Shown piece after piece: positions 1 to 42,114 of a DNA stretch of 42,114 nucleotides (position 1 is the stretch's first letter; each line of letters opens with the position of its first letter). This DNA is from a virus (Duplodnaviria > Heunggongvirae > Uroviricota > Caudoviricetes). The notes beneath the pieces were generated by a model. That model did not search any database. It was not told where the DNA came from and saw nothing but the letters and a program-made list of their open reading frames with translations. The position numbers were made by a program, and so were the translations under genes. The stretch lies in the IMG/VR virus record IMGVR_UViG_2875703104_000005, one strand, 5' to 3'.

Positions 1-1251
1 GTGCTTACCGATACAAAATTAAAAAACCTCAAGCCGCAGGACAAACTGTACAAGGTCTCCGATCGTGACGGGCTGTATGTAGCTGTGCTTACGTCAGGCA
101 CGGTCTCGTTTCGCTATGACTACCGTATCAACGGTCGCCGCGAAACACTGGTAATCGGGCAGTATGGGCGTGACGGTATCAGCCTGGCAGAAGCGCGAGA
201 AGAACTGATTGCTGCAAAGAAGCTGCTTAAAGCAGGCCAGTCACCGGCTGCGGCTAAACGTGACGGTATCAAAAAGATTCGTGGTGCCGAGACGTTTGCG
301 GTACATACCGACAGTTATATGAAACATGTCATCCTAGCTGACAGTACCCGCGCAATGAAGCAGGTGGTGATCGACCGTGACATACTTCCGGTTCTTGGCA
401 ACAAAATGATGACTGAAATTACCACATCGATGGTTCGTGATTTGTGTGACCGGATTGTCGAACGCGGCGGCCGGGCAACAGCAGTGCAGGCCAGGGAGAT
501 CATCAGCAGCGTATACCGTCATGCCAATGACCGTGGTCATGGTTTGTTTAATCCTGCGGCTGACATTAAACCTTCGTCTATCGCCATATTTAAACCACGA
601 GAGCGAACACTGACACCAGAAGAAATTGGTCTGTTCTTCCGCACGCTGGATGCCATTGGTGCTATGGGCACTATGAAAATGGCTTTAAAGCTGGTGCTTA
701 TCACTATGGTTCGTAAAGGCGAATTCACCAATGCAACGTGGGATGAAATAGATTTTAAAAAATGGACATGGACAATTCCTTCAGACCGCATGAAGGGAAG
801 CCGGGCGCACGTTATTTACCTGCCTAAACAGGCACAGGATATATTGGTTGGGTTGCAGATGTGCGCTGGTGGAAGTGAATATCTGGTTCCTGGTCGTTAC
901 AATTTCCGGAAGCCATTATCTAATGCCGCGCTGAACTCTCTGATCGACAGAACGGTGAAAATAATAAATGAAGATGGTGAGCATATTCAGGGCTTCACCG
1001 TACACGATATGCGCCGTACAGCCAGTACGTTGTTGCATGAGGCTGGTTATCCTTCAGACTGGATTGAAAAGGCTCTGGCACATGAGCAGAAAGGTGTGCG
1101 CGCCGTATATAACAAAGCGGAATACGCCAGACAGCGCGCCTACATGTTGCAGCAGTGGGCCGATATGATTGATTCCTGGATTAACGGGGAGCATACGGAT
1201 CTGATTCCGTTCTCCCCGTCGAAGTTTGAGAAGTGGATGGCGGGGGAATAA
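1..1251 (+). CDS. Tyrosine-type phage integrase
   Basis: 416-aa ORF with C-terminal catalytic region (HDMRRTASTLL ... VRAVYNKAEY). Begins with GTG at window position 1, so the true 5' end could lie beyond the window. Confidence 0.85.
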   Translation: MLTDTKLKNLKPQDKLYKVSDRDGLYVAVLTSGTVSFRYDYRINGRRETLVIGQYGRDGISLAEAREELIAAKKLLKAGQSPAAAKRDGIKKIRGAETFAVHTDSYMKHVILADSTRAMKQVVIDRDILPVLGNKMMTEITTSMVRDLCDRIVERGGRATAVQAREIISSVYRHANDRGHGLFNPAADIKPSSIAIFKPRERTLTPEEIGLFFRTLDAIGAMGTMKMALKLVLITMVRKGEFTNATWDEIDFKKWTWTIPSDRMKGSRAHVIYLPKQAQDILVGLQMCAGGSEYLVPGRYNFRKPLSNAALNSLIDRTVKIINEDGEHIQGFTVHDMRRTASTLLHEAGYPSDWIEKALAHEQKGVRAVYNKAEYARQRAYMLQQWADMIDSWINGEHTDLIPFSPSKFEKWMAGE

Positions 1252-1254
1252 CGT

Positions 1255-1449
1255 TTAATAGTTCTGCTGATTTTCTTCCATCTCTGCTTCTGCTGCCAGT
1301 GATTCAATTTTGTTTTCGAATATTGCTGACAGTGTTGCAAATTCAGCATCAGTGACAGCGGGAATTGGAACAAACCTGATCCCGCTGTGTGCAAGCATGT
1401 TTGCAGTTTCAAGGCATTTTCTTAAATCTGCTGGTGATGCCATGTTCAT
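1255..1449 (-). CDS. Small hypothetical phage protein (64 aa)
   Basis: ATG overlaps the stop of the upstream methyltransferase gene (ATGA coupling); same operon direction. Longer ORF-track form 1255-1569 rejected because it overlaps the methyltransferase. Confidence 0.45.
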   Translation of the reverse strand: MNMASPADLRKCLETANMLAHSGIRFVPIPAVTDAEFATLSAIFENKIESLAAEAEMEENQQNY

Positions 1450-2096
1450 GCAGCACGCTCCCGCCCCTGGTTGTCTGTTGGTGACAGCGGAGAATTGCTG
1501 AATGCATTTGTTAATCCGCCAATATCCAACGCGTATCCAGGGTGTAGTTGCACTGCCGAGTCTTCGCACTGATTACCCCAAACATCGAAGCCATGAGACG
1601 ACTGGCGGGCGAACAGTTCAATGCGAGAAACATCGCCTAACAATTGCACAAGTTTTTCACGAACGACATCTGGTTTTCTTGAGTGCTCAAGCCGCGGTGC
1701 GGTAAATGACTGAACGATCCCTGCATTAATGCGCGGAGGTAGTTTTCCCTTTACCGCAAACAGGCAATCTTCACTATTGGCGCGAGTCATGTGTCCCATA
1801 CCCATAACCAGTTTATCTGGTTGTCGACTACCACATTTTATCCACGTGAAGCCCTTCATGGTCATAAGACGAAATCCCCAGGCTTCAACAACTTTTAGTG
1901 CTTCGAGTGGTTGTGTTGGCACCCACCACATGGCCAACAGACAGTTTTCAGCGGCCAAATCCCACACAGGAAGGCGGCAGATATCCAGCACACTCATAAC
2001 TGGATATTTAAAACCGGCACCGCGATTACCATCTGCGGCTTTGTCCCGGTATACCCATGGTGGATCTGCATAGATTAGCGTGTATTTCTTAGTCAT
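1446..2096 (-). CDS. DNA N6-adenine methyltransferase, MT-A70-like
   Basis: 216-aa ORF with the DPPW catalytic motif (LIYADPPWVY) near the N-terminus, typical of MT-A70/phage Dam-like methyltransferases. Confidence 0.75.
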   Translation of the reverse strand: MTKKYTLIYADPPWVYRDKAADGNRGAGFKYPVMSVLDICRLPVWDLAAENCLLAMWWVPTQPLEALKVVEAWGFRLMTMKGFTWIKCGSRQPDKLVMGMGHMTRANSEDCLFAVKGKLPPRINAGIVQSFTAPRLEHSRKPDVVREKLVQLLGDVSRIELFARQSSHGFDVWGNQCEDSAVQLHPGYALDIGGLTNAFSNSPLSPTDNQGRERAA

Positions 2097-2388
2097 AAAC
2101 CACCCCGCAACATCCTATACCGCTATAGTCTCCACGGCGAAGGCCGTTACCTTTTGTGATACATTGGTCCCTGCGAACCGCGATCCTTGCACGCTCAACA
2201 TCACCAGAAGCAACATCCATACACTGAAGCCAAAGGTGGGCGGCAATGCGGAACTGCCCTTTTTTCTCTCTTTCAATCGCGCGTTTTTCGAACTCTATCG
2301 CCGCAGGAGTAACGGCGATAACCTTTGAAGGACGGCGCATTGAAACCTTGTTCATGTGATATTTTTCAAGTCGGCTTAACTTTCTCAC
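2089..2388 (-). CDS. Hypothetical protein
   Basis: 99-aa ORF in the minus-strand early operon between the AlpA-like and methyltransferase genes; start codon uncertain (GTG at 2388 or internal ATG). Confidence 0.35.
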   Translation of the reverse strand: MRKLSRLEKYHMNKVSMRRPSKVIAVTPAAIEFEKRAIEREKKGQFRIAAHLWLQCMDVASGDVERARIAVRRDQCITKGNGLRRGDYSGIGCCGVVYD

Positions 2389-2497
2389 TTAATCCAACCC
2401 TCTCTGAAAATTAATGCCAGCAGATAAAGCCATGCTGAAACAGAGGCCAGGAATAAGTACCATCCTGACCATTTGCTCCAGTGCCTTAGCAGCGCAC

Positions 2498-2746
2498 TCA
2501 TGCAGCGTTGCTCACAGGACGATATACACGTTGCTGAACAGGAGGCTTTTTACCCTGGAACTCTGCCGGGCTTGCTGCCTGACGTTCATCAAGCCAACGC
2601 TCAACTTCGTCACGGTTCCATGCGCAGCGTTTGTCAGTGATATACCAGCGTTTAGGAAATTCCCCTGCGCGCTCCATACGGTCGATAGTGCTCCATGACA
2701 GTGGCACCACCGCCAGGAGTTCCTTCTTACCTAATGCACCTTTCAT
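2498..2746 (-). CDS. AlpA-family DNA-binding regulator / excisionase-like
   Basis: 82 aa; sequence LLAVVPLSWSTIDRMERAGEFPKRWYI matches the AlpA/Xis-type winged HTH pattern; AGAGAGG RBS upstream. Confidence 0.7.
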   Translation of the reverse strand: MKGALGKKELLAVVPLSWSTIDRMERAGEFPKRWYITDKRCAWNRDEVERWLDERQAASPAEFQGKKPPVQQRVYRPVSNAA

Positions 2747-2795
2747 AAATACCTCTCTTGGTTGCAGTGCGGCGCGCGTGGCGCCGCGGTGGTGG

Positions 2796-3737
2796 TTACA
2801 TAGATGTTTCGTTTAATTCTTCCCGACGAACGCTGTAAACGTCGGTGGCTTTTGCCAGCAGTTCGTCATCATCTGAAAGTTTCTGTTCAATGTATTTGTA
2901 AGCCTTATCCAGTTCGGAGACAGTGCTGTAATTCATCGCTGCGCTGGTAAAGGCCATCAGCATTTCTTCTGGATCACGGCTATCCGCTTTACGCGTTTGC
3001 TCATCAGGCTTTTTCACTGGTTTAGCGTTGATCAGACTGTTCATTCCCGCAGCAGTGGTCGTTTGCGGAGTAATGTCTCGCTCAACGCGCGGTGCCGTTT
3101 CCTGTAATTCGTCAGGGGTGTAGACGCCCATGATTACGTCAGGACAGTGCAAGCGAGACCAGCGTTTTGTCGCAAGGTATGCGAGTTGTTGTTTCGGATC
3201 ACTGGCCCAAAGTGTGGAGTTTCTTACCTGTGCTTGAGACAGCATTAACTCAAGCACTCGAGGTTGATCCTCGCCCTTCATGGTTGCCCATACGCGAACA
3301 CCGCAGCCTTCTTCGTCTTTTAGAGTCCAGCCTGGTGCGATATATGGATTGCCGTTTTTGGATGTTTTCTCAACAAACTTACCGATCACGCGTTCCCACG
3401 GCCCGAACCACTCGTAGTTGATGCGATCTTTTGTTGGCGACATCGTTGAGATAACTGCGTTTACTAATTGGGCTTCATAACCTAGCGTGCCGTTCACAAC
3501 ATGGGTTTTCTGAGCCACGGCAAACGGGTTCATTCCCCACTGCGCAGCCTGCATTGCCACGGCCATGCAATCAGCTGGTTTCCCGGCGAGGTGCGCCGGT
3601 ACCGTTACGCGGCTTTGCGCCATTACCTCGGCGAATTTCATCAGTTGGTTCAAGCCGTCTGGGCTGAAAATAGTTGCAGCAGTTCCAGCGATTGCTGTGT
3701 CTACTGGTGCGTTGATGTTTGCGATGTCGTTGCTCAT
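2796..3737 (-). CDS. RecT/Red-beta-family single-strand annealing protein
   Basis: 313 aa; QWGMNPF motif resembles QYGLNPW of lambda Bet. Start ATG overlaps the stop of the upstream exonuclease gene (ATGA). Confidence 0.65.
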   Translation of the reverse strand: MSNDIANINAPVDTAIAGTAATIFSPDGLNQLMKFAEVMAQSRVTVPAHLAGKPADCMAVAMQAAQWGMNPFAVAQKTHVVNGTLGYEAQLVNAVISTMSPTKDRINYEWFGPWERVIGKFVEKTSKNGNPYIAPGWTLKDEEGCGVRVWATMKGEDQPRVLELMLSQAQVRNSTLWASDPKQQLAYLATKRWSRLHCPDVIMGVYTPDELQETAPRVERDITPQTTTAAGMNSLINAKPVKKPDEQTRKADSRDPEEMLMAFTSAAMNYSTVSELDKAYKYIEQKLSDDDELLAKATDVYSVRREELNETSM

Positions 3738-4555
3738 ATGTACATATCCTGTTTGCGTGCCCACTCAGGGCGTTTAATGATTTCCACACCGCCCCATTCA
3801 TCATTGATGCGGCATTCGTGATAGGTATTCAGATCCCGGCGGAACAGAGCGTGCCCGGCATCGACATCCTGCGCATCCAGCTCGAACACGCGTACCGGAT
3901 ACCGACCACAATCAATGCTTTCGCTCACGGCAAGAAAGAAAAAACCATGCGGCTGACCAGTAACCCTCATTGCGCCTTCGCGGTACATTGCGTCCTGCAC
4001 GTGGTAGCGGAATTCCTCGATGTGGCGTGCAAAACGGTCCATATCTGCAACCTTTTTCACGTCGACGATCACGTTGTGCTCGTTCAGCCATTTGTCTGGA
4101 CGAATTCGGCACAACTCCCCCGTCTCTTCATCGTTCCAGTACATTGATGCTTCGCAGTAACCAGGTGCTTCCAACATCCAGCGTGCCGCCGGGTGAGCCA
4201 TTGCGCTATCACGCATCAGCTCCAGTTTCCGCCACTGCTCTGCATCAAGTACCGAAATCCCCATATCCGCAATATCACGAAGAAATGCCTCTTCGTCAGC
4301 TTTACCTTGTTTCGTCCGACGTTCGAATTTCGGTGAAACAATGAAGCGTTTGTCGAACTCTCCAGGCTCCAGAAGCAGACAGTGCAATGCGGTTCCCATA
4401 TCCAGTGCAGACTTTTTCTCTTCGTCTTCTGGTGCTGCCTGAACCCATTTAAGAAGCGCCGGATTCTTGGCAACCATGTCCAGTTGCGACTTACTCACGC
4501 CGTCACCGGCGTGGTAGTCTTCGTTGCTGATGTCGAAATAAATTCCCGGTTTCAT
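3734..4555 (-). CDS. PD-(D/E)XK exonuclease, recombination partner of the annealing protein
   Basis: 273 aa; N-terminal GIYFDISNEDYHA and D-x-K ... E-x-x-Y-x-x-Q block (VDVKKV ... EEFRYHVQDAMY) typical of phage exonuclease VIII-like nucleases; translationally coupled to the annealing protein gene. Confidence 0.65.
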   Translation of the reverse strand: MKPGIYFDISNEDYHAGDGVSKSQLDMVAKNPALLKWVQAAPEDEEKKSALDMGTALHCLLLEPGEFDKRFIVSPKFERRTKQGKADEEAFLRDIADMGISVLDAEQWRKLELMRDSAMAHPAARWMLEAPGYCEASMYWNDEETGELCRIRPDKWLNEHNVIVDVKKVADMDRFARHIEEFRYHVQDAMYREGAMRVTGQPHGFFFLAVSESIDCGRYPVRVFELDAQDVDAGHALFRRDLNTYHECRINDEWGGVEIIKRPEWARKQDMYI

Positions 4556-4851
4556 GCCGCGTCCCTCTGCCCATCAAGCTGATCAGCCAGATCCCAGCGG
4601 GCGATAATTGCCATTGCCTCTCGCCGGTAGGAATCCATCAGTTCTTCGAACTCTGGACTGTCTTTAGCGGCCTCCAGTACTTCCTGGCGAACGCCTTTAC
4701 CTGTTACAGCGTCGAAAGTTGAGGCCAGTTGATGAAGCCGGATGCTCTCGATCAGTTCAACTTGTCGGTCATATAGCTGTTCTGACAGGCGGTAGTCCTT
4801 GTCGAATGCCAGCATGATTTTTTGAAGATTTTTCTGCTGATTAACGTTCAT
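4552..4851 (-). CDS. Hypothetical early protein
   Basis: Start chosen at ATG 4851 (MNVNQQ) with GGAGGG RBS; overlaps the stop of the upstream small ORF. Confidence 0.5.
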   Translation of the reverse strand: MNVNQQKNLQKIMLAFDKDYRLSEQLYDRQVELIESIRLHQLASTFDAVTGKGVRQEVLEAAKDSPEFEELMDSYRREAMAIIARWDLADQLDGQRDAA

Positions 4852-4853
4852 TA

Positions 4854-5006
4854 TCAGCCCTCCCATATCTCGTTATCGTTGGCCACATCGCGAGCTTCTT
4901 TGCTGACGAAAGCCCACTTAATGCCTTCCTGTAAGGTGCGGAACTTCCAGCTCATGAATCCGCATGCAGTAACGCAGTACCAACCGTTGATGATTTTCCA
5001 CTGCAT
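4854..5006 (-). CDS. Small Cys-containing protein (50 aa), first gene of the leftward early operon
   Basis: Not in the ORF track (under 60 aa). ATG at 5006 with GAGGT RBS; stop couples to the next gene; operator-like palindrome at 5087-5103 upstream. Translation MQWKIINGWYCVTACGFMSWKFRTLQEGIKWAFVSKEARDVANDNEIWEG. Confidence 0.35.
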   Translation of the reverse strand: MQWKIINGWYCVTACGFMSWKFRTLQEGIKWAFVSKEARDVANDNEIWEG

Positions 5007-5086
5007 AACTTGTTACCTCGGTCTGTTACCGTTGAGGTAATAATTATGCGTATTTGGTTTGATGTCAATAGATATGAGTTAAAAAA

Positions 5087-5103
5087 ATTACCCATTAGGT
5101 AAT
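5087..5103. promoter_or_regulatory. Operator-like palindrome ATTACC-CATTA-GGTAAT (leftward early promoter region)
   Basis: Perfect 6-5-6 inverted repeat between the repressor-gene terminator and the leftward operon start. Confidence 0.55.
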
Positions 5104-5112
5104 AGTATAGGC

Positions 5113-5138
5113 AATAAAAAAGCCGCCAGAAGGCGGCT
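5113..5138 (-). terminator. Intrinsic terminator after the repressor gene
   Basis: Stem AGCCGCC/GGCGGCT with loop, followed on the minus strand by TTTTTATT; about 20 bp past the repressor stop. Confidence 0.65.
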
Positions 5139-5159
5139 TACTTACTGAAAAATATGATT

Positions 5160-5744
5160 TTATTGTTTGTTTTTTTCGTTCTGGTTGATGACAAATTCAA
5201 TGTAACTTTCGATCTTTGCTTTCTCGGTTTCGGGTAACAATGCGTAGCGCGAGCGGTCATAGTTGATGGTCGCAGGGTCGTGCGGGTGAATCAGTAATTC
5301 ATAGCCGTGACGCCCGAATGCTGATGCAACATTCTCCAGGGTGGAAATGGAAACACTGACCTCATTGTTTAACAGGCGGCTGATTGTCACCTGGGCGACG
5401 CCGGATGCGCGGTGAAGTTTTCCCTGAGTTGAAAGGTCGCGGCTTTCGCTCATCCAGCGTTCCAGGTTGTGAGCCGCCAGCTGACCAATGTCGCTTGGGC
5501 CGACAGGCTGAAAACCTTCCTGAGAAAGCGAGCGATCGATATCAAGCCAGTTACGTGGTTTATTGGCGGCAGCTTCAATTTTTCGCGCAACCTGGTCGCC
5601 GATAACCTTCTTGCCAAGAGCCCAGCGGTTTACCAGATTTGCCTGAGTTCCAAGTTTTTCTGCCATCCGCGTCTGAACACCATTGAATTCACGGTCGATC
5701 AAGTCGTTGAGATTTTGCCTGCGGACGTCCTGGATACTTTTCAT
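5160..5744 (-). CDS. CI-like repressor with two HTH domains, no S24 peptidase domain
   Basis: 194 aa; two XRE-type HTH segments (AEKLGTQANLVNRWALGKK and ASGVAQVTISRLLNNEVSVSISTLENVA); no Ala-Gly/Ser-Lys autocleavage module. Divergent from the Cro-like gene across a three-site operator region. Confidence 0.6.
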   Translation of the reverse strand: MKSIQDVRRQNLNDLIDREFNGVQTRMAEKLGTQANLVNRWALGKKVIGDQVARKIEAAANKPRNWLDIDRSLSQEGFQPVGPSDIGQLAAHNLERWMSESRDLSTQGKLHRASGVAQVTISRLLNNEVSVSISTLENVASAFGRHGYELLIHPHDPATINYDRSRYALLPETEKAKIESYIEFVINQNEKNKQ

Positions 5745-5798
5745 TTTCTGGAAAATCGCCTCATATATGAATCAGTAGATGATTCAATTTAAAGCAAT

Positions 5799-5863
5799 AT
5801 TACCCAACAGGTAAATGCACCTCATGGGTAACTATCCTTGATTTTTGTTACCTTATGGGTGAA
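5799..5863. promoter_or_regulatory. Three-site operator cluster between repressor and Cro-like genes
   Basis: ATTACC-CAACA-GGTAAA (5799-5815), degenerate TGCACC-TCATG-GGTAAC (5816-5832), GTTACC-TTATG-GGTGAA (5847-5863). The last lies in the spacer of a plausible rightward promoter (TTGTTA 5845-5850, TATTAT 5868-5873). Confidence 0.6.
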
Positions 5864-5898
5864 TATTTATTATCTGAAATAAATATCAGGCAATAGCT

Positions 5899-6129
5899 AT
5901 GAGCGATAACGGACATTTCGATTTCAAAAAGCACTGGCTTGCACTTACTCCGGATGAGCGTGAAGCCTTCGCACAGGAAGCCGGAACGACGAGTCACTAT
6001 ATCCAGACTCACTTAACAGGTAAGCGCAAAATGCCAGGTAAAGTATTGATGAATGGGCTTTTTAAAGCCTGTAAAACAAGACAATGGCTGCGCTCAAAAG
6101 CAGAACTGGCATACTTCTTCTACTCATGA
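5899..6129 (+). CDS. Cro-like small DNA-binding protein
   Basis: 76 aa, first gene of the rightward operon, divergent from the repressor gene; followed by a tR1-like terminator. Assignment is mainly positional. Confidence 0.5.
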   Translation: MSDNGHFDFKKHWLALTPDEREAFAQEAGTTSHYIQTHLTGKRKMPGKVLMNGLFKACKTRQWLRSKAELAYFFYS

Positions 6130-6150
6130 TATCCAGCTACAACCCTCTGT

Positions 6151-6175
6151 AGACCGCCACCCGGCGGTCTTTTCA
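6151..6175 (+). terminator. tR1-like intrinsic terminator after the Cro-like gene
   Basis: Stem GACCGCC/GGCGGTC, loop ACCC, then TTTTCAT. Confidence 0.6.
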
Positions 6176-6183
6176 TATCTATT

Positions 6184-6200
6184 CGTACCTCAAAGGTAAT
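6184..6200. promoter_or_regulatory. Degenerate operator-like site CGTACC-TCAAA-GGTAAT
   Basis: One perfect half-site, one 4/6; between the tR1-like terminator and the zinc-ribbon gene. Confidence 0.3.
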
Positions 6201-6277
6201 AAAAAACCAAATCTGGTTGATCAAATTTTCCAATTGTGCAAAATAGCCAATATCAATAACAAAAAGGGGCGGAAAAA

Positions 6278-6490
6278 TTGAAGATAGTAACCAGAATGGA
6301 GGCCGCAAAAGCCGGGTTAAATCGCTATTTCACAGGAAAGCGGTGCCGTCACGGCCATCTCTCTGAAAGGTATGTTCTGAACGGAACATGTGTTGAATGT
6401 GCAATGAATAGCGCCAACCGCCATCGTAATGAATTTGCTTGTGCACTAAAGAGTGCAAGAGGGGAAACCTATGGCAAGCAGCTGGATTAA
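6278..6490 (+). CDS. Small zinc-ribbon protein in the cII position
   Basis: CRHGH ... CVEC arrangement; start ambiguous (TTG 6278 or ATG 6296); no recognisable similarity to lambda CII. Confidence 0.4.
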   Translation: MKIVTRMEAAKAGLNRYFTGKRCRHGHLSERYVLNGTCVECAMNSANRHRNEFACALKSARGETYGKQLD

Positions 6491-7301
6491 GGTTGAAGTT
6501 ATCACTCCTGATAAACCTGAAATTTTTCAGATAGCAGAAATTCTGGGTATTGATCCAGATGCTGTTCTTGGAAAGCTGGTTCGTATATGGGCATGGGCTG
6601 ACCAGCAAACAATAGACGGTAACGCTGGCAGCGTTACAAAAGGAGTACTTGATAGACTCGCTTTTATTACAGGATTTGCTGACGCCCTCATTAGCGTCGG
6701 ATGGCTTGCTTATCATGACGGCAAACTAATTCTTCCAAACTTTGAGCGACATAATGGAGAATCATCGAAAAAACGTGCACTTACGAATAGAAGAGTGGCA
6801 GAGCATCGAAAACGAGTAACGCAAAAAGTAACGCCAACAGCGTTACAAAAGGAGTTACCAGAGGAAGAGGAAGAGGAAGATATATATAAAACCCCACACA
6901 TAGCGCACGTGCGCGAGGGTGCTCCGACCAGTGAAGCGAACGGTATGCCGTTGCAGGTGGCTGAACCTGAATTTCTGGATGGCCTGAGTGAACCCATCGG
7001 GAAATTTCCGATGACCGATGGCTGGCATCCGTCGCCGGATTTTCGACGGCGTGCTGCGCTGTGGGGAACGGCCCTGCCGGAACCGGAATTTACACCTGCT
7101 GAACTTGCTGCATTCCGGGATTACTGGATGGCTGAGGGCAAAGTGTTCACGCAGGTTCAGTGGGAACAAAAATTCGCCAGGCACGTAAATCATATCAGGG
7201 GAAAATCAAAAAACGCCGGGAAAAGCGATGAGCTTGACTGGAATAACACTGACTGGATAGAAGGGGTGTGGGATGAAATCAACTCCAGAACTTCTCAATG
7301 A
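6471..7301 (+). CDS. Replication initiator / replisome organizer (O-like, DnaT-like C-terminus)
   Basis: N-terminus MASSWIKVEVITPDKPEIFQIAEILGI and C-terminal DnaT-like block (FRDYWMAEGKVFTQVQWEQKFARHV); sits directly upstream of the P-like gene. Start set at ATG 6471 with AGAGGGG RBS. Confidence 0.65.
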   Translation: MASSWIKVEVITPDKPEIFQIAEILGIDPDAVLGKLVRIWAWADQQTIDGNAGSVTKGVLDRLAFITGFADALISVGWLAYHDGKLILPNFERHNGESSKKRALTNRRVAEHRKRVTQKVTPTALQKELPEEEEEEDIYKTPHIAHVREGAPTSEANGMPLQVAEPEFLDGLSEPIGKFPMTDGWHPSPDFRRRAALWGTALPEPEFTPAELAAFRDYWMAEGKVFTQVQWEQKFARHVNHIRGKSKNAGKSDELDWNNTDWIEGVWDEINSRTSQ

Positions 7302-8049
7302 GTACGATCGCTTACGTGAGCATGGTGTTGCTGTGCATGAAGAGCGGCGTGACAGCAATGGCAAAAAGGAGCAGGTTGCTAGAATTTTCAATGAACTATT
7401 TGTCCAGTTACAGGCTGCATTTCCTGCAAGCGTTTCGACCATAAGGGAGCAGAACAAACTTAATGAATTCCGTAAGCAATGGATGCTTGCGTTTCTGGAG
7501 AATGGGATCACAACAATGGAACAGGTTAACGCTGGTATGCGCCACGCCCGCGCCAGTGAATCTCCGTTCTGGCCGTCGCCTGGGCAATTCATCAAGTGGT
7601 GCAAAGACAGCAAGATGGTTCTTGGCGTCACCATTGACGATGTGATGGCGGAGTTTCACCGGTACAGCAAGGAAAAAAGTTTATATCCTGGTGGTCCCGA
7701 AAGATTCCCGTGGCGACATCCGGTTATGTACTGGGTCGTATGTGATACCCGCCGTGCAATGTATCAGCGCCAGCTTAGCGAGATTGAGGTTGAGAAACAC
7801 GCGCGCAGGCTGCTCGATGATTGGGCGAAAAAGGTGGCTTCCGGACAGCAGATACCCGATCCGGTGATCAGCATACAGGCAAAGCCAGAACCCATGAGTA
7901 CACCTCCGGACACAGGGAGAGACGTTTACCATCCACCAGGGCGAAGTTTCGGGTGTATGCCTAACGCCGCCACCCTGGGGGGAATAACACCGGCGCAGTG
8001 GCTGATGGAGGAATACAGGCGGGGAAAGGCGGCAGGATTTATCAAGTAA
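7273..8049 (+). CDS. Replication protein P-like helicase loader
   Basis: ENGITTMEQVNAGMR ... SPGQF block closely matches lambda P; 258 aa. Confidence 0.8.
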   Translation: MKSTPELLNEYDRLREHGVAVHEERRDSNGKKEQVARIFNELFVQLQAAFPASVSTIREQNKLNEFRKQWMLAFLENGITTMEQVNAGMRHARASESPFWPSPGQFIKWCKDSKMVLGVTIDDVMAEFHRYSKEKSLYPGGPERFPWRHPVMYWVVCDTRRAMYQRQLSEIEVEKHARRLLDDWAKKVASGQQIPDPVISIQAKPEPMSTPPDTGRDVYHPPGRSFGCMPNAATLGGITPAQWLMEEYRRGKAAGFIK

Positions 8050-8054
8050 TACCA

Positions 8055-8074
8055 GCGCGATAGCGCATTTTTTT
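8055..8074 (+). terminator. Weak intrinsic terminator after the P-like gene
   Basis: Short GCGC/GCGC stem followed by ATTTTTTT. Confidence 0.35.
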
Positions 8075-8085
8075 ACGTCTTGATA

Positions 8086-8102
8086 ATTACCTGTTGGGTA
8101 AT
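8086..8102. promoter_or_regulatory. Operator-like palindrome ATTACC-TGTTG-GGTAAT
   Basis: Perfect half-sites, after the terminator that follows the P-like gene. Confidence 0.5.
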
Positions 8103-8147
8103 AAAATATTCTAAACTCTATTGATTTCGTGTCTTATGTGGTTTTTA

Positions 8148-8164
8148 ATTACCTCAGGGGTAAA
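8148..8164. promoter_or_regulatory. Operator-like palindrome ATTACC-TCAGG-GGTAAA overlapping an RBS
   Basis: Ends 3 bp before the ATG of the 8167 gene and overlaps its Shine-Dalgarno. Confidence 0.45.
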
Positions 8165-8166
8165 TC

Positions 8167-8511
8167 ATGAGAAAACAGATACAGGCTCTTGGTCGACTCA
8201 AAACAGGCCAGATGAACAAAACAGAATCTGTGTATTGCCAGCACCTTGAGCTGCGTAAACGTGCAGGGGAAATCGCCTGGTATCGATTCGAGGGTATCAA
8301 GCTGCGGTTAGCTGATAACACGTTCTATACGCCAGATTTCGCTGTGATGCTCGCCACCGGAGAGATGGAACTGCACGAAGTGAAAGGTTTCTGGACCGAC
8401 GACGCCAGGGTGAAAACCAAAGTCGCCGCAGATCAATATCCGTTCCGAATCATCGGGGTAACTGTTAAGCCAAAGAAAGCAGGTGGCGGATGGAAAATCG
8501 AAGAGTTCTGA
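8167..8511 (+). CDS. Putative PD-(D/E)XK-type nuclease (DUF1064-like)
   Basis: 114 aa; YTPDF ... ELHEVKG resembles a D-x(n)-E-x-K nuclease core; preceded by two operator-like palindromes. Confidence 0.45.
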   Translation: MRKQIQALGRLKTGQMNKTESVYCQHLELRKRAGEIAWYRFEGIKLRLADNTFYTPDFAVMLATGEMELHEVKGFWTDDARVKTKVAADQYPFRIIGVTVKPKKAGGGWKIEEF

Positions 8512-8572
8512 ATCGACGATCTTTTTAGTTATCAATGTAATCAATAAGTTATGTGGATAAGCGAGGGTAAAG

Positions 8573-9136
8573 ATGGAAAGTAATATCAAAGGGTTAGTTG
8601 CCGCCGGGCATGAGATGGCTTCGGAACTGAAAGCAGAATGTGGTGCCGTTGATATGCGCAGTGTGGCAAAGCTGATCAGCGATTTGGCAACGCAACTGGA
8701 AGTGCAACTGGTGCGTGCTAATGCGCTGGCGGCGGAGAATGCACTTGCTCGTAAAGCTGTTCAGGCATTCTGTGAGGTTGTTGGCGACAACACTGAGATT
8801 ATCTCCGAGTTGGTTGGGCAAGATGACGTTCTGGTTATTTTGAAGGCCATGAAGGCAACAGGAAATATGTCAGCCACCGATGCTTTCCTGGCTGAAATAC
8901 GTGCGGAGGCACGCAACGAGGGGATTAACTATACCGCCAGCCGTCTTGCTGCTGCGTTCAATCACGGATTTATCAATAAGTCTTTGCGTGAAGTTTTCGA
9001 CGTTACACGCATGATTTTGTCAGCGAAAGAAGAGTTGGCTAATGAAGCGCATCCGATTGATGGCCTGTCTGGTGAATATGCGGAGAAATCCCTTGAAGAA
9101 TGGGCGGAACAGATTCGCAAAGGAAGCAGCCAGTGA
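8573..9136 (+). CDS. Hypothetical nin-region protein
   Basis: 187-aa ORF with GAGGG RBS; no recognisable motif. Confidence 0.5.
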   Translation: MESNIKGLVAAGHEMASELKAECGAVDMRSVAKLISDLATQLEVQLVRANALAAENALARKAVQAFCEVVGDNTEIISELVGQDDVLVILKAMKATGNMSATDAFLAEIRAEARNEGINYTASRLAAAFNHGFINKSLREVFDVTRMILSAKEELANEAHPIDGLSGEYAEKSLEEWAEQIRKGSSQ

Positions 9137-9423
9137 ATATCGACACGACAATAACGATCGATACGCTCCTAAATACCGGTCTGGCACTTCTCGGTTGGCT
9201 TTACATCATGTCCCGTACATGGCGATGGCTGGGTTCCATTTTCCTAAAACAGTGGAAAAAACGGCGCAAACAGGAACTACGCCAGAAGGCATTAGAAGCG
9301 TTCTATGACGCATTTGAGCTTAGCCGCATTGAACCAGGTACAACAGCCAGGATAGCGACAAAAGGCGACCTGATGATAGTGATGTTCCGACAGGAGAGAG
9401 CAGAGAAAGGGGAATCAGCATGA
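9133..9423 (+). CDS. Hypothetical small membrane protein
   Basis: GTG start overlapping the upstream stop; hydrophobic segment LLNTGLALLGWLYIM; AGGAAG RBS. Confidence 0.4.
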   Translation: MNIDTTITIDTLLNTGLALLGWLYIMSRTWRWLGSIFLKQWKKRRKQELRQKALEAFYDAFELSRIEPGTTARIATKGDLMIVMFRQERAEKGESA

Positions 9424-9680
9424 AATTTTCCAAATTTTCTGAGTTGGTGAATCGTATTTTGTCCAACAACCACAGCCATCGTCGCGATATGGATGTAACA
9501 ATCGTTGTTCATTCGCCTGGCAGCATTGGTTCAACACCTTCAGTTGAGGTTCAGTCAATTCACGCTGGTTTTGATTGGGATTCCGGGAAAGTGCTTATTT
9601 TCCCATCACAGCCACTGACCACGCTAACACCAGAACTGGATGCTCTCTGTGGCGAAAAGAGAAACCAGACTGGCAGATGA
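9420..9680 (+). CDS. Hypothetical protein
   Basis: 86 aa; ATG overlaps the upstream stop; AAGGGG RBS. Confidence 0.45.
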   Translation: MKFSKFSELVNRILSNNHSHRRDMDVTIVVHSPGSIGSTPSVEVQSIHAGFDWDSGKVLIFPSQPLTTLTPELDALCGEKRNQTGR

Positions 9681-9893
9681 TGTAAGGCTATTGCGCCAGG
9701 AGGAACAGGAAAGGCGGAAAAATATAGAAAAGTTAATTTAGATTGAGCGTAACGCGAAAGCGCGGATATGCAGGGCGACAAAATCCAGAACTGAATAATT
9801 AAATTTAGCACTGTAAATAAAATCAAATCCTTAACCGGAGGGATTTCTGCACCCTCAGAACATCAGGAGGCCGTCCGAAAGGGCGGTAGTGAA

Positions 9894-10076
9894 ATGCGAA
9901 AATTCAAAATAATTATTGAAACGGGAATAGCCGGTGGAGATTTCGAGGATGAATTCGAAGTGGATGATGATGCAACACCAGATGAAATACAGGATGAAGC
10001 TAAAGATATTTTCTTTAACTACTGCAATTACTCATACCACGAAATAAAAGACGAAGAGGAAGAACAAAATGGCTGA
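9894..10076 (+). CDS. Small acidic hypothetical protein
   Basis: 60 aa, very acidic C-terminus; follows a 213-bp noncoding gap. Confidence 0.4.
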   Translation: MRKFKIIIETGIAGGDFEDEFEVDDDATPDEIQDEAKDIFFNYCNYSYHEIKDEEEEQNG

Positions 10077-10245
10077 TTTTGGTTCAACTAAATATAACGC
10101 CAGTTTTGAAGAATGGCATGAACTGTTAATGGATTATGCAGAGTTACGCGGTGGAAGTGCCGCTGATGCTGAAGCATGGCGTGATGATTATGAAGCAGGG
10201 AAAACACCGGTCGAAGCATATTGTGATGAGTGGGGCGATGAATGA
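10069..10245 (+). CDS. Small protein (58 aa), C-terminal 34 aa shared with the 10602-10829 product
   Basis: Not in the ORF track; ATG 10069 overlaps the upstream stop. Its 3' part lies inside the first copy of the tandem duplication. Confidence 0.4.
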   Translation: MADFGSTKYNASFEEWHELLMDYAELRGGSAADAEAWRDDYEAGKTPVEAYCDEWGDE

Positions 10246-10601
10246 GCGAGATTAATTATCAGGAAGGGCATGAAAAGGTAGGGCAGGCAAAACCAGTGGC
10301 ATGGCGATATCGCTACGTGAAAAAAGGCGTTACAGACTTTCAGGGGAAGCAGTGGGTTGGTGACTGGAAATATGTCCCGACAAAAGAGGATTGTAACGAC
10401 AGACCAAACTATGAAATTCAGGCGTTATTCACGGCCCCGCCAGCTTCGGTGACATCAGAAGGACTGGTTAAAGCTGTGCGCTTTTATGAACAGGTACGGC
10501 GTGAGGATCCGCCAGTTGAAACCGGAGCATGGAAAGACGCTATTGACTGGGTACTCAAGGAGGCCTGCCTGGTTGTAAACACGGGCATCAAAGGAGGCTG
10601 A
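10242..10601 (+). CDS. Hypothetical protein, paralog A
   Basis: 119 aa; first about 78 residues identical to the 10826-11185 product, C-terminal part diverged. Confidence 0.55.
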   Translation: MSEINYQEGHEKVGQAKPVAWRYRYVKKGVTDFQGKQWVGDWKYVPTKEDCNDRPNYEIQALFTAPPASVTSEGLVKAVRFYEQVRREDPPVETGAWKDAIDWVLKEACLVVNTGIKGG

Positions 10602-10829
10602 ATGGGTATTGCCGCAAGTTATACCATGCATCTCTATTGTGATTGCCGCCAGTGTACGGATGGCAAATATCAGTCGCCAGATTTTGGTGAGTATATCGGT
10701 ACGTCATGGGCTGGCTGTGCAACAGAGTTACGCGGTGGAAGTGCCGCTGATGCTGAAGCATGGCGTGATGATTATGAAGCAGGGAAAACACCGGTCGAAG
10801 CATATTGTGATGAGTGGGGCGATGAATGA
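10602..10829 (+). CDS. Small Cys-rich protein (75 aa), chimeric across the duplication junction
   Basis: Strong AAGGAGG RBS; N-terminus unique (CDCRQC), C-terminal 34 aa identical to the 10069-10245 product. Confidence 0.45.
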   Translation: MGIAASYTMHLYCDCRQCTDGKYQSPDFGEYIGTSWAGCATELRGGSAADAEAWRDDYEAGKTPVEAYCDEWGDE

Positions 10830-11185
10830 GCGAGATTAATTATCAGGAAGGGCATGAAAAGGTAGGGCAGGCAAAACCAGTGGCATGGCGATATCGCTAC
10901 GTGAAAAAAGGCGTTACAGACTTTCAGGGGAAGCAGTGGGTTGGTGACTGGAAATATGTCCCGACAAAAGAGGATTGTAACGACAGACCAAACTATGAAA
11001 TTCAGGCGTTATTCACGGCCCCGCCAGCTTCGGTGACATCAGAAGGACTGGTTAAAGCAGTACGCTTCTATGAACAGGTAAAGCGCGAGAATCCGCCAGT
11101 CGAAACCGGAGCATGGAAAGACGCGGTTGACTGGGTGCTCAAAGAGGCTTGCCAGGCTGTAAACATTGGTACCAAAGGAGATTGA
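10826..11185 (+). CDS. Hypothetical protein, paralog B
   Basis: 119 aa; lies in the second copy of the tandem duplication. Confidence 0.55.
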   Translation: MSEINYQEGHEKVGQAKPVAWRYRYVKKGVTDFQGKQWVGDWKYVPTKEDCNDRPNYEIQALFTAPPASVTSEGLVKAVRFYEQVKRENPPVETGAWKDAVDWVLKEACQAVNIGTKGD

Positions 11186-11186
11186 T

Positions 11187-11960
11187 ATGAGCACTTTTAC
11201 CGACAAAGAACTGATTAAAGAAATCAAAGAGCGCATAGGCAGCCTGGACGTGAGAGACAATATTGAGCGCCGGGCTTATGAAATAGCGTTAGCCTCGCTG
11301 GAAGCAGAACCGGTGGCGTGGATGCGTGATGACGCAGATGGTCGTGAGTATAACGCTCGCAATGAATTTTCTGGTGGAGGGGGAGGAGTTCCACTCTACG
11401 CCACCCCTCCAGTGCCAGTAGTACCGGAAGAAAAACCAATGCCTAATCCTCTTAGCATGTACGCGGTTGATGCTGTTGCCGCTATTGCAGAGGTGAGAGG
11501 CTGGAACGCCTGCCGCGCCGCCATGCTTCATGGTGCCGAACCTGCAAGTAATCATGAAGAGTTGCCACTTGATTATCTCCAAGGTCAAAAAGATGGTCTT
11601 GAATGGGCTGCGCAGCTTGCAGAAGCAAATCACCCACAAACTGGCGACTGGCTTTACGATGACCCGCTGGAGCTGGCTAAAGCTATCAGAAAAGGTCCTG
11701 ACATGCCCGAATTCGATGGACCAACTCCGGTAACTCTGGATGGTTGGATAAGCTGTAGTGAGCGAATGCCTGAGAACATTCCCGGAAGTTGTAAAGAGTA
11801 TCTGGTGTTTGATGGGCTTAATAATAAAGTTCATCACGATTACTGGGTTGTCCCTGATGGAGACAGTGCGCCAGTTGCGTCGTTCTGGAATCATTACGGG
11901 GCACATGTAACTCACTGGATGCCTCTACCAGAACCGCCGAAGGAGGTTAACCGTGGCTAA
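11187..11960 (+). CDS. DUF551-like nin-region protein
   Basis: C-terminal THWMPLPEPP motif characteristic of DUF551 phage proteins; start set at ATG 11187 with AAAGGAG RBS. Confidence 0.5.
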   Translation: MSTFTDKELIKEIKERIGSLDVRDNIERRAYEIALASLEAEPVAWMRDDADGREYNARNEFSGGGGGVPLYATPPVPVVPEEKPMPNPLSMYAVDAVAAIAEVRGWNACRAAMLHGAEPASNHEELPLDYLQGQKDGLEWAAQLAEANHPQTGDWLYDDPLELAKAIRKGPDMPEFDGPTPVTLDGWISCSERMPENIPGSCKEYLVFDGLNNKVHHDYWVVPDGDSAPVASFWNHYGAHVTHWMPLPEPPKEVNRG

Positions 11961-12234
11961 CCTGCAACTTGCCGTTAAAGGTGAATACTTCGATGCCATG
12001 ATTCGCGGGGAGAAAACGGAAGAGTATCGCCTGTGTAATGACTACTGGAATAAGCGCCTCGTTAACCGTAAGTATTACCGCCTGATTATCACAAAGGGAT
12101 ATCCGAAGCGCGAAGACTTCAGTCGCAGAATTGACGTCCCGTATAACGGATATGAAATAAAGACAATCACACATCCGCACTTCGGTGATAAACCGGTAAA
12201 GGTGTTCGCGATAAAGGTAAATATTGATGGCTAA
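11953..12234 (+). CDS. Small hypothetical protein, possibly ASCH/DUF3850-like
   Basis: 93 aa; GTG start with AAGGAGG RBS; fold assignment is tentative. Confidence 0.4.
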   Translation: MANLQLAVKGEYFDAMIRGEKTEEYRLCNDYWNKRLVNRKYYRLIITKGYPKREDFSRRIDVPYNGYEIKTITHPHFGDKPVKVFAIKVNIDG

Positions 12235-12565
12235 ATCAGCAGCAGAGCGCAAAGCCGCTCAGAGAGCCAGACAAGCTGCATCTGGTGTGCGTAAGCTGGA
12301 GATTGTGCTTGATGCTCAGGAAATTGAAATTCTGGAGCGTAACTGTGCCACGCGTCGCCCCGGGCGTGCGCCTTACGAATTTGGTGAGTATATAGCGTTA
12401 CTGATCCGCCAGGATGATGCACGCGTGCACGGGCGTATAAAATCGATCAGCAGAACACGTTGCGGTAAGTGCGGCGAGAGAGTTCCAGTTAATTCATGTC
12501 CGTGTAATGGTGACTCACAATGCTGGGTGACTAAAGGCTGGCATGAAACGAAATTAATAGTGTGA
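12227..12565 (+). CDS. Zinc-finger protein in the Q position (candidate late-gene regulator)
   Basis: Basic N-terminus and C-terminal CGKCG ... CPC cluster; last early-region gene, directly followed by a 14-mer repeat, a terminator, and an operator-like site before the terminase genes. Confidence 0.4.
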   Translation: MAKSAAERKAAQRARQAASGVRKLEIVLDAQEIEILERNCATRRPGRAPYEFGEYIALLIRQDDARVHGRIKSISRTRCGKCGERVPVNSCPCNGDSQCWVTKGWHETKLIV

Positions 12566-12574
12566 CATGTCACG
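12561..12574. repeat. 14-mer TGTGACATGTCACG, copy 1
   Basis: Overlaps the stop of the zinc-finger gene, 40 bp upstream of the terminator that precedes the terminase genes. Confidence 0.6.
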
Positions 12575-12614
12575 AGTAGATTATGCATGATGAATTTGAT
12601 GGATTTTGAATACT

Positions 12615-12640
12615 GCCGCCAACTATGGCGGCTTTATTTT
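12615..12640 (+). terminator. Intrinsic terminator between the early/nin region and the terminase genes
   Basis: Stem GCCGCC/GGCGGC, loop AACTAT, then TTTATTTT. Confidence 0.65.
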
Positions 12641-12650
12641 GCATGGTATT

Positions 12651-12667
12651 ATTACCACAACGGTAAC
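12651..12667. promoter_or_regulatory. Operator-like palindrome ATTACC-ACAAC-GGTAAC upstream of the terminase genes
   Basis: Between the 12615-12640 terminator and the terminase small-subunit start; a further ATTACC half-site follows at 12669-12674. Confidence 0.5.
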
Positions 12668-12683
12668 AATTACCACGGTAGTT

Positions 12684-13280
12684 ATGATGCCTGCTGAACC
12701 TAAAACCTATAAACGCAAATCAACGCAATTTAAGCCGCTCACAGCAATGCAGGAGGCTTATTGCCAGTCATACATCAAAACGCCTGAAAACCAGACTCAG
12801 GCTGCGATTAACGCAGGATTCTCCCCAAATACAGCGGCAGTTAAAGCCAGTGTCATGATGCGCGATGAACGCATTCAGAAACGGATTGCCGAGTTGATGG
12901 AGGAGCGCAACAAACGAATGCGTGTCAGTGCTGATTACGTTCTCATGCGCCTGGTGGAGATCGACCAGATGGACGTGATCGACATCCTCAACGACGATGG
13001 GAGCCTTAAACCAATCCGTGAGTGGCCGAAAATCTGGCGCACTACGCTTAGTGGCTTTGATCTGTCATCGACCATCATGAACATGAACGAGGATTCAATA
13101 GAGACAATCCTCAAAAAAATTAAATGGCCTGACAAGGTGAAGAACCTTGAGCTGATTGGTAAGCATGTTGATGTCAACGCATTCAAAGAACGTCTGGATG
13201 TTAATGTGAATGTGACAATTGCTGATCGCATAGCAGCAGCCAGGAAGCGACTCAAAGAACGTCAGGATGGTAATCAGTGA
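12684..13280 (+). CDS. Terminase small subunit
   Basis: LTAMQEAYCQSYIKTPENQTQAAINAGFSPNTAAVKA matches the Terminase_2 HTH pattern. Start set at ATG 12684 because the ORF-track TTG start (12606) would include an intrinsic terminator hairpin. Confidence 0.65.
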   Translation: MMPAEPKTYKRKSTQFKPLTAMQEAYCQSYIKTPENQTQAAINAGFSPNTAAVKASVMMRDERIQKRIAELMEERNKRMRVSADYVLMRLVEIDQMDVIDILNDDGSLKPIREWPKIWRTTLSGFDLSSTIMNMNEDSIETILKKIKWPDKVKNLELIGKHVDVNAFKERLDVNVNVTIADRIAAARKRLKERQDGNQ

Positions 13281-14752
13281 CAGATACAGCGTTATCTCCT
13301 GAAGAGCAGTTAATCGAGGATATTGCAGGGTTCACTCACGATCCGCTTGGCTATGCCCTCTATGCGTTCCCGTGGGGGGAAGATGGGACTGAACTGGCAC
13401 ATGCCACCGGTCCACGTCAGTGGCAGGCTGATGCGTTCCGAGAGATACGTGATCACCTGCAGAATCCAGAGACGCGCTATCAGCCGCTTATGCTGGCACG
13501 CGCTTCGGGTCACGGTATTGGTAAATCCGCATTCATCTCAATGCTGATCAACTGGGGCATGTCCACTTGCGAGGATTGTAAGGTTGTGGTGACCGCCAAC
13601 ACCGACAACCAGCTACGAACGAAGACCTGGCCGGAAATTATCAAGTGGTCGAACCTTGCTATCACGAAAGACTGGTTTACCTGTACCGCTACCGCGATGT
13701 ACAGCAATGACCCTGGGCACGACAAGCGGTGGCGAGCTGACGCAATCCCCTGGTCTGAGCACAACACTGAGGCGTTCGCCGGACTACACAACGAGCGCAA
13801 ACGCATCATCGTGGTATTCGATGAAGCGTCGAACATTGCGGATCTGGTGTGGGAAGTTGCTGAGGGTGCGCTTACGGACGAAGACACTGAGATTATCTGG
13901 GTAGCGTTCGGAAACCCTACACGTAACACCGGGCGTTTCCGCGAATGTTTCCGCAAATATAAACACCGCTGGAAAACTGCGCAGATTGACAGCCGGACGG
14001 TGGAAGGCACTAACAAACAGCAGTTGCAGAAATGGGTTGATGACTACGGGGAAGATAGCGACTTCGTTAAAATCCGTGTGCGCGGCATATTCCCTGATGC
14101 ATCTGAATTGCAGTTTATCCCTACCGGTCTTACTGACGAGGCAATGAAACGGGTGGTAACCGCTGCGCAGGTTGCACATGCTCCGGTGATAATCGGCGTT
14201 GACCCGGCATACTCAGGCGTTGATGACGCTGTGATATACCTGCGGCAGGGGCTGCACAGTAAGGTGCTGTGGACTGGCAACAAGACCACTGACGATCTGA
14301 TTATGGCGAAGCGTATCGCTGACTTTGAAGACCAGTACCAGGCTGACGCAGTGTTCATCGACTTCGGTTACGGAACTGGTCTGAAGTCAATCGGTGACGG
14401 CTGGGGTCGTACATGGCAACTTGTTCCGTTCGGTGGCGCGTCTACTGACCCGCAGATGCTCAACAAGCGTGGGGAGATGTTCAACTCATGCAAGACATGG
14501 CTGAGGCTCGGCGGCATGCTGGATGACCAGGAAACAGCGGACGACCTGTCGGCAGCAGAGTACAAAGTTCGTGTGGACGGTAAAATCGTTATCGAACCGA
14601 AGGAAGATATCAAGGAGCGGCTTGGGCGTTCGCCGGGTAAAGGCGATGCGCTACTGCTGACGTTTGCTTTCCCTGTGTCGAAGCGTCTGCGAATTCCTGG
14701 GCAGCAGAACCAGCAAGGCAAAGCCATCACAGACTATGATCCTTTTGCATAA
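13277..14752 (+). CDS. Terminase large subunit
   Basis: 491 aa; ATPase region (LARASGHGIGKSAFI; VVFDEASNI) and C-terminal nuclease region; GTG start overlapping the small-subunit stop. Confidence 0.85.
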   Translation: MTDTALSPEEQLIEDIAGFTHDPLGYALYAFPWGEDGTELAHATGPRQWQADAFREIRDHLQNPETRYQPLMLARASGHGIGKSAFISMLINWGMSTCEDCKVVVTANTDNQLRTKTWPEIIKWSNLAITKDWFTCTATAMYSNDPGHDKRWRADAIPWSEHNTEAFAGLHNERKRIIVVFDEASNIADLVWEVAEGALTDEDTEIIWVAFGNPTRNTGRFRECFRKYKHRWKTAQIDSRTVEGTNKQQLQKWVDDYGEDSDFVKIRVRGIFPDASELQFIPTGLTDEAMKRVVTAAQVAHAPVIIGVDPAYSGVDDAVIYLRQGLHSKVLWTGNKTTDDLIMAKRIADFEDQYQADAVFIDFGYGTGLKSIGDGWGRTWQLVPFGGASTDPQMLNKRGEMFNSCKTWLRLGGMLDDQETADDLSAAEYKVRVDGKIVIEPKEDIKERLGRSPGKGDALLLTFAFPVSKRLRIPGQQNQQGKAITDYDPFA

Positions 14753-14775
14753 AAAAGCCCGCGAATCGGCGGGCT
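14751..14775 (-). terminator. Intrinsic terminator after the minus-strand moron
   Basis: Stem AGCCCGC/GCGGGCT followed on the minus strand by TTTTTT. Confidence 0.65.
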
Positions 14776-14778
14776 GAT

Positions 14779-14792
14779 TGTGACATGTCACG
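14779..14792. repeat. 14-mer TGTGACATGTCACG, copy 2
   Basis: Immediately 3' of the terminator hairpin that follows the terminase large-subunit gene. Confidence 0.6.
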
Positions 14793-14795
14793 GCG

Positions 14796-15218
14796 TTAGA
14801 AGGTTATTTTATCGAATGCGGCGTTGATTGCCTTGGCGTCCTGCTCAGCACCAACCACATCAAGTAAAGATCTTTTACTAAGCACTTCAGCCAGGCATTG
14901 TAACTTCATGTTGTATAAGTTTTCGCGCATGTAATCATCATCACTTTTTTCTTTGGCGTATACAGCGCGAGAAATATCAAACACATTGCCTTTTTCCATT
15001 TCAGTTTTCTGCGCTGAAATCCAGTCATGGCAAGTAACTCCTATTCCATGGTCATCGCTAAGCGTTAACCCGGCAAGTCGCTCACCTGGAATTGCTTCAC
15101 AAAGCATTTCATTTCCTGCAAAAACACCATAAAAAATTGAGTCATCACCCTGAACAATGCGTACATATTTGCACGGCCATTCATTTAGATATTTAGCTAG
15201 CATGTCGGCTGTTTTCAT
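14796..15218 (-). CDS. Hypothetical moron protein, antisense insert between terminase and portal
   Basis: 140 aa; AAGGTGAG RBS; intrinsic terminators on both sides; opposite strand to the flanking late genes. Confidence 0.5.
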   Translation of the reverse strand: MKTADMLAKYLNEWPCKYVRIVQGDDSIFYGVFAGNEMLCEAIPGERLAGLTLSDDHGIGVTCHDWISAQKTEMEKGNVFDISRAVYAKEKSDDDYMRENLYNMKLQCLAEVLSKRSLLDVVGAEQDAKAINAAFDKITF

Positions 15219-15230
15219 GATCTCACCTTA

Positions 15231-15253
15231 AAAAAATGCCCGGCGAACCGGGC
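15231..15253 (-). terminator. Intrinsic terminator downstream of the tRNA-Arg
   Basis: Stem GCCCGG/CCGGGC, loop, then ATTTTTT on the minus strand, immediately before the moron RBS. Confidence 0.6.
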
Positions 15254-15416
15254 GAACTGGAAGCAATGAGTTATGCCTTCCGTGGCTGTACTGGTTTACA
15301 GCATGAAGTCATCGCAATGGCGTCCTGCTGTAAAAAGGGCGGTGATAGTCCTTCAAGGGAAACCATCACCGCCAAGCCCCTGGAACTTCTGGCATCACGG
15401 TCCTTAGGCGTGATTC

Positions 15417-15493
15417 TGGCGTGGCATGCAGGATTCGAACCTGCGACCAACCGCTTAGAAGGCGGTTGCTCTGTCCAACTGAGCTAATGCCAC
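15417..15493 (-). tRNA. tRNA-Arg (anticodon UCU), phage-borne
   Basis: 77-nt cloverleaf read directly: acceptor GTGGCAT/ATGCCAC, D-arm GCTC AGTTGGACA GAGC, anticodon loop CTTCTAA, T-arm GCAGG TTCGAAT CCTGC, discriminator G, CCA. Closely resembles enterobacterial argU-type tRNA. Confidence 0.8.
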
Positions 15494-15814
15494 AACGCTG
15501 AGAGCACTTAGCCTGTTAAGGCGCCACACTTTGTCGCGGCTCCATAAATGCTCTCATCGTTGTACCCTCGTCTCTTCCGAGGCGTCACACCGAATCGCCG
15601 GGATGGTGAATCCCCGTGCGCGGAATAAAACCGCTCGACTTGCACATTCCGGCTACCTGGTTCGTTTGCCACAGCCAGGGAGGGTGCCCCTTAAACGCAT
15701 CCAGACCGCTATCGGCGCATGTGCCATACGCCGTACTGCTCAAAATAAAAGCTCACTCCACCTGTTCAATTTAACGACAAGCCAGTCAGGTTAGTAACCG
15801 GAATGAACTCTTTG

Positions 15815-15831
15815 GTTACCTGAAAGGTAAT
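15815..15831. promoter_or_regulatory. Operator-like palindrome GTTACC-TGAAA-GGTAAT upstream of the portal operon
   Basis: 90 bp upstream of the first structural-operon ATG; core identical to the site at 36382-36398. Confidence 0.5.
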
Positions 15832-15920
15832 AATTCGCACGTTAAATGTCAACTGTCTACGATAAATAAATCATATGTGGTTAAATTGGTAATAATTTAA
15901 TTGCGTACGGAGTCATTGAT

Positions 15921-16127
15921 ATGTGCATGGGTAGCTCACCATCAGTGCCTGCAACACCAGAAGTTCAGGCAGCACCACAGGAGCAGGATGCCGCCGTTGT
16001 TGATGCCCGCGACGAAGAAACTCGTCGCCGTCGCGCTGCTGCTGGTCGTAGTTCTACGCTGCTTACCGGTTCTCAGGGCGACACATCAACTGCTAATACC
16101 AGCGGTAAAACGCTGCTTGGTCAGTAA
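15921..16127 (+). CDS. Small virion-associated protein (T7 gp6.7-like by position and composition)
   Basis: 68 aa starting MC, low complexity, immediately upstream of the portal gene with GGAG RBS. Confidence 0.4.
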   Translation: MCMGSSPSVPATPEVQAAPQEQDAAVVDARDEETRRRRAAAGRSSTLLTGSQGDTSTANTSGKTLLGQ

Positions 16128-16141
16128 CCGGAGTCATTGAA

Positions 16142-17821
16142 ATGGCGGAAACAACTAAAGAGCGATTGAACAAACAGTTCGCACAACTTGAAAGCGAGCG
16201 TCAGTCGTTCGAGCCGCACTGGCGCGAGTTGAGTGATTACATCAACCCGCGTGGTTCCCGCTTTCTGACTTCTGAGGTTAACCGTAACGATCGACGCAAT
16301 ACACGCATTATTGATTCGACCGGGACTATGGCGGCGCGCACTCTCGCCAGCGGCATGATGTCAGGCATCACAAGCCCCGCGCGTCCGTGGTTTCGCCTGG
16401 CTACGCCAGATCCTGAAATGATGGATTATGGCCCTGTTAAGTTGTGGCTTGAGGCGGTGCAGAACCGCATGAACGATATGTTCAATAAGTCGAATCTCTA
16501 TCAGTCGCTGCCGCAGTTATACGGAAGCCTCGGCACATACAGCACTGGTGCAATGGCAGTGCTGGAGGATGACGAGGACATCATTCGCACAATGCCATTC
16601 CCGATAGGCAGTTACTACCTGGCTAACTCACCTCGTGGCAGTGTGGACACCTGTTTTCGCAAGTTCTCTATGACTGTTCGTCAGCTTGTTCAGGAGTTCG
16701 GGCTAAATAACGTCAGCGAATCCGTAAAAAGCATGTGGGAAAGCGGAACCTACGAGAAGTGGATTGAAGTGATGCATTCGGTTTACCCGAACATTGACCG
16801 CGATACATCGAAGCTGGATAGCAAGAACAAGCCATTCAAATCGGTTTATTACGAGGTTGGTGGCGATAACGACAAGTTGTTGCGTGAGTCCGGATTCGAT
16901 GAGTTTCCAATTATGGCTCCGCGCTGGGAAGTTAACGGCGAAGATGTTTATGGATCATCATGCCCGGGTATGCTGGCGCTTGGACCTGTTAAGGCATTGC
17001 AGCTTCTCCAGAAGCGCAAGTCGCAGTTGATTGATAAAGCCACCAATCCGCCGATGGTTGCTCCGACTTCCCTCAAGAATCAGCGTGCCTCCCTTCTTCC
17101 TGGCGACATCACGTATATCGATCAGATTACTGGTCAGGATGGTTTCAGGCCTGCTTATCTGGTTAACCCCAGTACAGCAGATTTGGTGGCAGACATTCAG
17201 GACACCCGTCAAATCATTAACAGCGCCTACTTTGTCGATCTGTTCATGATGTTGCAGAACATCAATACCCGCTCGATGCCTGTTGAAGCGGTGATCGAAA
17301 TGAAAGAAGAAAAACTTCTGATGTTGGGGCCGGTTCTGGAGCGTCTGAACGACGAATGTCTTAATCCTCTCATTGACCGCGCTTTCTCGATGATGGTGCG
17401 TAAAAACATGCTGCCGCCACCGCCTGACGCGATGGAAGGTATGCCCCTGAAGGTCGAATACATTTCCGTCATGGCTCAGGCGCAGAAGTCTATCGGCCTG
17501 TCCAGTCTGGCGTCTACGGTCAACTTCATTGGTCAACTTGCGCAAGCGAAACCAGAAGCTCTCGACAAACTCAACGTTGATCAGGCGATCGATGCATTCG
17601 CTGATATGTCCGGAGTGTCTCCAACCGTCATTGTTCCGCAGGAACAGGTTGAGCAGGCTCGCCAGCAACGGGCACAGCAACAACAGCAGCAACAAATGAT
17701 GGCGATGGGGATGGCGGCGGCACAGGGTGCCAAGACGCTAAGCGAAGCTAAAACTTCGGATCCGAGTGTTTTGTCAGCTATGGCGAATGCAGTTAGTGGT
17801 CAGGGTGGGCAATCACAATGA
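16142..17821 (+). CDS. Portal (head-to-tail connector) protein
   Basis: 559 aa; Gln/Ala/Met-rich C-terminus (QQQQQQMMAMGMAAAQGA) resembles podovirus gp8-type portals; sits between terminase and scaffold/capsid. Confidence 0.75.
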   Translation: MAETTKERLNKQFAQLESERQSFEPHWRELSDYINPRGSRFLTSEVNRNDRRNTRIIDSTGTMAARTLASGMMSGITSPARPWFRLATPDPEMMDYGPVKLWLEAVQNRMNDMFNKSNLYQSLPQLYGSLGTYSTGAMAVLEDDEDIIRTMPFPIGSYYLANSPRGSVDTCFRKFSMTVRQLVQEFGLNNVSESVKSMWESGTYEKWIEVMHSVYPNIDRDTSKLDSKNKPFKSVYYEVGGDNDKLLRESGFDEFPIMAPRWEVNGEDVYGSSCPGMLALGPVKALQLLQKRKSQLIDKATNPPMVAPTSLKNQRASLLPGDITYIDQITGQDGFRPAYLVNPSTADLVADIQDTRQIINSAYFVDLFMMLQNINTRSMPVEAVIEMKEEKLLMLGPVLERLNDECLNPLIDRAFSMMVRKNMLPPPPDAMEGMPLKVEYISVMAQAQKSIGLSSLASTVNFIGQLAQAKPEALDKLNVDQAIDAFADMSGVSPTVIVPQEQVEQARQQRAQQQQQQQMMAMGMAAAQGAKTLSEAKTSDPSVLSAMANAVSGQGGQSQ

Positions 17822-18114
17822 CAGATTACGAAGACGATCAACTGAAAGAAGAAAACGCCCGTAAGCAACGTGACATGGCACAGCGTGAAATTGATGACAT
17901 TTGCTTTGTCATGAGCAGTGAACAGGGGCGTCGCGTTGTCTGGTCGGTGCTGGAGAAAGGCCGTGTGTTTTCCGCTATCTCACCGATGGACGCTATGGCT
18001 ATGGCATTTAATGAGGGGCAACGCAATCTGGCGCTGGAACTGTTTCAGCGCGTTATGGCGCATTGCCCTGAACAGTATTTGAAGATGGCCAAAGAGGCCA
18101 GTGAACAGGAGTGA
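17818..18114 (+). CDS. Hypothetical head-assembly protein
   Basis: 98 aa between portal and scaffold genes, translationally coupled. Confidence 0.45.
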   Translation: MTDYEDDQLKEENARKQRDMAQREIDDICFVMSSEQGRRVVWSVLEKGRVFSAISPMDAMAMAFNEGQRNLALELFQRVMAHCPEQYLKMAKEASEQE

Positions 18115-18812
18115 TCATGAATTTATTTGAGCGTTTGCTGTATCGCCGTCTTTGCAATGAGCAACCAGTCGATGGTGGAGCAGCTCCGGCTGCGTCAGAA
18201 CCGTCAGCGCCTGCAGGTGATAACCCTGCTCCAGTTGGTGATCCATCACAACCGGAAGGTGATAAGCCACAACCTGTTGCTGATGGCGATAAACCTGCTG
18301 ATGACAAAAAGCCTGAAAACGATAAGCAGGATGAAAAAAAGGACGGCGATAAAACAGAGGGTGCGCCTGAGAAGTACGAGTTTCAGGCTGCCGAAGGCGT
18401 AGAGCTGGATACAGAAGCGTTGAAGGAATTCGAGCCGGTGGCGCGAGAACTAAACCTGACCAACGAGCAAGCGCAAAAGCTGGTTGATGCTTATCCGAAG
18501 ATTCTGGCAGGTGTTCAGCAGCGCCAGGCAGAAGCCTGGCAGAAAACAACCGAGCAGTGGGCTGCTGATGTAAAAGCTGACAAAGAAATCGGTGGCGACA
18601 AGTTGATTTCTAACCTTAGCGCCGCACAGCGTGCGCTTGACCAGTTCGGGACACCTGAACTCAAAGAATATCTGAACACCACCGGGCTGGGTAATCACCC
18701 TGATCTGGTCAAAACGTTCGTGAAAATCGGAAAGGCGATGTCTGAAGATGGCATGGTCACCGGTGGTAATGAAGGCCAGCGTAGTGCGGCCGAAGTGCTC
18801 TATGGCAAATAA
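18111..18812 (+). CDS. Scaffolding protein
   Basis: 233 aa, acidic, Pro/Asp/Lys-rich, immediately upstream of the capsid gene. Confidence 0.55.
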   Translation: MIMNLFERLLYRRLCNEQPVDGGAAPAASEPSAPAGDNPAPVGDPSQPEGDKPQPVADGDKPADDKKPENDKQDEKKDGDKTEGAPEKYEFQAAEGVELDTEALKEFEPVARELNLTNEQAQKLVDAYPKILAGVQQRQAEAWQKTTEQWAADVKADKEIGGDKLISNLSAAQRALDQFGTPELKEYLNTTGLGNHPDLVKTFVKIGKAMSEDGMVTGGNEGQRSAAEVLYGK

Positions 18813-18826
18813 GAGAGGAAATGACA

Positions 18827-19813
18827 ATGGCTGTTAAAGGCTTAACTGCGCTAACGCTGGCTGACTGGGGTAAGCGCGTCGATCCAAACGGGAAAGTCGA
18901 TAAGATTATCGAGCTTCTCGGTCAAACTAACCCGATCCTTCAGGATATGCCTTTTGTCGAAGGGAACCTTCCTACCGGACACCGAACCACCATTCGTTCT
19001 GGTTTACCTTCAGCTACCTGGCGTTTGCTGAACTATGGCGTACAGCCAAGCAAATCAACCACAGTACAGGTAACCGATTCCGTTGGCATGCTGGAAACCT
19101 ATGCGGAAGTCGATAAGTCACTGGCTGATCTGAACGGCAATACCGCCGAATTCCGCCTGTCTGAAGACCGCGCATTTATTGAAGCGATGAATCAGCAGAT
19201 GGCGCAGACGCTGTTTTATGGTGATTCCAGCGTTAACCCTCAGCAGTTTATGGGACTGTCCTCCCGCTATTCCAGCCTGTCTGCGGGTAATGCTCAGAAC
19301 ATCATTGATGCTGGTGGCACGGGTACAGATAACACCTCAATCTGGTTAGTGGTGTGGGGCGAAAACACCGTGCATGGCATCTTCCCGAAAGGGCAGAAGG
19401 CTGGCATCCAGATGGAAGATAAAGGCCAGGTGACACTGGAAGATGCTAATGGCGGCAAGTACGAAGGCTATCGCACCCATTACAAATGGGATAACGGACT
19501 TGCTCTGCGTGACTGGCGTTATGTTGTTCGCATTGCAAACATCGATGTCAGCAATCTTTCAGAACCTTCCTCTGCCGCAAATATTGCGAAGTTGATGGTT
19601 AAAGCACTGCATCGCATTCCAAATCGTGGCATGGGTCGCCCGGTGTTCTACATGAACCGCACTGTAGGCCAGGCTCTTGATCTGCAATCTCTGGAGAAAA
19701 CATCTCTGGCGATCAGCGTAAAAGAGACAGAAGGCGAGTGGTGGACTTCATTCCGTGGTGTACCAATCCGTGAAACTGATGCGCTTCTGGAAACAGAAGC
19801 CCGCGTGGTGTAA
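18827..19813 (+). CDS. Major capsid protein
   Basis: 329 aa after the scaffold gene; strong AGAGAGGA RBS; size and position fit a major capsid protein. Confidence 0.65.
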   Translation: MAVKGLTALTLADWGKRVDPNGKVDKIIELLGQTNPILQDMPFVEGNLPTGHRTTIRSGLPSATWRLLNYGVQPSKSTTVQVTDSVGMLETYAEVDKSLADLNGNTAEFRLSEDRAFIEAMNQQMAQTLFYGDSSVNPQQFMGLSSRYSSLSAGNAQNIIDAGGTGTDNTSIWLVVWGENTVHGIFPKGQKAGIQMEDKGQVTLEDANGGKYEGYRTHYKWDNGLALRDWRYVVRIANIDVSNLSEPSSAANIAKLMVKALHRIPNRGMGRPVFYMNRTVGQALDLQSLEKTSLAISVKETEGEWWTSFRGVPIRETDALLETEARVV

Positions 19814-19864
19814 CGCCTGTTATTAACCTGTGGGTCGTAACAGACCCACTAATGGAGAAAGAAG

Positions 19865-20302
19865 ATGATCACCGACAAACTGTTGATGTTCTCCGAAGCA
19901 CAGGCGGTAACTGATACCGCGGCTTCTACTGACGTAATCGATCTCGGTCCAATTGACGGAAAACGTCGTGATATCGGCGTGGGTTACCCGCTTGAGTTTT
20001 GGGCGCTGGTTAACACAGCCGCCGCAGCAAGCGGTGATGCAACTGTAAACATCCAGTTGCAGACGAGTGAGGATAACAGCTCATGGTCCACTATTTATGA
20101 TAGTGGCGCACTGGCAAAGGCCACCCTGACAGCAGGTAAGCGAGTTGTTTCTGCAAAGGTGCCAGCCGGTGTTCAGCGATATCTGCGTGTTAACTACTCC
20201 GTCGCAACTGGCCCACTAACGGCTGGCAAATTCACTGCGGGTATCAATCTTGATGTTGATGCCAATACGCCGTATCCGATCCGCTCAAAAGTAACTGGTT
20301 AA
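19865..20302 (+). CDS. Putative capsid decoration / structural protein
   Basis: 145 aa, Ala/Thr/Gly-rich beta-type composition, just downstream of the capsid gene. Confidence 0.4.
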   Translation: MITDKLLMFSEAQAVTDTAASTDVIDLGPIDGKRRDIGVGYPLEFWALVNTAAAASGDATVNIQLQTSEDNSSWSTIYDSGALAKATLTAGKRVVSAKVPAGVQRYLRVNYSVATGPLTAGKFTAGINLDVDANTPYPIRSKVTG

Positions 20303-20312
20303 GGTGATATTG

Positions 20313-20648
20313 ATGTCAGGTGAGAAACCAAGATACCGCGTTCTGCGCCTCTCTCATATCCATAACACTCTGTGGCCGGAGGGGGCAGAAATCGAATACG
20401 AAGGTGAGCCTGGTAGCGCACTGGAACCTGTTAACGATGCAGCCAGACAGGCAAAAGCAAAAGTTGCAGGAAAAGAGTCAATGGCAGCAACCAGCACCAA
20501 AATCATCAACGATGTGTCAGATGATGGTGAACTGGATAAGCTCCGTGAAGAGTACGAATTGCTCTTTAACGAGAAGCCACACCATAACGCCAAAGCCGAA
20601 ACGCTCCGCGAGAAGATCGCAGATAAGCGTAAAGAACTGGGCGTGTAA
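20313..20648 (+). CDS. Hypothetical structural-module protein
   Basis: Start set at ATG 20313 with AAGGTGA RBS; followed by an intrinsic terminator. Confidence 0.45.
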   Translation: MSGEKPRYRVLRLSHIHNTLWPEGAEIEYEGEPGSALEPVNDAARQAKAKVAGKESMAATSTKIINDVSDDGELDKLREEYELLFNEKPHHNAKAETLREKIADKRKELGV

Positions 20649-20666
20649 GCCTCGCGGATCAGACAA

Positions 20667-20687
20667 GGGGCTTCGGCCCCTTTATTG
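20667..20687 (+). terminator. Intrinsic terminator / attenuator after the capsid gene block
   Basis: Stem GGGGC/GCCCC with TTCG tetraloop, then TTTATTG. Confidence 0.55.
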
Positions 20688-20698
20688 CAGGAGTGTAT

Positions 20699-21022
20699 AT
20701 GGAACTCGTAAACCTCAAAACCGGCACTGACAGCTACCAGGATGAGAGCGGAGAAACCAGAACTCGCGATGAATACCCGTGGGGGCTGTGCATCACTCTT
20801 AATAACGACACATTGAATAAGCTGAAGGCGCAACCTCAGGGCGTCGGAACAGAAGTGATGATAACTGCAAAGGCTGTTATTCGAGGCCTGTCTGCCAGAG
20901 AAACTGACGATGGTGTTAATCGCAGCGCCGATCTGCAGATCACTGATATGGCGATCGCTCCTGTTTCCGGGGATGTAGAAAAATCAGCGGCTGAAACCCT
21001 GTACGGCAATGGGGGTGAGTAA
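20699..21022 (+). CDS. Hypothetical virion protein
   Basis: Start ATG 20699 with GGAG RBS directly after the terminator. Confidence 0.45.
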   Translation: MELVNLKTGTDSYQDESGETRTRDEYPWGLCITLNNDTLNKLKAQPQGVGTEVMITAKAVIRGLSARETDDGVNRSADLQITDMAIAPVSGDVEKSAAETLYGNGGE

Positions 21023-21627
21023 TGGCCTCTGTAGTAGAGATCTGCAATCGTGCGCTGTCCAATATTGGCAATAGCCGCAGCATTAACAGCCTGACGGAAG
21101 CCAGCAAGGAAGCGGGGGAATGTTCGCTGCACTTTGAGGCCTGCCGTGATGCTGTGCTTTCTGATTTTGACTGGAACTTTGCTACCAAACGCGTGGCGCT
21201 GGCAGATACGAGCAATCCACCGCCTGACTGGGAATATGCGTATCAGTACCCGTCCGATTGTCTGCGCATTACTGAAATTATGCTTCCTGGTGTACGCAAT
21301 CCAACAGCAGCAATGCGCGTTCAGTACGAAGTAGGTGTAGACACCAACGGAACAGGAAAGTTGATCTACACAGACCAGCCTCAGGCATGGCTCAAGTATG
21401 TCTCTCGCGTTACAGATGTGAACATGTTTGATGCCATTTTTATGGAGGCGTTGGCCTGGCGTCTTGCGGCAGCTATTAACATGGCGCTGACTGGGAATGC
21501 AGACCTCGGTACGTTTGCCCTCAATATGTACAATCGCGTGATTCTTAGTGCTGGCTCGCATAGCCAGAATGAATCACAGGAACCACAGCCACCGGTTGAC
21601 GAGTTTACCATTGCGAGGTTGTCCTGA
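21022..21627 (+). CDS. Tail protein, adaptor / tubular-A-like by synteny
   Basis: 201 aa, coupled to the 823-aa tail protein; size and order parallel podovirus gp11; no motif-level confirmation. Confidence 0.4.
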   Translation: MASVVEICNRALSNIGNSRSINSLTEASKEAGECSLHFEACRDAVLSDFDWNFATKRVALADTSNPPPDWEYAYQYPSDCLRITEIMLPGVRNPTAAMRVQYEVGVDTNGTGKLIYTDQPQAWLKYVSRVTDVNMFDAIFMEALAWRLAAAINMALTGNADLGTFALNMYNRVILSAGSHSQNESQEPQPPVDEFTIARLS

Positions 21628-24098
21628 TGGCTATCAGTTGGATACAGCCCAGCTTTGCCGGTGGTGAGATTGGACCGTCGTTGTACGGTCGTATCGACAT
21701 GGCGAAGTACCAGGTGGCATTGCGCAAGTGCGATAACTTTATCGTGCGGCAGTATGGCGGCGTTGAGAATCGACCTGGTACGCGTTTTGTCGGTGCCGCC
21801 AAATACCCAAATCGGAAATGCCGCCTGATCCCGTTCCAGTTCTCGACGGTTCAGACCTATGCTCTGGAGTTCGGACACCAGTACATGCGCGTTATCAAAG
21901 ATGGTGCGTTGGTGCTGAACAGCAGCAATGTTATTTATGAAATTTCCACGCCATATACTGAAGCCGATCTGTTCCGAATTAAATTCACGCAAAGCGCAGA
22001 CGTGCTTACGCTGGTTCATCCGGCATACCCGCCGAAAGAGTTGCGCCGCTATGCGCATGACAACTGGCAACTGGTTGATGTGGTAACGAAGAACGGGCCA
22101 TTTGAAGATATCAATATTGACGAGTCAGTGACGGTTTATGCCAGCGCCAGCACCGGGACAATTACGTTAACGGCAAGCGCCTCTATTTTTGGCGCGGAGC
22201 AGGTAGGCAAATTGTTCTATCTGGAACAGCCTGCAGTGGATTCTGTGCCGGTATGGGAAACCAGTAAGAGTACGTCGATTGGCGATATTCGCCGTGCAGA
22301 CAGTAACTACTATCGCGCCGTTACAGCAGGCAAAACAGGTACTTTGCGCCCTTCGCATACAGAAGGCACATCATGGGATGGCTGGGGCGGATCCGGTGAT
22401 GATGATACTGGCATTGAGTGGGAGTATCTGCACAGTGGTTTTGGCATTGCCCGTATCACTGCTGCAAATGGCACTACTGCAACTGCTGAGGTGATTTCCT
22501 ATATCCCTTCGCAGGTCGTTGGCGAGGATAATGCCAGCTATAAATGGGCTAAATATGCCTGGAACAGTGTTAATGGTTATCCTGGCACTGTTGTTTATTA
22601 TCAACAACGTCTTTACTTCGCCGCATCGACTGCGTTTCCTCAGACTATCTGGGCCAGCCGTACCGGGGATTATAAGGATTTTGGCAAAAGCAATCCTACG
22701 CAGGATGACGACAGAATTATCTACACCTATGCCGGACGTCAGGTTAATGAGATCCGCCACCTGATTGATGTTGGTTCTCTGGTGGCGCTGACTTCCGGAG
22801 GTGAGTACGTCATCACCGGCGACCAGAACAAAGTGTTAACCCCATCATCATTTGCATTCAGCTCTCAGGGATCAAATGGCTCAAGCAACGTCCCGCCAAT
22901 TGCCGTGGCGAATATTGCTCTGTTCGTCCAGGAGAAAGGCAGCGTTGTCCGTGATCTGGCCTACTCATTCGATGTTGACGGCTATCAGGGGAACGACCTG
23001 ACCATCCTTGCCAATCATCTTTTTCAGAAGCACAGCATTGTTGACTGGTGCTTCTCGATTGTCCCTTACTCCAGTGCCTTCTGCATTCGTGATGACGGTA
23101 AATTACTGGTGATGACCTATTTGCGTGATCAGCAGGTTTTTGCATGGGCACCACAATCCAGTACCGGAAAATATGAAAGCACATGCAGTATCAGCGAAGG
23201 CAATGAAGATGCGGTGTATTTCGTCGTTAACCGAACCGTTAACGGGCAAACAGTGAGATACATCGAGCGACTGTCCAGCCGTTTATTTACCAGCGATGAA
23301 GATGCTTTCTTTGTTGATTCTGGCCTTAGCTATGATGGAAGAAATACGTCTGACAGAACGATGACCATCACTGGTGGTTCTGGTGAATGGGATTACCATG
23401 CGGAATATACAATCAGTGTTTCTGGTGGTGCGTACTTCACCAGTAGTGATGTCGGCGCGCAACTACAGTTCCCTTATACCGGAACTGATCCTGATACTGG
23501 CGATGAAGTGTCAAAAGAATTACGTTGCGACATTATTTCTGTAACCAGCAATACCGCTGTAGTGGTTCGTGCTAACAGGAACGTCCCGCCATCCCTCAGG
23601 AATGTGGCCACCACGAACTGGCAGATGGCGCGCCGGACATTTGGCGGCTTGTCTCATCTTGAAGGCCAGACCGTAAACATCCTCTCTGATGCGAACGTGG
23701 AACCACAGAAAGTGGTTTCCGGAGGTGCCGTCACGCTGGAATCTCCGGGGGCTGTAGTGCACATCGGCCTGCCAATAACTGCTGAATTCGAAACACTGGA
23801 TATCAACATTAACGGACAGGAAACGCTGCTGGACAAAAAACAGGTGATCCCGTCCGTTACTCTGGTTGTGAATGCCAGTCGCGGCATCTGGGCGACTACG
23901 CCCGGCGGTAAATGGTACGAATATCCACAGCGTGAATTCGAGTTCTACGATGATCCTGTTGATGATGCTACCGGAAAAGTAGAAGTGAAACTGGACAGTA
24001 ACTGGGGCAAAAACGGACGTGTAAAAATCCGTCAGCTTGATCCGTTGCCGCTGTCTGTTCTTGCCGTTATTCCTCGCCTTACTGTTGGGGGATTCTGA
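21627..24098 (+). CDS. Large tail protein, nozzle / tubular-B-like by synteny
   Basis: 823 aa, coupled to the upstream adaptor-like gene. Confidence 0.45.
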   Translation: MAISWIQPSFAGGEIGPSLYGRIDMAKYQVALRKCDNFIVRQYGGVENRPGTRFVGAAKYPNRKCRLIPFQFSTVQTYALEFGHQYMRVIKDGALVLNSSNVIYEISTPYTEADLFRIKFTQSADVLTLVHPAYPPKELRRYAHDNWQLVDVVTKNGPFEDINIDESVTVYASASTGTITLTASASIFGAEQVGKLFYLEQPAVDSVPVWETSKSTSIGDIRRADSNYYRAVTAGKTGTLRPSHTEGTSWDGWGGSGDDDTGIEWEYLHSGFGIARITAANGTTATAEVISYIPSQVVGEDNASYKWAKYAWNSVNGYPGTVVYYQQRLYFAASTAFPQTIWASRTGDYKDFGKSNPTQDDDRIIYTYAGRQVNEIRHLIDVGSLVALTSGGEYVITGDQNKVLTPSSFAFSSQGSNGSSNVPPIAVANIALFVQEKGSVVRDLAYSFDVDGYQGNDLTILANHLFQKHSIVDWCFSIVPYSSAFCIRDDGKLLVMTYLRDQQVFAWAPQSSTGKYESTCSISEGNEDAVYFVVNRTVNGQTVRYIERLSSRLFTSDEDAFFVDSGLSYDGRNTSDRTMTITGGSGEWDYHAEYTISVSGGAYFTSSDVGAQLQFPYTGTDPDTGDEVSKELRCDIISVTSNTAVVVRANRNVPPSLRNVATTNWQMARRTFGGLSHLEGQTVNILSDANVEPQKVVSGGAVTLESPGAVVHIGLPITAEFETLDININGQETLLDKKQVIPSVTLVVNASRGIWATTPGGKWYEYPQREFEFYDDPVDDATGKVEVKLDSNWGKNGRVKIRQLDPLPLSVLAVIPRLTVGGF

Positions 24099-24562
24099 TG
24101 ATCGATGTTCAAATTATTCCCGCAACCGAAGAGCATCTTCAGATGATTTTGCCGGATGTTCGTCAGGCTGATATTGACGAACTGTATGCGGTATCACTGA
24201 TGACTACCGAAGATGCGCTGCGTGTTGGTCTGCGTACTGCGACTATGGCCTGGTCAGGATTTGCGAACGGAGAACTGGTAACCATGTTTGGCGTATCTCC
24301 GGCGTCAATGATCGGTGGCAATGGTACGCCCTGGCTGGTCGGAACCAGCCGCATCGAAAAATATCAGAAGACATTTCTTCGCCACTGCCGCCCTGTATTG
24401 CAGCAGATGCTGGCAGTTTATCCGCGCCTGGAAAACTATGTCGACGAGCGAAACCATGTTGCCAAAGCATGGCTGCACTGGCTTGGATTCAGGCTTGAAG
24501 AAGCCGCGCCTTATGGTGCTCTTGGTCTTAATTTCCACAGATTTCACATGGAGAGAAAATAA
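24098..24562 (+). CDS. Hypothetical virion protein
   Basis: 154 aa, coupled (ATGA overlap) within the tail/core gene string. Confidence 0.4.
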   Translation: MIDVQIIPATEEHLQMILPDVRQADIDELYAVSLMTTEDALRVGLRTATMAWSGFANGELVTMFGVSPASMIGGNGTPWLVGTSRIEKYQKTFLRHCRPVLQQMLAVYPRLENYVDERNHVAKAWLHWLGFRLEEAAPYGALGLNFHRFHMERK

Positions 24563-25128
24563 TGTGTAACCCAGCCATCGCTTTGGTTGCCGTCACAGTG
24601 GCATCCACAGCCGCGTCAATGTACAGCCAGAGCAAGCAGGCAAAATACCAGTCAGCCATAGCTGATCGGAATGCTGAAATTGCTGAAGCTCAGGCACAGG
24701 ATTCAATCAATCGTGGGAATATTGAAGCGGATCAGCGTCGTCGTGAAATGCGTCAACGCTCAGGCACTGCGGCGGCCACTATGGGGGCTACCGGTGCGGA
24801 ATTAAGTAGCGGAACAGCTCTTGACGTTTTTGCGGATAATGCTCAGTTCGGCACTCTTGATGCGTTAACGACAGTGAATAATGCTCAGCGTGAGGCATAT
24901 GGGTATCAGGTTCAGGGAATGAATGCTCAGGCACAGGGGGCTGCTGCTCAGTCGGCTGCTAAATCATCGATGACCAGCACTTTGTTAACGGCACCACTAA
25001 AAGCATACGGTGCATATAAGTTGGGTAGCGGAAGTATCAATCCGATTAGTAAGCAAGGAAACACGCCAATGTTATCTAACTCAGGTTTTATGAATTCTGA
25101 CTCCCGATTCAAAATAGGAGGTTACTGA
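24562..25128 (+). CDS. Internal virion protein
   Basis: 188 aa, N-terminal hydrophobic segment, Ala/Gln-rich; upstream of two very large core genes. Confidence 0.4.
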   Translation: MCNPAIALVAVTVASTAASMYSQSKQAKYQSAIADRNAEIAEAQAQDSINRGNIEADQRRREMRQRSGTAAATMGATGAELSSGTALDVFADNAQFGTLDALTTVNNAQREAYGYQVQGMNAQAQGAAAQSAAKSSMTSTLLTAPLKAYGAYKLGSGSINPISKQGNTPMLSNSGFMNSDSRFKIGGY

Positions 25129-27875
25129 TGCCTGTTGTTCCTACTACATCCGGACGCCAGGTGCAAAGTCGTGGTGTGCAAACCGGTGGTTTTCAGACCT
25201 TCGATGTTCCTCAAGCAGGTCAGGTGCTGGCGAATGTCGCAGATCAGTATGCGGTGGCATATGGTGAAGCCAGGCAGAAAGCGAATGTTGCTATGGCCCA
25301 GGAGGCGTTACTGCAATTTAACCAATTTGCAGATGACCAGATTAACAACCCTGAAAATGGGCTGATTTCTAAACAGGGTAAAAACGCTCTTGGTCAGAGT
25401 GACGCTGTTATGAAAAATATGCAGGAAAGGGCTCAGGCATTATTAGGCTCAATTCCTGAAAGTGAGGAAAGGAATAAATTATCCTTTCAACTCCAGCAGT
25501 CTATGCAGTCTTATTACAATCAGGCACGTCGATATGAAGTTGGGCAGTTTCAGCAATTCCAAGATCAAACGTATTTGTCAGGAAATGCATTGGCTGTCAC
25601 TCAGTCTGCGGGGCTATATAGCGATAACCAAGCATTTGTCGATTTAGCCAAGCAGCGATTTGAATCTATTGATCAATACGCTGATGCGCATGGGCTTCCT
25701 GATGAGTGGCGTGTTCAGCAGAAAACTCAGCTCAAGGAACAAATGGGGCAGCAAGCATGGATAGGAAATATCGCTCAAAAATACAACGAGTTTCTTCAGG
25801 TTAATGGAGAGCCAGGGGATCTTGATGGTGTGAGTCGTGCAATATCACATGGTAATTCATTGGATGCTCGTGGTTTACGTAATAATAACCCCGGTAATAT
25901 TGAAGCGAGCAAATCTAACCCGTGGGAAGGTCAGATCGGTAGCGATGGACGTTTTGCAACGTTTGCTACCCCTGAGCATGGAATCCGCGCGTTGGGTAAA
26001 AATATGTTGTCTTACCAGCGTCAAGGCTATGACACCGTTAGCGAGATTGTTAATCGCTATGCTCCGGCTAGTGATGGTAATAATACTGATGCTTATATTA
26101 GGGCATTGTGTGGTGAGCTTGGTGTTGGGGAGAATGATCAGCTTGATATCTCTAACCCAAAGACACTAGCTGCTTTATGTGCTGGGATTATTAAACACGA
26201 AAATGGCAGTATGCCTTATAGCACCGAACAGCTTGAAACTGGTATCTCGGCAGCCCTTGGTCTAACTAACCTTGATTCACCTAAGCGTTATACGGGCAAT
26301 GCGGCATTTGATGCTATGAGCCCTCAAATGCAAATACAGGCATTGAGGCAGGCTAATGAGCTGAGAAATCAGTACCGCCAGCAGTATGCGGACCAGCTTA
26401 GCACCGTAGTTAAAGATGCATATTCAGCCCTTGATGAAGGATTGAAACCTGAGAAGTTACCTTCTGAGGACGATTTTATCCGGGCCAATGGTCCGCGCAT
26501 TGGCGCTATGAAGTGGAAGGATATGCAGGCGCAGATACAATATGGAGGTGTCATTGGTGCCGCTAAAGACCTCACTCCAGAAGGACGGCAAGACATTCTT
26601 GAACGTTTACGTCCACAGGATCCAAACGCTCCTGGATTTGCAGCTAACCAGCAACGCTGGGAGAAAATGCAGGCCAAATTTAAAGAGATGGATAGGGAGT
26701 GGGAGATTCAGCAGGGAAGAAACAGGTTCGTGTCTTCAATGCAAAATAACTTCCCGCTGGACCCGAACGACAAAAACAATCAGGCAGCGGTAGACCGTTA
26801 TTTCGCGCAGGATATCGCGCCTTCGTTTTCCATATCTGATCCGCAGAGCATCAATACACTGGTCACCGTCACAACTAAAAGCGGCATGATACCAACTCAG
26901 ATTAAAACAATGCTTAACAGTGGAGCGACATCAAGAGATCCTGCGCTGGTTGTCCCGATGGCAAAATTCTACGGTCAGTTATTCGATAATAATCCGGCGG
27001 CAGCGGCAACACTTGATAAAAGTACGATGGCATTTTACGGCAAGGTTTACGATTATTCCCGCGCTGGCGTGCCGGAGGATAAGGCTGTTGATATGGCTTA
27101 CAGCCAGGTGTTCCAACAGGATGACCGAATGAAACAGATGCTTTCCACTGCCATGCGAGACAAAAAATATGTCGCGGCGAGGGCAACTGCTGCACAAAAT
27201 AACGCCAGCAGTCTGACTTCCTTTGGTTCGTGGTCTCCGGATATTACCGATCCAGGAAAATCAAATGCGGCCTATCAGCGAGATTACCAGACAATTTACG
27301 ATGCTAACTTTGTACAGACAGGTGGCGATGCAGAACAGGCTGAGAAAATGACCAATGCCATGATCAGAACCACTTGGGGAGTTTCTACGGTTAATGGCAA
27401 AGCAGAGGTTATGAAGTATGCACCTGAGGCATTGTACGGAGTAAATAATGGTGCTGGTAACTGGATACAGGGGCAGTGGGAGCAGGAAAAACGCGAGCTT
27501 AAATCAAAATCCTTTGGCGGTCCTCGCAGTGATACGGACTTAATACTTGTTTCTGATGGCCTTACGGCAAGGGATAGGAGTTATGCTGTTATGGTTTTAC
27601 AGCCTGACGCAAACGGAGCGATAGAACCGAGAAATTATATTGGAGAAAATGGTCTCCCTGTTCGTTTCAAGCCGGATCAGCTGACATCTCCAATGTACAG
27701 GCAAACCATTCAGTTCCAGCAACAGCGTGTTGATGAGGCTAGAGTGCGGAGAGAAGGCAATCCGCTGCCGCAGTTCAGCAATAAAGATGGATATACTCCT
27801 CCAGATCTGACAAAACCATTCGGTTATGGTTCAGCCAATTACCTTCCGAGCAATATATACGCAGGGGGCAAATAA
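25128..27875 (+). CDS. Large internal virion / core protein
   Basis: 915 aa; contains a conserved block RNNNPGNIEASKSNPWEGQ ... FATFATPEHGIRA inside an AT-rich, apparently mosaic middle segment. Confidence 0.5.
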   Translation: MPVVPTTSGRQVQSRGVQTGGFQTFDVPQAGQVLANVADQYAVAYGEARQKANVAMAQEALLQFNQFADDQINNPENGLISKQGKNALGQSDAVMKNMQERAQALLGSIPESEERNKLSFQLQQSMQSYYNQARRYEVGQFQQFQDQTYLSGNALAVTQSAGLYSDNQAFVDLAKQRFESIDQYADAHGLPDEWRVQQKTQLKEQMGQQAWIGNIAQKYNEFLQVNGEPGDLDGVSRAISHGNSLDARGLRNNNPGNIEASKSNPWEGQIGSDGRFATFATPEHGIRALGKNMLSYQRQGYDTVSEIVNRYAPASDGNNTDAYIRALCGELGVGENDQLDISNPKTLAALCAGIIKHENGSMPYSTEQLETGISAALGLTNLDSPKRYTGNAAFDAMSPQMQIQALRQANELRNQYRQQYADQLSTVVKDAYSALDEGLKPEKLPSEDDFIRANGPRIGAMKWKDMQAQIQYGGVIGAAKDLTPEGRQDILERLRPQDPNAPGFAANQQRWEKMQAKFKEMDREWEIQQGRNRFVSSMQNNFPLDPNDKNNQAAVDRYFAQDIAPSFSISDPQSINTLVTVTTKSGMIPTQIKTMLNSGATSRDPALVVPMAKFYGQLFDNNPAAAATLDKSTMAFYGKVYDYSRAGVPEDKAVDMAYSQVFQQDDRMKQMLSTAMRDKKYVAARATAAQNNASSLTSFGSWSPDITDPGKSNAAYQRDYQTIYDANFVQTGGDAEQAEKMTNAMIRTTWGVSTVNGKAEVMKYAPEALYGVNNGAGNWIQGQWEQEKRELKSKSFGGPRSDTDLILVSDGLTARDRSYAVMVLQPDANGAIEPRNYIGENGLPVRFKPDQLTSPMYRQTIQFQQQRVDEARVRREGNPLPQFSNKDGYTPPDLTKPFGYGSANYLPSNIYAGGK

Positions 27876-30800
27876 TGCCGATATATGAACAGGATCCTAA
27901 AGAGTTGCTTGGCGAGGGTATTCAGCAAATAGCAGCACCTGATGACAGTAATTTCTATATGGAAACACCTTCTTTGCTTTCTGCTGTGAACCCATTTACC
28001 AGTGATCAACGCGTTCAAAGGTCTAGACAAGCAGCATTTCGTATAGATAACACGCTGGGTAGCTTTATTGCCAGTGCTCCTTTCAGTCAGTTTGACAGGG
28101 TTGAAGGATATAACCCATTTGATAACGATGCAGCAGATATTAAAGGCTATGAAGATTTTGCAGATTCGTTTATCAACTCCGGTTCGCATGAAGAAACAAT
28201 GGCAATTAAACATCGAATCGATCAGCAGAGAGCTGACATGGAATACAATTCAGGCTTGGGATTTGCTGGTACAGTCTCTTCTGTAGCAATGAGATTAGCA
28301 GATCCATTCAATGCGATTTCTATGTTTATTCCGTTCGGCGCTGTCGTTCGTGGCGGTCGTATTGCAGAAACAGCCGGACGTTTTGCTTTAGCCAATGCTG
28401 CTGGCAGTGTTGCTTCAGAGGCCGCATTGCAGGCCACTCAGGAAGCTCGCTCACCGATGGAGAGCGTATCGAACGTTGTTGTTGATGCTCTCGTTGGTGG
28501 GATCCTTGGTGCTGGTGCACAGCTACTTGCTGGACCTAGCGCGCGCGAGGCAGTGGTTAACTCAGTAGGTAATCATTTGCGAGGTATGGATTCTCCTCAA
28601 AGCATTGGTGCAGCTCAGGTTTTCAATACCACACTCGATCAGGAACAGCTTGCTGGACTTGGACTTGCTAACAAAACGTTGAGTGTCACTCCTGCTGGCC
28701 GCTTGGCGCAATCACCATCTCTTGTTTCCCGTCAGATTAACCAGCAGCTTGCCGAAAATAACTATTTCTTCGCCAAAAATGATGAGGGGTTGGCTACGTT
28801 TACGGCAGTCGAGACTAAGATTAAGCAATACGACGCCATGCTTTATAAGCAGATGGAAGCTACTCGTGATGCTTACCAGCAGTACAGCAAATCTGTCAGC
28901 GCCCGCGGCGTGAAGAGGATGAACTTTATTGATTTCAATGAAGCTGTTGGCATGGCTATGCGCCGTGGTGATCAGAGTGATATTCCTGAGGTTTCACAAG
29001 CAGCCGCCAGAATCCGCCCCATTTTTGAGACCACAAAAGCCCGTATGCAGGAATTGGGGATCCTTCCTGAGGATATCGATGTCGTGACGGCGAAGAGTTA
29101 TCTTCCCCGCATTTATAAGTTCGATAAGATACTTTCCGACCGCACTGAATTCAGAGGGCGAATTGCCAACTGGATACAAGGGATTAGTGCCAAAGGTGCT
29201 GACAAAGCAGGTCAGCGAATTGAAAAGATAAATTCATTGCTAAAAACTGCAGAGGAATCAGCACCGCGCGCTGATGCTCTCGCTAGTGAAATCGCTGAAG
29301 CGGAGAAATGGTCTGGTAAAAAAATTCTACTCATGGAAGAACTGGATAAACGAAATAAGCTTATATCTCAGGAGACTGACACACAGGCGCGTCTTACAAG
29401 AATAGAAAAAGAGTTGGCCGAGACTTCATCAGAAAAACTTCAGGCAAGAATGATGAAAGAAAGCTCTGACCTTAAAACACGCCTTGATGATATAGCGCAG
29501 GCAAAGAGTGAGCTTCCTGTCTATCAGCGCCATATGGAGTTGCTGGATAATCCACGGAAATATCGTTCTGAGCTTCGCCGACTGCAAAAACGGGCAAATT
29601 CAACCACAAGGCTGAATGCAAGCCGCGAGCGAGCACTGAAGCAGATGGAGCCTCTATCCCGAGAGGAAGCAGAGGACGCTGCTGACGAGATCGTGAATAA
29701 AATAATAGGCGCACCTTCCGGGCTTGTACCAGCCGATATTATCCCAGAGAGACTCGTTGGTCGGGCTGGTTTCACTAAAAGCCGAACGCTGCTTATTCCT
29801 GATGAGCGTATAGAAGATTTTCTTGAATCAGATGTTAACTACATCATGGAAAGTTATCTCCGGCAGGTGGCACCAGAAATTGAGCTGACTGCGCAGTTTG
29901 GCCGTAAAGATATGGGGGAGCAAATCCGTCAGGTTAGTGAGGAATATACCCGGCTAATAAAAGAGGCTAAAACACCTAAACGACGTGCAGCTCTTGAGAA
30001 GCAACGGGAGGCTGATATTAGGGATATTACGGCTATGCGTGACCGACTGCTTGGTACTTACGGCGCACCTCAAGATCCACGCAGTTTCTTTGTTCGTGCC
30101 GGGCGAGTTGCTAGGAATATTAACTTCCTCCGTTTGCTTGGTGGAATGACCGTCTCCGCTGCAACTGATCTGATGCGACCGATGATGCAGCATGGCCTGA
30201 GAAAATCTCTCGGACCAATGGTAAGCATGCTTAAAAATATGGACTCAGTGAAAATTGCAACCAGGGATTTGCGAGAAATGGCAGTTGGGCTTGATTATGT
30301 CCTGTCTACGCGTACAAAGGCTATAGCGGATCTTACTGACCCCTATAGCCGGAGAAGCGCCGCTGAGCGAGGTCTGAACTGGATGACGCAGAAATTCGGT
30401 AACTGGACGCTGATGAATCAGTGGAACAGCGCACTTAAATCATGGTCTGGGATGATAGTGCAGTCGAGGATACTTGACGCGGCTCGCCAAGTTTCTGCTG
30501 GTGGCACGCTCTCCAAAAGTGAAATGCGGAAGATGGCACAGGTCGGCATCAATGAAGATGTTCTGCGCCGAATCGGGGAGCAATTCGGGAAGCACGGAGA
30601 GGATATGGACGGGCTGTTAACCGGGCATAGTCATCTGTGGGATGACCGTTTCGCTAGAGAGATTTTCCAGTCTGCAGTGCTGAAAGATGTAGACTCAGTG
30701 ATTGTAACGCCTGGCGTAGGTGATACACCGCTGTTTTTTAGTAAAGAAGGCTGGAAGATGATCACGCAGTTCAAAACGTTTATCTTCGCACAGCATAACA

Positions 30801-31264
30801 GGGTGCTGGTATCTGGTATCCAGCAGGGCGATGCTGCATTCTATCTTGGTGCGCTTGGCACGATTGCGCTTGGCTCAATGGTCTATATGATGAAACAGAA
30901 GTTAAGCGGTCGCGATATCGACTACAGCTGGAATAACCTTGTGAAAGAGGGGATCGACCGGGGCGGAATGCTTGGCTGGCTCTCTGAGCCGCTGAATACC
31001 GTTGAGAACATAAGCGGCGGTAGGTTTGGTCTTGGCGCGATGTTTGGTGCGCCTCCGGTATCAAGGTTTCAGAGTCGTAATGCTATTGGTGCTTTACTTG
31101 GTCCTACCTTTGATCTTGGCGGTGATGCCGCGACGGTTGCGAATGGTGTACTTAACGGAGAATTTGACAGCCAGCAAACCCACGCGGTCCGTAAAATGCT
31201 ACCTTTTCAGAACCTGTGGGCGATATCACCATTACTGAATAAAGTTGAAGAGCAGATGAAATAG
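27875..31264 (+). CDS. Very large internal virion / DNA-ejection protein
   Basis: 1129 aa, long coiled-coil middle region, C-terminal hydrophobic segments; last gene of the core string. Confidence 0.5.
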   Translation: MPIYEQDPKELLGEGIQQIAAPDDSNFYMETPSLLSAVNPFTSDQRVQRSRQAAFRIDNTLGSFIASAPFSQFDRVEGYNPFDNDAADIKGYEDFADSFINSGSHEETMAIKHRIDQQRADMEYNSGLGFAGTVSSVAMRLADPFNAISMFIPFGAVVRGGRIAETAGRFALANAAGSVASEAALQATQEARSPMESVSNVVVDALVGGILGAGAQLLAGPSAREAVVNSVGNHLRGMDSPQSIGAAQVFNTTLDQEQLAGLGLANKTLSVTPAGRLAQSPSLVSRQINQQLAENNYFFAKNDEGLATFTAVETKIKQYDAMLYKQMEATRDAYQQYSKSVSARGVKRMNFIDFNEAVGMAMRRGDQSDIPEVSQAAARIRPIFETTKARMQELGILPEDIDVVTAKSYLPRIYKFDKILSDRTEFRGRIANWIQGISAKGADKAGQRIEKINSLLKTAEESAPRADALASEIAEAEKWSGKKILLMEELDKRNKLISQETDTQARLTRIEKELAETSSEKLQARMMKESSDLKTRLDDIAQAKSELPVYQRHMELLDNPRKYRSELRRLQKRANSTTRLNASRERALKQMEPLSREEAEDAADEIVNKIIGAPSGLVPADIIPERLVGRAGFTKSRTLLIPDERIEDFLESDVNYIMESYLRQVAPEIELTAQFGRKDMGEQIRQVSEEYTRLIKEAKTPKRRAALEKQREADIRDITAMRDRLLGTYGAPQDPRSFFVRAGRVARNINFLRLLGGMTVSAATDLMRPMMQHGLRKSLGPMVSMLKNMDSVKIATRDLREMAVGLDYVLSTRTKAIADLTDPYSRRSAAERGLNWMTQKFGNWTLMNQWNSALKSWSGMIVQSRILDAARQVSAGGTLSKSEMRKMAQVGINEDVLRRIGEQFGKHGEDMDGLLTGHSHLWDDRFAREIFQSAVLKDVDSVIVTPGVGDTPLFFSKEGWKMITQFKTFIFAQHNRVLVSGIQQGDAAFYLGALGTIALGSMVYMMKQKLSGRDIDYSWNNLVKEGIDRGGMLGWLSEPLNTVENISGGRFGLGAMFGAPPVSRFQSRNAIGALLGPTFDLGGDAATVANGVLNGEFDSQQTHAVRKMLPFQNLWAISPLLNKVEEQMK

Positions 31265-31265
31265 G

Positions 31266-32114
31266 ATGAAAAAAATAAATTTGTTTGGCATTGTGCTTTC
31301 AATAGTCGCTGTAAATCCTACAGCCGCCAGTTCATTGCAATGCAATAAGGATAACTTTGATGCATGCAAAACGTGTGAACAATTATCAAAGGCTATCGAC
31401 TTAAAAGAACCTAATCGCGGCGATTACTATAGAGGGGCTTTATGGAATGGGCTTTACGTCTCCTATGTAATTAATTGCCCTGTGGTTGCTGAGAAGTTAT
31501 TGAGCCATGGTGCTATACCATCATATGGCGGATATATGGGGTCTATGGGGGCGGTTCTGACAGGGAAATGGCCTCATAACAATGAATCAATAAATCTTTC
31601 ATGGGCAGATTTGCTTATAAAACATGGGTTTGATGTTAATAAGCATACTGGGCATTATAAATCAGCTACTGAGGTATGGGCTATAGATAAAAAACAGATT
31701 GAATATAAGTCAGTGTTTGACAAGTTAATTCAATCCAGCGAAGTAAAACCACTCGATCCTTCAAGAAATTTAGAATGGTGTGCGTCTGAAGGGTATCGCT
31801 CAGTTGTCGTTTATTCCCTTAACTCATGTATAGAAAATGCTATAAAACGTTTAGATGACGGTGTTTCTTCAGCGTCTGATATTTCATCCGCAGCCGTAAA
31901 TTCATGTACTAGCGATGTAGAAAATTTCAATAAGCATTTGTCATGCAAATCAGCTGTTAAAGAAAATTCTGATAAAGAGAAAAGAAACGTTTATCAGTTA
32001 TTAACCAGTGATAGTCAAATGAATAAAAATGTTATGGATATGCTGAAGGAAAGAAATATTGAAACGGTTCTTGAATTCAGAGCTGAAAATCGTGCAATGA
32101 AAACTTCACAATAA
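31266..32114 (+). CDS. Secreted protein of unknown function (low-GC moron)
   Basis: 282 aa; N-terminal signal peptide (MKKINLFGIVLSIVAVNPTAASS), several Cys, possible ankyrin-like repeats; markedly AT-rich compared with flanking genes. Confidence 0.5.
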   Translation: MKKINLFGIVLSIVAVNPTAASSLQCNKDNFDACKTCEQLSKAIDLKEPNRGDYYRGALWNGLYVSYVINCPVVAEKLLSHGAIPSYGGYMGSMGAVLTGKWPHNNESINLSWADLLIKHGFDVNKHTGHYKSATEVWAIDKKQIEYKSVFDKLIQSSEVKPLDPSRNLEWCASEGYRSVVVYSLNSCIENAIKRLDDGVSSASDISSAAVNSCTSDVENFNKHLSCKSAVKENSDKEKRNVYQLLTSDSQMNKNVMDMLKERNIETVLEFRAENRAMKTSQ

Positions 32115-32191
32115 TAAAACATCTGTTCTGGATTGCGCCACTAATAAACCAGGTGGATCCGGTGATGAAGTAATTTTATAGAGGTGCTTAT

Positions 32192-32488
32192 ATGGATATT
32201 AAAGAGTTTAGTGAGTTAGAGAGACGCTATGAGCAAGCTAAAACGAACCGAGCTATAGGGGCATTTATTGGCGGCGGTGGGGTATTTGCTCTGTTAGCCG
32301 ATTTTTTATGGGATGTTGCGAACCCAATATCAATAGGGGTATTAATAGGCGGCGGACTTGTTTTTTTTGCTGTATGCCACGAACAGGTTCGAAGTTCATT
32401 AAGAAAGTTGGATGAAGAATGTTATTTGAAGTATGGCAAGTCTTACTCTCAATCATTCCATGAAATTTTTAAAGACAAATATAATTAG
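32192..32488 (+). CDS. Small two-transmembrane protein (low-GC moron)
   Basis: 98 aa; two Gly-rich hydrophobic helices (AIGAFIGGGGVFALL; ISIGVLIGGGLVFFAV); GAGGTG RBS; AT-rich. Confidence 0.5.
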   Translation: MDIKEFSELERRYEQAKTNRAIGAFIGGGGVFALLADFLWDVANPISIGVLIGGGLVFFAVCHEQVRSSLRKLDEECYLKYGKSYSQSFHEIFKDKYN

Positions 32489-32836
32489 TTAGTGGCGGGA
32501 GAAATAGTACACACGGAAATAAGTTACCGTCATAATCAACCGTGTCGATATCGATACGGTTGATGTTTCAATACTTTCGCGGATTACAGGGCAGACTTTG
32601 TTTGGCTGAATGCTTGAAAGCCAAGCCGCAAACTTACGAAAGGCAAGGCATATCATTAACTGTTTACCGCCAGCAGAAGGTATTTCGATTTCCGAAATAC
32701 CTTTGACAAATCTCTGTTTTAATTTAACAAATTGAGCAGCCCAAACCATACCCATGCCTTCAACGATAGGTTTCATTGGGGTGTACGGTTCGCCGTTGTG
32801 ATTGACGACATAAAGCTCTGCGCCGTGTAATGGCAC
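32489..32836 (-). pseudogene. Probable truncated remnant of a phage regulatory / anti-repressor-like gene
   Basis: 115-aa ORF whose N-terminal two thirds look like a conserved phage domain and whose C-terminus is low-complexity; abuts the moron and the inverted-repeat leader. Confidence 0.3.
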
Positions 32837-32983
32837 GTTGATAGTAGTGACAAATTTGAAACATCGCTGGTTGTAAGCCAGCAGATGCTCGTTATTTTAC
32901 GTCGCGGCACAATTTCTCGCTGCTGGCTCTTTTACACACATTAACCAAATATGGTTGATTTTAATGTTTGTCTGTGTCTATCA

Positions 32984-33000
32984 TTACCTTTGCGGTAAAT
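32984..33000. promoter_or_regulatory. Operator-like palindrome ATTACC-TTTGC-GGTAAA at the start of the left anti-repressor leader
   Basis: Marks the start of the inverted-repeat leader that precedes the Bro-N anti-repressor gene. Confidence 0.5.
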
Positions 33001-33090
33001 TTACACCGCACTCCTCTTGTGCCATAGTAATCGGGCACTGGCAAAATCCAGTGCCGGGATTGGCGTCCCGGATTACTAAAAGGCGCATTC

Positions 33091-33110
33091 ACCGCGCAAG
33101 CGGTTTTTTT
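33091..33110 (+). terminator. Leader terminator / attenuator upstream of the Bro-N anti-repressor
   Basis: Stem ACCGC/GCGGT with GCAA loop and a 7-T run, about 100 nt downstream of the operator-like site. Confidence 0.5.
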
Positions 33111-33267
33111 ATGCGTATAGCACGGCCACATTCGTATTATGGTGGGCTGTGTGGGGGCACCGAAAGGTGCGCCGGGTCCTTTTAGCCGGTTACGCCAACC
33201 CTGCACAGTTCACCACCAACCGATTGGCGTCGGTAGTGGTGATTAACCAGACTAAAAGGTAACCACT

Positions 33268-33963
33268 ATGACAGCTACAAAAAGCACGTCCATTTTTTCT
33301 TTCGAATCTCAAGCCGATATACGGGTAATCGTCATTAATGGTGAGCCATGGTTTATCGCTTCAGATGTTTGTCGGGCTATAGGCATAGCAAACCATCGAG
33401 ATGCTGTTCGAAAACTTGATGATGATGAGAAGGGCGTCGCTTCAACCGACACCCCTGGCGGTGAGCAAGAATCGATCATTATCTCCGAGTCAGGCCTCTA
33501 CACACTGATCCTCCGCTGCCGCGATGCGGTGACACCAGGCACTATCCCATACCGCTTTCGTAAATGGGTTACAGGTGAGGTTCTTCCTCAGATCCGCCGC
33601 ACCGGAAGTTACATTAAAAACTCGCTCCCGCAGGAAGAACGCATAAAGATGGTTGCCGACCAGGTAGCCAACGCCACGGCGTCAGCAGTAATGCAGGCGA
33701 TGAAGATAGAGAACAAAACCTACAGTGCCCCGCTGAAGCCCGGCTACCGCAGCCTGATTCATTCGCCGTCGGGTGTTCTCGGCCTGACGGAGAACTCACT
33801 GCTGATGAATCTGCTGAACCAGTTACAGGAAGACGGGCACGACGTATCGGGCGCGGCGGCGGAACTGACCACCATGTTCTGCTACATCGTCGGTGTGAGC
33901 AAATGCCTGCGTGATATCCAGACGCACGCGGAGTACATCAACGACAAGGCAGGGTTCTTCTGA
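33268..33963 (+). CDS. Anti-repressor, Bro-N N-terminal domain with shared C-terminal domain
   Basis: 231 aa; Bro-N pattern (IRVIVINGEPWFIASDVCRAIG ... ESGLYTLILRCR); C-terminal 80 aa identical to the C-terminus of the 35074-35730 product. Confidence 0.7.
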   Translation: MTATKSTSIFSFESQADIRVIVINGEPWFIASDVCRAIGIANHRDAVRKLDDDEKGVASTDTPGGEQESIIISESGLYTLILRCRDAVTPGTIPYRFRKWVTGEVLPQIRRTGSYIKNSLPQEERIKMVADQVANATASAVMQAMKIENKTYSAPLKPGYRSLIHSPSGVLGLTENSLLMNLLNQLQEDGHDVSGAAAELTTMFCYIVGVSKCLRDIQTHAEYINDKAGFF

Positions 33964-33990
33964 CGGGCGGCGGCACAGGGATGTGCCTTT
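33721..33990. repeat. Inverted repeat, anti-repressor C-terminal domain, left arm (partner 35048-35316)
   Basis: About 240 bp coding the shared 80-aa domain plus about 25 bp of 3' flank; only about two mismatches seen. Confidence 0.8.
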
Positions 33991-34034
33991 AAATAATTCT
34001 GTACAGATTGCAGACTGGGGGTGAATAGCGTACT

Positions 34035-34051
34035 ATTACCTCAAGGGTAAG
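34035..34051. promoter_or_regulatory. Operator-like palindrome ATTACC-TCAAG-GGTAAG upstream of the moron
   Basis: 59 bp upstream of the ATG at 34110. Confidence 0.45.
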
Positions 34052-34109
34052 AAAGCATTTTTAATCTTCCCTTCAAAACGCGTCCTGTAGCCAAACATGG
34101 GAGGACGAA

Positions 34110-34742
34110 ATGAGAACAAATACAACAAGAAAAGCGATGCCATACATTATCCCAGAAGCAGATTTCGATAGAAAACTGAACATGTCTGAGAAGAACACTA
34201 GTCACACCGAAAGCTACTTAGCGAAAGGTGTGGTTGATTTCGTTCTTCCGGGATTCACAACACCTTATGGTTATCGCCTTGTAAAATCTTGTAATGGCGA
34301 TCATTACAGAATGATTACTACCAGCGATACTCCAGAAACGGTGTATGCGGTTAAGTTAATCTTTCGGGAAGATATCGTCGAAGCCAAAAGAACATGTACG
34401 CAGATCATGGTATGGCGTACGCCTAATGTTATTCATGACCGTGCTGTTCATGGTTTGCCTCAGATTTTTTTTCAGTTCTTCCTAGAGCAATATGCGATCG
34501 TTGTATCTGATGAGCAACAAACAATCGATGGGAGAAGATTCTGGGAAAGAATGATTTCTTGGGCTATAAACACCCCAGGATATAATGTATACGTTTCAGA
34601 TGGCTCTGAAGAAGATAGACCTCTTAGCTTCATGACATCATGGGATGATTTCTATAGCCAGTGGGCTGATTTCTGTTGGGGCAGTGATAAAGATGTGCAT
34701 ACCCACAGACTACTGGTTATAAGCAAAGATAAACTGCATTAA
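34110..34742 (+). CDS. Hypothetical moron protein with its own operator-like site and terminator
   Basis: 210 aa; GGAGG RBS; operator-like palindrome 59 bp upstream; strong terminator immediately downstream; lower GC than the core genome. Confidence 0.5.
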   Translation: MRTNTTRKAMPYIIPEADFDRKLNMSEKNTSHTESYLAKGVVDFVLPGFTTPYGYRLVKSCNGDHYRMITTSDTPETVYAVKLIFREDIVEAKRTCTQIMVWRTPNVIHDRAVHGLPQIFFQFFLEQYAIVVSDEQQTIDGRRFWERMISWAINTPGYNVYVSDGSEEDRPLSFMTSWDDFYSQWADFCWGSDKDVHTHRLLVISKDKLH

Positions 34743-34745
34743 TAG

Positions 34746-34770
34746 AAGCCCGCAGCGCGGGCTTTTTTGT
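34746..34770 (+). terminator. Intrinsic terminator after the moron
   Basis: 8-bp stem AAGCCCGC/GCGGGCTT, loop AGC, then TTTTTT. Confidence 0.7.
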
Positions 34771-34840
34771 GGACGAAACAAAAGTCAGTGCTACACTCAT
34801 TGACGCCACATTGAGGTGGCTTATAGATGGAAATTTCACA

Positions 34841-35002
34841 ATGAAAAAAGCATTTGCTGCACTGTTCGTTTTGTTGTCTCTGGTAGCTTCAACTCAGGCC
34901 TTTGCCGGTCGTTGTCAGCACGACAGCGATACTGCCGCTGACGGCTCCCGCTGCGGTGGGCGTTCTGCGGATTCCCGCCCAGGCGGCGGTGGCATTCGTT
35001 AA
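34841..35002 (+). CDS. Small secreted Gly/Arg/Cys-rich peptide (53 aa)
   Basis: Signal-peptide-like N-terminus MKKAFAALFVLLSLVASTQAFA; weak RBS, so tentative. Confidence 0.3.
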   Translation: MKKAFAALFVLLSLVASTQAFAGRCQHDSDTAADGSRCGGRSADSRPGGGGIR

Positions 35003-35024
35003 AAACAAGGCCGCGAAAGCGGCC
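35001..35024 (-). terminator. Intrinsic terminator after the AntA-type gene
   Basis: Stem GGCCGC/GCGGCC, loop GAAA, then TTGTTTTT on the minus strand. Confidence 0.55.
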
Positions 35025-35038
35025 TGTGACATGTCACG
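35025..35038. repeat. 14-mer TGTGACATGTCACG, copy 3
   Basis: Immediately 3' (plus strand) of the hairpin that terminates the AntA-type gene. Confidence 0.6.
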
Positions 35039-35047
35039 ATAGTTTCG

Positions 35048-35316
35048 TTTTGCACGTCCCTGTGCCGCCGCCGTCAGAAGAACCCTGCCTTGTCGTTGAT
35101 GTACTCCGCGTGGGTCTGGATATCACGCAGGCATTTGCTCACACCGACGATGTAGCAGAACATGGTGGTCAGCTCCGCCGCCGCGCCCGATACGTCGTGC
35201 CCGTCTTCCTGTAACTGGTTCAGCAGATTCATCAGCAGTGAGTTCTCCGTCAGGCCGAGAACACCCGACGGCGAGTGAATCAGACTGCGGTAGCCGGGCT
35301 TCAGTGGGGCACTGTA
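35048..35316. repeat. Inverted repeat, anti-repressor C-terminal domain, right arm
   Basis: Reverse complement of 33721-33990 with about two mismatches. Confidence 0.8.
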
Positions 35317-35730
35317 TTCTTTTTTGTCTTCCAGCTTGATCGCCTCCATAATGGCGGGCATGAAGCCTGACAAGACCTTCTCCACCTTTGTTTCTTGTTG
35401 TCTTAAACGTTTCTCGCATTCAATGAAGTATCGGCGTATCTGGCGGCCTTTTTCGTTGCGCTCGACCATCGCAGTTTCTTTGGCCGTATCGAGGGTGAGG
35501 TGATAGTCTTTGCTACGGCGATCGCCTCCTCGACCTTTGATTTCCCGATTTGGGGAAACCAAAATATAGTCCTGATTTTCAACGAAACCATATTCAGCAA
35601 TGCGTTCTGTAATCCACGATGCAAAGCGTTTACCTACCCCAAGAAAAGTATGTAAATCGCGAGCATTAACGAGAAGAGTGGTTTCGTTGGCGATAGTGCC
35701 GTTGAATACGGGGATGAGTTGAGCGTTCAT
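35074..35730 (-). CDS. Anti-repressor, AntA-type N-terminal domain with shared C-terminal domain
   Basis: 218 aa; AntA-like N-terminus (LIPVFNGTIANETTLLVNARDLHTFLGVGKRFASWI); C-terminal 80 aa identical to the Bro-N paralog; GGAG RBS. Confidence 0.7.
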   Translation of the reverse strand: MNAQLIPVFNGTIANETTLLVNARDLHTFLGVGKRFASWITERIAEYGFVENQDYILVSPNREIKGRGGDRRSKDYHLTLDTAKETAMVERNEKGRQIRRYFIECEKRLRQQETKVEKVLSGFMPAIMEAIKLEDKKEYSAPLKPGYRSLIHSPSGVLGLTENSLLMNLLNQLQEDGHDVSGAAAELTTMFCYIVGVSKCLRDIQTHAEYINDKAGFF

Positions 35731-35888
35731 GATGGCGTCTCCACTTAGCGAATTACATCACCACCGCTGAGACCAATCAGATGGTGGTGAACTGAACGGA
35801 GTTGGTCTTACCGGCCTAAGTGGTACCGGCGTCCTTTCGGACCCCCATTCAGCCCACCATAATTCTGGCATGACTGTGCTATACGCAT

Positions 35889-35910
35889 AAAAAAACCACG
35901 TCTGGCGTGG
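35889..35910 (-). terminator. Leader terminator / attenuator upstream of the AntA-type anti-repressor
   Basis: Stem CCACG/CGTGG with a 7-T run at the equivalent leader position; stem sequence differs from the left arm but pairing is preserved. Confidence 0.5.
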
Positions 35911-36000
35911 TATGCGCCACTTAGTAATCCGGGAGACCAATCCCGGCACTGGATTTTGCCAGTGCCCGATTACTATGGCACAAGAGGAGTGCGGTGTAAA

Positions 36001-36017
36001 TTTACCGCAAAGGTAAA
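36001..36017. promoter_or_regulatory. Operator-like palindrome TTTACC-GCAAA-GGTAAA at the start of the right anti-repressor leader
   Basis: Mirror copy of the 32984-33000 site, in the right-arm leader driving the minus-strand AntA-type gene. Confidence 0.5.
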
Positions 36018-36047
36018 TATAAGCACTCCACTTGGTAATTACAAACC

Positions 36048-36320
36048 TTATCTGGTTTGTTTTCGTAATTGTTCGGCACAATAGTCGAGATGTGTTTGCA
36101 GATCCCGCATAGACATCTGTGAGCTGGTGACGTAGTTAATCAGTGCAGTCAGTTCGGCAAGTGGACCATCGACATTAAATCCATCCTTATCGAGATCCCG
36201 GAGTAATTTCATCAAGTGCGATCCCTCCACCAGTGACCTGACGCCTCCCGGCGTGTGAATCCTTTCGGTAAATCCCTCTTCCAGTGGATAGTGATACTGC
36301 TGCATCTTAATCTTCTCCAT
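36048..36320 (-). CDS. Small anti-repressor-like protein behind a LexA box
   Basis: 90 aa; homologous to the shared C-terminal domain of the two large anti-repressors (PL--G----IH-P-GV ... ELT ... RD-QTH--Y spacing conserved); consensus LexA box 8 bp upstream of its ATG. Confidence 0.6.
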   Translation of the reverse strand: MEKIKMQQYHYPLEEGFTERIHTPGGVRSLVEGSHLMKLLRDLDKDGFNVDGPLAELTALINYVTSSQMSMRDLQTHLDYCAEQLRKQTR

Positions 36321-36327
36321 GCAATAA

Positions 36328-36343
36328 CTGTATATTTATACAG
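36328..36343 (-). promoter_or_regulatory. LexA box (SOS operator)
   Basis: CTGTATATTTATACAG with flanking A/T matches CTGT-N8-ACAG; 8 bp upstream of the ATG of the 36048-36320 minus-strand gene. Confidence 0.75.
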
Positions 36344-36381
36344 TAGCAAATAATTTGTTTGCTATCCAGCACGTTTTGAAA

Positions 36382-36398
36382 ATTACCTGAAAGGTAAT
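36382..36398. promoter_or_regulatory. Operator-like palindrome ATTACC-TGAAA-GGTAAT between the LexA box and the tailspike gene
   Basis: Perfect half-sites, 104 bp upstream of the tailspike ATG and 39 bp from the LexA box. Confidence 0.5.
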
Positions 36399-36501
36399 AT
36401 CTATTCATATTCACAGTCTCTCTATCCATATATGGTTTTTCGGGTAATAGAATAACCAGATATGCGGCGCAACGGGTGCTGCGACTATCTGGAGATTTAA
36501 C

Positions 36502-38964
36502 ATGACGGTCTCAACCGAAGTTGACCACAACGAATACACAGGTAACGGCGTTACGACATCATTTCCGTATACCTTCCGTATTTTCAAAAAATCCGACCTG
36601 GTTGTTCAGGTGTCTGACCTTAACGGTAACGTTACAAAACTAGTGCTGGATGCTGGTTATACGGTAACAGGGGCGGGAACTTATAGTGGCGGTGCAGTGG
36701 TTCTTCCGTCGCCGCTTGCTGCTGGCTGGCGAATCACGATAGAGCGTGTGCTTGATGTGGTGCAGGAGACTGATCTTCGCAATCAGGGAAAATTTTTCCC
36801 CGAAGTTCATGAGGATGCATTTGACTACCTGACGATGCTGATCCAGCGATGTTTTGGGTGGTTCAGACGTGCATTGATGAAACCATCTTTGCTTGCAAAA
36901 TATTACGATGCAAAGCAAAACAGAATATCTAACCTTGCCGATCCATCACTTGAGCAGGACGCTGTAAATAATCGCTCAATGCGTAATTATGTCGATGCTG
37001 CAATCGCCGGGGTTGTTGGTGGTTTTGGTTGGTTTATTCAGTATGGTTCTGGAGCGGTATACAGAACACTCCAGGATAAGATGCGTGATGGTGTCAGCAT
37101 TAAGGATTTTGGAGCTCAAAATGGAATCTTAAATGATAACAAGGAGGCTTTTACAAAATCATTACATTCGTTTAGCAGTGTTTTTGTTCCGGAAGGGGTA
37201 TTCAATACATCTTTAGTTTCTCTTTCACGTTGTGGCTTGTACGGAACAGGTGGGGGAACGATAAAACAGTATGACAGAGATGGTAATCATCTGGTTTTTA
37301 ACATGCCCGATGGTGGCATGCTTAGTACGCTAACAATTATGGGAAATAAATCAGATGATAGTGTGCAGGGACACCAGGTGTCATTTTCAGGTGGCCATGA
37401 TGTATCGGTTAAAAATATCAGATTTACAAATACGCGAGGAACAGGATTTAGCTTGATCGCTTATCCGAATAATGGTATTCCGTCAGGTTACATTGTTAGA
37501 GATATAAGAGGAGAGTATTTAGGGTTCGCAAATAATAAAAAAGCAGGTTGTGTGCTTTTTGATTCATCGCAAAATACGCTAATTGATGGTGTGATAGCCA
37601 GAAATTATCCTCAGTTTGGTGCAGTGGAACTTAAAACAGCAGCAAAATATAACATTGTCAGCAATGTTATTGGTGAAGAGTGTCAGCACGTTGTTTACAA
37701 TGGAACTGAGACGGAAACTGCCCCAACGAATAATATCATTAGCAGTGTAATGGCTAACAACCCAAAATACGCCGCAGTAGTTGTTGGCAAGGGGACTGGT
37801 AACCTGATTTCGAATGTGCTGGTTGATTACTCTGAATCGGACGCAAAGCAGGCGCACGGAGTCACCGTTCAGGGAAATAATAATATTGCCAGTAATATTC
37901 TAATGACTGGGTGTGATGGGAAAAATGAATCAGGAGATCTGCAGACATCTACAACCATTCGTTTCTTAGATGCTGCACGCAGTAATTATGCGTCAATATT
38001 CCCCATGTATAGTTCTTCCGGCGTGGTTACCTTCGAGGAAGGGTGTATCAGGAACTTTGTTGAAATTAAACATCCGGGTGACAGAAATAATATTCTGAGT
38101 TCTGCATCAGCGGTGACTGGTATTTCCAGTATAGACGGCACTACAAATAGCAATGTTGTTCACGTCCCTGCGCTTGGTCAGTACGTTGGGACTATGTCAG
38201 GGCGTTTTGAATGGTGGGTTAAATATTTTAACCTTGCTAACCAGACGCTTGTTTCTGCAGATAAATTCAGAATGCTTGCTGAAGGCGATGTATCTCTGGC
38301 TGTGGGAGGCGGTATAAGTTCGCAATTGAAATTATTCAATAGTGATAATACTAAAGGCACTATGTCGCTAATAAATGGAAATATTCGAATATCTACTGGA
38401 AATTCAGAATATATACAGTTTTCTGATTCAGCCATGACACCATCGACAACGAATACTTATTCTCTTGGGTTGGCTGGTCGTGCATGGTCGGGGGGATTTA
38501 CCCAGTCAGCGTTTACGGTGCTGTCCGATGCGCGTTTCAAGACTGCTCCAGAGGTTATTGATGAGAAAATACTGGACGCATGGGAAAGAGTGGAATGGGT
38601 TTCATACCAGTACCTTGACAGGATCGAAGTGAAAGGTAAAGACGGAGCAAGATGGCACTTTGGTGCAGTTGCGCAGCATGTTATCAGTGTATTTCAGAAT
38701 GAAGGCATAGATGTGTCACGACTGGCATTTATCTGTTATGACAAGTGGAATGAGACCCCGGCAGAATACAGGGATGTGACGGAAGAAGAGCATTCTGCAG
38801 GAGTTTACCCACTTATACAGACAAAGGTTCTGGTACGCGAAGCCGTCGAGGCTGGTGAATGTTACGGTATCCGTTATGAAGAGGCTCTGATTCTGGAATC
38901 TGCGATGATGAGACGCAGGGTTAAAAAGCTGGAAGAGCAAGTTTTGCAATTAACAGGGAATTGA
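36502..38964 (+). CDS. Tailspike / tail fibre with C-terminal intramolecular chaperone (S74-like) domain
   Basis: 820 aa; conserved tail-fibre N-terminus (YTGNGVTTSFPYTF), central beta-helix-like repeats (low-GC), C-terminal SDARFK ... autoproteolytic chaperone motif. Confidence 0.75.
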   Translation: MTVSTEVDHNEYTGNGVTTSFPYTFRIFKKSDLVVQVSDLNGNVTKLVLDAGYTVTGAGTYSGGAVVLPSPLAAGWRITIERVLDVVQETDLRNQGKFFPEVHEDAFDYLTMLIQRCFGWFRRALMKPSLLAKYYDAKQNRISNLADPSLEQDAVNNRSMRNYVDAAIAGVVGGFGWFIQYGSGAVYRTLQDKMRDGVSIKDFGAQNGILNDNKEAFTKSLHSFSSVFVPEGVFNTSLVSLSRCGLYGTGGGTIKQYDRDGNHLVFNMPDGGMLSTLTIMGNKSDDSVQGHQVSFSGGHDVSVKNIRFTNTRGTGFSLIAYPNNGIPSGYIVRDIRGEYLGFANNKKAGCVLFDSSQNTLIDGVIARNYPQFGAVELKTAAKYNIVSNVIGEECQHVVYNGTETETAPTNNIISSVMANNPKYAAVVVGKGTGNLISNVLVDYSESDAKQAHGVTVQGNNNIASNILMTGCDGKNESGDLQTSTTIRFLDAARSNYASIFPMYSSSGVVTFEEGCIRNFVEIKHPGDRNNILSSASAVTGISSIDGTTNSNVVHVPALGQYVGTMSGRFEWWVKYFNLANQTLVSADKFRMLAEGDVSLAVGGGISSQLKLFNSDNTKGTMSLINGNIRISTGNSEYIQFSDSAMTPSTTNTYSLGLAGRAWSGGFTQSAFTVLSDARFKTAPEVIDEKILDAWERVEWVSYQYLDRIEVKGKDGARWHFGAVAQHVISVFQNEGIDVSRLAFICYDKWNETPAEYRDVTEEEHSAGVYPLIQTKVLVREAVEAGECYGIRYEEALILESAMMRRRVKKLEEQVLQLTGN

Positions 38965-39036
38965 ACCGTAAATGGTGTGTTGTTGCGCGGTATACTTTTC
39001 CTGAAGCAGGGTGTTTGCAAATAAACGGGTTTCGTT

Positions 39037-39441
39037 ATGTCATTCCAACTAACCAATGAAACTTCAAATCAGTGGCTTAGTGTTAGTTCTCTTGCTGCGG
39101 TTATTGCAGGTGTCCCTCCGGAGGTTGCTTTAGGGGCTTTGGCTGGGGCGGTAATTTTTGTTACCTCTGCAGTAGAGTACCCCATCCGTCGCCGGGTGCT
39201 CCTGTCGATGCTCAGCTTTCTTTGCGGCCTTCTCTTTTACAAACCAGCAGCATCAATTCTTATCGGCATAGCCAGCCTGATCCCTACCATCACGCAGGAC
39301 TCTTTTGAAAAAGGGATTGTTTTCTCTGCAGGCGCATTCGTGTCAGCAATTGTCGCCGTGCGTATTGGCATCTGGCTCTATCACCGTTCCGATAATCCAC
39401 GCGAGTTAATTCCGGGGAGAAAAGACGATGGTAACGCATGA
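39037..39441 (+). CDS. Holin-like membrane protein
   Basis: 134 aa with several hydrophobic helices, directly upstream of the endolysin cassette; no clear Shine-Dalgarno. Confidence 0.4.
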   Translation: MSFQLTNETSNQWLSVSSLAAVIAGVPPEVALGALAGAVIFVTSAVEYPIRRRVLLSMLSFLCGLLFYKPAASILIGIASLIPTITQDSFEKGIVFSAGAFVSAIVAVRIGIWLYHRSDNPRELIPGRKDDGNA

Positions 39442-39736
39442 GTTTTTTTTGCTTATCACCAATGCAGTTATTTGTACTGGCATAGCAATTCGCGTTGTCA
39501 CATTCCGGCGTAACGGCTCTCAACATCGAAGATGGGGAGGGTGGCTTGCTTATTTCCTTATTGTTGCTGCGGCAAGTATTCCTGTTCGTGTCGTCTATGC
39601 AATCTGGTTACGCACGCCAATGGCTGTGGATTTATCTGAGGTCATTATCAACGCTGTCATGCTTGCCGCGGTTATTAAAACACGCGGTAACGTTGTTCAT
39701 ATTTTCAAAATATCGAGGTCTAAACATGGAGATTAA
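39428..39736 (+). CDS. Second small membrane protein (holin / antiholin-like)
   Basis: 102 aa, three hydrophobic segments, GGGGAG RBS, overlaps the endolysin start. Confidence 0.45.
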   Translation: MVTHEFFLLITNAVICTGIAIRVVTFRRNGSQHRRWGGWLAYFLIVAAASIPVRVVYAIWLRTPMAVDLSEVIINAVMLAAVIKTRGNVVHIFKISRSKHGD

Positions 39737-40355
39737 ACAATTCCAGCGAGCTGCTGGTATTAGCGAGGCGCTGGCCGCTCGCTGGTTCTCGCATATAACT
39801 TCTGCGATGAAAGAGTTTGGTATCAGCAAACCCGAAGATCAGGCAATGTTTATTGCTCAGGTCGGGCATGAGTCTGGTGGCTTCAACCGGTTGCAGGAAA
39901 ATTTCAACTACAGCGTCACCGGACTGGCTAACTTCGTTCGGGCTGGGCGTCTCACCCAGGGACAGGCTAACGCACTGGGCCGCCGTGCTGGTGAGCCACC
40001 ATTGCCACTTGAGCGCCAGCGCGCGATCGCAAATCTGGTGTACAGCAAACGCATGGGTAACAATGCCTCTGGTGATGGCTGGAATTACCGTGGTCGCGGA
40101 CTTATCCAGATTACCGGTTTGAATAACTATCGTGACTGTGGAAACGGTCTTAAGGTTGACCTGCTGGAGAGTCCTGAACTGCTGGCGCAGGACGAATACG
40201 CGGCTCGTAGCGCGGCGTGGTTCTTTGCCAGCAAAGGATGCATGAAGTATACCGGCGATATTGCACGTGTAACTCTGATTATCAATGGTGGCCGGAACGG
40301 CATCGACGACCGGCGCGCGCGGTACATCACTGCCAGTAAGGTGCTGGCGGTATGA
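39726..40355 (+). CDS. Endolysin, glycoside hydrolase family 19 (chitinase-like)
   Basis: GH19 signature blocks AQVGHESGGF and NYRGRGLIQITG; start set at ATG 39726 (MEIKQFQ) with GAGGT RBS rather than the longer ORF-track frame. Confidence 0.75.
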   Translation: MEIKQFQRAAGISEALAARWFSHITSAMKEFGISKPEDQAMFIAQVGHESGGFNRLQENFNYSVTGLANFVRAGRLTQGQANALGRRAGEPPLPLERQRAIANLVYSKRMGNNASGDGWNYRGRGLIQITGLNNYRDCGNGLKVDLLESPELLAQDEYAARSAAWFFASKGCMKYTGDIARVTLIINGGRNGIDDRRARYITASKVLAV

Positions 40356-40849
40356 TCTGGGCATTCGCAAAAGCATACTGGAAACAGTTGGTTATCATGG
40401 CGATGCTTGCTGTTCTGGTCATATCAGGAGTTGTAGCCTGGAATGCACACGGCAGTCGTCAGTACGACGCCGGGTATGCGCAGGCACAGGAAGATCAGAA
40501 ACAGGCTGATGATAAGGCCAGGTCACAACGTGATCAGGAGAAAACACAAATTGAACGTGAAGCACAGTCCCGTATCGATGTGGCGCGTGTTGATGCTGAG
40601 CATGCTAATGCCGCTGCTGACAGCCTGCGCGCCGAGCTTGACAAAACCAAGCGACTCGCCGAACACTATACCGGATCTTTCCCCACTGGCACGCCAGCCA
40701 GCAAGGTCATCGGTGTGCTCGCCGACATGCTTGAAGAAAGCAACCGAGTTTACAACGCAACAGCAGCTGAGGCTGAAAAGTATCGGATTGCAGGAGAATC
40801 CTGCGAACAGCAATACGATTCACTGAAGAAGCAAAAATCGTGGCACTGA
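40352..40849 (+). CDS. Rz-like i-spanin
   Basis: 165 aa; N-terminal transmembrane helix then charged coiled-coil; coupled to the endolysin gene. Confidence 0.65.
   Translation: MIWAFAKAYWKQLVIMAMLAVLVISGVVAWNAHGSRQYDAGYAQAQEDQKQADDKARSQRDQEKTQIEREAQSRIDVARVDAEHANAAADSLRAELDKTKRLAEHYTGSFPTGTPASKVIGVLADMLEESNRVYNATAAEAEKYRIAGESCEQQYDSLKKQKSWH
40593..40826 (+). CDS. Rz1-like o-spanin lipoprotein, embedded in the +1 frame of Rz
   Basis: Lipobox LLTAC followed by a Pro-rich sequence, wholly nested in the Rz gene; start among ATGs at 40578-40608 uncertain. Confidence 0.5.
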   Translation: MLSMLMPLLTACAPSLTKPSDSPNTIPDLSPLARQPARSSVCSPTCLKKATEFTTQQQLRLKSIGLQENPANSNTIH

Positions 40850-40965
40850 TTTCCGGTGACGGTATATAAAACGGTACGGTGAAAATCATTTGGAAGAAAG
40901 TTGTTATCAGTCAATTGTTTATGTGTATCGTAAATAATTGAGTGGGAATGATTTGACTCTGCACT

Positions 40966-40996
40966 ATGAATGAACAAAACCCTCTGTTACTACAGA
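40966..40996. terminator. Bidirectional intrinsic terminator at the prophage right end
   Basis: 9-bp stem ACCCTCTGT/ACAGAGGGT flanked by AAAA and TTTTTT; serves both the lysis operon and the convergent minus-strand genes. Confidence 0.7.
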
Positions 40997-41043
40997 GGGT
41001 TTTTTATACTCACGAATCATAGGATTGAAGTTACTAACATCGA

Positions 41044-41583
41044 TTAATTAAACCAGCTATCTGATTTATTCTCTTCTGCTTTGCCCACGCTTTTCATCAG
41101 ATCGCGACCGCCTTCAGTCATATTCCTGTTTGCGTCAGCTTCAGATTGCACCACATCGGTTTGCGCAGCTTTGTGCTTCAGTTCCTGATCGATAAATTCG
41201 TTTTCTCGCTTAACGCGGGCTTCTTCTTTCGCCAGCGCCAGTTTTTGCTTCTGAATCTCTAAGCTGCGTAGCTCATCTTCATAACTTTGATCGCGTCTTT
41301 TGTCCGCAGTGGCTTCGGCGTCCAGTTTATCCTGACGAGCTTTCTTATTCGCCGCTGCCGTTGCCGCTCTTTTATTAGCCGCGGCCTGGGCGTTTGCGCG
41401 ACGTTGCTTCTCTTGCTGGATTTCCCTGTTGCGCTCCGCGACCCATTCGTCATGCTGCCTTTGCTCTTCATTTTTACCTTGCTGTTCCGCTTCTGCGACA
41501 GCCGAGAGTTGATCCTGCAATGATGAGGCGATAGCCGGATAGCTTAAGGAGGCTAAGATGGCGCAAAGAAAAACTTTCTTCAT
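41044..41583 (-). CDS. Periplasmic coiled-coil protein, probably host (DUF1090/YfgI-like?)
   Basis: 179 aa; signal peptide then Ala/Lys/Gln/Glu-rich coiled coil; lies beyond the prophage right-end terminator. Identity is by recollection only. Confidence 0.45.
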   Translation of the reverse strand: MKKVFLCAILASLSYPAIASSLQDQLSAVAEAEQQGKNEEQRQHDEWVAERNREIQQEKQRRANAQAAANKRAATAAANKKARQDKLDAEATADKRRDQSYEDELRSLEIQKQKLALAKEEARVKRENEFIDQELKHKAAQTDVVQSEADANRNMTEGGRDLMKSVGKAEENKSDSWFN

Positions 41584-41598
41584 GACTCCTCCTGATCA

Positions 41599-42114
41599 TT
41601 AGCTCTTTTCAGGACATTTCGTATTTGGCTGAATACGCGTTTCGTTATACGTCGTGGTAATAACAACGGCTAAACCTGTCGTAAACTGGCACTCTTTACC
41701 CACCTGGGTGGAGGTATACACTTTGGTGCCTTCCTTATACGTTAGAGAAACACCTTCCACTAAGGTTTTATCATTCACCATAGAACCCGCTGCCGCGCCA
41801 ACAGCTCCGCCGCCAACTGCACCTGCCGTCGTTCCGGAATTGCTGCCAGACCCCACGTTGTGGCCGATTACACCGCCAGCGACTGCACCAATAAGCGCGC
41901 CGAAGGCTTGTGCATTTCGTTTATTTTGGGCGTTGTCTACGGCAACTTTTGCGGGAAGAATGGAAATAATATTAACGGTTTTAGTTTCTTGTTTGGTATT
42001 CAGTTGATCGGTTTGATAAACATCGGCGGCATGATCATCAGCATTTGACTGGCATCCTGCCAGAGTGAATGACGCTAACATTGCCACAGGCAGAAGACAT
42101 TTTTTAAATTTCAT
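41599..42114 (-). CDS. Glycine-zipper outer-membrane lipoprotein, probably host (YfgH-like?)
   Basis: 171 aa; lipobox LAGC and a Gly-zipper segment (GALIGAVAGGVIGHNVGSGS ... GGGAVGAAAG). Start codon is at the window end. Confidence 0.5.
   Translation of the reverse strand: MKFKKCLLPVAMLASFTLAGCQSNADDHAADVYQTDQLNTKQETKTVNIISILPAKVAVDNAQNKRNAQAFGALIGAVAGGVIGHNVGSGSNSGTTAGAVGGGAVGAAAGSMVNDKTLVEGVSLTYKEGTKVYTSTQVGKECQFTTGLAVVITTTYNETRIQPNTKCPEKS

Follow-up and report, generated by a model that had tools for sequence, protein, structure and literature searches.

An antirepressor locus of an epsilon15/phiV10-like prophage that probably combines SOS control with a duplicated antisense RNA control

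The window, a stretch of 42,114 nucleotides, is an epsilon15/phiV10-like E. coli prophage, and the locus described here is its secondary immunity (antirepressor) region. We consider it likely that this locus stacks two known antirepressor control systems, an SOS arm and an antisense arm, the latter being present twice. The component parts were already known; their combination is new. In the SOS arm a small antirepressor (Ant) of 85 aa would be expressed from a LexA-repressed promoter and, by homology, bind the non-cleavable repressor Rep and take it off the DNA. In each of the two convergent antisense arms a separate promoter would drive transcription of isrK, C4 and a large Ant, in that order. 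Here isrK would provide decoy sites (a1/b1) and a leaky terminator, and C4, after processing, would pair through a'/b' with a2/b2 on the same transcript family, as in P1/P7 immI. Since b2 is the Shine-Dalgarno (SD) sequence of ant, C4 would block ant translation directly. IsrK carries the same sites and may additionally act as an anti-antisense activator, as in Gifsy-1. In both large Ants an exchangeable head (Bro-N or AntA) is joined to a small-Ant paralogue, most probably the part responsible for Rep binding and/or tetramerisation. All features are listed in Table 1.

Table 1. Positions of the features of the antirepressor locus and of Rep in the window.
Feature	Position	Strand	Remark
Prophage repressor Rep, 194 aa	5160-5744	-	PDB 5D50_A, E 4e-42; presumed target of Ant domain
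Palindrome TTACCTTTGCGGTAA, candidate Rep operator	32984-32998		abuts -35 of left isrK promoter
Left isrK promoter-like site	33000-33028	+	TTTACA-17-CATAGT, TG-extended; would start transcription at isrK-L 5' end
isrK-L	33035-33110	+	Rfam RF01394, 77.9 bits
isrK-L a1 TTGGCGT	33060-33066	+	hairpin-2 loop (complementarity, fold)
isrK-L b1 CTAAAAGG	33076-33083	+	unpaired linker (complementarity, fold)
isrK-L intrinsic terminator (plus T-run)	33091-33104	+	terminator scan
C4-L antisense RNA	33135-33220	+	Rfam RF01695, 77.7 bits
C4-L b' CCTTTTAG	33178-33185	+	hairpin-2 loop (complementarity, fold)
C4-L a' ACGCCAA	33192-33198	+	unpaired internal loop (complementarity, fold)
Left target a2 TTGGCGT	33224-33230	+	complementarity
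Left target b2 CTAAAAGG	33252-33259	+	SD region, 8 nt before ant ATG
Large antirepressor, 231 aa	33268-33963	+	Bro-N head aa 17-107, linker, SPC32H-Ant-like C-domain ~aa 148-231
C-domain of left large Ant	33709-33963	+	PDB 5D50_E, E 1e-13 over aa 150-226
Operator-like palindrome	34036-34050		upstream of 210-aa cargo ORF
Cargo ORF, 210 aa	34110-34742	+	phrog_1349 (unknown function), E 3e-113
Cargo ORF, 53 aa	34841-35002	+	predicted small membrane-associated/secreted protein; phrog_14503 'membrane associated protein', 2.3e-40; RefSeq CDS
GC-rich hairpin with T-run, plus GTGACATGTCAC junction	35008-35042	-	predicted terminator for AntA-Ant transcript
Large antirepressor, 218 aa	35074-35730	-	AntA head aa 21-92 and C-domain; Pfam AntA 3.6e-27, BLASTP
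Right target b2 CTAAGTGG	35741-35748	-	overlaps SD GGAG; complementarity
Right target a2 TTGGTCT	35770-35776	-	complementarity
C4-R antisense RNA	35780-35864	-	Rfam RF01695, 61.2 bits
C4-R a' AGACCAA	35802-35808	-	complementarity, fold
C4-R b' CCACTTAG	35816-35823	-	complementarity, fold
isrK-R	35889-35965	-	Rfam RF01394, 67.7 bits
isrK-R terminator	35895-35911	-	terminator scan
isrK-R b1 CTAAGTGG	35917-35924	-	complementarity
isrK-R a1 TTGGTCT	35934-35940	-	complementarity
Right isrK promoter-like site	35972-36000	-	
Operator-like palindrome	36002-36016	-	by right isrK promoter-like site
Small antirepressor, 85 aa	36048-36305	-	SPC32H Ant orthologue; PDB 5D50_E, E 5.6e-47; phrog_450
LexA box TACTGTATAAATATACAGTT	36326-36345	-	consensus; overlaps small-ant promoter region
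Operator-like palindrome	36383-36397		upstream of LexA box

Leader RNAs and their pairing codes

The preliminary description had reported an inverted duplication of a leader and a C-terminal domain with swapped heads, and this picture holds. A repeat search places the C-domain arms at 33708-33966 and 35071-35329 (259 nt, 96% identity), extended by a 21-nt pair (33966-33986 and 35052-35072, 95%), and the leader repeats at 32974-33243 and 35757-36026 (three collinear inverted arm pairs of 76-87%). With BLAST the two leaders are 83.2% identical over ~265 nt, and an 81-bp stretch containing the isrK promoter-like site is identical between left and right. Pfam assigns the heads to Bro-N in the 231-aa ORF and to AntA in the 218-aa ORF. 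A truncated P22_AR_N pseudogene (32570-32881) adjoins the left leader.

Both leaders are predicted P1 immI-type modules in which isrK is followed by a C4 antisense RNA, an identity that had been missed before. In both, isrK and C4 are above the Rfam gathering score (61-78 bits), and the elements follow the same order: promoter, a1, b1, c4 (b', a'), a2 and b2. According to Rfam and folding, every interacting a and b site is predicted to be unpaired, in a loop or linker, and the left a2/b2 spacing agrees with that of P1.

In the left code b' CCTTTTAG pairs with CTAAAAGG, found in isrK and at the SD, and a' ACGCCAA pairs with TTGGCGT (present twice); in the right code b' CCACTTAG pairs with CTAAGTGG and a' AGACCAA with TTGGTCT. 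The differences between left and right a/b sites are all compensatory. The 126 related modules from viral contigs comprise 22 b' loops and 4 a' variants, each of which matches its own targets; the complements sit at a fixed position in isrK and 7-11 nt before the next start codon. A self match in these modules is on average 7.3/8.2 nt long, a non-cognate one 4.4/5.0 nt. For the two codes of the window, a-site duplexes amount to -9 to -10 kcal/mol when cognate against -3 to -5 when not.

Given that both the a and the b codes differ, the two units would be largely separately controlled. For C4-L with b2-R we compute -10.2 kcal/mol (with stem bases used), which indicates that orthogonality at the b sites is incomplete. 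In about a quarter of the family members b1 matches less well than b2, and the decoy role of isrK may thus not be universal. By analogy with P1/P7, incoming phages with either code would meet antisense immunity.

Antirepressor proteins and their presumed target

Rep is a homologue of SPC32H Rep: it carries HTH domains (Pfam HTH_3 only), and an S24 peptidase domain is absent in a Pfam search. The window contains 14 copies of the palindrome TTACC-N5-GGTAA where 0.5 would be expected, two of them in the rep-cro intergenic region, and the palindrome is also found upstream of ant in SPC32H. In that phage the Ant tetramer breaks the Rep tetramer (PMC9638917).

The small Ant is 88% identical to the SPC32H ant locus (tblastn), and TACTGTATAAATATACAGTT is the sole AT-rich CTGT-N8-ACAG within the window. 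A stand-alone, LexA-controlled copy of the C-domain had been proposed earlier, and this is supported by the 44% identity of the large-Ant C-terminus to the small Ant (78 aa, E 1e-17) as well as by the consensus LexA box. This third copy does exist, but the 90 aa assigned to it is probably 5 codons too long: 85 aa is favoured because the start at ATG 36305 has an upstream GGAG and is in line with both RefSeq and the 86-aa PDB chain. A terminator scan predicted none from the small-ant stop codon to isrK-R.

The C-domain shared by the large Ants is a homologue of SPC32H Ant (PDB 5D50), a fold for which a search of Pfam and NCBIfam gave no model. The left large Ant further matches Pfam Bro-N (2.3e-21) and phrog_130/450. 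An almost identical domain of 80 aa with about 2 mismatches had been described; the last 81 codons indeed encode the same protein, but 5 DNA differences are found. All of these are synonymous and none non-synonymous (P about 7e-4 under neutrality), indicating strong purifying selection in both copies. The three longest stretches of perfect match between the C-domain arms measure 101, 59 and 39 bp. Some 243 nt before the stop codons left/right identity drops from 93-100% to at most 50% within 30 nt, an abruptness that points to a sharp recombination boundary.

The preliminary description suggested that the two paralogues may target repressors of different co-resident prophages. Homology of the C-domain to the binder of the phage family's own Rep suggests a common target for this domain; different targets for the two large Ants could be supplied by the variable heads only. 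As the C-domain shares only 44% identity with the small Ant, it may fail to bind Rep and could serve for oligomerisation alone. It might be argued that the heads are specificity modules against the repressors of other co-resident or incoming phages, the C-domain just tetramerising and the own Rep not being hit. We regard this as unlikely, even though 7 diverse, exchangeable head clusters occur on a conserved C-domain, the tetrameric SPC32H Ant indicates that the fold can provide oligomerisation, and a Bro-N protein was named 'anti-immunity' by the phiV10 annotators. The C-domain is homologous over its whole length to a protein with a solved Rep-binding function, both copies are under the selection described above, and the heads have no known partner. 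Bro-N domains, moreover, are generally viewed as DNA-binding modules, as Iyer et al. reportedly described in 2002. Salmonella trans-acting antirepressors do hit non-cognate repressors (PMC3121763), whereas the Bro-N Ant of ZX5 (ORF4, ~98% identical in DNA to the left ant) acted on the lysogeny of its own phage, which was reduced upon overexpression (PMC9782041).

Module shuffling, decay and inversion

Among 93 fused Ants surveyed, the heads fall into 7 clusters and the C-domains into 10, the leaders use 26 codes, and many of the combinations are not one-to-one; in CUVET21-H2 a Bro-N head is found at the place of the window's AntA head. The domain shuffling by recombination that had been postulated is hereby supported: heads, C-domains and leader codes recombine freely. 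Of 123 modules, 94 join a head to this C-domain, and a small ant lies immediately upstream in 50. Convergent twin modules with other component combinations were observed in at least 6 other loci and in CUVET21-H2, N21 and UTME-9.

Alternatively, one module could be left over, without function, from a recent recombination (illegitimate or homologous) between two phiV10-like phages and be decaying, as the adjacent P22-Ant pseudogene is. The locus is a mosaic hotspot, with the truncated P22_AR_N gene by the left leader and layouts that vary between strains, and many of the 31 genomes with the same arrangement may be clonally related. Nonetheless, both ant ORFs are intact, neither leader has lost its promoter, its terminator, the C4 fold or any of the six matched sites, the shared domain has 0 non-synonymous against 5 synonymous differences, and the convergent twins recur as listed above; we therefore consider decay improbable.

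The 210-aa cargo ORF has no match in Pfam, PADLOC or NCBIfam, and related prophages carry a YafO toxin in its place. Inversion of the cargo (34110-35002) through the C-domain arms, as suggested in the preliminary description, would have the arms recombine and flip 33987-35051, changing the Ant that precedes the cargo, with coexisting isomers. Inverted arms of ~280 bp with the above perfect runs are enough for RecA-dependent exchange, in six twin loci the C-arms share 93-99% identity (background median 73%), which would fit ongoing gene conversion, and among related prophages the Ant-cargo-Ant block is found either way round with respect to the phage backbone. This switch is nevertheless very hard to sustain, given that a search of 5,426 complete E. 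coli genomes turned up no isomer: in none of them is the predicted inversion junction matched over its full length, its best matches are other Bro-N variants with the normal layout, and all 31 genomes with the window's arrangement are collinear and in one piece. Flipped relatives keep the cargo co-oriented with the same Ant; the sole mapped breakpoint (N21 versus the window, ~32943) lies outside the leader repeat and not in the C-arms, and N21 homology stops at the head/C-domain boundary (35349) rather than inside these arms. There is no nearby invertase gene (the window's only recombinase is the integrase at the prophage end), a flip would leave either Ant protein unchanged, and the arm similarity is equally explained by both domains fitting the same Rep, all 5 differences being synonymous.

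Comparison with known systems

The stacking of an SOS arm and a twofold antisense arm can be compared with several known systems. The immI region of P1/P7 (Oc4 operator, P2c4/P1c4 promoters, a1, b1, c4, a2, b2, icd, ant1/2) has the same C4 family (RF01695) and element order, with b2 at a ribosome-binding site and a repressor-operator-like site at the promoter. As in the prophage, P1 has 7-nt a and 8-nt b sites in three copies each at near-identical spacings (P1 GenBank record). The same P1 segment is matched by Rfam c4-a1b1 and, below threshold, by isrK. Citron & Schuster reportedly attributed P1 versus P7 heteroimmunity to few compensatory bases in 1990. Few compensatory bases are likewise given as the source of this specificity in later work (PMC12197685). 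In the prophage, however, b2 is the SD of ant itself, the a1/b1 segment is scored as isrK and includes an intrinsic terminator of its own, the Ants combine Bro-N/AntA heads with an SPC32H-Ant-like domain, and a single genome has two copies of the module with different codes. As the P1 relay (the icd ORF, Rho-dependent termination) is absent, the repression mechanism could differ in detail.

In Gifsy-1, IsrK activates anrP translation in trans about 140-fold, and the ~80-nt STnc1160, which is complementary to IsrK, is processed from a read-through transcript (Hershko-Shalev et al. 2016, PMC4825925); no link to P1 c4 is drawn in that paper. Its isrK-orf45(STnc1160)-anrP arrangement resembles that of the prophage: an isrK family member and a leaky terminator are followed by a complementary RNA and an antirepressor gene. 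By position and size, STnc1160 is likely C4. Gifsy-1 differs in having a translated orf45 that overlaps the RNA and is coupled (AUGA) to anrP, whereas reading the sequence by hand shows a stop codon closing the equivalent prophage frame, and the ant SD is b2; an ORF comparison found no ORF conserved between the two prophage leader copies.

The Rep/Ant switch of SPC32H (Kim & Ryu 2013; Kim et al. 2016; PDB 5D50, 5D4Z) belongs to the same genus, Uetakevirus, and shares the orthologous small ant beside the tailspike gene, the same palindrome and LexA box upstream, and the orthologous non-cleavable Rep. It carries only the stand-alone small ant, whereas the prophage has two more paralogous Ant domains joined to DNA-binding-type heads, with c4 antisense in the place of LexA control. 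The GTGACATGTCAC junction follows the stand-alone ant in SPC32H too, and the two large-Ant units seem to be an insertion that separated the small ant from its ancestral downstream hairpin.

At the same genomic position, phage TL-2011b has a P22-type immI (arc-ant-sar/mnt, with sar found) as a secondary immunity region beside the tailspike gene. There, too, the antirepressor is silenced by dedicated regulators including an antisense RNA, but the RNA family and the protein regulators are different; only the truncated P22_AR_N pseudogene is left in the window. Finally, according to Iyer et al. in 2002, Bro-N, KilA-N and AntA heads are said to be promiscuously joined to unrelated C-terminal modules; the surveyed Ants behave alike, with the difference that their C-terminal partner is specifically the SPC32H-Ant fold.

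Inverted antirepressor modules and their antisense leaders

The locus comprises two convergent modules that repeat each other in inverted orientation. A repeat search of the window returned arms of 259 nt with 96% identity (33708-33966 and 35071-35329), with a 21-nt extension past the stop codons, and three collinear arm pairs in the leaders, together covering 32974-33243 and 35757-36026. The pairwise alignment proposed in the preliminary description was run with BLAST, which aligns the inner arms at 94.3% over 299 nt and the leaders at 83.2% over ~265 nt, in agreement with the inverted duplication of leader and C-terminal domain put forward there. The swapped N-terminal heads are likewise evident: Pfam assigns a Bro-N head to the left large ant gene and an AntA head to the right one, and the final 81 codons of both encode an identical protein (the C-domain). 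This common part holds 5 DNA differences (about 2 mismatches had been reported before), all 5 of them synonymous. As the neutral probability of such a pattern is only ~7e-4 (59 synonymous and 193 non-synonymous sites), both C-domain copies are kept by selection and are more than a fresh duplicate. Identity between the two genes drops sharply within 30 nt, ~243 nt before the stop codons, which marks the boundary between head and C-domain as a sharp recombination joint. The C-domain has no model in Pfam or NCBIfam (a weak DUF724 match is far under threshold).

Positions of the main features of the locus and of related elements in the window
Feature	Position	Strand	Remarks
Rep (prophage repressor)	5160-5744	-	194 aa
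Truncated P22_AR_N pseudogene	32570-32881	-	Pfam; C-terminus missing; adjoins left leader
Left a1, TTGGCGT	33060-66	+	inside isrK
Left b1, CTAAAAGG	33076-83	+	inside isrK
Left b', CCTTTTAG	33178-85	+	inside C4
Left a', ACGCCAA	33192-98	+	inside C4
Left a2, TTGGCGT	33224-30	+	downstream of C4
Left b2, CTAAAAGG	33252-59	+	ends 8 nt before ant ATG
Large ant, left (Bro-N)	33268-33963	+	231 aa; ORF scan and Pfam
Cargo ORF	34110-34742		210 aa; PHROGs phrog_1349 (unknown function)
Cargo ORF	34841-35002		53 aa; PHROGs label 'membrane associated'
Hairpin AGGCCGC...GCGGCCT, then GTGACATGTCAC	~35008-35042		downstream of AntA-Ant
Large ant, right (AntA)	35074-35730	-	218 aa; ORF scan and Pfam
Right a1/a2 TTGGTCT, b1/b2 CTAAGTGG, b' CCACTTAG, a' AGACCAA		-	same six sites at equivalent positions; b2 ends 10 nt before ant ATG
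Small ant	36048-36305	-	stand-alone
LexA box, TACTGTATAAATATACAGTT	36326-36345		before small ant
TTACC-N5-GGTAA (starts)	5026, 5088, 5800, 5848, 6185, 8087, 8149, 12652, 15816, 32984, 34036, 36002, 36383, 36615		at most 1 mismatch

Each leader consists of isrK followed by a C4 antisense RNA, and all four Rfam matches are well over their gathering scores: 77.7 bits (left) and 61.2 bits (right) against 45 for C4 (RF01695), and 77.9 and 67.7 bits against 50 for isrK (RF01394). The C4 fold, a long closing stem around two hairpins, is present in both copies, and isrK shows two 5' hairpins, an unpaired linker and an intrinsic terminator; minimum free energy (MFE) folds agree with the C4 fold, and a terminator scan finds the terminator at the end of each isrK. 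Both copies carry a TG-extended promoter-like site (TTTACA-17-CATAGT) that would start transcription at the 5' end of isrK. C4 and its target may be transcribed together from this site, and C4 may be released by RNase P processing; processing is reported for STnc1160 of Gifsy-1. Neither large-ant leader contains a LexA box.

A scripted complementarity search of both leaders revealed the pairing sites: targets a1 and b1 in isrK, targets a2 and b2 before ant, and the complementary a' and b' in C4. In both modules a'/a2 and b'/b2 form perfect matches of 7 nt and 8 nt, b2 covers the ribosome-binding site, and each left-to-right difference is compensated across all three partners. The Rfam alignments and MFE folds place b' in the loop of C4 hairpin 2 and a' in the C4 internal loop; in isrK, a1 falls in the hairpin-2 loop and b1 in the single-stranded linker. 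The set of a and b sites of one module is referred to as its code. Computed for the two window modules, cognate a-site duplexes reach -9 to -10 kcal/mol, non-cognate ones -3 to -5. The b sites are orthogonal one way only: the left C4 with the right b2 computes as strong as cognate pairs, which rules out full b-site orthogonality and makes the orthogonality of the two codes partial.

Neither leader holds an icd-like relay ORF, and no ORF is conserved between left and right. The leader-spanning ORFs at 32955-33185 (+, 76 aa) and 35758-36081 (-, 107 aa) are unalike and most likely artefacts of structured RNA sequence. A coupled ORF of the icd or orf45 type can be dismissed on this lack of conservation and because the left AUGA-overlap frame is shut by the TAA at 33260-33262 (sequence read by eye).

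Codes and domain combinations in related leaders

A leader search with a pattern that left the a1 loop free retrieved 120 viral-contig loci, and the survey comprised 127 leaders (78 unique, 74 parsed). Since the viral-contig sample was picked by the isrK pattern and includes related sequences, the counts are descriptive and do not represent independent events. Within these 127 leaders, b' loops come in 22 distinct forms and a' in 4 variants. A leader's own b' finds its complement at a fixed position in isrK and again 7-11 nt upstream of the next start codon. Perfect self matches average 7.3 nt at b1 and 8.2 nt at b2; non-cognate combinations average 4.4 and 5.0 nt. Nearly every leader has a1 and a2 matches 7 nt long. 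The a and b types combine freely (26 codes in 126 modules). Together this is strong comparative evidence that the a/b pairing is functional and that its specificity is diversifying, as between P1 and P7. Twin modules differ in code in 7 out of 7 cases, but random pairs share a code in only 7.4%; the pattern (P = 0.58) is no evidence for a rule.

Downstream of the leaders, 94 of the 123 modules with an ORF encode a Bro-N or AntA head joined to a C-domain, and in 50 of these 123 a small ant lies directly upstream. Clustering sorts the heads into seven clusters (6 Bro-N, 1 AntA) and the C-domains into ten, and these are combined in many ways: five head clusters occur with C-domain cluster 0, nine C-domain clusters and nine leader codes occur with head cluster 0, and the b' loop TACCACTTAGG is used with both Bro-N and AntA heads. 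Moreover, CUVET21-H2 carries a Bro-N head at the place of the window's AntA head. Given this free combination and head exchange, the domain shuffling by recombination proposed earlier is well supported.

A minority of the isrK-C4 leaders is followed by Icd-like ORFs of 62-65 aa, which is the P1 arrangement; these loci bridge P1 and the direct-control variant of the window. Icd-like ORFs (MATTPTQNPQFIWIIAAVRRD..., resembling cell-division inhibitors) lie downstream of C4 in survey loci L021, L032, L034, L070, L114 and L115.

Prophage setting and orientation of the cargo

The window represents an epsilon15/phiV10-type (Uetakevirus) prophage between guaA and yfgI. Region 32400-36500 recurs at 100% identity in 31 complete E. 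coli genomes; clinical isolates are numerous among these, and at least one genome bears the label ST131. The window departs from the reference strain MCJCHV-1 in a ~1-kb early segment (~9636-10722), which is 98% identical. Upstream of this segment the coordinates are offset by 482 bp, and RefSeq coordinates therefore need shifting for genes before 10723. A tRNA-Arg gene (anticodon TCT; 15417-15493, minus strand) lies between the terminase and portal gene clusters.

The locus itself has the virion genes on one side and the tail-fibre gene (36502-38964) on the other. The tail-fibre gene of phiV10 points away from a small gene, a leader and a Bro-N 'anti-immunity' gene that is present once. TL-2011b has a Bro-N module opposite an intact P22-type arc-ant pair with sar RNA (5197-6381 and 6143-6210 of its record, L003), at the place that corresponds to the P22_AR_N remnant of the window. 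Considering this arc-ant with sar and the P22_AR_N remnant in the window, the spot has hosted at least three antirepressor systems.

The palindrome TTACC-N5-GGTAA occurs 14 times in the window (at most 1 mismatch; 0.5 expected), nearly always at intergenic, promoter-proximal positions. Two copies lie between rep and the cro-like gene, and another two are downstream of rep. Each isrK promoter has a copy directly against its -35 (centre about -44), and single copies precede the LexA box of small ant and the cargo ORF; the same palindrome is found upstream of the SPC32H ant (2404-2420 of its record, L128). It looks like a dispersed candidate Rep operator, reminiscent of the dispersed C1 operators of P1.

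The convergent ant genes enclose a slot for variable cargo. Its two ORFs have no match in Pfam, PADLOC or NCBIfam, and TL-2011b, N21 and UTME-9 carry a YafO-family toxin nearby. It had been suggested that the near-identical arms could mediate inversion of this cargo. We built the junction expected from such an inversion (33300-33986 followed by 34600-35051 in reverse complement) and searched it against 5,426 complete E. coli genomes, which returned no full-length match; the best hits are Bro-N variants in the ordinary layout, and cargo-only inversion as a frequent event is therefore rejected. All 31 genomes with the window arrangement align in one collinear piece, and no recombinase gene occurs within 31266-38964 (the integrase at the prophage end is the window's sole recombinase). 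A population-level cargo switch is thus not supported; rare RecA-mediated flips of the cargo are conceivable.

In the related prophages N21 and UTME-9 the Ant-cargo-Ant block runs the other way with respect to the backbone, while the cargo is still co-oriented with the same Ant; in N21 the inverted match covers window 32943-35349 at 96.4%. The mapped N21 breakpoint lies outside the leader repeat, and homology ends at the boundary between head and C-domain. Because homology reaches 32943, past the leader repeat, a simple leader-mediated flip is rejected as the origin of the N21 layout and the event is no clean exchange within the repeats. The C-arms of twin modules are 93-99% alike against a median of 73% for random pairs. 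A common need to fit the same Rep would explain this likeness, as would gene conversion; the all-synonymous differences between the arms favour the former.

The small Ant, a possible induction circuit and known systems

The stand-alone, LexA-controlled copy of the C-domain mentioned in the preliminary description is indeed present: the small protein shares 44% identity with the C-domain over 78 aa (E 1e-17), and its gene follows the only consensus-like LexA box in the window. Its length is likely 85 aa rather than the 90 aa given there. The ATG at 36305 probably serves as start in preference to that at 36320 (90 aa), with a GGAG upstream and a match to RefSeq and to the 86-aa PDB chain.

Small Ant matches the antirepressor chain of PDB 5D50 (chain E, ~86 aa) with E 5.6e-47 and the SPC32H ant locus with 88% identity (tblastn); the C-domain of the large Ants matches the same chain with E 1e-13. 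Rep matches the Rep chain (E 4e-42) and has HTH domains without an S24 peptidase domain. Judged by sequence, it is a homologue of the non-cleavable SPC32H Rep, encoded by the same phage as small Ant. PDB 5D50 is the Rep-Ant complex of Salmonella phage SPC32H. The Rep of this phage is a tetramer when bound to DNA; Ant, a tetramer as well, binds a pair of Rep dimers and breaks up the Rep tetramer (PMC9638917). For large Ants the only wet-lab datum concerns ORF4 of ZX5, a Bro-N gene ~98% identical in DNA to the left large ant, whose overexpression lowered lysogeny (PMC9782041).

Starting from what is observed (membership in RNA families, complementary and co-varying sites, homologous proteins, selection and modularity), we suggest that in the lysogen each C4 would hold its own large Ant untranslated. 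During SOS, small Ant would be made and inactivate Rep, and the large Ants would be freed once C4 is titrated away, as IsrK might do. The small-ant transcript meets no predicted terminator before the right isrK and so probably ends there, by which it may supply extra decoy RNA in SOS. The two codes would permit separate control of the large Ants and, by analogy with P1/P7, might give immunity against incoming phages of either code.

A more elaborate version, which we consider possible but rather doubtful, is a three-tier feed-forward induction circuit with decoy unlocking, an independent second module and antisense immunity. Here LexA cleavage would turn on small ant, and the unterminated transcript ending in the right isrK would flood the cell with a1/b1 decoy during SOS, titrating the right C4 and allowing the AntA-headed large Ant to be translated. 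The second module, whose code is orthogonal, would be unlocked independently (e.g. by Rep leaving the operator abutting its promoter), and both C4 RNAs of the lysogen would bar superinfecting relatives of either code. If this circuit exists, the at least 26 natural a/b codes would reflect an arms race over immI-type immunity among Uetakevirus-like prophages.

In P1 and P7, c4 blocks translation at b2, and a second target copy (a1, b1) lies upstream of c4; here, too, such a target copy lies upstream of C4, inside isrK, and co-varies with a' and b'. The GenBank annotation of P1 gives the order C1 operator Oc4, promoters, a1 (7 nt), b1 (8 nt), c4, a2 (7 nt), b2 (8 nt), icd and ant1/2. Spacings are similar between P1 and the left module: 14 against 16 nt from a1 to b1 and 29 against 28 nt from a2 to b2 (start to start), and 10 against 8 nt from b2 to the start codon. 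In P1, however, icd lies between b2 and ant, whereas the window has no icd-like ORF and b2 is therefore the Shine-Dalgarno sequence of ant itself. The Rfam c4-a1b1 model (RF03163) matches the P1 upstream segment, and the isrK model matches the same place below threshold (35 bits, E 4e-6), so that isrK is best read as an a1/b1 element plus terminator. The two families appear to be one homologous element. Rfam lists them separately (RF01394 without clan, RF03163 in clan CL00128), with both matching P1 18218-18312; isrK precedes C4 in every locus examined.

In Gifsy-1, IsrK activates antirepressor translation in trans and an ~80-nt RNA (STnc1160) is processed from the read-through transcript; Hfq binding by IsrK and trans-activation of the downstream antirepressor are known only for Gifsy-1, and the authors compare STnc1160 with P4 CI RNA and never mention P1 c4 (PMC4825925).

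The SPC32H ant is reportedly LexA-controlled, as Kim & Ryu are said to have found in 2013. Its upstream region contains the palindrome and a LexA box, as does that of the window's small ant, but SPC32H has the stand-alone ant only, whereas the window adds two large Ants. The hairpin and GTGACATGTCAC junction that directly follow ant in SPC32H (L128 2756-2800) are found in the window after AntA-Ant, which suggests that an isrK-C4-head-C-domain unit was inserted, or duplicated and fused, between the ancestral small ant and the hairpin.

Overall, the locus joins three separately treated literatures (P1 c4/immI immunity, the Salmonella IsrK 'dual-function' sRNA and the SPC32H Rep/Ant switch): their subjects appear here as components of a single modular set of antirepressor tools. 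This set is common among the podovirus prophages of enterobacteria, and ST131-type clinical E. coli are among the hosts. With at least 26 members, the compensatory a/b codes form a natural library of candidate orthogonal antisense regulators and a testable explanation of immunity specificity among such prophages, and a fold that by homology binds Rep, placed on exchangeable Bro-N/AntA heads, gives a handle on the role of 'Bro-N antirepressors'. Current understanding is not overturned, because the P1/P7 c4 module, Gifsy-1 IsrK, SPC32H Rep/Ant and Bro-N/AntA shuffling provide a characterised precedent for each component. To our knowledge, and within a non-exhaustive search, what is undescribed is the SPC32H-Ant fold fused to Bro-N or AntA heads under c4 control, such a fusion in tandem behind a LexA-controlled small ant, and the convergent duplication in which two antisense codes bracket a variable cargo.

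Follow-up and report, generated by a model that had tools for sequence, protein, structure and literature searches.

The nearest described relatives of the locus analysed here are the immI regions of phages P1 and P7, in which an operator at the promoter is followed by an a1/b1 leader, a tRNA-like C4 RNA, a2/b2 sites placed on a Shine-Dalgarno sequence, and an anti-repressor gene. In the GenBank record of P1 the order is C1 operator Oc4, promoters, a1, b1, the 77-nt c4, a2, b2, icd and ant, and it is the ribosome-binding site of icd, a small ORF overlapping the start of ant and translationally coupled to it, that is regulated. Differences between the recognition sites of P1 and P7 reportedly account for heteroimmunity (Citron and Schuster, in 1990), and Hartmann et al., in 1995, are said to have found the processing of P1 c4 to be RNase P-dependent. 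Among the family descriptions, that of P1 c4 dates from 1990, that of IsrK from 2008-2016, and those of the c4 and c4-a1b1 motifs from 2010 (PMC2864571).

The second relative is isrK of the Salmonella prophage Gifsy-1; members of this family are described as ~77-nt Hfq-associated sRNAs that activate anti-repressor translation in trans. In Gifsy-1, IsrK is a short, terminated RNA, and read-through from its promoter yields the mRNA of the anti-repressor, anrP (Hershko-Shalev et al., 2016; PMC4825925). The compensatory mutants G28A/C162U and G31A/C159U proved base pairing between the centre of IsrK and the leader that follows it, and IsrK supplied in trans lifts anrP translation ~100-fold or more (PMC4825925). 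A 45-codon uORF (orf45) is coupled to anrP, the output of the system is the antiterminator AntQ, and a processed RNA, STnc1160, arises downstream of IsrK, from the region that holds C4 in our sequence (PMC4825925). The authors of that study pointed to SeqA/CI of the satellite phage P4 as a structural parallel, with SeqA as the homologue of IsrK (PMC4825925). The likeness of P4 seqA-CI-seqC to the present locus is one of logic: a processed leader RNA pairs with copies of its target lying upstream and downstream of it. However, the P4 CI RNA acts by premature transcription termination of the replication genes, whereas the target of C4 here is the ribosome-binding site of an anti-repressor. P22 immI is likewise a secondary immunity region in which a small RNA limits an anti-repressor; there, however, the RNA (sar) is truly antisense, being transcribed in cis off the other strand, and the larger share of the control falls to the repressor proteins Arc and Mnt.

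Two IsrK-C4 leaders in a phiV10-type prophage

The window, by which we mean the whole stretch of 42,114 nt that was analysed, is an Escherichia coli prophage of the phiV10/epsilon15 type (Uetakevirus type), integrated, unlike the plasmid prophage P1. At least 32 complete E. coli genomes, e.g., NZ_CP030111 (strain MCJCHV-1), carry its anti-repressor segment with 100% identity, and phiV10, TL-2011b and other epsilon15-type Uetakevirus phages have parts of it at 94-99% identity. The whole window was scanned with Rfam covariance models (gathering scores: isrK 50, C4 45, c4-a1b1 46.7 bits), and four matches exceeded the gathering score, two to isrK and two to C4, with E-values from 1e-9 to 4e-15, well outside anything that chance would give. 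Each leader has the same order of elements: operator-like palindrome, promoter, IsrK (with a1, b1 and the terminator), C4 (with a' and b'), a2, b2 together with the Shine-Dalgarno sequence, and the anti-repressor gene. The features are as follows.

Module A
32983-32999, unstranded: operator-like palindrome ATTACC-N5-GGTAAA, abutting the -35 element of the IsrK-A promoter, centre at about -44 from IsrK +1
33000-33028, plus strand: promoter-like site A, -35 TTTACA, 17-nt spacer, TG-CATAGT -10 (consensus scan)
33035-33110, plus strand: IsrK-A sRNA, full-length match to the Rfam RF01394 model, 77.9 bits, E 3.7e-15
33035-33054, plus strand: IsrK-A hairpin 1; arms GGCACTGG (33034-33041) and CCAGTGCC (33048-33055), perfectly paired
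33055-33070, plus strand: IsrK-A hairpin 2, site a1 in its loop
33091-33104, plus strand: IsrK-A terminator ACCGC-GCAA-GCGGT, then a 7-U run at 33104-33110
33135-33220, plus strand: C4-A antisense RNA, Rfam RF01695, 77.7 bits, E 1.1e-13
33268-33963, plus strand: anti-repressor gene A, 231 aa, Pfam Bro-N 2.3e-21, PHROG anti-repressor Ant 3.7e-63

Module B
36000-36018, unstranded: operator-like perfect palindrome ATTTACC-GCAAA-GGTAAAT, adjoining the -35 element of the IsrK-B promoter, mirror of the site at 32983 (read from the sequence)
36000-35972, minus strand: promoter-like site B, TTTACA-17-TG-CATAGT (consensus scan)
35965-35889, minus strand: IsrK-B sRNA, full-length match to the RF01394 model, 67.7 bits, E 1.6e-12
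35911-35895, minus strand: IsrK-B terminator ACCACG-CCAGA-CGUGGU, then a U-run
35864-35780, minus strand: C4-B antisense RNA, RF01695, 61.2 bits, E 1.4e-9
35730-35074, minus strand: anti-repressor gene B, 218 aa, Pfam AntA 3.6e-27, PHROG anti-repressor Ant 1e-67

The two leaders form the arms of an inverted repeat and are 86% identical over 354 aligned columns, the differences being grouped in four short blocks and in the stem of the terminator. The predicted starts, about 7 nt downstream of the promoter-like sites, fall at ~33035 (plus strand) and ~35965 (minus strand), and in module A the first position of the isrK model falls exactly on this predicted start. Sites of the form ATTACC-N5-GGTAAT with at most one mismatch occur 10 times in the window (0.07 expected), and three of them flank an HTH repressor-like gene at 5744-5160, which encodes 194 aa.

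Both leaders have the architecture of the IsrK family, i.e., two 5' hairpins, a single-stranded linker, and a Rho-independent terminator with its U-run (folds and terminator scan). The hairpin with a 7-U run that an earlier, sequence-only reading had placed in each leader is indeed there, and the conserved hairpin which that reading had noted upstream of it, at 33034-33055, is IsrK hairpin 1. The terminator stems differ in sequence (5 bp in A, 6 bp in B), both are perfectly paired, and both hairpins scored terminator-like in the consensus scan. By homology, IsrK-A and IsrK-B should be transcribed and terminated as RNAs of 76-77 nt; the short terminated RNA proposed earlier thus stands as regards its terminator, which ends IsrK, and is to be corrected as regards its length, previously given as about 100 nt. 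The likeness to Gifsy-1 extends to the same three hairpins with the terminator, the same numbering, and an anti-repressor as the regulated product.

A permissive scan gave further matches to the c4-a1b1 model (RF03163), 45.1 bits at 33022-33074 (plus strand) and 39.9 bits at 35926-35978 (minus strand), both just short of the gathering score of 46.7; they fall on the 5' part of each IsrK, and the model is described as "a1, b1 targets of C4 antisense RNA". The a1b1 leader of P1 itself scores 51 bits with c4-a1b1 and a sub-threshold 35 bits with isrK, the latter match including a terminator-like hairpin and a U-run, which indicates that IsrK is the a1b1 leader in the form of an sRNA. In the window, unlike in P1, this leader has the full IsrK form with a strong terminator.

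For comparison with the two C4 matches listed, c4 of P1 scores 68.8 bits on RF01695. When the boundaries of the annotated 77-nt P1 c4 are transferred through the model alignment, the mature RNAs are predicted at ~33141-33217 (C4-A, 77 nt) and ~35858-35783 (C4-B, 76 nt), each with a closing stem followed by ACCA. By analogy with P1, C4 is probably cut from the leader by RNase P to ~77 nt. This RNA, the central regulator, had been overlooked in the sequence-only reading although it lies at 33135-33220 (mirror copy 35864-35780) inside the interval then described; so had its two recognition elements and the fact that IsrK as well as the ribosome-binding site of ant contains their matches.

The anti-repressors differ from Ant1/Ant2 of P1/P7 in being Bro-N and AntA proteins. 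The N-terminal domain is Bro-N in A and AntA in B, whereas the C-terminal ~80 aa are identical in both and the 3' ends of the genes, within a large inverted repeat, are 96% identical at the DNA level. Considering the different families of the N-terminal domains, the modules were put together from separate sources and did not arise by duplication on the spot. Behind a LexA box there is a third copy of the shared C-terminal domain, standing alone. In contrast to P1, the window has no icd and the C4 target lies directly on the ant site; control by way of icd belongs to the P1 operon and does not define the RNA family. Between the ant genes, products of 210 aa and 52 aa are encoded, for which PADLOC gave no match.

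Recognition sites and their covariation

Each module contains two short recognition sites, a and b, in three places: in IsrK (a1, b1), as complements in C4 (a', b'), and in the ant leader (a2, b2).

Module A, plus strand
33060-33066: a1, UUGGCGU, loop of IsrK hairpin 2
33076-33083: b1, CUAAAAGG, IsrK linker
33178-33185: b', CCUUUUAG, C4 hairpin loop
33192-33198: a', ACGCCAA, single-stranded joint of C4
33224-33230: a2, UUGGCGU, ant-A leader, after C4
33252-33259: b2, CUAAAAGG, containing the Shine-Dalgarno sequence AAGG, 8 nt before the ATG at 33268

Module B, minus strand
35940-35934: a1, UUGGUCU, IsrK-B
35924-35917: b1, CUAAGUGG, IsrK-B
35823-35816: b', CCACUUAG, C4-B loop
35808-35802: a', AGACCAA, C4-B joint
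35776-35770: a2, UUGGUCU, ant-B leader
35748-35741: b2, CUAAGUGG, overlapping the Shine-Dalgarno sequence GGAG, before the ATG at 35730

Within the window, each C4 finds exact complements of its 8-nt and 7-nt elements nowhere but in its own IsrK and its own ant leader. Module B deviates from module A by two bases per recognition site, and these are altered jointly in all three partners. The predicted duplex energy of target A is -16.7 kcal/mol with C4-A versus -4.6 with C4-B, and that of target B is -17.9 kcal/mol with C4-B versus -7.4 with C4-A. Since both sites differ in all three partners, the modules should not cross-react, and, judging from these sequences, each C4/IsrK pair should act on its own ant gene only. 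In P1 and P7 the differing recognition sites distinguish two phages; here they distinguish two modules carried by one genome, an arrangement that sets the window apart from P1.

The sequence-only reading had suggested a covariation analysis of homologous leaders, which proved positive; the recognition sites, more than the stem of the terminator, gave the strongest signal. The conserved 5' motif of IsrK, used as an exact pattern, was found in at least 120 viral contigs. We compared 90 distinct leaders among the matches listed, and the C4 loop could be located in 88. The a1/a'/a2 relation was exact in 90/90 leaders among the matches listed, in three variants (CGU, UCU, AAC), with a1 identical to a2 in all 90. 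Allowing G-U pairs, pairing of b' with b1 extended over 8 nt or more in 83 of the 88 leaders among these listed matches, and so did its pairing with b2 beside the start codon, likewise in 83 of 88; random non-cognate combinations reached such pairing in 4% (b1) and 17% (b2) of trials. The 88 leaders among the matches listed comprise 46 combinations of a and b specificity, built from three a variants and dozens of b variants, and virtually all homologues among the matches listed have b2 lying over the Shine-Dalgarno sequence.

As for the terminator, the same 88 leaders among the listed matches carry 40 distinct hairpins, none with a stem shorter than 5 bp and each leading into a run of T, which agrees with the earlier claim that stems differing in sequence with pairing maintained reflect selection on RNA structure. 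The three-way covariation at the recognition sites is stronger evidence of function than the terminator stems. When 57 IsrK sequences were aligned with MAFFT and folded jointly with RNAalifold, both 5' hairpins (1 and 2) came out with compensatory pairs, hairpin 1 having compensatory changes at three pairs. The terminator was not recovered from this 57-sequence alignment, because variable loop lengths shift the stems out of register, and terminators in the homologues were counted by a per-sequence hairpin search instead.

Among the loci with two modules (matches listed plus the window), four of five differ in at least one site, and the window is one of the four. In the fifth, locus L117, the sites of both IsrK copies are identical, the second copy running off the locus end; strict orthogonality of co-resident modules as a universal rule was rejected on account of these copies.

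RNA folding, the other check suggested earlier, also gave a positive result. The full leaders A and B have minimum free energies of -102.0 and -99.7 kcal/mol (z = -4.65 and -4.97 versus dinucleotide shuffles), an energy reached by 0 of 200 shuffled sequences. In the minimum-free-energy structure of the read-through leader, IsrK positions 26-32 pair with 158-164 and positions 42-49 with 144-151, and this cis-paired fold is predicted to exceed in stability, by ~9-12 kcal/mol, what IsrK, C4 and the flanking segments reach together when each is folded by itself. The fold of leader A includes the pairs G28:C162 and G31:C159, and in copy B the second pair is flipped to C31:G159; as these pairs fall in the a1:a' helix of the window fold, it is this helix that the Gifsy-1 mutants probe. 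In the cis-paired conformer predicted here the ant Shine-Dalgarno sequence is largely unpaired, and in Gifsy-1 the cis-paired conformer is translationally silent (PMC4825925), so that the sign of the cis effect is uncertain.

Mode of action and competing explanations

Family membership, complementarity of the sites, three-way covariation and predicted folds are established for both leaders. Taken together, they make it very probable that each leader is an RNA immunity module of the P1 immI type, in which IsrK and C4 control the anti-repressor. Transcription, termination, processing, translational repression and de-repression by IsrK may be outlined by homology with P1 and Gifsy-1. A sigma-70 promoter beside the operator-like palindrome would start the RNA at ~33035 or ~35965, and many transcripts would end at the intrinsic terminator, giving the 76-77-nt IsrK. 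Read-through transcripts would carry C4 and ant, and C4, with its tRNA-like fold, would be released from them. Its loop b' and joint a' would then pair with b2 and a2 in the ant leader, and, because b2 contains the Shine-Dalgarno sequence, this would mask it and block translation of the anti-repressor, leaving the prophage quiescent. IsrK, whose a1 and b1 are exact copies of the target sites and which is for this reason expected to pair with C4, could do so either in cis, on the read-through RNA, or in trans, as the short sRNA; an excess of IsrK should free the ant ribosome-binding site, as in the Gifsy-1 experiments. The terminator would also attenuate, because only read-through transcripts carry C4 and ant. 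The earlier proposal that the leader gates the anti-repressor as a riboregulator or attenuator is thus in line with the matches to the isrK and C4 families and with the C4 target on the ant Shine-Dalgarno sequence. In Gifsy-1, co-expression of STnc1160 failed to relieve the toxicity of IsrK (PMC4825925), and a simple titration model does not fit this result.

A different division of labour can be considered, in which, as in P4, C4 binding to the nascent a1/b1 decides on termination of IsrK, control of ant is mainly transcriptional, and IsrK is a by-product. The terminator does sit between a1/b1 and C4, like the succession of seqA, terminator and CI in P4, and the Gifsy-1 authors raised the idea for STnc1160 (PMC4825925). 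Moreover, an alternative hairpin of the nascent RNA is predicted, in which GCGC at 33084-33087, just 3' of b1, pairs with the 5' strand and loop of the terminator; it is predicted in most of the nascent leaders among the matches listed. The read-through fold also contains a helix flanking the terminator (CGCAU/AUGCG), for which pairings of at least 6 nt are found in 74% of cognate versus 38% of non-cognate combinations (duplex energy p = 0.03); the signal is weak, because the sequences are related, and we regard it as suggestive. On the other hand, the alternative hairpin is itself weak (~-6 kcal/mol) and its covariation is not significant (p = 0.08), while in virtually all homologues among the matches listed b2 lies over the Shine-Dalgarno sequence, an arrangement that speaks for occlusion of translation, as annotated for P1 c4. 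All this makes P4-type attenuation as the main mode of control rather unlikely; attenuation and translational control are not mutually exclusive and could coexist. An anti-terminator hairpin is not claimed here, cognate and non-cognate duplex energies being similar (p = 0.08).

Still less probable, in our estimate, is coupling through a small upstream ORF, as demonstrated for orf45-anrP in Gifsy-1 (PMC4825925), where IsrK would activate translation of an ORF lying over the C4 region and the ribosomes would then initiate on ant. Copy A does have an ORF of 35 codons, which starts at 33139 from a conserved AUG at the 5' end of C4 and stops 21 nt before ant-A, but the same frame in copy B stops after 3 codons, and an ORF ending near the ant start is found in only 15 of the 88 leaders among the matches listed, with lengths from 3 to more than 50 codons. 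Nor is there an ORF between b2 and ant in either module, since b2 is the ant Shine-Dalgarno sequence. According to a 2025 review, the nucleotide sequence of orf45 is conserved and its amino-acid sequence variable; such a pattern is the signature of an RNA gene. With 35 versus 3 codons, and with the ant Shine-Dalgarno sequence itself covered by b2, coupling differs in its details from that in Gifsy-1 and P1. A conserved orf45-like uORF was rejected as a feature of these leaders, in view of the 3 codons in copy B and the 15/88 leaders among the matches listed; the uORF of Gifsy-1 is not conserved in the window.

Two further explanations we hold to be very improbable. The sequence-only reading had drawn an analogy with P22 immI, where antisense sar RNA and the Arc and Mnt repressors exert control; it shares with the window the general theme of an ant gene behind an operator-like site and a small RNA, but this is the wrong family. 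Both RNAs of the window lie on the sense strand of the leader; no match to sar RNA was found by Rfam anywhere in the window, Arc/Mnt were absent in Pfam scans of six ORFs from 32492 to 36320, and the consensus scan showed no opposite-strand promoter-like site within the leaders. The true homologues are P1/P7 immI (c4) and Gifsy-1 isrK and, by logic, P4 seqA-CI-seqC. The similarity of the leaders could also be ascribed to a recent inverted duplication without function, the paired differences in the terminator having arisen by chance; the leaders do lie inside the large inverted repeat that contains the nearly identical ant 3' ends. That explanation is contradicted by three observations: the differences are concentrated in sites that change jointly at three places per module, 90 leaders among the matches listed, with 46 combinations of specificity, obey this rule too, and the ant N-terminal domains come from different families. 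On the whole, the earlier interpretation is partly supported: it was right about the terminated sRNA and about riboregulation.

Place among known RNA switches and significance

Neither leader is out of the ordinary: both represent an RNA switch already known from phages, and they leave the current understanding of its mechanism unchanged. Modestly new are only the duplicated, apparently orthogonal arrangement and the missing annotation. The RefSeq records have no RNA gene annotated at either leader position, so that two IsrK and two C4 genes are absent from the RefSeq annotation of at least 32 complete E. coli genomes. The phiV10 record marks nothing more there than one "putative rho-independent terminator" and one "putative anti-immunity protein", and in phiV10-type phages the IsrK/C4 parts have stood unannotated since 2005. 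The IsrK literature (Gifsy-1) and the c4 literature (P1) are descriptions of one module, and yet a 2025 review still enters IsrK and c4 as unrelated items.

We put forward, tentatively and with somewhat more doubt than conviction, a joint reading in three parts: the two modules as orthogonal RNA locks, the a and b sites as a two-site address code, and IsrK as an RNA titrating C4, with a switch point set by the terminator. If true, orthogonal locks would let one prophage gate two anti-repressors independently, their sensor domains (Bro-N and AntA) being different and their C-terminal effector domain identical; the a/b sites would be a combinatorial address code preventing cross-talk between co-resident prophages; and IsrK, by mimicking the target, would titrate C4, the efficiency of the terminator setting the switch point. 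The occurrence of P1-style RNA immunity in a Uetakevirus-type prophage is a reminder of how far this module travels, and the pair of modules, between which no cross-reaction is expected, offers a natural test bed for RNA-RNA specificity arising from two short kissing contacts.

Operator-like palindromes

The palindrome ATTACC-N5-GGTAAT is present in 10 copies in the window at no more than one mismatch, against 0.07 expected, and a further operator-like palindrome lies near the second module.

Operator-like palindromes in the window
5025, 5087, 5799, 8086, 8148, 12651, 15815, 32983, 34035, 36382: ATTACC-N5-GGTAAT, 17 bp each, at most one mismatch
36000-36018: additional operator-like palindrome

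Three ATTACC-N5-GGTAAT sites lie at the flanks of an HTH_3 repressor-like gene on the minus strand (5744-5160). At each promoter of IsrK, the short terminated sRNA, one palindrome abuts the -35 element, its centre being at about -44 relative to the start. The palindromes look like a dispersed set of operators for the main repressor of the prophage. The arrangement at the IsrK promoters would then parallel that of phage P1, in which the operator Oc4 of the C1 repressor is located at the c4 promoter.

Helices in the read-through leader

A short helix, CGCAU/AUGCG (33085-33089 with 33111-33115, mirrored in copy B), brackets the IsrK terminator and its U-run, and is possible only in the read-through RNA, which continues into C4 and the anti-repressor gene (ant). 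Fold prediction shows the helix in copy A and copy B alike, and it is commoner in cognate pairs, i.e., partners from one leader (74% vs. 38%, with weak statistical support, p = 0.03). In the P1 leader an equivalent, GCGGACA/UGUCCGU, can be drawn by eye.

Between a2 and b2, the C4 target sites in the ant leader, there is a GUGGUGA sequence complementary to UCACCAC, which forms the 3' side of the closing stem in C4 (region 33210-33246; mirror 35790-35755); in the modeled read-through fold this pairing would place a2 in a hairpin loop. An equivalent with covarying sequence, GCAGG/CCUGC, was found by eye in P1.

Anti-repressor genes and their neighborhood

The 3' ends of the converging ant genes (33708-33966 and 35071-35329) share 96% DNA identity, but at the N-terminus one product has a Bro-N domain and the other an AntA domain, from a different family. 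This pattern points to gene conversion or a shuffling of domains between the two genes. What is left of a third anti-repressor, with a P22_AR_N domain and annotated in RefSeq as a pseudogene that is missing its C-terminus, is located immediately upstream of module A (32492-32836, minus strand). Two cargo genes lie between the ant genes; a tRNA-Arg gene (anticodon TCT) is also found inside the window (15417-15493, minus strand).

Cargo genes
34110-34742, plus strand: cargo gene 1, 210-aa protein, phrog_1349 (unknown function)
34844-35002, plus strand: cargo gene 2, 52-aa peptide, rich in Gly, whose N-terminus resembles a signal peptide

The 210-aa protein has neither a Pfam nor a PADLOC match; the palindrome at 34035 is upstream of its gene.

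Both Ant proteins have in common their C-terminal ~85 aa, of which a 90-aa ORF (36048-36320, minus strand; phrog_450) is a stand-alone paralogue with 44% identity. Directly upstream of this ORF is a near-consensus LexA box, CTGTATATTTATACAG (36328-36343). Because of this paralogue and the LexA box preceding it, the prophage seems to have one effector domain in three proteins, one of them SOS-controlled and two RNA-gated.

Follow-up and report, generated by a model that had tools for sequence, protein, structure and literature searches.

A 210-Residue Accessory Protein with a Predicted GNAT-like Fold in an Exchangeable, Probably Repressor-Gated Slot of Uetakevirus-Type Prophages

Introduction

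In lambdoid and P22-like phages, morons are single accessory genes that lie between conserved genes, each with a promoter and a terminator of its own. An example of such an arrangement is the sieA/immI region of P22, upstream of the tailspike gene. A textbook moron is expressed from the prophage. Phage P1 has C1-controlled operators scattered over its genome and carries the c4-icd-ant immunity I operon. TacT and AtaT are GNAT toxins acting on aminoacyl-tRNA. In phage Mu, a hairpin covering the start site of mom gates its translation. The Mom protein itself is a GNAT-fold, tRNA-dependent enzyme of DNA adenine hypermodification (PMC13219725).

The DNA considered here, referred to as the window, is the whole stretch of 42,114 nucleotides of the IMG/VR record IMGVR_UViG_2875703104_000005. 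Its tailspike N-terminus, antirepressor region and best DNA matches place it in the phiV10/TL-2011b/phiv142-3 group, which comprises temperate E. coli podoviruses of the genus Uetakevirus. The repressor of the window is 100% identical to the repressors of phiV10, phiv142-3, EC.W1-9 and vB_EcoP_ZX5. Overexpression of the ZX5 repressor abolished free phage, cut the endolysin and holin transcripts by more than 99.9% and blocked lytic transcription, so that the function of this repressor is validated, the operators being unmapped in that study (PMC9782041).

Between the two antirepressor genes of the window lies a gene for a protein of 210 amino acids. Many complete E. coli chromosomes contain exact copies of the 1.1-kb region around this gene and annotate the gene only as "hypothetical protein". 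A first-pass annotation had described it as a stand-alone moron. The locus is compared below with the systems listed above.

Anatomy of the Antirepressor Region

The features of the window on which the comparison rests are as follows.

5163-5744, minus strand: main prophage repressor gene, HTH_3 (Pfam), the presumed operator binder; operator pairs 5026/5088 and 5800/5848 flank the gene
33268-33963, plus strand: ant1, Bro-N-type antirepressor gene (Pfam Bro-N, E = 2.3e-21; PHROG 130 "anti-repressor Ant")
33708-33986: left inverted-repeat arm, consisting of the coding sequence of the ant C-terminal domain and a short hairpin at 33972-33987
34008-34036, plus strand: slot promoter, predicted sigma-70 (-35 TTGCAG at 34008-34013, 17-nt spacer, -10 TACTAT at 34031-34036)
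34036-34050: operator TTACCTCAAGGGTAA, the first T of which is the last T of the -10 hexamer
34051-34109, plus strand: cargo-specific 5' leader with a GGAGG Shine-Dalgarno (SD) sequence at 34100-34104; SD and AUG are paired in the predicted fold
34110-34742, plus strand: gene of the 210-aa PHROG 1349 protein with a predicted divergent GNAT-like fold
34745-34768, plus strand: intrinsic terminator, part of the conserved right flank of the slot
34841-35002, plus strand: 53-aa signal-peptide ORF (PHROG 14503 "membrane associated protein", E = 2e-40)
35008-35025, minus strand: terminator of the leftward gene ant2 (terminator scan and fold)
35052-35329: right inverted-repeat arm (repeat pairing)
35074-35730, minus strand: ant2, AntA-type antirepressor gene (Pfam AntA, E = 3.6e-27)

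The inverted repeats are made of the 3' ends of the convergent ant1 and ant2 genes and total about 280 nt with 95-96% identity. The longer pair joins 33708-33966 with 35071-35329 (259 nt, 96%), and the adjoining pair joins 33966-33986 with 35052-35072 (21 nt, 95%). The bracketing of the gene by antirepressor inverted repeats, as claimed in the first-pass annotation, is thereby confirmed. The duplicated 3' ends would be the evident homology arms for swapping cargos between phages. The hairpin at 33972-33987 behind ant1 appears in the predicted fold and is a poor terminator. An isrK-like RNA and a C4 antisense RNA lie ahead of each ant gene.

The reading frame of the 210-aa gene held up on re-examination, as did its GGAGG ribosome-binding site, which ends 5 nt before the ATG. 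The strong terminator noted directly downstream is also present, with a somewhat longer stem than the 8 bp reported earlier: the hairpin at 34745-34765 has nine pairs (eight Watson-Crick and one G-U) and a 3-nt loop and is followed by six U. The 48-nt terminator segment folds at -17 kcal/mol (z = -3.6), and none of 200 shuffles was as stable; the consensus scanner did not list this terminator. The possible 53-aa secreted peptide downstream proved to be a signal-peptide ORF: it starts MKKAFAALFVLLSLVASTQAFA, which has the look of a textbook signal peptide, AXA cleavage site included. This ORF is found beside every cargo type described below, and its cluster is named "transmembrane anchored protein".

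The Operator Family and the Main Repressor

The palindrome sits 59 nt upstream of the ATG of the 210-aa gene, where the first-pass annotation had noticed an operator-like site. It belongs to a family far beyond chance. With one mismatch allowed, TTACC-N5-GGTAA occurs at 14 sites of the 42-kb window, 11 of them exact, against 0.50 expected, and 14 sites were reached in none of 100 shuffles of the window. The two pairs at 5026/5088 and 5800/5848 coincide with the divergent early promoters around the repressor gene. Other sites precede both ant operons, the replication-side genes (8087/8149), the small terminase subunit gene, the tailspike gene and the 210-aa gene. At seven promoters or more, that of the 210-aa gene included, TTACC and a -10-like hexamer share one T, which begins the former and ends the latter. 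These hexamers are TATCAT for ant1, TATATT for ant2, TTTAAT for the site at 8149 and TACTAT for the slot promoter; the same fusion is seen at sites 5026 and 12652.

Over-represented in the window, flanking the repressor gene at the divergent early promoters and overlapping core promoters, the palindrome has the properties of a main-repressor operator. From the number of sites, the pairs around the repressor gene and the -10 fusions, we infer that TTACC-N5-GGTAA is the operator of the main repressor, which when bound would occlude the promoter. Relatives with the identical repressor have three or four such sites per 8-kb locus. Phage LLS, with an unrelated repressor, has one exact site in 43 kb. 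A literature search for operator studies in Uetakevirus-type phages found nothing specific. The operator at the slot promoter stands alone, and a lone operator may give only partial repression.

The arrangement resembles the C1 system of P1 in that one repressor would serve many operators across the genome, the antirepressor operon included, and C4 antisense RNA genes precede the ant genes in both. The systems differ in the operator, which is a symmetric TTACC-N5-GGTAA in the window and an asymmetric 17-mer in P1, and in the repressor, the HTH_3 protein identical to those of phiV10 and ZX5 being different from that of P1. Unlike P1, the window also carries the immunity module in two convergent copies.

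The Slot and Its Exchangeable Cargos

Of 5,426 complete E. coli genomes, 532 contain parts of the slot, and in 92 of these 532 the cargo is the 210-aa gene. At least six alternative cargos occupy the slot. Six prophages with different genes at the same position were aligned, their cargos being the 210-aa gene, a 59-aa ORF with a YafO-family toxin, a DUF4760 gene, a 108-aa ORF with a DUF2335 gene, and two sets of small ORFs. Common to all six are the 3' end of ant, the short hairpin, TTGCAG, the -10 hexamer and the operator. Homology between prophages with different cargos breaks off right after GGTAA and restarts at window position 34746 (position 797 of the query), that is, at the terminator; it then runs on through the 53-aa ORF and the ant2 terminator. 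Since they are common to different cargos, the promoter, operator, terminator and peptide gene are parts of the slot rather than of any one cargo. On this alignment, the cargo proper is 34051-34745. Its GC content is 41%, lower than the 48% of the window and the 51-53% of the flanking ant genes, and the 210-aa gene is present or absent among otherwise near-identical prophages.

The slot promoter is conserved in TL-2011b, phiv142-3 and ExPEC XM and has a variant form in EC.W1-9 and F41. By consensus it is weak, matching 7 of 12 positions, and it was not called by the promoter scanner. No promoter is visible in the 59 cargo-specific nucleotides before the ATG. This leader, which is homologous to the leader in phage LLS, folds at -15.3 kcal/mol (34051-34115; z = -1.75). 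In minimum-energy folds, GGAGG is paired with an upstream pyrimidine stretch in all 11 leaders considered (the window and ten family members), and a terminator-like hairpin is also present in the leaders of several homologues. RNAalifold over the family leaders gave no consensus structure, because the pairing registers differ between subfamilies, and the individual z-scores are modest. Translational damping by the predicted SD pairing is thus a lead rather than a finding. Targeting of the leader by the C4 and isrK RNAs encoded nearby was also considered and rejected: the duplex energies were no better than those of shuffled sequences (z = +0.5 to +1.0).

The term moron stands in part. It suits a lone gene that has a promoter-like element before it, a strong terminator behind it and a deviant GC content and that is present or absent among near-identical phages. 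The classic positions in other phages (between lysis genes and terminase, and between tail genes) agree with it as well, and the gene occurs by itself in at least four other phage backgrounds. Unlike in morons, the promoter, operator and terminator of the 210-aa gene are the property of a reusable slot shared with other cargos, so the part of the claim that gave the unit its own signals does not hold. Autonomy of transcription was not upheld either: the palindrome falls within the main-repressor regulon and overlaps -10/+1 of the slot promoter. The simplest expectation from this overlap is a gene silent in the lysogen and expressed when the repressor is absent, unlike a textbook moron. The unit is thus probably repressor-gated rather than autonomous. 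The 210-aa gene is nevertheless an ordinary kind of phage accessory cassette, and current ideas on such cassettes are not overturned.

Family and Predicted Fold of the 210-aa Protein

The protein matches PHROG 1349, which has no function label, over its full length (E = 3e-113). It has no match in Pfam, NCBIfam or PADLOC, and a literature search on the PHROG 1349 identifier found nothing specific. Its close homologues form 63 clusters, nearly all of about 210 aa and named "phage protein" or "hypothetical", with source names from Enterobacterales only. An exhaustive profile search extended the family to 892 representatives at 50% identity, of which 261 scored below 1e-10. Purifying selection on the gene is strong: against a homologue of 83% identity, dN is 0.12 and dS 1.7, and dN/dS is about 0.07. 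The motifs conserved in PHROG 1349 are TQ(I/V)xVWR, [ST]D..Q[ST]..G..FW, VYxSDG and WG...H.HR. In the wider family, the conserved residues are mostly aromatic or hydrophobic (Y79, W102, F144, W145 and I204).

An AlphaFold2 model built with 38 sequences has a pLDDT of 81 and a pTM of 0.78. Foldseek against the PDB gave weak matches, all of them to GNAT structures, with probabilities up to 0.98 and TM-scores of only 0.3-0.4. The best among them were the acetyl-CoA-binding domain of ICL2/Rv1916 (8g8k), NatD, Hat1, AAC(2')-Ia and EctA. In BFVD, a library of viral structures, the top matches were uncharacterised phage proteins of about 190 aa (E = 1e-9 to 1e-10), one of them from Agrobacterium phage Atu_ph07; after these came proteins with the labels "NAT_SF" or "Acyl-CoA N-acyltransferase". 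The model has the characteristic alpha/beta fold of GNATs with the beta4-alpha3-beta5 core. It differs from GNATs in two extra helices (107-128) before the beta4-like strand and in extra N-terminal strands.

At the level of sequence, likeness to acetyltransferases was not found. The 210-aa protein has no Pfam match, none of 110 diverse relatives matches a Pfam acetyltransferase family even at E <= 1, Pfam and PADLOC scans of the same relatives gave no consistent family, and PDB sequence searches with two family profiles returned nothing meaningful. The canonical CoA motif Q/R-x-x-G-x-G/A is absent; the sequence at that place is SDEQQTIDGRRFW, and no register fits. The segment at the position of motif A runs S133-D-E-Q-Q-T-I-D-G-R-R-F-W145, which is [ST]D..Q[ST]..G..FW family-wide. 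In the predicted structure, it occupies the turn from strand to helix that in GNATs holds the CoA pyrophosphate. Because the fold matches GNAT while the CoA motif and any Pfam match are missing, the protein is called divergent GNAT-like, a candidate enzyme assigned by its modelled fold. The earlier statement that no catalytic motif is recognisable is thus correct for the sequence, and the GNAT-like predicted fold departs from it.

Among phage accessory proteins of GNAT fold, Mom of Mu appears to be the best functional analogue. The comparison was made on the grounds that Mom is a phage GNAT and that a hairpin gates its translation; it has about 230 aa and is the product of a terminal, tightly controlled gene, and the start-site hairpin of mom is analogous to the predicted paired SD of the 210-aa gene. 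Mom would be an analogue and not a relative: hhalign of the family profile against Mom gave a probability of 0.1% (E = 0.47), and kinship was rejected.

Genomic Settings of the Relatives

Copies of the family gene are always solitary and in accessory positions. In siphovirus-type prophages of Serratia, the gene lies between the tail chaperone and the tape measure genes and adjoins P22-type ant and arc. P1-like plasmids of Citrobacter carry it on the opposite strand, between baseplate genes and sit. In lambdoid prophages of Enterobacter and in phage LLS, it is placed between the lysis genes and terminase, and in metagenomic prophages it follows the tail-fibre genes, near toxin-antitoxin modules and the integrase gene. 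Distant homologues adjoin BrnT/A and PemK/MazE modules at prophage ends. Relatives also sit in an apparently non-temperate phage region of small early-looking genes, where the gene has a paralogue-sized neighbour; one branch of the family has tandem paralogues. Fusions are rare and involve an MqsA N-terminal domain or DUF5397.

The LLS and Enterobacter copies keep GTACTAT-TTACC-N5-GGTAA upstream, and the LLS-type allele is also present in Uetakevirus-like phages from other enterobacteria (L029, L034), where it occupies the ant slot. The whole unit, -10 and operator included, thus seems to have moved from the ant slot into lambdoid phages. The operator copy in LLS was considered as a sign of some factor other than the repressor; a recent transfer of the whole unit explains it, given the same allele in the ant slot of L029 and L034, and no conclusion was drawn from it. 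In Xenorhabdus bovienii, an orphan copy lies between ppc and metF, away from any phage genes, and has a TATAAT-like element and no operator. This orphan shows that the protein can be useful, or at least tolerated, in a cell outside a phage cycle.

Possible Functions of the Cargo

The reading to which we lean, tentatively and as one possible account, is that of a repressor-gated, SD-damped accessory protein of GNAT fold, which transfers or binds acyl groups in the service of takeover or counter-defence. In the stable lysogen, the repressor on 34036-34050 would keep the gene off. When the repressor is absent or inactivated, as in fresh infection or induction, the gene would be transcribed together with the antirepressor genes. 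Transcription would start at the slot promoter, with read-through from ant1 as a possible second source, and would end at 34768. The SD-pairing leader may limit translation further. The divergent GNAT-fold product might then transfer an acyl group to a host or rival target, or bind one there. Its role would be in host takeover or counter-defence rather than in abortive infection expressed by the lysogen. The regulation and the relatives in apparently non-temperate phages make us lean towards the lytic phase of the phage itself. The binding of the repressor, the timing of expression, the enzymatic activity and the target are the conditional parts of this account; what the analysis shows is the anatomy of the locus, the operator family with its link to the repressor gene, the division into slot and cargo, the class of the predicted fold, and a gene that is mobile and under purifying selection.

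Some observations belong beside this account. The structural relative in Agrobacterium phage Atu_ph07 was counted for use on the lytic side. Many homologues lie beside toxin-antitoxin modules, a placement as typical of defence as of counter-defence and counted against the account, as was the position of the Xenorhabdus orphan outside any prophage, where the operator is missing. The 7/12 consensus of the slot promoter and the SD hairpin lacking a consensus fold were counted on the same side, and so were the lone operator, the missing CoA motif, the lack of a Pfam acetyltransferase match and the low TM-scores.

The first-pass annotation had suggested abortive infection or exclusion. In its general form, this would mean a defence or superinfection-exclusion protein expressed in the lysogen through escape transcription or a second promoter and protecting against other phages, which we regard as rather unlikely. 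Its standing is due to the slot being hypervariable between conserved flanks, as in known prophage defence hotspots, to the YafO-family toxin as one alternative cargo and to the Xenorhabdus orphan, a chromosomal copy with its TATAAT-like element and free of the operator; the low GC content, solitary state and mobility of the gene and the distant homologues beside BrnT/A and PemK/MazE at prophage ends point the same way. Expression from a repressed prophage is nevertheless argued against by the main-repressor operator over -10/+1 of the slot promoter, and the 59 cargo-specific nucleotides before the ATG offer little room and no visible promoter for another start. PADLOC-DB v2 gave no match for the 210-aa protein and only isolated weak matches, one member each, among the 110 relatives; the alternative cargos were likewise tried as known defence genes and rejected, none matching beyond isolated weak hits. 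Relatives in phages that look non-temperate, and structural relatives in phages such as Atu_ph07, do not favour a lysogenic role either, so the suggestion of abortive infection or exclusion found no direct support.

Most of the remaining probability is shared by a non-catalytic binder and an arrest factor. As a non-enzymatic GNAT-like scaffold, the protein would work by binding, and would either act on a host protein, as decoy or inhibitor, or modulate the repressor/antirepressor switch; the missing canonical CoA-binding motif, the mostly aromatic and hydrophobic character of the conserved residues and the position between two ant genes under the same operator would suit this. It is quite improbable, since [ST]D..Q[ST]..G..FW at beta4-alpha3, TQ.xVWR and VYxSDG are kept family-wide and look like an active site, and since the cargo is replaceable and also present in phages lacking nearby ant genes, which means that it is not part of the switch itself. 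More improbable still is a growth-arrest effector resembling the GNAT toxins, which at induction would modify an essential host component such as aminoacyl-tRNA and would be equivalent to the YafO cargo. The YafO toxin does occupy the same slot in other prophages, and both transcription (through the operator) and translation (through the paired SD) look tightly limited. Type II GNAT toxins such as TacT, AtaT and KacT, however, have an adjacent antitoxin and belong to Acetyltransf families, whereas no antitoxin-like gene adjoins the family gene in any context and no sequence similarity to acetyltransferase families was found; the solitary Xenorhabdus copy with its constitutive-looking promoter also argues against strong toxicity. 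The repressor-gated accessory protein of the lytic phase therefore remains our preferred account, with the reserve stated above.

Significance

What becomes visible here is an operator regulon, a probably repressor-gated cargo slot and a fold assignment for a large unannotated phage family. If the reading of the operator is true, the phiV10/ZX5-type repressor acquires a defined operator, TTACC-N5-GGTAA, and a regulon of 14 sites. The 210-aa protein would likewise open the way into a GNAT-like family of phage proteins that numbers about 890 clusters at 50% identity. It is doubtful, and put forward as a speculation, that PHROG 1349 is an unrecognised GNAT-like enzyme branch which phages of many types use, in the window only once the repressor is lifted, for the chemical modification of a host immunity component, of a host macromolecule or of a signalling small molecule. 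The slot would then serve Uetakevirus-type phages as a repressor-gated docking site for swapping early effectors. The lambdoid copies with the foreign operator would be silenced in trans only when beside a Uetakevirus-type prophage, a form of prophage cross-talk. About one in ten complete E. coli genomes carries the slot, and if phages do exchange accessory genes in it under repressor control, it would be a convenient place to find new early effectors.

Immunity modules and accessory genes around the cargo

The two convergent antirepressor genes, ant1 and ant2, have one P1-immI-like leader apiece (32955-33220, +, and 35780-36044, -). In either leader, promoter and operator are followed by an isrK-like RNA and then by a C4 antisense RNA:

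33035-33110, +, isrK-like RNA of the ant1 leader
33135-33220, +, C4 antisense RNA of the ant1 leader
35889-35965, -, isrK-like RNA of the ant2 leader
35780-35864, -, C4 antisense RNA of the ant2 leader

The leaders form an inverted repeat of each other with 76-87% identity. Such a mirror-image, duplicated immunity-I module with differing antirepressor N-domains is unusual. Further antirepressor fragments are found in the window:

36051-36320, -, free-standing 90-aa ORF corresponding to the C-terminal domain shared by the antirepressors (PHROG 450, E = 3e-48)
32492-32836, -, 115-aa ORF with P22_AR_N as its sole domain

The C-terminal module is apparently shuffled on its own. Two other accessory genes are located just upstream of the antirepressor region, and the prophage also contains a tRNA gene between the terminase and the portal-side genes:

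31266-32114, +, protein of 282 aa whose N-terminus resembles a signal sequence (PHROG 6118)
32192-32488, +, 98-aa protein with a hydrophobic glycine-rich stretch (PHROG 21905)
15417-15493, -, tRNA-Arg(TCT) gene

Scans of the 282-aa and 98-aa proteins with Pfam, NCBIfam and PADLOC gave zero matches.

Downstream of the cargo gene, the 53-aa signal-peptide ORF has a possible alternative GTG start at 34769, which would extend it to 77 aa (34769-35002, +); this longer form is the version modelled by PHROG 3117. The mature part of the product contains two Cys and is rich in Gly, Arg and Asp. The peptide gene may constitute its own transcription unit, because a promoter-like TTGACG-16-TATAGA element (approximately 34793-34820) lies after the cargo terminator.

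Homologues of the cargo gene

In the predicted folds, each of the homologue leaders that were modelled has its SD paired to an upstream CUCC or GUCC stretch (loci L004, 5925-6006; L037, 4225-4303; L042, 1665-1743; and others). For several of them, a hairpin resembling a terminator is also predicted, downstream of the promoter and upstream of the SD. Attenuation or translational gating by the leaders is possible.

A distant branch of the family has two paralogues of the gene in tandem, separated by 15 nt (loci L073, 851-2148, and L074, 4186-5480). The paralogues match each other with an hhalign probability of 99.5% at 30% identity, and the second one is devoid of the Cys of the CTQ motif. Rare domain fusions occur among the family proteins P0152, P0146 and P0135; the partners are a zinc-ribbon N-terminal domain of the antitoxin MqsA (E = 3e-20), DUF5397 and an SRA-like domain, the latter being a weak match. 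An orphan copy resides in the core chromosome of Xenorhabdus bovienii (L070, L071; 5001-5639), flanked by ppc and metF, and phage genes are absent up to 5 kb away. This arrangement is identical on three contigs.

Putative operator sites in and outside the window

In lambdoid phages, namely phage LLS (L075, 42046-42067) and the phage at locus L067 (4914), a foreign -10 element and TTACC-N5-GGTAA are retained upstream of the gene copy. Their half-sites are identical to those of the window operator and the 5-nt spacer is different; the repressor of these phages is unrelated to that of the window. The operator copy could be a relic of transfer. Alternatively, it could serve as a handle for trans control by a co-resident Uetakevirus-type prophage.

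Within the window, the same motif recurs:

5026, 5088, 5800, 5848, 6185, 8087, 8149, 12652, 15816, 32984, 36002, 36383 and 36615, the remaining 13 TTACC-N5-GGTAA sites

These sites are absent from the report on the ZX5 repressor (PMC9782041). Since they precede early, replication, terminase, antirepressor and tailspike units, their placement suggests that late and accessory promoters are direct targets of silencing by the main repressor. Silencing of this kind would resemble the action of C1 in P1, which acts directly on late and accessory promoters.

Follow-up and report, generated by a model that had tools for sequence, protein, structure and literature searches.

A putative LexA-controlled small anti-repressor in a phiV10-like prophage of Escherichia coli, and its probable orthology with the Rep/Ant switch of Salmonella phage SPC32H

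The window analyzed here (the whole stretch of 42,114 nucleotides in the IMG/VR record IMGVR_UViG_2875703104_000005) is an Escherichia coli prophage, a phiV10/epsilon15-like podophage of the genus Uetakevirus. Its ant gene, which encodes a small anti-repressor, is divergent from the tailspike gene and lies about 31 kb from rep, the gene of the immunity repressor, outside the immunity region; the same order is found in the Salmonella phage SPC32H. At the DNA level, the ant region is 89-94% identical to those of the Escherichia phages phiv142-3, HEMP4, vB_EcoP_ZX5 (ZX5 below), TL-2011b, and phiV10, all of them members of Uetakevirus, and the region from ant to the tailspike gene shares about 92-94% identity with phiV10, phiv142-3, and ZX5. 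The window also contains two genes for large anti-repressors, each with a P1 immI-like RNA module, and several palindromes resembling operators (Table 1).

Table 1. Features of the ant and rep regions, in coordinates of the window
Feature	Position	Strand	Description and basis
rep, immunity repressor, 194 aa	5160-5744	-	DNA-binding domain (DBD), middle dimerization domain, and C-terminal tetramerization/Ant-binding domain, by homology to SPC32H Rep
Operator-like palindrome pair	5025-5041 and 5087-5103		Separated by 62 bp; close behind rep, at the probable leftward early promoter
Operator-like palindrome	5799-5815		Intergenic, between rep and a cro-like gene
Second immI-like RNA module	33022-33220	+	c4-a1b1, IsrK-like RNA, C4; Rfam
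Large anti-repressor, 231 aa	33268-33963	+	Bro-N N-domain (Pfam PF02498, E 2.3e-21) and Ant-like C-terminal domain
Large anti-repressor, 218 aa	35074-35730	-	AntA N-domain (Pfam PF08346, E 3.6e-27) and Ant-like C-terminal domain; PHROG 377 'anti-repressor Ant'
P1 immI-like RNA module	35780-35978	-	c4-a1b1 targets, IsrK-like RNA, C4 antisense RNA; follows ant immediately, in the same orientation; Rfam
Terminator-like site of this module (IsrK)	35911-35895	-	
Promoter-like site of this module	36000-35972	-	
ant, small anti-repressor, 85 aa (MQQYHYPLEE...)	36048-36305	-	Homology to SPC32H Ant; probable start from the alignment of relatives
Shine-Dalgarno GGAG	36315-36318	-	9 nt before the ATG at 36305; kept in 9 of 9 aligned phages
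LexA (SOS) box	36326-36345	-	Minus strand reads TACTGTATAAATATACAGTT; core CTGT-N8-ACAG at 36328-36343
Putative ant promoter	36340-36368	-	-35 TGGATA (36368-36363), 17-nt spacer, -10 TACTGT (36345-36340); inferred
Probable Rep operator	36382-36398		Perfect palindrome ATTACCTGAAAGGTAAT between ant and the tailspike gene; conserved in 9 of 9 phages
Tailspike gene	36502-38964	+	

The open reading frame of ant, taken mechanically, spans 36048-36320 on the minus strand and encodes 90 aa, which is the size given in the preliminary description, together with a LexA box 8 bp upstream. This frame owes its length to a one-nucleotide insertion, shared with 21 other related loci, that puts the ATG at 36320 in frame with Ant; that ATG, which most relatives have in another frame, overlaps the conserved Shine-Dalgarno sequence. 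We aligned the start region of nine phages (the window, phiV10, phiv142-3, SPC32H, SPC32N, epsilon15, Tyrion, BUCT554, and BUCT711). Since the relatives conserve the ATG at 36305, this is probably the real start; the protein would then have 85 aa, with the box 22 nt upstream of its start codon (7 nt from the mechanical start), so the box itself stands as first described and the size and spacing do not.

Ant shares 88% identity over 83 aa with the Ant protein of SPC32H (SPC32H_020), and it matches chain E of PDB entry 5D50 ('Anti-repressor protein'; E 6e-47) and PHROG 450 (E 8e-48). The primary studies of the SPC32H Rep/Ant/LexA system, with the structures 5D50 and 5D4Z, are those of Kim and Ryu (2013, J Virol 87:11775) and of Kim and colleagues (2016, PNAS 113:E2480). 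No Pfam family model matched Ant, and no match to DinI was found in this search; a match to DUF724 was discarded as spurious (17 bits, with a cut-off of 38.4). The protein is 97.7-98.8% identical to its counterparts in phiV10, phiv142-3, and ZX5, and a tblastn search of the phage collection with the 85-aa sequence returned 35 matches, all of them Uetakevirus-like, including SPC32H and its fellow Salmonella phage SPC32N, whose records label the homologue 'ant: anti-repressor protein'. Nearly all of the small Ant homologues (n = 148) are stand-alone proteins of 85-86 aa.

At the LexA box, whose core on the plus strand reads CTGTATATTTATACAG, 18 of the 20 bases agree with the E. coli LexA consensus TACTGTATATATATACAGTA. 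No other site in the window has three or fewer mismatches from this consensus, and none of 100 shuffles gave such a site. The bare pattern CTGT-N8-ACAG carries little weight by itself, because three such sites occur in the window where 0.61 would be expected, and as many turn up in 3 of 100 shuffles; the other two, at 15286 and 19828, were rejected as LexA sites, having G+C-rich spacers and more than three mismatches from the 20-nt consensus. The box aligns with that of SPC32H, at the homologous position upstream of ant.

We examined conservation of the box in 95 Ant-encoding loci: the window, the eight named phages, six loci from genomes of other genera (Citrobacter, Erwinia, Superficieibacter, Pseudocitrobacter, and Scandinavium) found with a single protein query, and 80 IMG/VR contigs. 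Of these loci, 91 have CTGT-N8-ACAG in the corresponding place, 19-22 nt upstream of the ATG, a count that is dominated by one lineage because the IMG/VR matches are mostly near-identical E. coli prophages, the informative diversity being about 15 loci of other genera. The 91 box-bearing loci represent at least eight genera and have at least nine different N8 spacers, with the arms unchanged; of the four exceptions, two have ATGT for CTGT, one is rearranged, and one is SPC32N. In the alignment, SPC32N and SPC32H are one base apart in the box, a C to A change in the ACAG arm. In 2013, Kim and Ryu reportedly attributed constitutive expression of Ant, and the constitutively lytic behavior of SPC32N, to one mutated base in a LexA site that overlaps the ant promoter, and the change seen here fits that mutation. 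Invariant arms around a drifting spacer indicate that the arms are under selection for LexA binding.

The putative promoter of ant was chosen among pairings made by eye; TGGATA-17-TACTGT was retained because its -35 block is conserved and its geometry is that of promoter p95 of coliphage 186. Eight of the 9 aligned phages share the block GCTGGATAG. The proposed -10, which is weak, coincides with the opening hexamer of the LexA box, so that the box would overlap the promoter, and a scan with the consensus called no sigma-70 promoter at the box. The annotated -10 of p95 is also TACTGT and also begins a LexA box, and the proposed ant promoter has equal geometry if TACTGT is its -10; the box of 186, TACTGTATGTTTATACAGTA, differs little in sequence from that of SPC32H. 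TATAAA, within the box, was tried as a -10 and set aside: it is a good match in the window but is not conserved in the relatives.

Operator-like motifs (ATTACC-N5-GGTAAT) occur 16 times in the window (1.09 expected). The epsilon15 counterpart of the palindrome between ant and the tailspike gene is annotated 'protein_bind repressor' (a predicted annotation), and epsilon15 also has 'repressor' sites annotated at the place equivalent to the pair downstream of rep; SPC32H has ATTACC-N5-GGTAAT palindromes at like positions. An IHF site is annotated in the ant-tailspike intergenic region of epsilon15.

The features of this intergenic region bear on an alternative reading, in which the box is a conserved relic or serves the control of the tailspike gene, and induction among these E. 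coli phages comes mainly from spontaneous events or from the anti-repressors under C4 RNA, independently of SOS. The palindrome resembling a Rep operator and the annotated epsilon15 IHF site share the region with the box, no strong promoter was called there, and lysogens of ZX5, whose Rep is identical to that of the window, release about 1e7 PFU/mL spontaneously (PMC9782041). Stochastic firing of SOS would, however, equally give spontaneous release; the box is 158 nt from the tailspike ATG but only 22 nt from the ant start, its arms have stayed invariant across genera while the spacer drifted, and a single change within it separates SPC32N from SPC32H. We consider this alternative very unlikely, and prefer control of ant by LexA.

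The Rep repressor aligns with SPC32H Rep over its full length (residues 1-190) at 42% identity, with 53% in the DBD, 34% in the middle domain, and 48% in the C-terminal domain. It matches chain A of PDB entry 5D50 (E 4e-42) and the C-terminal fragment 5D4Z (E 4e-20); its C-terminal half is the part that aligns to 5D4Z, a dimerization and tetramerization module. Repressors 100% identical to Rep occur in phiV10, phiv142-3, ZX5, and a dozen other E. coli phages; when the ZX5 repressor was overexpressed, free phage disappeared and the transcripts of lysis genes fell by more than 99.9% (PMC9782041). The preliminary description credited Rep with two HTH domains and no S24 peptidase module. Pfam indeed reports HTH_3 at residues 106-147 and a weaker HTH-like match at 21-61, but the second HTH corresponds to the middle dimerization domain, as the SPC32H structure shows (PMC9986798); the lack of the peptidase holds. 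In that structure the C-terminal part is a p53-like tetramerization domain, and this domain (CAD) mediates both tetramerization and Ant binding (PMC9986798); two aromatic residues at the tetramer interface of SPC32H Rep, F187 and F190 (PMC9986798), correspond to Y181 and F184 in the window.

Peptidase_S24 was not found in Rep in a Pfam search even at E 0.01, and the sequence contains neither an Ala-Gly nor a Cys-Gly dipeptide, nor any cysteine; Rep thus differs from repressors of the lambda CI/LexA type, lacking both the S24 peptidase domain and an Ala-Gly/Cys-Gly site. These observations speak against the idea that Rep is inactivated by RecA-stimulated self-cleavage at a non-canonical site, with Ant as an accessory, for which the one favorable point is the general prevalence of the mechanism among temperate phages. 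The alignment of Rep over its whole length to SPC32H Rep, whose C-terminus is a p53-like tetramerization domain and no peptidase (PMC9986798), and the finding that cleavage is not the outcome in the Salmonella systems (PMC7380047), leave self-cleavage extremely improbable in our view.

Taken together, the window very probably carries an orthologue of the SPC32H Rep/Ant/LexA anti-repression switch, and the mechanism worked out there very probably applies here. In a lysogen, Rep would hold the lytic promoters off, by analogy with SPC32H as a tetramer on ATTACC-N5-GGTAAT operators, while host LexA on the SOS box, overlapping the ant promoter, would keep ant silent. DNA damage would activate RecA, LexA would cleave itself, and ant would be transcribed; the 85-aa Ant would then bind the C-terminal tetramerization domain of Rep, converting the tetramer to dimers that bind DNA poorly, so that the lytic genes would be derepressed with Rep uncleaved. 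In systems of the SPC32H type, LexA self-cleavage permits expression of the anti-repressor, which inhibits the repressor by protein-protein contact, and in the Salmonella members repressor cleavage is not the outcome (PMC7380047). SPC32H Ant, itself a tetramer (PMC9638917), binds Rep and breaks the Rep tetramer, with no cleavage of Rep on SOS (PMC9638917, PMC9986798, PMC7380047); this anti-repression is also covered in a preprint (bioRxiv 10.1101/2025.11.27.690993).

The likeness to SPC32H extends from the genus to an Ant of equal length and 88% identity, the position of the box, the divergence of ant from the tailspike gene, and a Rep of the same three-domain layout without S24. The differences are that the Rep of the window is of the phiV10 sequence type, that the host is E. 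coli, and that the window has the one-nucleotide insertion upstream of the ant start. Ant (86-88%) is conserved to a much greater degree than Rep, which it presumably targets (48% in the C-terminal domain and 42% in the whole protein), so the binding of this Ant to this Rep is a prediction from homology. The binding of LexA to the box is likewise predicted by homology. The expectation of the preliminary description that induction proceeds by anti-repressor binding rather than by cleavage is supported, through homology, by the identities of the two proteins to Ant and Rep of SPC32H.

The small Ant aligns with the C-terminal ~85 aa of both large anti-repressors, as had been claimed: 41% identity (E 6e-18) with the AntA-type protein and 44% (E 1e-17) with the Bro-N-type protein. 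The last ~80 residues are identical between the two large proteins, and their N-domains differ. A C4 and an isrK element lie directly upstream of each large gene. In Rfam, the minus-strand module scored 67.7 bits for isrK (gathering cut-off 50) and 61.2 for C4 (gathering 45), with c4-a1b1 at 39.9, below its gathering cut-off of 46.7; the plus-strand module scored 77.9 for isrK and 77.7 for C4, both above gathering, with c4-a1b1 at 45.1, again below 46.7. Over 350 nt the modules share 86% identity, and both have a promoter-like site of their own. About 70 nt separate the ant stop codon from the start of the minus-strand module. Since a scan found no terminator-like site between ant and the IsrK terminator, read-through from the LexA-controlled promoter into the C4 module is possible.

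The Bro-N anti-repressor is 100% identical to ORF4 of ZX5, whose overexpression lowered lysogens from 1e9 to 1e6, a reduction of lysogeny of about 1000-fold (PMC9782041). In the stretch of ZX5 that we examined there is one immI-type module, whereas the window has two, the AntA and the Bro-N versions. In 81 of the 95 loci, a C4-type module and a large protein with an Ant-like C-terminal domain lie within 2.5 kb of ant, and across this set the N-domain of the large protein near ant is Bro-N in 66 and AntA in 14. The large anti-repressors with their IsrK/C4 modules distinguish the window from SPC32H and epsilon15, in which module and large paralogue are absent near ant.

The paralogues also suggest another route for Ant, namely that it forms hetero-oligomers with the large anti-repressors and modulates them, and that these in turn inactivate Rep (compare the truncated forms of Tum that modulate the induction of 186). 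Homology over nearly the whole length of Ant, the tetrameric state of SPC32H Ant (PMC9638917), the location of ant just ahead of one large gene in the same orientation, and the ability of the Bro-N protein, as ZX5 ORF4, to reduce lysogeny alone (PMC9782041) would all be in keeping with this. Yet SPC32H and epsilon15 lack a large paralogue near ant, and Ant alone inactivates Rep there; the Ant of the window is 88% identical to that of SPC32H, and an identity of about 40% between Ant and the large C-terminal domains argues little for mixed oligomers. Action through the paralogues therefore seems unlikely, and direct binding of Ant to Rep remains the preferred reading. Because two more anti-repressors have the same C-terminal domain, derepression in this phage may have routes other than Ant.

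We propose, tentatively and with more doubt than confidence, that a single Rep-binding domain is placed under two controls in this phage, LexA and SOS for the stand-alone Ant and separate IsrK/C4 modules for the C-terminus of the large proteins, whose Bro-N or AntA N-domains would be swappable, that the LexA-controlled ant promoter reads into one of the modules, and that three inputs converge on the C-terminal domain of Rep. Two C4 modules with different RNA specificities could form a layered immunity and anti-immunity system. The immI locus of P1/P7 (C4 antisense RNA, icd, ant) and IsrK-anrP-antQ of Gifsy-1 (PMC4825925) are the appropriate comparison for the large anti-repressors; the comparison does not extend to the small ant under LexA, and what sets the large proteins of the window apart is an SPC32H-Ant-like C-terminal domain. 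In the literature covered, we found no description of an Ant domain arranged under both LexA and C4 control, and this reuse of the domain under antisense-RNA control is the only part of the system that looks under-described.

The preliminary description named 186 Tum and the Gifsy prophages as precedents, which is apt as an analogy of function and does not extend to homology. The logic proposed here is that of 186, where the LexA box extends over the -10 of the Tum promoter and Tum binds an uncleaved repressor. Tum, however, has 146 aa with a DinI-like half (PMC3121763), whereas Ant has 85 aa without a DinI part; BLASTP detected no similarity between Ant and Tum (E 0.25), and none was found between Rep and 186 CI. 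GfoA, GftA, and GfhA of Gifsy-1, -2, and -3 are small LexA-controlled anti-repressors encoded outside the immunity region, as ant is, and they bind uncleaved repressors (Lemire et al., 2011; PMC3121763). In the Gifsy prophages these genes come after a dinI homologue within a LexA operon, whereas ant is the first gene after its box, with no dinI-like gene between, and the Gifsy repressors are DicA/RacR-like proteins of about 136 aa that form A2B2 complexes, with a weak HTH match to Rep (E 3e-4). Ant gave no alignment with Gifsy-1 STM2621.1n, a small ORF downstream of the dinI homologue that we assumed to be the anti-repressor, and neither phage 186 nor Gifsy-1, both present in the phage collection, was among the 35 tblastn matches of Ant. 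By sequence comparison, the anti-repressors of 186 and the Gifsy prophages are best regarded as functional analogues and not homologues, and the precise precedent is the Ant/Rep pair of SPC32H.

The switch is already known from SPC32H, by genetics, biochemistry, and a Rep-Ant crystal structure, since the system of the window is the probable orthologue of one solved genetically and structurally; the window adds nothing to it. Its practical value lies in an annotation gap. In all eight RefSeq rows examined (of 534 records), ant is labelled 'hypothetical protein', and phiV10, phiv142-3, and ZX5 give their small ant only this label. For this E. coli lineage, the lysis-lysogeny switch has been the subject of a single study, on ZX5, which overlooked the small ant; the paper mentions neither this gene, nor LexA, nor SPC32H (PMC9782041). 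The extra C4-RNA-controlled anti-repressors that share the Ant domain are the part that might repay more study. ant together with its LexA box is found in at least 307 IMG/VR viral contigs and in 531 of 5,426 complete E. coli genomes (~10%), and a prophage of this kind would therefore be predictable, in about a tenth of complete E. coli genomes, as SOS-inducible through an anti-repressor, which is relevant to the triggering of prophage induction by antibiotics.

A palindrome of the form ATTACC-N5-GGTAAT occurs 16 times in the window when up to two mismatches are allowed, against 1.09 copies expected, a number that was reached in none of 100 shuffles. Two pairs of them (5025/5087 and 8086/8148) have exactly the same spacing of 62 bp. 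The copies are placed before transcription units, in agreement with the sites to which the epsilon15 record assigns binding of a "repressor". These palindromes are probably the operators of the immunity repressor, Rep, and the 62-bp pairs may fit the binding of a Rep tetramer.

One perfect copy (36382-36398) lies in the intergenic region that separates the tailspike gene from ant, the small LexA-controlled anti-repressor gene; the inferred -35 element of ant follows 14 bp downstream of it. All nine aligned phages keep this copy, although identity between their repressors falls as low as 42%. Because of this position and conservation, control by Rep may also extend to one or both of the tailspike and ant promoters.

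Features of the window discussed in this section
Feature	Position	Strand	Family or source
ATTACC-N5-GGTAAT copies	5025, 5087, 5799, 6184, 8086, 8148, 12651, 12669
ATTACC-N5-GGTAAT copies	15815, 27838, 32983, 34035, 36001, 36382, 37271, 39380
tRNA-Arg gene, anticodon TCT	15417-15493	-	
115-aa ORF	32489-32836	-	PHROGs 524 and 14366
P1 immI-like RNA module (c4-a1b1 targets, IsrK-like RNA, C4 antisense RNA)	33022-33220	+	Rfam
Large anti-repressor, Bro-N type	33268-33963	+	
210-aa protein, PHROG without assigned function	34110-34742	+	PHROG 1349
Small protein, signal-peptide-like start	34835-35002	+	PHROG 14503, "membrane associated protein"
Large anti-repressor, AntA type	35074-35730	-	
P1 immI-like RNA module (c4-a1b1 targets, IsrK-like RNA, C4 antisense RNA)	35780-35978	-	Rfam
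Tailspike gene	36502-38964	+	

Each of the two immI-like RNA modules, which are 86% identical to each other and in both of which the isrK and C4 matches exceed the Rfam gathering thresholds, is directly followed on its 3′ side by a large anti-repressor gene. The specificities of the two C4 RNAs may differ, since the changes between the modules in one stem-loop of the C4 regions look compensatory. The large anti-repressors themselves are identical over their C-terminal ∼80 aa, which are Ant-like, whereas their N-domains (Bro-N and AntA) are unrelated. Counted over 95 related loci, the Ant-like C-terminal domain of these proteins was found near ant in 81, with a Bro-N domain in 66 and an AntA domain in 14; judged from these sequences, the exchanged part is the N-domain. 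ORF4 of phage ZX5, whose anti-repressor activity is backed by overexpression evidence (PMC9782041), is 100% identical to the Bro-N protein of the window.

The 115-aa ORF that adjoins the plus-strand immI module matches two "anti-repressor Ant" families (phrog_524, E 7e-40; phrog_14366, E 2.5e-48) in their N-terminal part only, and looks like a truncated remnant of a fourth anti-repressor. The PHROG 1349 and PHROG 14503 genes, placed between the large anti-repressor genes, look like moron cargo. Like the window, SPC32H carries a tRNA-Arg gene; its annotated place is between the terminase and portal genes, and its relative strand agrees with that in the window.

Among the 5,426 complete E. coli genomes in RefSeq, 531 carry the region that contains ant, its LexA box and the intergenic sequence (36040-36510). 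The ant gene is labelled "hypothetical protein" in eight out of eight E. coli RefSeq records among the matches listed, and likewise in the phiV10, phiv142-3, and ZX5 records. The N-terminal region of the neighbouring tailspike is common to phiV10, epsilon15, and SPC32H; beyond it the protein varies among relatives, as indicated by differing annotations and partial DNA coverage. The variation is the usual exchange of host-range cassettes, here directly adjoining the conserved ant-LexA region.
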